From IMG/VR virus record IMGVR_UViG_3300006056_003026: DNA of 39,316 nt, one strand, 5' to 3'. The notes under the pieces were generated by a model. It saw only the letters and a program-made list of their open reading frames with translations, was not told the DNA's origin and ran no database searches. This DNA comes from a virus. Position 1 is the first letter of the stretch. Every line of letters starts with the position of its first letter. A program made the translations under genes and the position numbers. Below, piece by piece: positions 1 to 39,316 of the stretch.

Positions 1-9023: not shown

Positions 9024-9757
9024 TGTGTACCCTCATCGTGTGCCGCCAGGCTCACCCACGTTTCCCGCTCATCATCGTGAGCAACCGTGACGAGTTTTAT
9101 GCTCGTCCGAGCGCGCCGCCGGCGTTGGTGAAACACGGTGACCGGTCAATCGTCAGTCCTCGCGATCTGGAACGTGGCGGCACGTGGATGGGTGTAGCAT
9201 CTGGCGGTTGGTTCGTTGGTCTGACGAACCAAGACGATGGCATGCACCTTCAAGGTCGTGATAGTCGAGGAAAGGTTGTCGATGCTCTCCTGAAGATGAA
9301 TGACATCGACGAAGCGGAATGGTATGTCAACGCTTGCGTCGGTTCGAACTACAATCCATTCAACGTTGTCTTCGGCACATCTCATGACATGAGGATCGGC
9401 ATGGTTCATGGTGACTTCACCATGGTCGCTCCTATCAAGCAAAGCGTCACAGTCGTCGCAAATGATTGCACTTTCAATGCAGCATACGCTCACAGGCAGG
9501 CAGCTGCACAAAGCTCTGTGATGAGAGCGTTGCGACATGAAAAGCTTGTTCCGTCGTCGTTCAAACGCACGTTGTCACTGCACGTGAACCACGATGATCC
9601 GTACCAATCTGTGTGCGTACACGATCAGGAGAAAAAGTTCGGAACGGTGTCATCTTCTGTCGTTACCGTGAGTTCATCAGGTGACATATCGTATGCATAC
9701 GCAGATGGACCAGCGTGTCAGCTAAACAGGCAGAAATCAACGTTGAGGTTCAAGTGA
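9023..9757 (+). CDS. NRDE-family / TANGO2-like protein (N-terminal Cys, Ntn-hydrolase-like)
   Basis: Starts 'MCTLIVC...LIIVSNRDEFYARPS...GGTWMGV...GLTNQ', which matches the TANGO2/NRDE signature. TGATG overlap with the upstream gene. Confidence 0.8.
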   Translation: MCTLIVCRQAHPRFPLIIVSNRDEFYARPSAPPALVKHGDRSIVSPRDLERGGTWMGVASGGWFVGLTNQDDGMHLQGRDSRGKVVDALLKMNDIDEAEWYVNACVGSNYNPFNVVFGTSHDMRIGMVHGDFTMVAPIKQSVTVVANDCTFNAAYAHRQAAAQSSVMRALRHEKLVPSSFKRTLSLHVNHDDPYQSVCVHDQEKKFGTVSSSVVTVSSSGDISYAYADGPACQLNRQKSTLRFK

Positions 9758-9969
9758 GCGATGTGGTTGTGGGTACGTGTCAGGTAGCAGACGTTCAGGT
9801 GATCAGGACGATGTGCGGCACCATCACGTGCAAGCACTGCAACAACGTGCAGGATGCCGGCGCGTACCATCACGAACGTAACGATTACCCTCTCAAGAGC
9901 TGCGCGCTCAGGTGCTCGAGGTGTGGAAACCCGTGGCCTGAACCAAAACGCCCTGGATCGTGTGGCTGA
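9754..9969 (+). CDS. zinc-ribbon small protein
   Basis: GTG 9754 overlaps the upstream TGA. Contains 'CGTITCKHCNN...CALRCSRCG'. The ORF-track start at 9715 is a GTG inside the upstream gene. Confidence 0.4.
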   Translation: MSDVVVGTCQVADVQVIRTMCGTITCKHCNNVQDAGAYHHERNDYPLKSCALRCSRCGNPWPEPKRPGSCG

Positions 9970-10016
9970 AGATTAGGCACATGCAAATGGTTGAAAATCT
10001 ACAGTAGTACTAGCTC

Positions 10017-11342
10017 ATGGGTAAGCTTCGGACATCGAACTACTGGTTCAAATCCAAGAAGGGCATCGTCGTACCCGATACCGCTGACATCGTCAGGGGC
10101 ACGTTGTTCGAGGACATCAAGAACGTCTTCAACAACCACGAGGTGAAGAAGCTCGTGCGGATGACCAACGCTGTCAGCGAGGTTGCTGCTCCGTTCATCG
10201 AATCGCCCACCTTCATGAAGGGTGTCGTTGCTCTCACGAACATCGGAAAGATCCTGGTTGAGGACGTTGAGGTCTACTCGCACGGATTCTTCATGAGCGA
10301 CGAGTGGGTCGAGGTGTTCAGCAGGGAGTTCAACGGAACGTTGATGACCGTGCTGGGAAAACTGCCCTTCAAGAAGGTGGTGACGTCCGAAGAGAACACC
10401 ATCATCAAGGTCGTTGACCTGAACGGGTGTCAGGTTGGCTGGACGATCAACAGCAAGGTCAACTCCGTCGAGCACATCTACTTCCAGACCGACAAGGTTG
10501 ATGAAGCGAAGGTCGAGATCAAGCGCAGGTTGTGGGACATGTACGGTGGGAAGCCCATCGTGATGAAGAAGAACAGGACGATCGTTGCGTCCGCTGGTGG
10601 CACCGACGATCGAGTTCTGTTCGACGTTGACTCGGAGTTCATCACAGTTCCCTCCCTGATCGCGGATGCAAACATCAAGAAGCTCAAGCGAAGCCTCGAC
10701 GCTGGTGTCAACCGCAGCGTGATGCTCTTCGGATCGCCTGGTACTGGAAAGTCGACGATCGCAAGGACCATCGTGGCTGGTTTGGGACTGCGCTCGTTCA
10801 GGATCAGGGTCGAAGACGTCAGTTCGTTCGACAACTCGTCGATCGTCTCGGCTGTCGAGATCTTTCAACCTGAAGCTATCATCATCGATGATTTTGACAG
10901 GGTCGTCGGGCAAGCATCGCTGCTCGAGATGCTCACCTTCTTCCAGCAACACGTGAAGCTGGTGATCACCACCGTCAACGACAAGGAGAAGCTCGATGCC
11001 GCGATCCTCAGGCCCGAACGCATCGATGAGCTGATCCCGATCGAGGCGATGGACGAAGCGTCAGTTAGGATCATCCTCGGACAGTACGCTGACGAGTGCT
11101 TCGAGCAGGTAAAAGCGTGGCCCATCGTGTTCATCCAGGAGTACATGAAACGAAGGAAGTACATGGAACCCGATGAGATCGTTGCATCCATGAAGGAGCT
11201 CAGCGAACGAGTCGATCAGATCGGGAACAAGAAAGCGTACTCCGACAGCTGGTTGACGCTCACCGGTAAGGAACCCAAGAAAGCGCCCGTCGACGATGAT
11301 GACGATGATGACGAGGAGGACGAGGAAGAAGCCTGCCCGTGA
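10017..11342 (+). CDS. AAA+ ATPase (classic AAA clade) with an N-terminal domain of unknown function and an acidic C-terminal tail
   Basis: Walker A 'LFGSPGTGKST', Walker B 'AIIIDDFDR', sensor-1 'ITTVN', and second region of homology 'RPERIDE'. C-terminal 'DDDDDDDEEDEEE'. Confidence 0.85.
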   Translation: MGKLRTSNYWFKSKKGIVVPDTADIVRGTLFEDIKNVFNNHEVKKLVRMTNAVSEVAAPFIESPTFMKGVVALTNIGKILVEDVEVYSHGFFMSDEWVEVFSREFNGTLMTVLGKLPFKKVVTSEENTIIKVVDLNGCQVGWTINSKVNSVEHIYFQTDKVDEAKVEIKRRLWDMYGGKPIVMKKNRTIVASAGGTDDRVLFDVDSEFITVPSLIADANIKKLKRSLDAGVNRSVMLFGSPGTGKSTIARTIVAGLGLRSFRIRVEDVSSFDNSSIVSAVEIFQPEAIIIDDFDRVVGQASLLEMLTFFQQHVKLVITTVNDKEKLDAAILRPERIDELIPIEAMDEASVRIILGQYADECFEQVKAWPIVFIQEYMKRRKYMEPDEIVASMKELSERVDQIGNKKAYSDSWLTLTGKEPKKAPVDDDDDDDEEDEEEACP

Positions 11343-11387
11343 TGCATTCCTCTTGCCAACGGTTACTTACATTTGAGACCACGACGC

Positions 11388-11421
11388 CTTCACGTGAATG
11401 TCAACGGGCTGGCACGTGAAG
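11388..11421. promoter_or_regulatory. inverted repeat or paired palindromic boxes between the AAA+ and GroEL genes
   Basis: CTTCACGTG-(16 nt)-CACGTGAAG gives 9-bp arms. The left copy is the perfect palindrome TTCACGTGAA. Not CIRCE-like. Confidence 0.4.
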
Positions 11422-11715
11422 TACCTTCCCATGAAAGCGTCAATGGCCACCAGGAACATAGCAGAAGTGAAGGTCGAGCAGGGCACAACGACGGACTACG
11501 TTCTGCATACGTCGCAATCGTCGACCTTCAATGGAATCCAACACAAGGTGATCGATTTCGGCGAGCACAAGCTTGCGAAGTACATCACGACCGTGAAGGA
11601 TCCCCAGCAGAAGATGATGCTGATGGCGCTGCTGCAGGACTACATCGCTGGTAACGTTGCTATCGCTTGGAAGCGTGGTCGTCCGCTTCACATCAAGGTG
11701 ACCAAGAGCGGTTGA
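11398..11715 (+). CDS. hypothetical protein (not GroES-like)
   Basis: 105-aa ORF between the AAA+ and GroEL genes. An alternative start is ATG 11431. No GroES motifs. Confidence 0.45.
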   Translation: MSTGWHVKYLPMKASMATRNIAEVKVEQGTTTDYVLHTSQSSTFNGIQHKVIDFGEHKLAKYITTVKDPQQKMMLMALLQDYIAGNVAIAWKRGRPLHIKVTKSG

Positions 11716-11755
11716 CCTACGTGTACAGGGCTTGTTGGTGCTGTAGAATGCGGTG

Positions 11756-13399
11756 ATGAACTTTACCGATCAGGTCAACGCTCCTGCGACAACGAACGTC
11801 ATCTTTGCTGATGAGGCACGTAAGAGGCTGTACGCTGGCATCGAAATTGCTGCGAAGGCGGTTGGTTGCACTCTAGGTCCAAAGGGAAAGACCGTGCTGA
11901 TCCAGCAGAGCGGCATGGGTCCCGTCGTCACGAAGGATGGCGTGACGGTGTCGAGGTCGATCAAGCTAAAGGATCCCATCATGAGGATGGGCGCTGAGCT
12001 CGTCAGGGAGGCCGCGGCGAGGACGAACGATATCGCCGGCGACGGCACGACAACATCGACGATCCTCACGCACTCCCTCATCAAGGAAGGACTGAAGCTC
12101 CTCGGTGCTGGTTGGGATGCGAAGGACGTGTGCACCAGCTTTGAGAAGTGCGCTCGGGAGATCGATGTCAGGCTTGTTGCATCGGCGAAGAAGCTCGAGA
12201 CCAAGGAGGAGATCGCGCAGGTCGGCACCATCAGCGCGAACGGCGACACCGAGATCGGCGACCTGATCGCAGCCGCGATGGAGAAGGTCGGCAAGGATGG
12301 CATCATCACCGTCGAGGACGCAAAGGGGATGACAACCAGCCTCGGTATCGCGGAGGGCATGATGTTCGATCGTGGGTACCTTTCGCCATTCTTCGTCACC
12401 GACAACGATAAGATGCACGCCCTCTACAACGATGCGTTCGTCCTTGTCACCGACAAGAAGATCAGCAACCTCAACGATATCGTTCCGATCCTTGAACGTG
12501 TGCTCAAGGCTCAGGCGCCGCTGCTCATCATCGCTGAGGATATTGATGGTGCTGCTTTGAACGGGCTCGTGCTGAACCGCGTGAAAGCGAACCTTCCCGT
12601 TGTCGCGATCAAGGCACCCGGTTATGGGCAGCACAGGGACGAGCTTCTCAAGGACATCTGCACCCTCACGGGAGCAAACCTGATCTCCAACTCGACAGGC
12701 ATCACGCTCGAGCAAGCGCCGCTCAGCGCTCTTGGCAAGGTCAAGCGTGTCATCGTCGATGCAAAGACGACAACGTTGGTCGGCACCGGCGAGAACAAGG
12801 CTGGGATCGATTCACACGTTGCATCGTTGAGATCACAGCTGTTGGACGTCACGCTCTCCGAGGAACAGATCGTCAAGCTTCGAACAAGAATTGCCAAGCT
12901 AGCGTCCGGCGTCGCTGTCATCAAGGTCGGCGGGTTGACTGAGGTCGAGATGATCGAGCGCAAGTACCGTATCGAGGACGCGCTCAACGCAACTCGAGCT
13001 GCGGCCGAGGAGGGTATCGTTCCGGGCGGTGGGATGGCCCTCTTCAATGCCGTTAGCAGGCTTCAGAAGGAGCTAAAGGACGCTGAGCTGGTGATTGACG
13101 TGGGCACCCAGGCGGTCTTCAACGCCTGTAACGAACCACTTCGAAGGATCGCAACGAACGCAGGCGTTTCTGCAGATGTTGTCATCGAACGACTGAAGAT
13201 CGAGCATGCTGTTGGAACCGATATCGGGTACAACGCTGCCACCGGGGAATACGTTGATCTGATCGCTGCTGGCGTGATCGATCCAACCAAGGTAACGCGT
13301 GTCGCGCTGAAGCATGCTACGTCTGTTGCAATCACGTTTCTAACGCTTGATGCGGTCATCTACGAGGACGAAAATGGTAGTAGCGGCAAGGAAGAATGA
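11756..13399 (+). CDS. groEL: chaperonin GroEL / Cpn60
   Basis: Collinear with GroEL: 'TLGPKGKTVLI', 'VTKDGVTV', 'AGDGTTTSTIL', 'VPGGGMAL'. No C-terminal GGM repeat. The ORF-track first codon at 11753 is a GTG. The ATG is at 11756. Confidence 0.9.
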   Translation: MNFTDQVNAPATTNVIFADEARKRLYAGIEIAAKAVGCTLGPKGKTVLIQQSGMGPVVTKDGVTVSRSIKLKDPIMRMGAELVREAAARTNDIAGDGTTTSTILTHSLIKEGLKLLGAGWDAKDVCTSFEKCAREIDVRLVASAKKLETKEEIAQVGTISANGDTEIGDLIAAAMEKVGKDGIITVEDAKGMTTSLGIAEGMMFDRGYLSPFFVTDNDKMHALYNDAFVLVTDKKISNLNDIVPILERVLKAQAPLLIIAEDIDGAALNGLVLNRVKANLPVVAIKAPGYGQHRDELLKDICTLTGANLISNSTGITLEQAPLSALGKVKRVIVDAKTTTLVGTGENKAGIDSHVASLRSQLLDVTLSEEQIVKLRTRIAKLASGVAVIKVGGLTEVEMIERKYRIEDALNATRAAAEEGIVPGGGMALFNAVSRLQKELKDAELVIDVGTQAVFNACNEPLRRIATNAGVSADVVIERLKIEHAVGTDIGYNAATGEYVDLIAAGVIDPTKVTRVALKHATSVAITFLTLDAVIYEDENGSSGKEE

Positions 13400-13754
13400 C
13401 AGTTACAGCGACATTCCGCTCGATGATATCGACAAGATCGACTGGACATCGGTGCCTTCGCCGGTGTTGGAGAGCTTCGCCGGTGCGTTGAGCGATGTCA
13501 ACACCTCCATCGAAAGGAGCAAGAAAACACGTGAGAGCATCTCCTTCAGGATCATCATGCTCTGCATCTCGTTGTTCTTCACGCTAGCGTTCGGCGTATA
13601 CGCTGGACCTTGGGCGGCTCTCGCTGCGATCAACCTGACGTTGTTAGCTGGAACGATCGTTGCCATGTGGCAGCACCGTACCGACAGGAACGTTGTCACC
13701 GATTCGCACAAGAAGCTTCGAACCGTGATCGATACGTTGAAGACAGGAGCCTGA
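13374..13754 (+). CDS. small membrane protein (2 predicted TM helices)
   Basis: Hydrophobic stretches 'IIMLCISLFFTLAFGVYAGPWAALAAINLTLLAGTIVAMW'. Overlaps the GroEL 3' end. Start uncertain. Confidence 0.45.
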   Translation: MVVAARKNDSYSDIPLDDIDKIDWTSVPSPVLESFAGALSDVNTSIERSKKTRESISFRIIMLCISLFFTLAFGVYAGPWAALAAINLTLLAGTIVAMWQHRTDRNVVTDSHKKLRTVIDTLKTGA

Positions 13755-13757
13755 AGC

Positions 13758-13970
13758 TTGCACTCCCTGAGCCCAGGAGACAGGGTGATCACTACAGGAA
13801 AGGGCGCGACTTCGAAATGGATCGTGCCTAGGCACGGAACGATCATCAGCGCGCCTCCTGGGAACCAGTCGACGATCGTGGGTCACAACGTCATATACGT
13901 CATGTTCGATGATGATCAAGGTCGCATCGATGGACCGTTCCTCGCGGGCGAGGTCGTCGCAGAGCTATGA
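13758..13970 (+). CDS. PGD-motif small beta-barrel family paralog (KOW/SH3-like pattern)
   Basis: 'LSPGDRVITTGKGATSKWIV...GTIISA'. 70 aa. ATGA overlap with the next gene. Confidence 0.5.
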   Translation: MHSLSPGDRVITTGKGATSKWIVPRHGTIISAPPGNQSTIVGHNVIYVMFDDDQGRIDGPFLAGEVVAEL

Positions 13971-14260
13971 ACAACGACTGGATCAAGCCTGGCAAGCTTG
14001 TCAGGTTCGCTATGTTCAAGCGCAACAGGATCGACGATGACGGCAGCTACTTCGTTGGTGGCAACTCCGACATCATGGGAAGGAAGAACGACATTGCGAT
14101 CGTCCTCGCTCGGCTTAAACAGGAGAGAAATGAACCAAACGTGATGATCATCCACAACGGCATGCTGTTCGATGTCTACGAATCGGACATCGAACAAGCG
14201 CCATTGTTCGTCATCCCACCCGTACCAAGAAGCAGGTACAGGATCATGGACGAGGATTGA
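13967..14260 (+). CDS. PGD-motif family paralog (divergent)
   Basis: 'IKPGKLVRFAMF...DIAIVLA'. 97 aa. Confidence 0.45.
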   Translation: MNNDWIKPGKLVRFAMFKRNRIDDDGSYFVGGNSDIMGRKNDIAIVLARLKQERNEPNVMIIHNGMLFDVYESDIEQAPLFVIPPVPRSRYRIMDED

Positions 14261-14495
14261 CGACGGTCCAGTGACGAGCCTCGCTGCCCTGCCAGCACAT
14301 GACCGTGAGGATGCGTCCGTTGTGAAGCAGGTCGAGCTCAACGAACATCTCGATATCCCTTCTAGCGATGATGAAAGCAACCTGTCCAGGAAACATGCAG
14401 TCTAGCGCATGAGGAGGAATCGGATACTTCAACAGAGTTTTTACAGCTATCACCACATCGCCTGGCGCTGCTCTGGTGAATGGCTCTGTCTTCAT
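14244..14495 (-). CDS. PGD-motif family paralog
   Basis: 'AAPGDVVIAVKT...GRILTVMCW'. The start is trimmed to the ATG at 14495, which abuts the upstream stop. The ORF track extends it to 14519. Confidence 0.45.
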   Translation of the reverse strand: MKTEPFTRAAPGDVVIAVKTLLKYPIPPHALDCMFPGQVAFIIARRDIEMFVELDLLHNGRILTVMCWQGSEARHWTVVNPRP

Positions 14496-14713
14496 CGCTT
14501 CATGCGTACCTTGATCCAACGATCGTAGAACCTGAAACTGTTTTTGAGTCGTTCCGTAACGACCTCCTCATGTGTCAGGACGGTCGAGCACAGGTGACCA
14601 TCGTCGTTGTACGAGCAGATGATCATACCGATCGTCCTCGTCGCACGCTTCCTAAGGATCGTTCCGGGTGGAAGATCGTGCAGGTGCTCGTTGAGCTGAC
14701 GATCGGTCTCCAT
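14492..14713 (-). CDS. PGD/PGT-motif family paralog
   Basis: 'LPPGTILRKRATRTIGMIICSY...VLTHEEVV', which resembles the A-type C-terminus 'ILTHDGRI'. Confidence 0.45.
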   Translation of the reverse strand: METDRQLNEHLHDLPPGTILRKRATRTIGMIICSYNDDGHLCSTVLTHEEVVTERLKNSFRFYDRWIKVRMKR

Positions 14714-14717
14714 CAGT

Positions 14718-15215
14718 TCACCTGACGCTGAACGTGCTCAGGACCTTGTCGCATCCCTTCGTGACATCTGACATCACGACATCGCTCTTGTAGCTGCAGC
14801 TGAGCACGTACCCGAGCTTTCCAACGCCAACGACGTGATGAACCATGATCACGGCCTCAGACTGCAGAACCAACCGCGCCCCTTGCTGACCCGCTACGAT
14901 GAACGGTTTGGCATCGTGCACGGTGATCTCGTCGTTCTCGACGGCTTCCATCGTGAAAGCCTCACCAAACTTCTCAGGCTTGATGTCGTCAAGTGGCATC
15001 GTGGTGACGAGCACGAACTTCTCACCTGCAGGATCCGACATCGCGAGGCCATGCTCGCGTCGTTCGATGCTCCAGTCCTTGGGAACGCTCAATGACCACT
15101 GCGTCAATCCATCATCAGCCTCGACGCTGGGCTCGGGCGTGCTCGGCTCGACTGATTGTGAACCGCATGCTGACAACGAAAGTGCCAACATCGCTGCAAC
15201 GATAAACTTCTTCAT
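14718..15215 (-). CDS. lipoprotein (signal peptide plus lipobox)
   Basis: 'MKKFIVAAMLALSLSACGS' has the lipobox L-S-A-C. The ORF track extends 5 codons upstream (MYDCC) to 15230. Confidence 0.6.
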   Translation of the reverse strand: MKKFIVAAMLALSLSACGSQSVEPSTPEPSVEADDGLTQWSLSVPKDWSIERREHGLAMSDPAGEKFVLVTTMPLDDIKPEKFGEAFTMEAVENDEITVHDAKPFIVAGQQGARLVLQSEAVIMVHHVVGVGKLGYVLSCSYKSDVVMSDVTKGCDKVLSTFSVR

Positions 15216-15247
15216 GCAGCAATCGTACACCCGAGTACGGCTGTTTG

Positions 15248-15523
15248 TCAGCCTATGTCAGCAATGTCGATACCCGCTTGCCTGACGTGTGCTGTCACTG
15301 AGTACGAGCAATCAGGACAACGAAATGTCGTCCAGAACCCATGATCACCAACGTGCTTCGATGCCTCAGGATGCTCGGAATCGCACCTAGGACAGTGACC
15401 CTTCTCTATGTCTCGTAGCATGCATGCTGCATCGCATGATGACCTTCGATCCTTTTGAAGCAGCGATCCCAAGAAAACGCCCAGAAGAATTATGCCCCCG
15501 ATAAGGGACGTGATTATGCTCAT
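15248..15523 (-). CDS. membrane-anchored zinc-finger protein
   Basis: N-terminal TM helix 'IITSLIGGIILLGVFLGSLL', then 'HCPRCDSEH...FRCPDCSY'. Confidence 0.45.
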   Translation of the reverse strand: MSIITSLIGGIILLGVFLGSLLQKDRRSSCDAACMLRDIEKGHCPRCDSEHPEASKHVGDHGFWTTFRCPDCSYSVTAHVRQAGIDIADIG

Positions 15524-15842
15524 CTGTGTTGCTTGTTATGTTCATCCGGGGTGAGAGCAACGTGCCCTACCCACTTTTCATCAACGATCATTACGTATCG
15601 GCGTCGAAGATAAACTTCGATGTAACGTTGAAAACTATACACAGTTCACACCGGTATTACAAGCTAGCTCCATACCTATCGCATGAAGGTGAGACTACGA
15701 AAGCTGAGAGCTTTCATCGCTGAGGAGGTCTGGAGGGCGGTCGAACGCTCTGCTGGGACAATCGGCGGAGGAGGCACCGGCTCGTCGAAGCACAGGTTGC
15801 CCGGACCTCCTGGGTTGGGTGATGGAGAAAAAGACATAGACG
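15524..15842. promoter_or_regulatory. AT-richer divergent intergenic region (candidate promoters for the lipoprotein operon on the minus strand and infA on the plus strand)
   Basis: About 320 bp without a convincing ORF. Locally AT-rich around 15590-15700. Sits between divergently oriented genes. Confidence 0.4.
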
Positions 15843-16106
15843 ATGACTACGAAGAACAGGAACCAGGACAGATTGCAGCAAGGGTCGCAAAACGAGCGGG
15901 AGGATCGGCTGACGTTTGAGGGCGTCGTCGAGGAAGTTTTGCCCAGCACCCTGTTCAGGGTGAAGTGCGAGAACTTCACACCCTTGTGCACGCTGGCCGG
16001 GAAGCTACGTGTCAACAGGATCAGGATCCTCGCAGGTGACAAGGTCACCGTTGAGGTTTCGCCCTACGACGTATCACGTGGACGTATCGTCTGGCGAGGC
16101 AGATGA
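15843..16106 (+). CDS. infA: translation initiation factor IF-1 (S1-like OB fold) with a 15-aa N-terminal extension
   Basis: 'GVVEEVLPSTLFRVKCENF...GKLRVNRIRILAGDKVTVEVSPYDVSRGRIVWR' is near-collinear with bacterial IF-1 ('GDKVTVELTPYDLSKGRIV'). Confidence 0.85.
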   Translation: MTTKNRNQDRLQQGSQNEREDRLTFEGVVEEVLPSTLFRVKCENFTPLCTLAGKLRVNRIRILAGDKVTVEVSPYDVSRGRIVWRGR

Positions 16107-16333
16107 GCAAGAAGTTTTATCCCAGAGGGATCAAGCTGTGCAGCTCATGCAAGCGTGATGATGCATTCGTTCGTGTCGACAAGTACGACGCAGTTGCATG
16201 CAGAACATGCAGGATCTGGCTTGAGACTGGGTGTCCTGATCCAAAGTGCGAGTTCTGTGCCAAACGACCAGCGCGTCCAGACCCCAACGACTGGAACAAC
16301 AAGAACAACACATTCTACGGTCGACCTACTTAA
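16103..16333 (+). CDS. zinc-ribbon small protein
   Basis: ATGA overlap with infA. Contains 'CSSCKRD...CRTCRIW...CPDPKCEFC'. Confidence 0.5.
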   Translation: MSKKFYPRGIKLCSSCKRDDAFVRVDKYDAVACRTCRIWLETGCPDPKCEFCAKRPARPDPNDWNNKNNTFYGRPT

Positions 16334-16337
16334 GAGC

Positions 16338-16532
16338 ATGGCAAAGTACGTCGGTGCTTCATTCTCGTTGCTGTTGGTTATCCTCAGCATCGCTATCATC
16401 GTCTGGTCCTGCACCGTCCCCACGTTCGTCGGCGCAGCCTGTGGTGCAGCGATGATCGTGCTGTCCGGCATCATGGTCGTTCGTGATTGGGAGACGACCT
16501 GGTCACCGCTCCTCAAGGGGAAGAACAAGTGA
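16338..16532 (+). CDS. small membrane protein
   Basis: ATG at 16338 lies 5 nt after the upstream stop. 'MAKYVGASFSLLLVILSIAIIVW...GAACGAAMIVLSGIMVV' gives 2 TM helices. Confidence 0.45.
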   Translation: MAKYVGASFSLLLVILSIAIIVWSCTVPTFVGAACGAAMIVLSGIMVVRDWETTWSPLLKGKNK

Positions 16533-16870
16533 AGATCACGTTCGGACGTTTGAAGAGGCTGATCGCTGAAGCTTCGATCGACGACAATGCTGACGTCGCG
16601 CCGGGCAAGTACTACCTTATCAAGGGTGATTGGGATCGCGAGGTGGTGTGCAGGTTGGACGACGTGATCACGTCAAAGGACGGCACGGGCATGAAGACAG
16701 CACACTTCAAGGTCAGGGCTGACGGAGACACACGTCAGAGGTTCGACGTGTGGTCTGACAAGGTCATCAGAGAAGCGACCCCCGAGGAAGCAGCAGCAAC
16801 CGAGGAGAGGTGGGCCGCCGAGAACGATCACATATCACGGACGATCGATACCTCACGCGAAGGAACCTGA
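16529..16870 (+). CDS. hypothetical protein
   Basis: GTG 16529 overlaps the upstream TGA (VKITFGRLKRL...). The ORF track offers a longer alternative from 16487. Confidence 0.4.
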   Translation: MKITFGRLKRLIAEASIDDNADVAPGKYYLIKGDWDREVVCRLDDVITSKDGTGMKTAHFKVRADGDTRQRFDVWSDKVIREATPEEAAATEERWAAENDHISRTIDTSREGT

Positions 16871-16876
16871 AGCAGA

Positions 16877-17680
16877 TCACCAGGTGCCGACGTCGCCGTG
16901 AACCTTGAAGGTTCGAGCTTCCCTGTTCCCGCGCCTGATCAGGTCTGCGGGATCCGAGTTTCCTGAGCACTTCAACCTGACAAGCTCACGTCCGGGCATG
17001 ATGAGAGCCCACAGCTCGCGGCCGAAGCAACCCCCGCCGTCCAAGCCGATGACTTTCTCCTCGAGAAGTGGCCGATCGAGGACCGTGTGACCGAACACGA
17101 TCGTTTCCGGACCATTCCAGAAGTTCGTCCAGAACTGCCACAGTTCTGACTCAGGACGTTCCTGCACGCAACGGCTCGTCCACATCGTGGACTCGTCGTT
17201 GGTGCGGTTTCCCCACTTGTCGTACGGCCTGATATTCTGAACGTGCAGAAGGTGCTTCGGCGTCTGATCCTCGATCCTGCGGTTAGGGTAAACCCCTGCA
17301 TGGACACAGACAATGTTGTGCTCGGGCAGCCTTAGGTACAACGGCAGGCTACGGAAGTAGTTGTAGTGGGCCCTCGTCAGCTGCTGGCGGGTGGCCACAT
17401 GGGTTGGCGGGTTGACGTTGACGTGACCCTTCTTCTGCTCGATGTCATCGTAAAAGAGGTGCTTTTCCTCGTGATTGCCCAGGATGCACGAAGGCTTGCC
17501 CTGCCTCGCCTGCAATCGCATCGCGAGATCGACGCATGCACCGTTATCCGGACCTCGATCGATCAGATCACCAAGGAAAACGACGTGATCGTCGTACGTA
17601 GCGTTGCACATGTTGAGAAGCTTGACAGCCTCGTCGTGCATGCCGTGCAGGTCACCGATGATGATCGTTCTTCCGCTCAT
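16877..17680 (-). CDS. PPP-family Ser/Thr (or ApaH-like) metallophosphatase
   Basis: Motifs 'GDLHG', 'GDLIDRGP', 'GNHE', 'VHAG', 'FGHT', in canonical order. Confidence 0.85.
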   Translation of the reverse strand: MSGRTIIIGDLHGMHDEAVKLLNMCNATYDDHVVFLGDLIDRGPDNGACVDLAMRLQARQGKPSCILGNHEEKHLFYDDIEQKKGHVNVNPPTHVATRQQLTRAHYNYFRSLPLYLRLPEHNIVCVHAGVYPNRRIEDQTPKHLLHVQNIRPYDKWGNRTNDESTMWTSRCVQERPESELWQFWTNFWNGPETIVFGHTVLDRPLLEEKVIGLDGGGCFGRELWALIMPGRELVRLKCSGNSDPADLIRRGNREARTFKVHGDVGTW

Positions 17681-17898
17681 GTCTCAATCAAGCTCCTCAG
17701 GTCGCGTGAATCGTGTGTAACGTTGTTGATGTTGATGATCTTGCCATCGATGAGCACCAACGACTCCCATATGGCACCCTTCGTACCGTAACCCGTCATC
17801 TCAGACGTGATCACGATGCCGACGGATCTTGCCTTCAGCATGCGCGAATTGTACGCCAGGAAGAAGACGGTGCCAGGTTTCCAGGACACAGCGTTCAT
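17677..17898 (-). CDS. hypothetical protein
   Basis: 73-aa ORF whose stop overlaps the phosphatase start (ATGA). Confidence 0.45.
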   Translation of the reverse strand: MNAVSWKPGTVFFLAYNSRMLKARSVGIVITSEMTGYGTKGAIWESLVLIDGKIININNVTHDSRDLRSLIET

Positions 17899-17904
17899 CC
17901 GTTC

Positions 17905-18243
17905 TCAGTTGACGTCGTAGTGTGAGTAGCAAATTGCGATATCGTTCGGGACGATATCGTCCAGTTCAGCCTGCAACGAGCTATCGATCCAGACGATCCT
18001 CGGGTACGCATGAGCTCCTGGAAGCGTCGGATCATCGTCAATTTCAAGGTCGATGTCATCAGCGCACATTCCTGGAACATCGACGTTGATGACTGTTCGT
18101 TTCAGGTTCCTGCTCGGAAGCGTCCAGATCATGAGGCTGATAGCTAGCCCGTGAGCTCCGACGAACCAACACAACCATGAGAAGAAACGAACGATCGCTC
18201 GCACCATGAGCAAGATGTAATCTAGAAGCGCAACAAGGTACAC
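17905..18243 (-). CDS. membrane protein
   Basis: 'AIVRFFSWLCWFVGAHGLAISLMIWTL' hydrophobic helices. Confidence 0.45.
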   Translation of the reverse strand: MYLVALLDYILLMVRAIVRFFSWLCWFVGAHGLAISLMIWTLPSRNLKRTVINVDVPGMCADDIDLEIDDDPTLPGAHAYPRIVWIDSSLQAELDDIVPNDIAICYSHYDVN

Positions 18244-18251
18244 TTGGGGTC

Positions 18252-18446
18252 ATGGCAACGAACGGCGTGGTGAGCGATGAGTTCATCTCAGCGATCATTG
18301 AGCTGAAGGCGCTCCGCGAGAACCTCAAGCACACGCAGCAAAGGTGCAACGAGCTTCTCGAGGAGAATCGTGGGCTTCGCAGCAGGTGCAGCAAGCTCGA
18401 GTCAACGATTCGTAGGGTGATTGGCTTCGAAAAGGAAGGTTCATGA
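18252..18446 (+). CDS. small coiled-coil protein
   Basis: Heptad-like 'IIELKALRENLKHTQQRCNELLEENRGLRSRCSKLESTI'. Confidence 0.45.
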   Translation: MATNGVVSDEFISAIIELKALRENLKHTQQRCNELLEENRGLRSRCSKLESTIRRVIGFEKEGS

Positions 18447-18447
18447 C

Positions 18448-18795
18448 ATGAGCGATGAAGACAAGGTCGAGAAGCGAAACTTCGTGAGCAGGTGGTTCAA
18501 CAGCTTCCAGCTCTACAGGAGCATGAAGAACTGGGGCGGCGATGACTGGTTCTGGTTTCTGTGCGTGATGGCGTTGATTTTCGGCGCGGGATGCGGCGTC
18601 ACGGCACTGTTCAATTCAGCAACCGCCGACGGGCGAGCTGATTACTGCTACGTCAAGTACCGTTCAAGTCAGAACGAACCGAACGGTCATTACGTCCTTC
18701 TCGCTCACCGGCCCTGGCGGGATGACACGATCATCGATTCCGCTCTGACGTCAAGCGAGCTCGAGCTCTCGCTCTGTCCCACCGAGGTTCGCTGA
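18448..18795 (+). CDS. membrane protein
   Basis: ATG 18448 follows AAGGAAGG with about 8 nt spacing. The ORF-track start at 18421 is a TTG. TM helix 'WFWFLCVMALIFGAGCGVTALF'. Confidence 0.5.
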   Translation: MSDEDKVEKRNFVSRWFNSFQLYRSMKNWGGDDWFWFLCVMALIFGAGCGVTALFNSATADGRADYCYVKYRSSQNEPNGHYVLLAHRPWRDDTIIDSALTSSELELSLCPTEVR

Positions 18796-18841
18796 TCCCG
18801 TAACGCTCATCCCAACGTGCCGAAGGGCACCTACTTACAGC

Positions 18842-19132
18842 GTGAAGCTGAGGTATGGTGCCCTTCGTCGTATCCTGTGGCAAGCGATCAACGAGGTCGC
18901 GCCGGGACGACCGTACATCCGAAATGCCATGGCTCCGGAGACTGCTAACCGCGAGCAGCTCAAGAACATCGGCGAGGATCCTGATGAAGACGAGCTCCCA
19001 GAGCACCTAAGGGACGTGACAGTCAACCCAAAGGATTGCTATGGACCGGTGCCGCCGACGGGCGAGGAACCCTACGTTACGATGGATCCGTACGTACGTG
19101 GCGCCTCACCACTGCCAACGCCTCGTCGTTGA
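18842..19132 (+). CDS. hypothetical protein
   Basis: 96-aa ORF, convergent with the nucleotidyltransferase gene. Confidence 0.4.
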   Translation: MKLRYGALRRILWQAINEVAPGRPYIRNAMAPETANREQLKNIGEDPDEDELPEHLRDVTVNPKDCYGPVPPTGEEPYVTMDPYVRGASPLPTPRR

Positions 19133-20161
19133 TCAGTAGACCGTGCCGTCAGCCTGAACGAACTCGTGGCCCATCCTCTTCATGAGATGGTACAAGGGTG
19201 TCGTTCGGAACCCGACAGCGACATGTTCCATGGGCCAGAGCGTCGTGAGCATGACGAGATCGTCGCTGGTCATGTCACCGAGAAGGTTCTTCAGCTTGTG
19301 CTTCACAGCTTCCTTGGTGAAGAACGACTTGTCGTAGCCCTTGTATTTCTTCTCCGAAGCTGGGAGCTGCTCGACAGCGGCAACAATCGCCAACGACCAG
19401 CTGACCATCTGGTGCGATGTCTCGGGCGTGAGCTTGGTGAGGTTGTGCTTCCTCATCCACTTCAACGTTCGGTGAAGGGCTGCTGGCGATGTCCATCGCT
19501 CGATCTCAAGCTCTGAGCTGCTCATCAGAGCATCCCACTTCGGGTGCTTGATGATCTCCTTGTCGTTGAACGCAACCTTCGCGTTCGTGATATCGAAGGA
19601 GTTCAGCACCTTGTCGATGGGCTCCGACCTCTGCATCACGGCTTGGATCATCACAGGACCGCATGCGATGTCGACGTTCGCCCCCGACGGTGACGGGTTC
19701 ACATGGATCTTCTCATCACCGAACGTCTCGAGATCACGCCTCATGTCGTGCAGCGAGGTCGAAAACAGAGCCTTGGAACGATCGTCTGGGAAGAACAGGT
19801 CGATGTCGCCATGCTGCTGCTTTGCCCTCATCCCATCGTACTTTGAACCGCCTCCTGCCGCTACGTCACCGCGGAAGATTCCGAGGTACTCGGCAATGTC
19901 AGCCGTCGCCTGCTGGTACCCAGCTGGCTCGCCGGGCATGGGAGGCTTTCCCAGGTCACTGTCGACCTTGACGTATCGACCGTTCTCGACCGACTCGATC
20001 GCCCTGGCTGCGAACCCACCAGCAACGTATGCTCCGCATGCGAACGCGCAATCAAGGACACCTGAAACCATCTTGTTGTAGATCACCGGCCTTTTCATCG
20101 ACATCAACTTTGAGTTGATCGTACTGGGCTCAGCGACGTACCCATGCTCCAACTTGTGCAT
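19133..20161 (-). CDS. Pol-beta-superfamily nucleotidyltransferase with an alpha-helical C-terminal domain (CD-NTase/OAS/MNT-like). Specificity unknown.
   Basis: 'GGSKYDGMRAKQQHGDIDLFF' matches the GS-x(9-13)-DhD catalytic motif. A later acidic residue lies in 'ANVDIACG'. It is the last gene of the minus-strand operon. Confidence 0.7.
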   Translation of the reverse strand: MHKLEHGYVAEPSTINSKLMSMKRPVIYNKMVSGVLDCAFACGAYVAGGFAARAIESVENGRYVKVDSDLGKPPMPGEPAGYQQATADIAEYLGIFRGDVAAGGGSKYDGMRAKQQHGDIDLFFPDDRSKALFSTSLHDMRRDLETFGDEKIHVNPSPSGANVDIACGPVMIQAVMQRSEPIDKVLNSFDITNAKVAFNDKEIIKHPKWDALMSSSELEIERWTSPAALHRTLKWMRKHNLTKLTPETSHQMVSWSLAIVAAVEQLPASEKKYKGYDKSFFTKEAVKHKLKNLLGDMTSDDLVMLTTLWPMEHVAVGFRTTPLYHLMKRMGHEFVQADGTVY

Positions 20162-20169
20162 GCCTCGTT

Positions 20170-20592
20170 CTATAACTCAGGTTGCTCGGTGTGCACGTGA
20201 GCGATCTGCAGCCTCTTCGCTTCGTCAGCTATGAATAGGTCGAGTTGGTTGCGAAGCAAGCACAGCTGCATGATGTCAAGCTTCATCACGTGGCGAGTTC
20301 CATTCTTTGATATCGACAACGACGTATCGACTCGTCGCTCGTCATCACCACGATCGTCGGTCGTAGGGAACATGTCGAACGCACGCTCGAACGTGTAGCG
20401 CCAACATGACAACCACTCGTTCGATCCGTCCTCCTGGGTCCTTATCTTGTCGGTGACACGGTAGATCACCCTATGACGTAGTCTCGAGTGAGCTCGTCGG
20501 CCAACGTATACGCACAGGTCGCCAGGTTGTAACTCGTATGGATCAGCGACGCTTGGCACGTTTATTGCCCTTCCTGCGCTTTGGTTTTCCAC
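20170..20592 (-). CDS. PGD-motif family paralog
   Basis: 'ELQPGDLCVYVGRR'. Its 5' end overlaps the upstream gene by about 50 nt, so the true start is probably internal. Confidence 0.5.
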   Translation of the reverse strand: MENQSAGRAINVPSVADPYELQPGDLCVYVGRRAHSRLRHRVIYRVTDKIRTQEDGSNEWLSCWRYTFERAFDMFPTTDDRGDDERRVDTSLSISKNGTRHVMKLDIMQLCLLRNQLDLFIADEAKRLQIAHVHTEQPEL

Positions 20593-20968
20593 CTTCTAGA
20601 CCTGAAAGCGTTTTCTTGATAGCCTCCGTGCTGATGCCTGAGAGCCCCATGATGCTGTTCATTGAGCTGATCATCGCATCAACGGTCGGAGTCATCCTCG
20701 AGACGGCACTCATTACGTTGTCGAAAGCTTTCGACATGTTGCTTACGGCTGAGTCCATCCCGTCGTATGCATCGACCGACGGGTAGATCGACCAAACGAC
20801 AAGTGCATCGCCCTCGTTGATAGCCGCAACGATGCCAAGTCCGTCGTAGCGAGCTGTCGTCCTGTTGTACTTGCTGACGACGGATCCTGGCGATGGTTGC
20901 TTATGCATCTCGAAGTGATGCATAGGTTCAGCCTCGCTAAGCGTATCGACCTTGACCGTTGTGATCAT
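20543..20968 (-). CDS. PGD-family paralog (MIT subgroup)
   Basis: 'MITTVKVDTL...GLGIVAAINEGDALVVWSIYP'. Basic C-terminal tail KRRKGNKRAKRR. Confidence 0.55.
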   Translation of the reverse strand: MITTVKVDTLSEAEPMHHFEMHKQPSPGSVVSKYNRTTARYDGLGIVAAINEGDALVVWSIYPSVDAYDGMDSAVSNMSKAFDNVMSAVSRMTPTVDAMISSMNSIMGLSGISTEAIKKTLSGLEGGKPKRRKGNKRAKRR

Positions 20969-21330
20969 TGCAGCTTCGACACCTTCATCTCGAACTCGAT
21001 GTTATCGGGTTCCTCGTCAACAACCCATTTGACATTCAGCTGCTTGCTCTCAGACTTGATGTCGACGGCCTTGATGTTGAGCTTAAGGTCTTCGATCCTG
21101 TCAGGATGACTGGACCACAATACCGTCGCATGCTCATCGACGATCGCGACGGTAGTTCCGAACCCGCCGCCCTGCTTGAAGAGACCGTTGATCCTTCGAA
21201 CGTGATCACCGATGACTAACCTCTCGAGACGATGCGCTGTACGTCGCAGCACCTGCTGCTCGTACGTAAGTCCTTCAGCCGGCTCGTAGCCGACCTTCTC
21301 GATATCCTTGAGCTTTTCGATAGTGATCAT
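20965..21330 (-). CDS. PGD-family paralog (MIT subgroup)
   Basis: 'MITIEKLKD...VIGDHVRRINGL...GGGFGTTVAIVDEHATVLWSSHP'. Confidence 0.55.
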   Translation of the reverse strand: MITIEKLKDIEKVGYEPAEGLTYEQQVLRRTAHRLERLVIGDHVRRINGLFKQGGGFGTTVAIVDEHATVLWSSHPDRIEDLKLNIKAVDIKSESKQLNVKWVVDEEPDNIEFEMKVSKLQ

Positions 21331-21749
21331 GCTTCACCCAACGATGACGTGCCAAGCGAACCAGAACCGTACGTGTGATCCATGTAAAAAACCAGACCCG
21401 ATGGCATCGACATGGGCTGGATGCTCACGAGCTGCTGCGCAACGAGGTAATTGGATTGCTGCCTGACCACGGGAAACACAAAACTCTTGAGAGGATCGTT
21501 GCTGTGGATCGGTTCTATCGACCACAGGACGGTGACGTGCTCATCGACGATGGCAACGGCCATCCCGTAACCGCCGTGCCTCAAGCCAACGTCCTTGAGC
21601 TTGACGTGGCTACCGATGACAAGGTTGTTACGTTGAGCGTAGATCTTGATCAGGGCAGCTTTGACGCACTCGGTGTACGACCTGTCTGACGACTCCTCGA
21701 ATGGATCGTCAGCGAGAAGAACGTCCTCTATCCTTTCGACGGTTATCAT
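21327..21749 (-). CDS. PGD-family paralog (MIT subgroup)
   Basis: 'MITVERIEDV...VIGSHVKLKDV...GGYGMAVAIVDEHVTVLWSIEP'. Close paralog of 20965..21330. Confidence 0.55.
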   Translation of the reverse strand: MITVERIEDVLLADDPFEESSDRSYTECVKAALIKIYAQRNNLVIGSHVKLKDVGLRHGGYGMAVAIVDEHVTVLWSIEPIHSNDPLKSFVFPVVRQQSNYLVAQQLVSIQPMSMPSGLVFYMDHTYGSGSLGTSSLGEA

Positions 21750-22033
21750 GCGCCCATCGAATCCTTCATCAAACGCAGGTACGCGCGGTCCTCTTCAACT
21801 TGAATGTCACGGATCAACCTCTCCTGCAGAGTGAGTGGACTTGGAGCTAGCTCCCAAAGCACGGTGACATCTGTTCCCATCACCTCGTCGTCGAAATCAA
21901 CGCTGATCGAGATGATTGTTCCAACCTGATCCTCACGTGAACAGAACGACACGATGCAACCCGGAGCTGCAGCATGATTGCTAGCGCAACGATGAACGAT
22001 GTCCTCTGCTCCGTGCGTACGAATGCAGCTCAC
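21746..22033 (-). CDS. PGD-family paralog (divergent)
   Basis: 'VGTIISISVDFDDEVMGTDVTVLWELAP'. Confidence 0.5.
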   Translation of the reverse strand: MSCIRTHGAEDIVHRCASNHAAAPGCIVSFCSREDQVGTIISISVDFDDEVMGTDVTVLWELAPSPLTLQERLIRDIQVEEDRAYLRLMKDSMGA

Positions 22034-22302
22034 GTGCCCCCAAGCGCAGGCACGAGCTTTCCGACCATCGTCAGAGCCTCGCGATACAGCGATGAAACAG
22101 GATCATCTGATTGCGTCGCTTGGTACGCTCTTGCGATGAGGTTAGGCTCTTGCGTCCAGACGACGATCGAACGTGAACCGTTCGAACCGATGAAGATGCC
22201 GAGTGAACTGTCATCGTGCACGTGCATGATCATGTCACCAGGGATGGGTTCTGCATCGTTCTCCGGTCCTATGAACCTTGTCTCGATCTCCTCGATCACC
22301 AT
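22030..22302 (-). CDS. PGD-motif family paralog
   Basis: 'PIPGDMIMHVHDDSSLGIFIG...SIVVWTQEP'. Confidence 0.5.
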   Translation of the reverse strand: MVIEEIETRFIGPENDAEPIPGDMIMHVHDDSSLGIFIGSNGSRSIVVWTQEPNLIARAYQATQSDDPVSSLYREALTMVGKLVPALGGT

Positions 22303-22832
22303 CGATTCTCGACCTCGTACTGAGCATCGTGAACGTAAGCATTCATCATGTCGATCGTGAATCGAGACGTGATCGTCTTCTTCGACCCCGGCGGGATGCA
22401 GACGATGACCAGCTCAGAAACATCACGCATCGGTGTTTCACCGGAGAAACCTGAGAAGCTATCCCTGAAGCAACGGGTGAACTTGAAGTCCACGATCGGC
22501 GAACCCGTGAAGATCAGATCGTTGGGATCGATCTTGTCGCTGGCAACGAGGTTTGCTATCGACTTCAACGATTCGCTCATCGATTGACCGTTGTAGTTCA
22601 GCGCAGCACTTTGGGCCAAGCCTTTACGAGCTCTCTGCGCTTGAATGAGACGATCGATCAGTCCTGGATCCGGGTGCTTCGACCAGAGGACCATCACATC
22701 GACGTTGTTAACGCCGACGACGAACCCTCGCGAAGCCTGATCGAGATGGTGCTTGACCCACTCGCCGGGTTTGATGATAGTTGAGGCCCAGTTGACGTTC
22801 AGAACATCAGACAGGGCTAGCTCCTGAAGCAT
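22296..22832 (-). CDS. PGD-family paralog (longer)
   Basis: 'IKPGEWVKHHL...GFVVGVNNVDVMVLWSKHP'. Confidence 0.5.
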   Translation of the reverse strand: MLQELALSDVLNVNWASTIIKPGEWVKHHLDQASRGFVVGVNNVDVMVLWSKHPDPGLIDRLIQAQRARKGLAQSAALNYNGQSMSESLKSIANLVASDKIDPNDLIFTGSPIVDFKFTRCFRDSFSGFSGETPMRDVSELVIVCIPPGSKKTITSRFTIDMMNAYVHDAQYEVENRW

Positions 22833-22865
22833 AGAAAGATCCTAACCCCAACTCATGAGCACGGA

Positions 22866-23210
22866 TTACCGGTTGAATCGACTGTGCTTGAATCGAAGCT
22901 TTCCCTCAACTGTCATCATGACCCAAACATCAGTTTGTCTTGGATTTCGCATGGGTTCCTTGAGGAGAACTTTCCTGTATCGAGCGACGATGAACACCAG
23001 TTCGTTGATAAGCCTGACGTCGAAGTAAAATCCATTTGACACGATCTCCTGGATGAACCGTGAGCTAAACGTTTCAGCATCGGGCGTCGACGGGACGCAA
23101 ACTTGACAGCAATTCGAGTGGACAAAAACAGCATCACCCGGTACGATCGTCGCGTACCACGGGTGATTGCCGTCAACCTGCCAGACCTTCAATCTACTTC
23201 TCGTTTTCAT
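22866..23210 (-). CDS. PGD-motif family paralog
   Basis: 'TIVPGDAVFVHSNC'. Confidence 0.5.
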   Translation of the reverse strand: MKTRSRLKVWQVDGNHPWYATIVPGDAVFVHSNCCQVCVPSTPDAETFSSRFIQEIVSNGFYFDVRLINELVFIVARYRKVLLKEPMRNPRQTDVWVMMTVEGKLRFKHSRFNR

Positions 23211-23511
23211 CTAGAAGGACGATGAACCCGACCTCGCCCCTGTCTCGACGACGTTCCCTGAACCTCGACATGACCTTTCCGGGCTCCGAAATTTCGATGT
23301 CTGCACGAAGTTGATCGACAACCTCGAGCACATCCGCCAGCTCATCGATCTCAGCTTCGCTGCCGTCGATTGTCTCCGACATCTCCTTCGCTTCCTCGAG
23401 AAGCTTCTTCTTCAGAAGCTGCCAACGCTCAAGAGGTTGAGCCTGACGTGTTCGTAGTGACGCACCGTTTGCAGCTGCGATCTCCGGAATACGATCCCTG
23501 ATAAGCTTCAT
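23194..23511 (-). CDS. all-alpha NTP pyrophosphohydrolase (MazG/HisE-like), tentative
   Basis: N-terminal 'MKLIRDRIPEIAAANG' matches the 'KLVRDKIPEI' signature of MazG-like house-cleaning NTP-PPases. Acidic EExxE-type helices follow. Confidence 0.5.
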   Translation of the reverse strand: MKLIRDRIPEIAAANGASLRTRQAQPLERWQLLKKKLLEEAKEMSETIDGSEAEIDELADVLEVVDQLRADIEISEPGKVMSRFRERRRDRGEVGFIVLLDENEK

Positions 23512-23939
23512 GTTTTCTCCATCATCCCATAACTCAACGATTCAAGCGTAGCGTATCCCATCAACGTTCCATCCTCGAATTCACCTGAGGCGAACAGAAG
23601 GCCTCGAAGGTGACTCGTGGCGCTCGACCAGATGACGGTGACCGGCAAGTTGACGTACCTTTCCTCGTTCGTGCCGTCGAACGCGTACGAGGCATCGATG
23701 TCGATCTCACGCATCATGGTTTTAGCGACCATGACACGCATGTTGCGCTTCGGAACGATGATCGTGCCTGGCGGGTACAACGAACGCTTCGTCATGTTCG
23801 AGTACGCCTCGAGGAACAGCGCCTGCACGTCATAGGGTACGATGAGCTTCAGCTCCTTCCAGAGCAACCTACGTTCCTTGACGCTCAGCGGTTCGAAGAG
23901 GTCAGCGATGAACTCGGCCGTCTGCTTCGGGGTCATCAC
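23508..23939 (-). CDS. PGT-variant family paralog
   Basis: 'YPPGTIIVPKRNMRVMVAK...LPVTVIWSS'. Confidence 0.5.
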   Translation of the reverse strand: MMTPKQTAEFIADLFEPLSVKERRLLWKELKLIVPYDVQALFLEAYSNMTKRSLYPPGTIIVPKRNMRVMVAKTMMREIDIDASYAFDGTNEERYVNLPVTVIWSSATSHLRGLLFASGEFEDGTLMGYATLESLSYGMMEKT

Positions 23940-24622
23940 GTGAAGTCAACCTCCGGGAGCTCCCACTGTGCCCACTTCACGCTCCCGTAGCTCGTGATCA
24001 CACCGTTGTAACAACGGTCATCGACCGTGACCTTGAACTTTGCGACCTCCTCTAGACGCACATCCCTGAGCGCAGCGTACGGGGAATCGTGCTTGCTCGA
24101 TTCGAACCATGACCTGAGGCGTACCTCCATCGCAAGGTACAGGTAGGATCGCACCTTCTCGAGGCGTCGGGACCATTTCCTTGACATCCTGTAAAGTCGA
24201 TGGAACTCAGCTGTTTGCTCATCCGTCAGCGTGTAGAACGTTTTCTGAGGGTTTCTCATCCCCCAGTCGATGAAGTACTGCAGGTTGTGAGAGCTTCGTA
24301 GCGAGCCATCCTGGATGATAGCATACTGATCGTGATTGTCGCTATCGTCCTTCAGCATGCAGAACTCGTTCCCGGCTTCCTTCGATGCATCCTCGATCGC
24401 ATGGACGTACGACCAGAACGCCTCGCTGCGTTTCTTTGAATCGAACCTGACATCGACGAACAGCGTTTCGACCCGCCTCCAGTCGATGAGCTTTTTCATG
24501 ATACGTGCGGTTCGTTTCTTGTGCGACCGCACGTTGCAGTTTTGATATGCATTGAGCCGGGTTTCGTACGCTCGTGAAGCCGCATGCTCGAGGTACAACG
24601 GTTCAAAATCGTCGAGGTTCAT
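23936..24622 (-). CDS. hypothetical protein
   Basis: 228-aa ORF, coupled by ATGA overlaps on both sides. Confidence 0.5.
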   Translation of the reverse strand: MNLDDFEPLYLEHAASRAYETRLNAYQNCNVRSHKKRTARIMKKLIDWRRVETLFVDVRFDSKKRSEAFWSYVHAIEDASKEAGNEFCMLKDDSDNHDQYAIIQDGSLRSSHNLQYFIDWGMRNPQKTFYTLTDEQTAEFHRLYRMSRKWSRRLEKVRSYLYLAMEVRLRSWFESSKHDSPYAALRDVRLEEVAKFKVTVDDRCYNGVITSYGSVKWAQWELPEVDFT

Positions 24623-24840
24623 TGCACGGTCCGGGATGCGATGATGCGGTCAGCTAGCTCGAAGACGCCTTCCATCATATCCTCTGTCGACCGTAACACC
24701 TTGAGCTCGTTCCTTGCACAATCGCTGATGTCACGTTTCTCAACGATGTTGATCAACGTGCTTGACATGTCCGGCGCAACGCGGATCGCCCAGCAGAGGT
24801 ATGTCAACATCGACTTTTCATCATCGGAGAGCATATGCAC
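24619..24840 (-). CDS. hypothetical small protein
   Basis: 73 aa. First gene downstream of MVP after a hairpin. Confidence 0.45.
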   Translation of the reverse strand: MHMLSDDEKSMLTYLCWAIRVAPDMSSTLINIVEKRDISDCARNELKVLRSTEDMMEGVFELADRIIASRTVQ

Positions 24841-24851
24841 CCAACGACAAA

Positions 24852-24882
24852 TGCCCGGGCAGCGGTTTTCACCGCCCGGGCA
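24852..24882 (-). terminator. hairpin between MVP and the downstream operon (candidate attenuator or partial terminator)
   Basis: t-GCCCGGGC-(13 nt loop)-GCCCGGGC-a gives a 9-bp GC-rich stem. On the minus-strand transcript it is followed by a modest U-rich run (AUUUGUCGUU). Confidence 0.35.
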
Positions 24883-24933
24883 CCTGCATGTTACGAAGGG
24901 AAGGAAGTTTCTACGTTGGGGACCGTGAGCCGC

Positions 24934-39316: not shown

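Follow-up and report, generated by a model that had tools for sequence, protein, structure and literature searches.

A predicted distant relative of Gad2 ends a thirteen-gene block of viral DNA

Results

Thirteen co-directional genes follow an MVP homologue

The DNA analyzed here is a stretch of 39,316 nucleotides from a virus (IMG/VR record IMGVR_UViG_3300006056_003026), referred to as the window. As shown in Table 1, its minus strand carries, from 24840 to 19133, a block of 13 co-directional ORFs, which are tightly packed or overlap. The block is placed downstream of a gene for a genuine homologue, 895 aa long, of the major vault protein (MVP; MVP_shoulder, 3.6e-28, and Vault_3), and between the two lies a hairpin with the palindromic stem GCCCGGGC, then ATTTGTCGTT, at which a strict terminator scan made no call. 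The prediction of thirteen minus-strand genes after this hairpin was confirmed by the ORF list and by related contigs of 247 kb (L018) and 343 kb (L019), on which 12 of the 13 genes are found in conserved order; a counterpart of gene 10 is absent from both. A near-identical operon is carried by a 343-kb phage contig. Further, compared with related contigs, the gene for the nucleotidyltransferase (NTase, gene 13) differs by 60 synonymous codon differences as against 20 amino-acid changes, and the MazG-type gene (gene 4) differs from its L019 counterpart (96% identical) by 25 as against 4. These counts indicate that both genes are under purifying selection. Because synonymous differences far outnumber amino-acid changes and the gene order recurs, the ORFs of the block are real genes and not chance ORFs.

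Table 1. Features of the block and its surroundings in the window
Feature	Coordinates	Strand	Length (aa)	Remarks
GC-rich hairpin	24853..24881 (about)	-		Between MVP stop and first gene of the block; read from sequence
Gene 1	24619..24840	-	73	82% identical counterpart in L019
Gene 2	23936..24622	-	228	87% identical in L019
Gene 3	23508..23939	-	143	PPGT...VTVIWSS; 80% identical in L019
Gene 4	23194..23511	-	105	KLIRDRIPEI, EEAKE (39-43), ELAD (57-60)
Gene 5	22866..23210	-	114	Later ATG start in gene callers gives 108 aa
Gene 6	22296..22832	-	178	N-terminal PG..VLW domain and unique C-terminal extension (HMM iteration)
Gene 7	22030..22302	-	90	PG..VLW paralog (BLAST, HMM)
Gene 8	21746..22033	-	95	PG..VLW paralog (HMM)
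Gene 9	21327..21749	-	140	'MIT' start; PG..VLW domain fused to 42-aa tail
Gene 10	20965..21330	-	121	'MIT' start; paralog of gene 9
Gene 11	20543..20968	-	141	'MIT' start; paralog domain and basic C-terminal tail
Gene 12	20170..20592	-	140	129 aa by gene callers
Gene 13	19133..20161	-	342	Predicted Gad2-family (PF26128) Pol-beta-superfamily NTase; last gene of the block
NinI/lambda-type metallophosphoesterase	16877..17680	-	267	Metallophos 2.2e-16; phrog_246 1.3e-35

Six genes of the block are paralogs

Iterated HMM searches joined genes 6-11 as paralogs sharing a beta-rich PG...VLW domain of roughly 55 aa, present in six copies, some with differing C-terminal tails; genes 6 and 7 are also linked by BLAST (9e-6). 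The original prediction had counted nine PGD/PGT-family paralogs, a number that did not hold: gene 3 is a marginal member (HMM E 0.03-0.07, in a 62-protein database), and the PGD tripeptide is the sole likeness of genes 5 and 12 to the family, gene 12 not being a demonstrable paralog. Locus L002 has a homologue of gene 12 (44% identical) two genes upstream of its NTase gene. Three of the paralogs do start with 'MIT', but they are not very similar as had been supposed, genes 9 and 10 being 34% identical and gene 11 being joined to them by profile only. The tail of gene 9 matches the N-terminal conserved segment of the T4-type major capsid protein Gp23 (Pfam PF07068, E 1.4e-7, 31.7 bits, which exceeds the gathering threshold; also phrog_138); it is kept in P0269-P0271 and, when modelled alone, is predicted to be disordered. 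Gene 8 evolves fastest in the block, with 58% identity to its counterpart in L019. Gene 1 had no match in Pfam or PHROG, and gene 2 had none in Pfam, PHROG, NCBIfam, or PADLOC.

Gene 4 encodes a MazG-type pyrophosphohydrolase

The call of gene 4 as MazG-like was upheld by its homologues and by its metal-binding residues. Many of its 116 homologues bear the name house-cleaning NTP pyrophosphatase, and many carry PF01503, PF03819, or PF12643. Among 110 aligned sequences, residues E39, E40, E43, E57, and D60 show at least 99% conservation, which leaves intact the EExxE/ExxD motif that had been marked for checking. Gene 4 resembles house-cleaning noncanonical NTP pyrophosphatases (~100-110 aa) in length, in its KLxRDxIPEI N-terminus, and in the EExxE...ExxD arrangement, but differs from them in that its own Pfam matches fall below gathering thresholds (MazG, E 0.006). 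Gene 4 encodes a bona fide stand-alone all-alpha MazG-type NTP pyrophosphohydrolase. Scattered MazG-like triphosphatases are carried by jumbo phages (PMC7824862).

The last gene encodes a predicted distant relative of Gad2

The assignment of the last gene to the Pol-beta NTase superfamily, with a helical C-terminal part, was borne out, the helical domain running from residue 228 to the end (~110 aa). Among 97 aligned sequences, no variation occurs at D119, D121, F189, D190, or R231, and conservation reaches at least 90% at G48, G49, N193, and K234; D190 thus fills the place of the third catalytic acidic residue, which remained to be located. Of the GS...DxD motif that had been cited, the DxD (D119, D121) stood, but the GGS (residues 103-105, pLDDT <50) falls in a lineage-specific insertion (residues ~61-117) that none of the six nearest non-identical homologues has; the glycines conserved in the family are instead G48-G49. 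The family comprises ~690 clusters at 50% identity, seen solely in metagenomic or viral contigs; neither a set of 185,579 genomes nor cultured phages yielded a relative. As sampled, the short Gad2-like NTase subfamily is confined to uncultivated, often huge, phages.

A precomputed match to PF26128 (Gad2) was faint on the NTase of the window and strong on its homologues (those on P0003-P0006 are unmarked, i.e. E<=1e-5). When the profile of the 97-sequence family was compared with the verified Gad2 of Brevibacillus, hhalign gave a probability of 96.4% (E 1.2e-9, 117 columns) and hmmsearch gave 31.8 bits (E 4.5e-12). Because the same profile matched no NTase among 177,635 PDB sequences, the Gad2 match is specific; in pairwise comparison with Gad2, the NTase of the window reached no significance (E 6.7). 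Gad2, known from Bacillus phage SPbetaL7 and from a Brevibacillus laterosporus prophage, is, like our NTase, phage-encoded and a predicted enzyme, and its anti-Gabija activity is verified (bioRxiv 10.1101/2023.05.01.538930). Common to both cores are an AGG motif, a D-x-D-h-F strand, an FD(F/I)T strand, and an R..K(Y/W) helix. However, Gad2 is 394-400 aa long, with a C-terminal half of ~230 aa that the NTase of the window does not have, and the part that aligns is the catalytic core only (Gad2 residues 41-162, ~120 residues). The spacing from GG to DxD also differs, being 12 residues (canonical) in Gad2, 20-60 in the NTase subfamily, and 69 in the window. Overall, profile comparison places the NTase as a predicted distant Gad2 relative and a new member of a known family. 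Because the mechanism of Gad2 is still unsolved (PMC12904381), this homology yields no substrate for the NTase.

The modelled fold resembles the head and neck of class II tRNA nucleotidyltransferases

The best structural matches of the NTase were CCA-adding and A-adding enzymes, with TM-scores of only 0.33-0.46, and a head-plus-neck fold is present as in class II tRNA nucleotidyltransferases and poly(A) polymerase. In the model, the core (GG helix, DxD strand, and FD strand) and helical neck fold like those of the class II enzymes (PDB 3h37, 4wby, 3aql, and 1miv). In contrast to these, the NTase of the window has an insertion between its GG and DxD motifs and is without body and tail domains, for which 342 aa leave no room. 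Seven family members gave no match to Pfam PolyA_pol (PF01743) at E<=10, nor did the PDB profile search find one. The conserved columns, inspected by eye, read 'SFDIxNA' and 'P.T..R..KW', and no RRD or EDxxR motif was recognized.

The NTase has recurrent neighbors, and MazG is not among them

We next compared NTase-bearing loci. The original prediction had paired the NTase with MazG for the synthesis and clearance of a nucleotide signal. No MazG-like gene was found in any of 38 NTase-bearing loci outside the near-identical clade of the window, including L007, which shows the entire MVP-to-NTase interval, and the proposed pair was thereby not supported; the pairing looks incidental. The absence of an adjacent CBASS effector was confirmed, since Pfam and PADLOC searches found no effector domains near the NTase.

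In the lineage of the window, a NinI-type metallophosphoesterase lies 1.5-2 kb from the NTase (1.5 kb downstream in the window itself), and metallophosphoesterase genes turn up close to the NTase in two lineages that otherwise differ, making the one in the window a possible functional neighbor. One syntenic lineage of eight loci shows the order RNA ligase, metallophosphoesterase, N6/N4 methylase, NTase, and HNH, with PNKP in the retrieved flank of half of them (4/8; in L006 and L010, ~4-6 kb separate it from the NTase). This RNA-ligase/PNKP neighborhood belongs to one lineage, not to the window, and ~28 further loci are without these neighbors. Translation-related genes also occur nearby (eIF-1a-like and Cpn60), and Peptidase_M24 adjoins the NTase in L002 and L007. 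No tRNA genes were found in the window.

Discussion

The block is most likely a fast-evolving accessory-gene cassette of an uncultivated huge phage, with relatives of at least 343 kb. We propose, with a probability of about 0.55, that its last gene encodes a template-independent 3'-end nucleotidyltransferase for repair or counter-defense, set inside this cassette beside an independent MazG. In this proposal, D119, D121, and D190 would bind two metal ions, and the enzyme would take NMPs from NTPs and attach them, with no template, to a nucleic-acid 3' end, most likely of RNA or tRNA and possibly of DNA; it would not synthesize cyclic oligonucleotides. Such additions may repair or mask ends that host defenses create or sense. 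The MazG-type enzyme would most likely act apart from the NTase, editing or sanitizing the nucleotide pool. Pol-beta NTases, namely RlaP and CCA-adding enzymes, are already known from jumbo phages, which use them to restore RNA ends (PMC7824862), and damaged RNA 3' ends receive one or two NMPs from RlaP (PMC12776372; PMC7824862). RlaP (PF10127) is likewise a Pol-beta NTase found beside RNA ligase and PNKP in phages, a neighborhood that one lineage of our NTase has, but it belongs to a different Pfam family. Because L006 encodes both RlaP and a Gad2-like NTase, the two belong to separate protein families and may not be redundant.

Because the closest characterized relative of the NTase is the anti-Gabija protein Gad2, a role in counter-defense, which had been raised as a possibility, is plausible. 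A narrower reading, that the NTase is the functional equivalent of Gad2 and a dedicated inhibitor of Gabija (GajAB), modifying, for example, DNA ends or sensed nucleotide cues, seems unlikely to us. The specific profile-level homology, the precomputed PF26128 matches, the prediction that Gad2 itself is an NTase (bioRxiv 10.1101/2023.05.01.538930), and the position in a variable accessory region, typical of anti-defense loci, speak for it; however, the alignment is confined to the core and the C-terminal half of Gad2 is missing, the subfamily is very divergent, with pairwise similarity undetectable and an insertion between the motifs, and neither the genomes nor the cultured phages searched contain a relative. 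We consider it decidedly improbable that the NTase is a CCA- or A-adding tRNA nucleotidyltransferase restoring tRNA 3' ends for a phage translation gene set. The best structural matches and the translation-related genes near the NTase point that way, and jumbo phages do carry CCA-adding enzymes (PMC7824862), but the TM-scores are low, PolyA_pol is not matched, the protein falls short of CCA enzymes in length and is without their tRNA-holding body and tail domains, the EDxxR templating motif is not recognizable, and the window has no tRNA genes.

That the NTase is a cGAS/DncV- or OAS-like signaling enzyme, its own or a host product being cleared by the co-operonic MazG, as first suggested, is largely refuted and now very improbable. 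What it shares with CD-NTases (DncV, CdnE, cGAS) and OAS is the generic Pol-beta palm, a GG/GS motif, and three acidic residues only. PADLOC-DB CBASS/CD-NTase profiles matched 0 families at E<=0.1 for the NTase of the window and P0003, Pfam gave no match for the NTase of the window, its fold is not closest to the cGAS/DncV/OAS type, and neither an effector nor a conserved MazG accompanies it. MazG enzymes act on nucleoside triphosphates, which they cut at the alpha-beta bond, and would not clear cyclic nucleotide signals. A toxin-type NTase (MenT/AbiEii/MNT-like) of a phage-borne toxin-antitoxin or abortive-infection module would agree with a fold within the Pol-beta superfamily; a minimal NTase fold together with a cognate antitoxin or HEPN neighbor was not found, and we hold this identity to be the least probable of those considered.

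Returning to the 3'-end nucleotidyltransferase that we favor, a bolder extension, which we think rather doubtful, is that the short Gad2-like NTases form a distinct end-modifying class of counter-defense enzymes working with metallophosphoesterase, PNKP, and RNA ligase. If this were true, a single characterized short NTase might reveal the mechanism of Gad2, and Gabija and other end-sensing defenses would possibly be blinded by nucleotides added to the 3' ends that they recognize.

The terminal NTase would represent a short branch of the Gad2 family

In the gene tables, PF26128, the Pfam model of Gad2 (Gabija anti-defence 2), is marked as faint on the 342-aa nucleotidyltransferase (NTase) that ends the block and stands unmarked, at E ≤ 1e-5, on its homologues. 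Because this model is absent from our local Pfam copy, the link was tested independently with the verified Brevibacillus Gad2 sequence (Supplementary Table 10, bioRxiv 10.1101/2023.05.01.538930). The NTase family profile matched this protein from the DxD strand to the R..K helix (hhalign probability 96.4%, E 1.2e-9; hmmsearch 31.8 bits, E 4.5e-12), and it gave zero NTase matches among 177,635 PDB sequences; therefore, the match does not reflect generic Pol-beta similarity. What the two proteins have in common is the catalytic core alone; the C-terminal half of Gad2 (~230 residues) is missing from the window NTase. SPbeta-like phages have Gad2 as their second anti-Gabija protein: SPbetaL7 becomes Gabija-sensitive without it, its Brevibacillus homologue inhibits Gabija, and AlphaFold predicts an NTase domain in it (bioRxiv 10.1101/2023.05.01.538930). 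Pfam already contains the family, and the phenotype of its founding member has been characterised; the mechanism of Gad2 still appeared as unknown in 2026 (PMC12904381).

As a direct query, the window NTase returned nothing useful from the local Pfam, NCBIfam, PADLOC or PDB sequences or from a tblastn search of 50,697 phage records, in which P0029, the member of the family nearest to Gad2, was equally unproductive as a query. The PADLOC models did not match it, and PHROGs gave just a weak 'nucleotidyltransferase' match (E 0.0095). The 7-sequence NTase alignment with which we found loci on viral and metagenome contigs retrieved nothing from 185,579 reference genomes; among 1.84 billion cluster representatives, a profile search yielded 693 relatives (E ≤ 1e-3). 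No Pfam domains were present in ten longer family members, in which domain fusions were sought. Judged by sequence, the window NTase probably belongs to a divergent, shorter Gad2 subfamily, found only in metagenomic or viral contigs among those searched.

Catalytic residues and predicted fold of the NTase

The original prediction had read a GGS...DxD motif in this protein, and its acidic half stood: D119-x-D121, on the core strand that follows strand 1, is invariant in a 97-sequence alignment, together with F189, D190 and R231. The GGS half did not, as the stretch GGSKYDGMRAKQQ sits in an insertion missing from the nearest non-identical homologues (282-292 aa, 25-33% identical) and residues 93-117 of this insertion have pLDDT below 50 in the AF2 model; GGS, clade-specific and poorly modelled, was ruled out as the catalytic glycine motif. 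Because of its conservation, the functional motif is instead V-A-G48-G49-F-A-R, which lies in the model where strand 1 gives way to a helix; G48 and G49 are at least 90% conserved, as are F124, Q173, N193 and K234. D190 is likely the third carboxylate. From GG to DxD there are 69 residues in the window NTase and 20-60 in most of the subfamily, compared with the canonical 12 in Gad2.

The short Gad2-like enzymes are predicted to fold like class II RNA 3'-end nucleotidyltransferases. In the structure comparison, the figures listed for the window NTase were 7.8 for TENT5B, 5.0 for DncV and OAS2, 4.5 for MenT1, 4.2 for ANT(2'') and 4.1 for OAS1 and CdnE. BFVD matches were uncharacterised viral proteins mixed with viral CCA-adding enzymes.

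The MazG-like protein does not form a conserved pair with the NTase

The 105-aa protein alone matched MazG (E 0.006) and PRA-PH (E 0.1) in Pfam, both below thresholds. Its assignment as MazG-like nevertheless holds: there are 116 homologues of ~100-110 aa, many of them named house-cleaning noncanonical NTP pyrophosphatase or nucleoside triphosphate pyrophosphohydrolase and many carrying PF01503, PF03819 or PF12643. The EExxE metal-binding motif is present (E39, E40 and E43) and, with E57 and D60 (ExxD), at least 99% conserved in 110 aligned sequences.

The proposal that this protein clears a signal made by the NTase fared otherwise. We gathered 46 further loci by exact-protein look-ups and pattern scans and ran our own profiles against the ORFs in all six frames of each. 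A MazG-like gene lies beside the NTase only in the window contig and its 94%-identical relatives (L018-L020), and the profile search found none at the other NTase loci (0 of 38). One of the 38 is L007, whose major vault protein (MVP) is 64% identical and in which the entire stretch from MVP to NTase can be seen, occupied by small genes and a Peptidase_M24. In L003, conversely, a MazG homologue and paralogs come directly after MVP-like genes, and the 5.6 kb downstream contain no NTase. The pairing is thus not conserved. Moreover, MazG converts NTPs to NMP and PPi, and cyclic signals would not be cleared. The partnership and the signalling role should be dropped, and the MazG-like protein is most likely an independent nucleotide-pool enzyme. 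In jumbo phages, scattered MazG-like triphosphatases are thought to deplete unmodified NTPs (PMC7824862).

The block is a genuine but otherwise ordinary accessory cassette

The thirteen minus-strand genes originally described between 24840 and 19133 are borne out by the ORF map, in which starts and stops overlap or lie a few bases apart, and by a close relative on 247-kb and 343-kb contigs (L018/L019), which keeps 12 of the 13 in the same order; the exact contig of the window is a 40-kb metagenome assembly. Against this relative, the NTase is 94% identical (60 differing codons for identical residues versus 20 amino-acid changes) and MazG 96% (25 versus 4). Purifying selection on both enzymes is clear, and it and the conservation show that the block genes are real. 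The small genes diverge more (58-87% identity).

The ORF preceding the block (MVP_shoulder, 3.6e-28, also Vault_3 and Vault) is a genuine, full-length MVP homologue in a phage setting. Its L019 counterpart is 98% identical, and ORFs of 462-735-kb 'uncultured phage' records are 42-44% identical; searching the literature for MVP in huge phages gave nothing useful.

Nine block genes had been counted as paralogs, which is too many, because iterated profile searches unite six (20543, 20965, 21327, 21746, 22030 and 22296), leave 23508 marginal and do not detect 20170 or 22866. BLAST within the block ties only 20965 to 21327 (34% identity) and 22030 to 22296; the three 'MIT' members literally exist but are not very similar. 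The six have in common a ~55-aa motif, PG-x-V...G-x-G...V-(V/L)-W-(S/T)-x-x-P, and the domain, modelled by AF2 for one paralog as short and beta-rich with moderate confidence, also occurs in L002, L003 and L007. These are fast-evolving accessory proteins, and copies are gained and lost between close relatives; one 'MIT' paralog has no counterpart in L018/L019.

The tail of the 140-aa paralog matches the conserved N-terminal segment of the T4-type major capsid protein Gp23 (PF07068, E 1.4e-7, above gathering score; phrog_138). Three further metagenomic proteins (P0269-P0271, 44-67% identical) keep this fusion. Modelled alone, the tail is predicted to be disordered; it may mimic a capsid protein or serve for targeting to the capsid.

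Elsewhere in the window, a second, separate paralog family consists of larger proteins (genes 32883, 33575, 34369, 35454 and 36787; pairwise BLAST E 1e-4 to 2e-33), and a further pair is made up of genes 36161 and 37847 (3e-15). The AAA ATPase, Cpn60 and eIF-1a-like genes, syntenic in L002 and L019, are a cellular-type protein-folding and translation set in a phage. The ADP-ribosylglycohydrolase could undo host ADP-ribosylation-based defence. Apart from the Gad2-like NTase, the locus is an ordinary accessory-gene cassette.

Features of the window and of related contigs
Feature	Position (strand)	Contig	Details
ADP-ribosylglycohydrolase adjoining TANGO2-family protein	8106-9757 (+)	window	PF03747, 6.4e-33; TANGO2 family, 5.4e-31
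AAA ATPase, Cpn60/GroEL-like chaperonin, eIF-1a-like small protein	10017-13399 (+) and ~15.9 kb	window	chaperonin 548 aa
NinI/lambda-type metallophosphoesterase	16877-17680	window	1.5-2 kb from NTase, in the window's lineage
Convergent gene	18842-19132	window	96 aa
NTase	19133-20161 (-)	window	342 aa
'MIT' paralog	20965-21330 (-)	window	121 aa
Paralog with Gp23-like tail	21327-21749 (-)	window	140 aa; 42-aa C-terminal tail, residues 90-131, VAQQLVSIQPMSMPSGLVFYMDHTYGSGS
MazG-like protein	23194-23511 (-)	window	105 aa
GC-rich hairpin	~24853-24881	window	between MVP stop and first block gene; stem GCCCGGGC
MVP homologue	24934-27621 (-)	window	895 aa
Second paralog family	32883-37551 (-)	window	231-365 aa
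TnsA-like gene	12232-12996 (-)	L018/L019	238-254 aa; weak Tn7_TnsA-like_N/DUF7487 matches
cREC_REC protein (cyclic-phosphate processing receiver)	16935-17333 (+)	L011	PF20274, 3e-11

Neighbours of the NTase

A second, syntenic lineage (8 loci) has, in this order, RNA ligase, metallophosphoesterase, N6/N4 methylase(s), NTase and, further on, HNH. PNKP was detected in four of the eight, and in L006 and L010 it lies ~4-6 kb from the NTase; an RlaP NTase is encoded in L006 as well. None of these metallophosphoesterase, RNA ligase or PNKP-type neighbours occurs at the ~28 other NTase loci; in one group of these, lysozyme, dCMP deaminase and a cREC domain protein lie some kb away. In L011, from a different phage lineage, the cREC_REC protein and dCMP deaminase lie ~6 kb from the NTase. 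A conserved NTase-metallophosphoesterase module was rejected, since the proximity is confined to two lineages whose phosphoesterases belong to different subfamilies, with no BLAST match between them; the proximity is retained as no more than a lead.

Immediately beyond the stop of the NTase, L018/L019 carry the TnsA-like gene and the window an unrelated convergent gene, which was rejected as a remnant of the former (zero similarity). The spot looks like a gene-replacement hotspot, possibly involving a mobile endonuclease.

Role of the NTase

Overall, the last gene is best read as a Gad2-family, class-II-like, template-independent nucleotidyltransferase. Its family, modelled fold and catalytic residues are results of this analysis; fold and neighbourhoods together suggest its substrate and role, most probably the 3' ends of nucleic acids and either repair or counter-defence. 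In jumbo phages, Pol-beta NTases (RlaP and CCA-adding enzymes) restore RNA ends together with ligases (PMC7824862), and RlaP extends damaged RNA 3' ends by one or two NMPs (PMC12776372).

A dedicated anti-Gabija role, like that of Gad2 itself, is a live alternative to which we give a minor share of the probability; the window NTase has the Gad2 core and lacks the other half. A true CCA-adding enzyme, a type present among the BFVD matches, is less likely still, because the PolyA_pol profile does not match the NTase, body and tail domains are missing and an EDxxR motif is not recognisable by eye. The signalling enzyme originally proposed is very improbable: the predicted structure points to a polymerase-type NTase without signalling-NTase features, and in spirit this is the outcome that the original proposal named as its own refutation. 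A toxin of a toxin-antitoxin pair is likewise very improbable.

Gad2 is one of the few anti-defence proteins with a predicted enzymatic action, and huge phages have a large branch of short Gad2-like enzymes that is purely metagenomic. This branch, its predicted class II-like fold and the RNA-repair neighbours in one lineage together give a concrete, testable hypothesis, namely that these enzymes may act by adding nucleotides to 3' ends.
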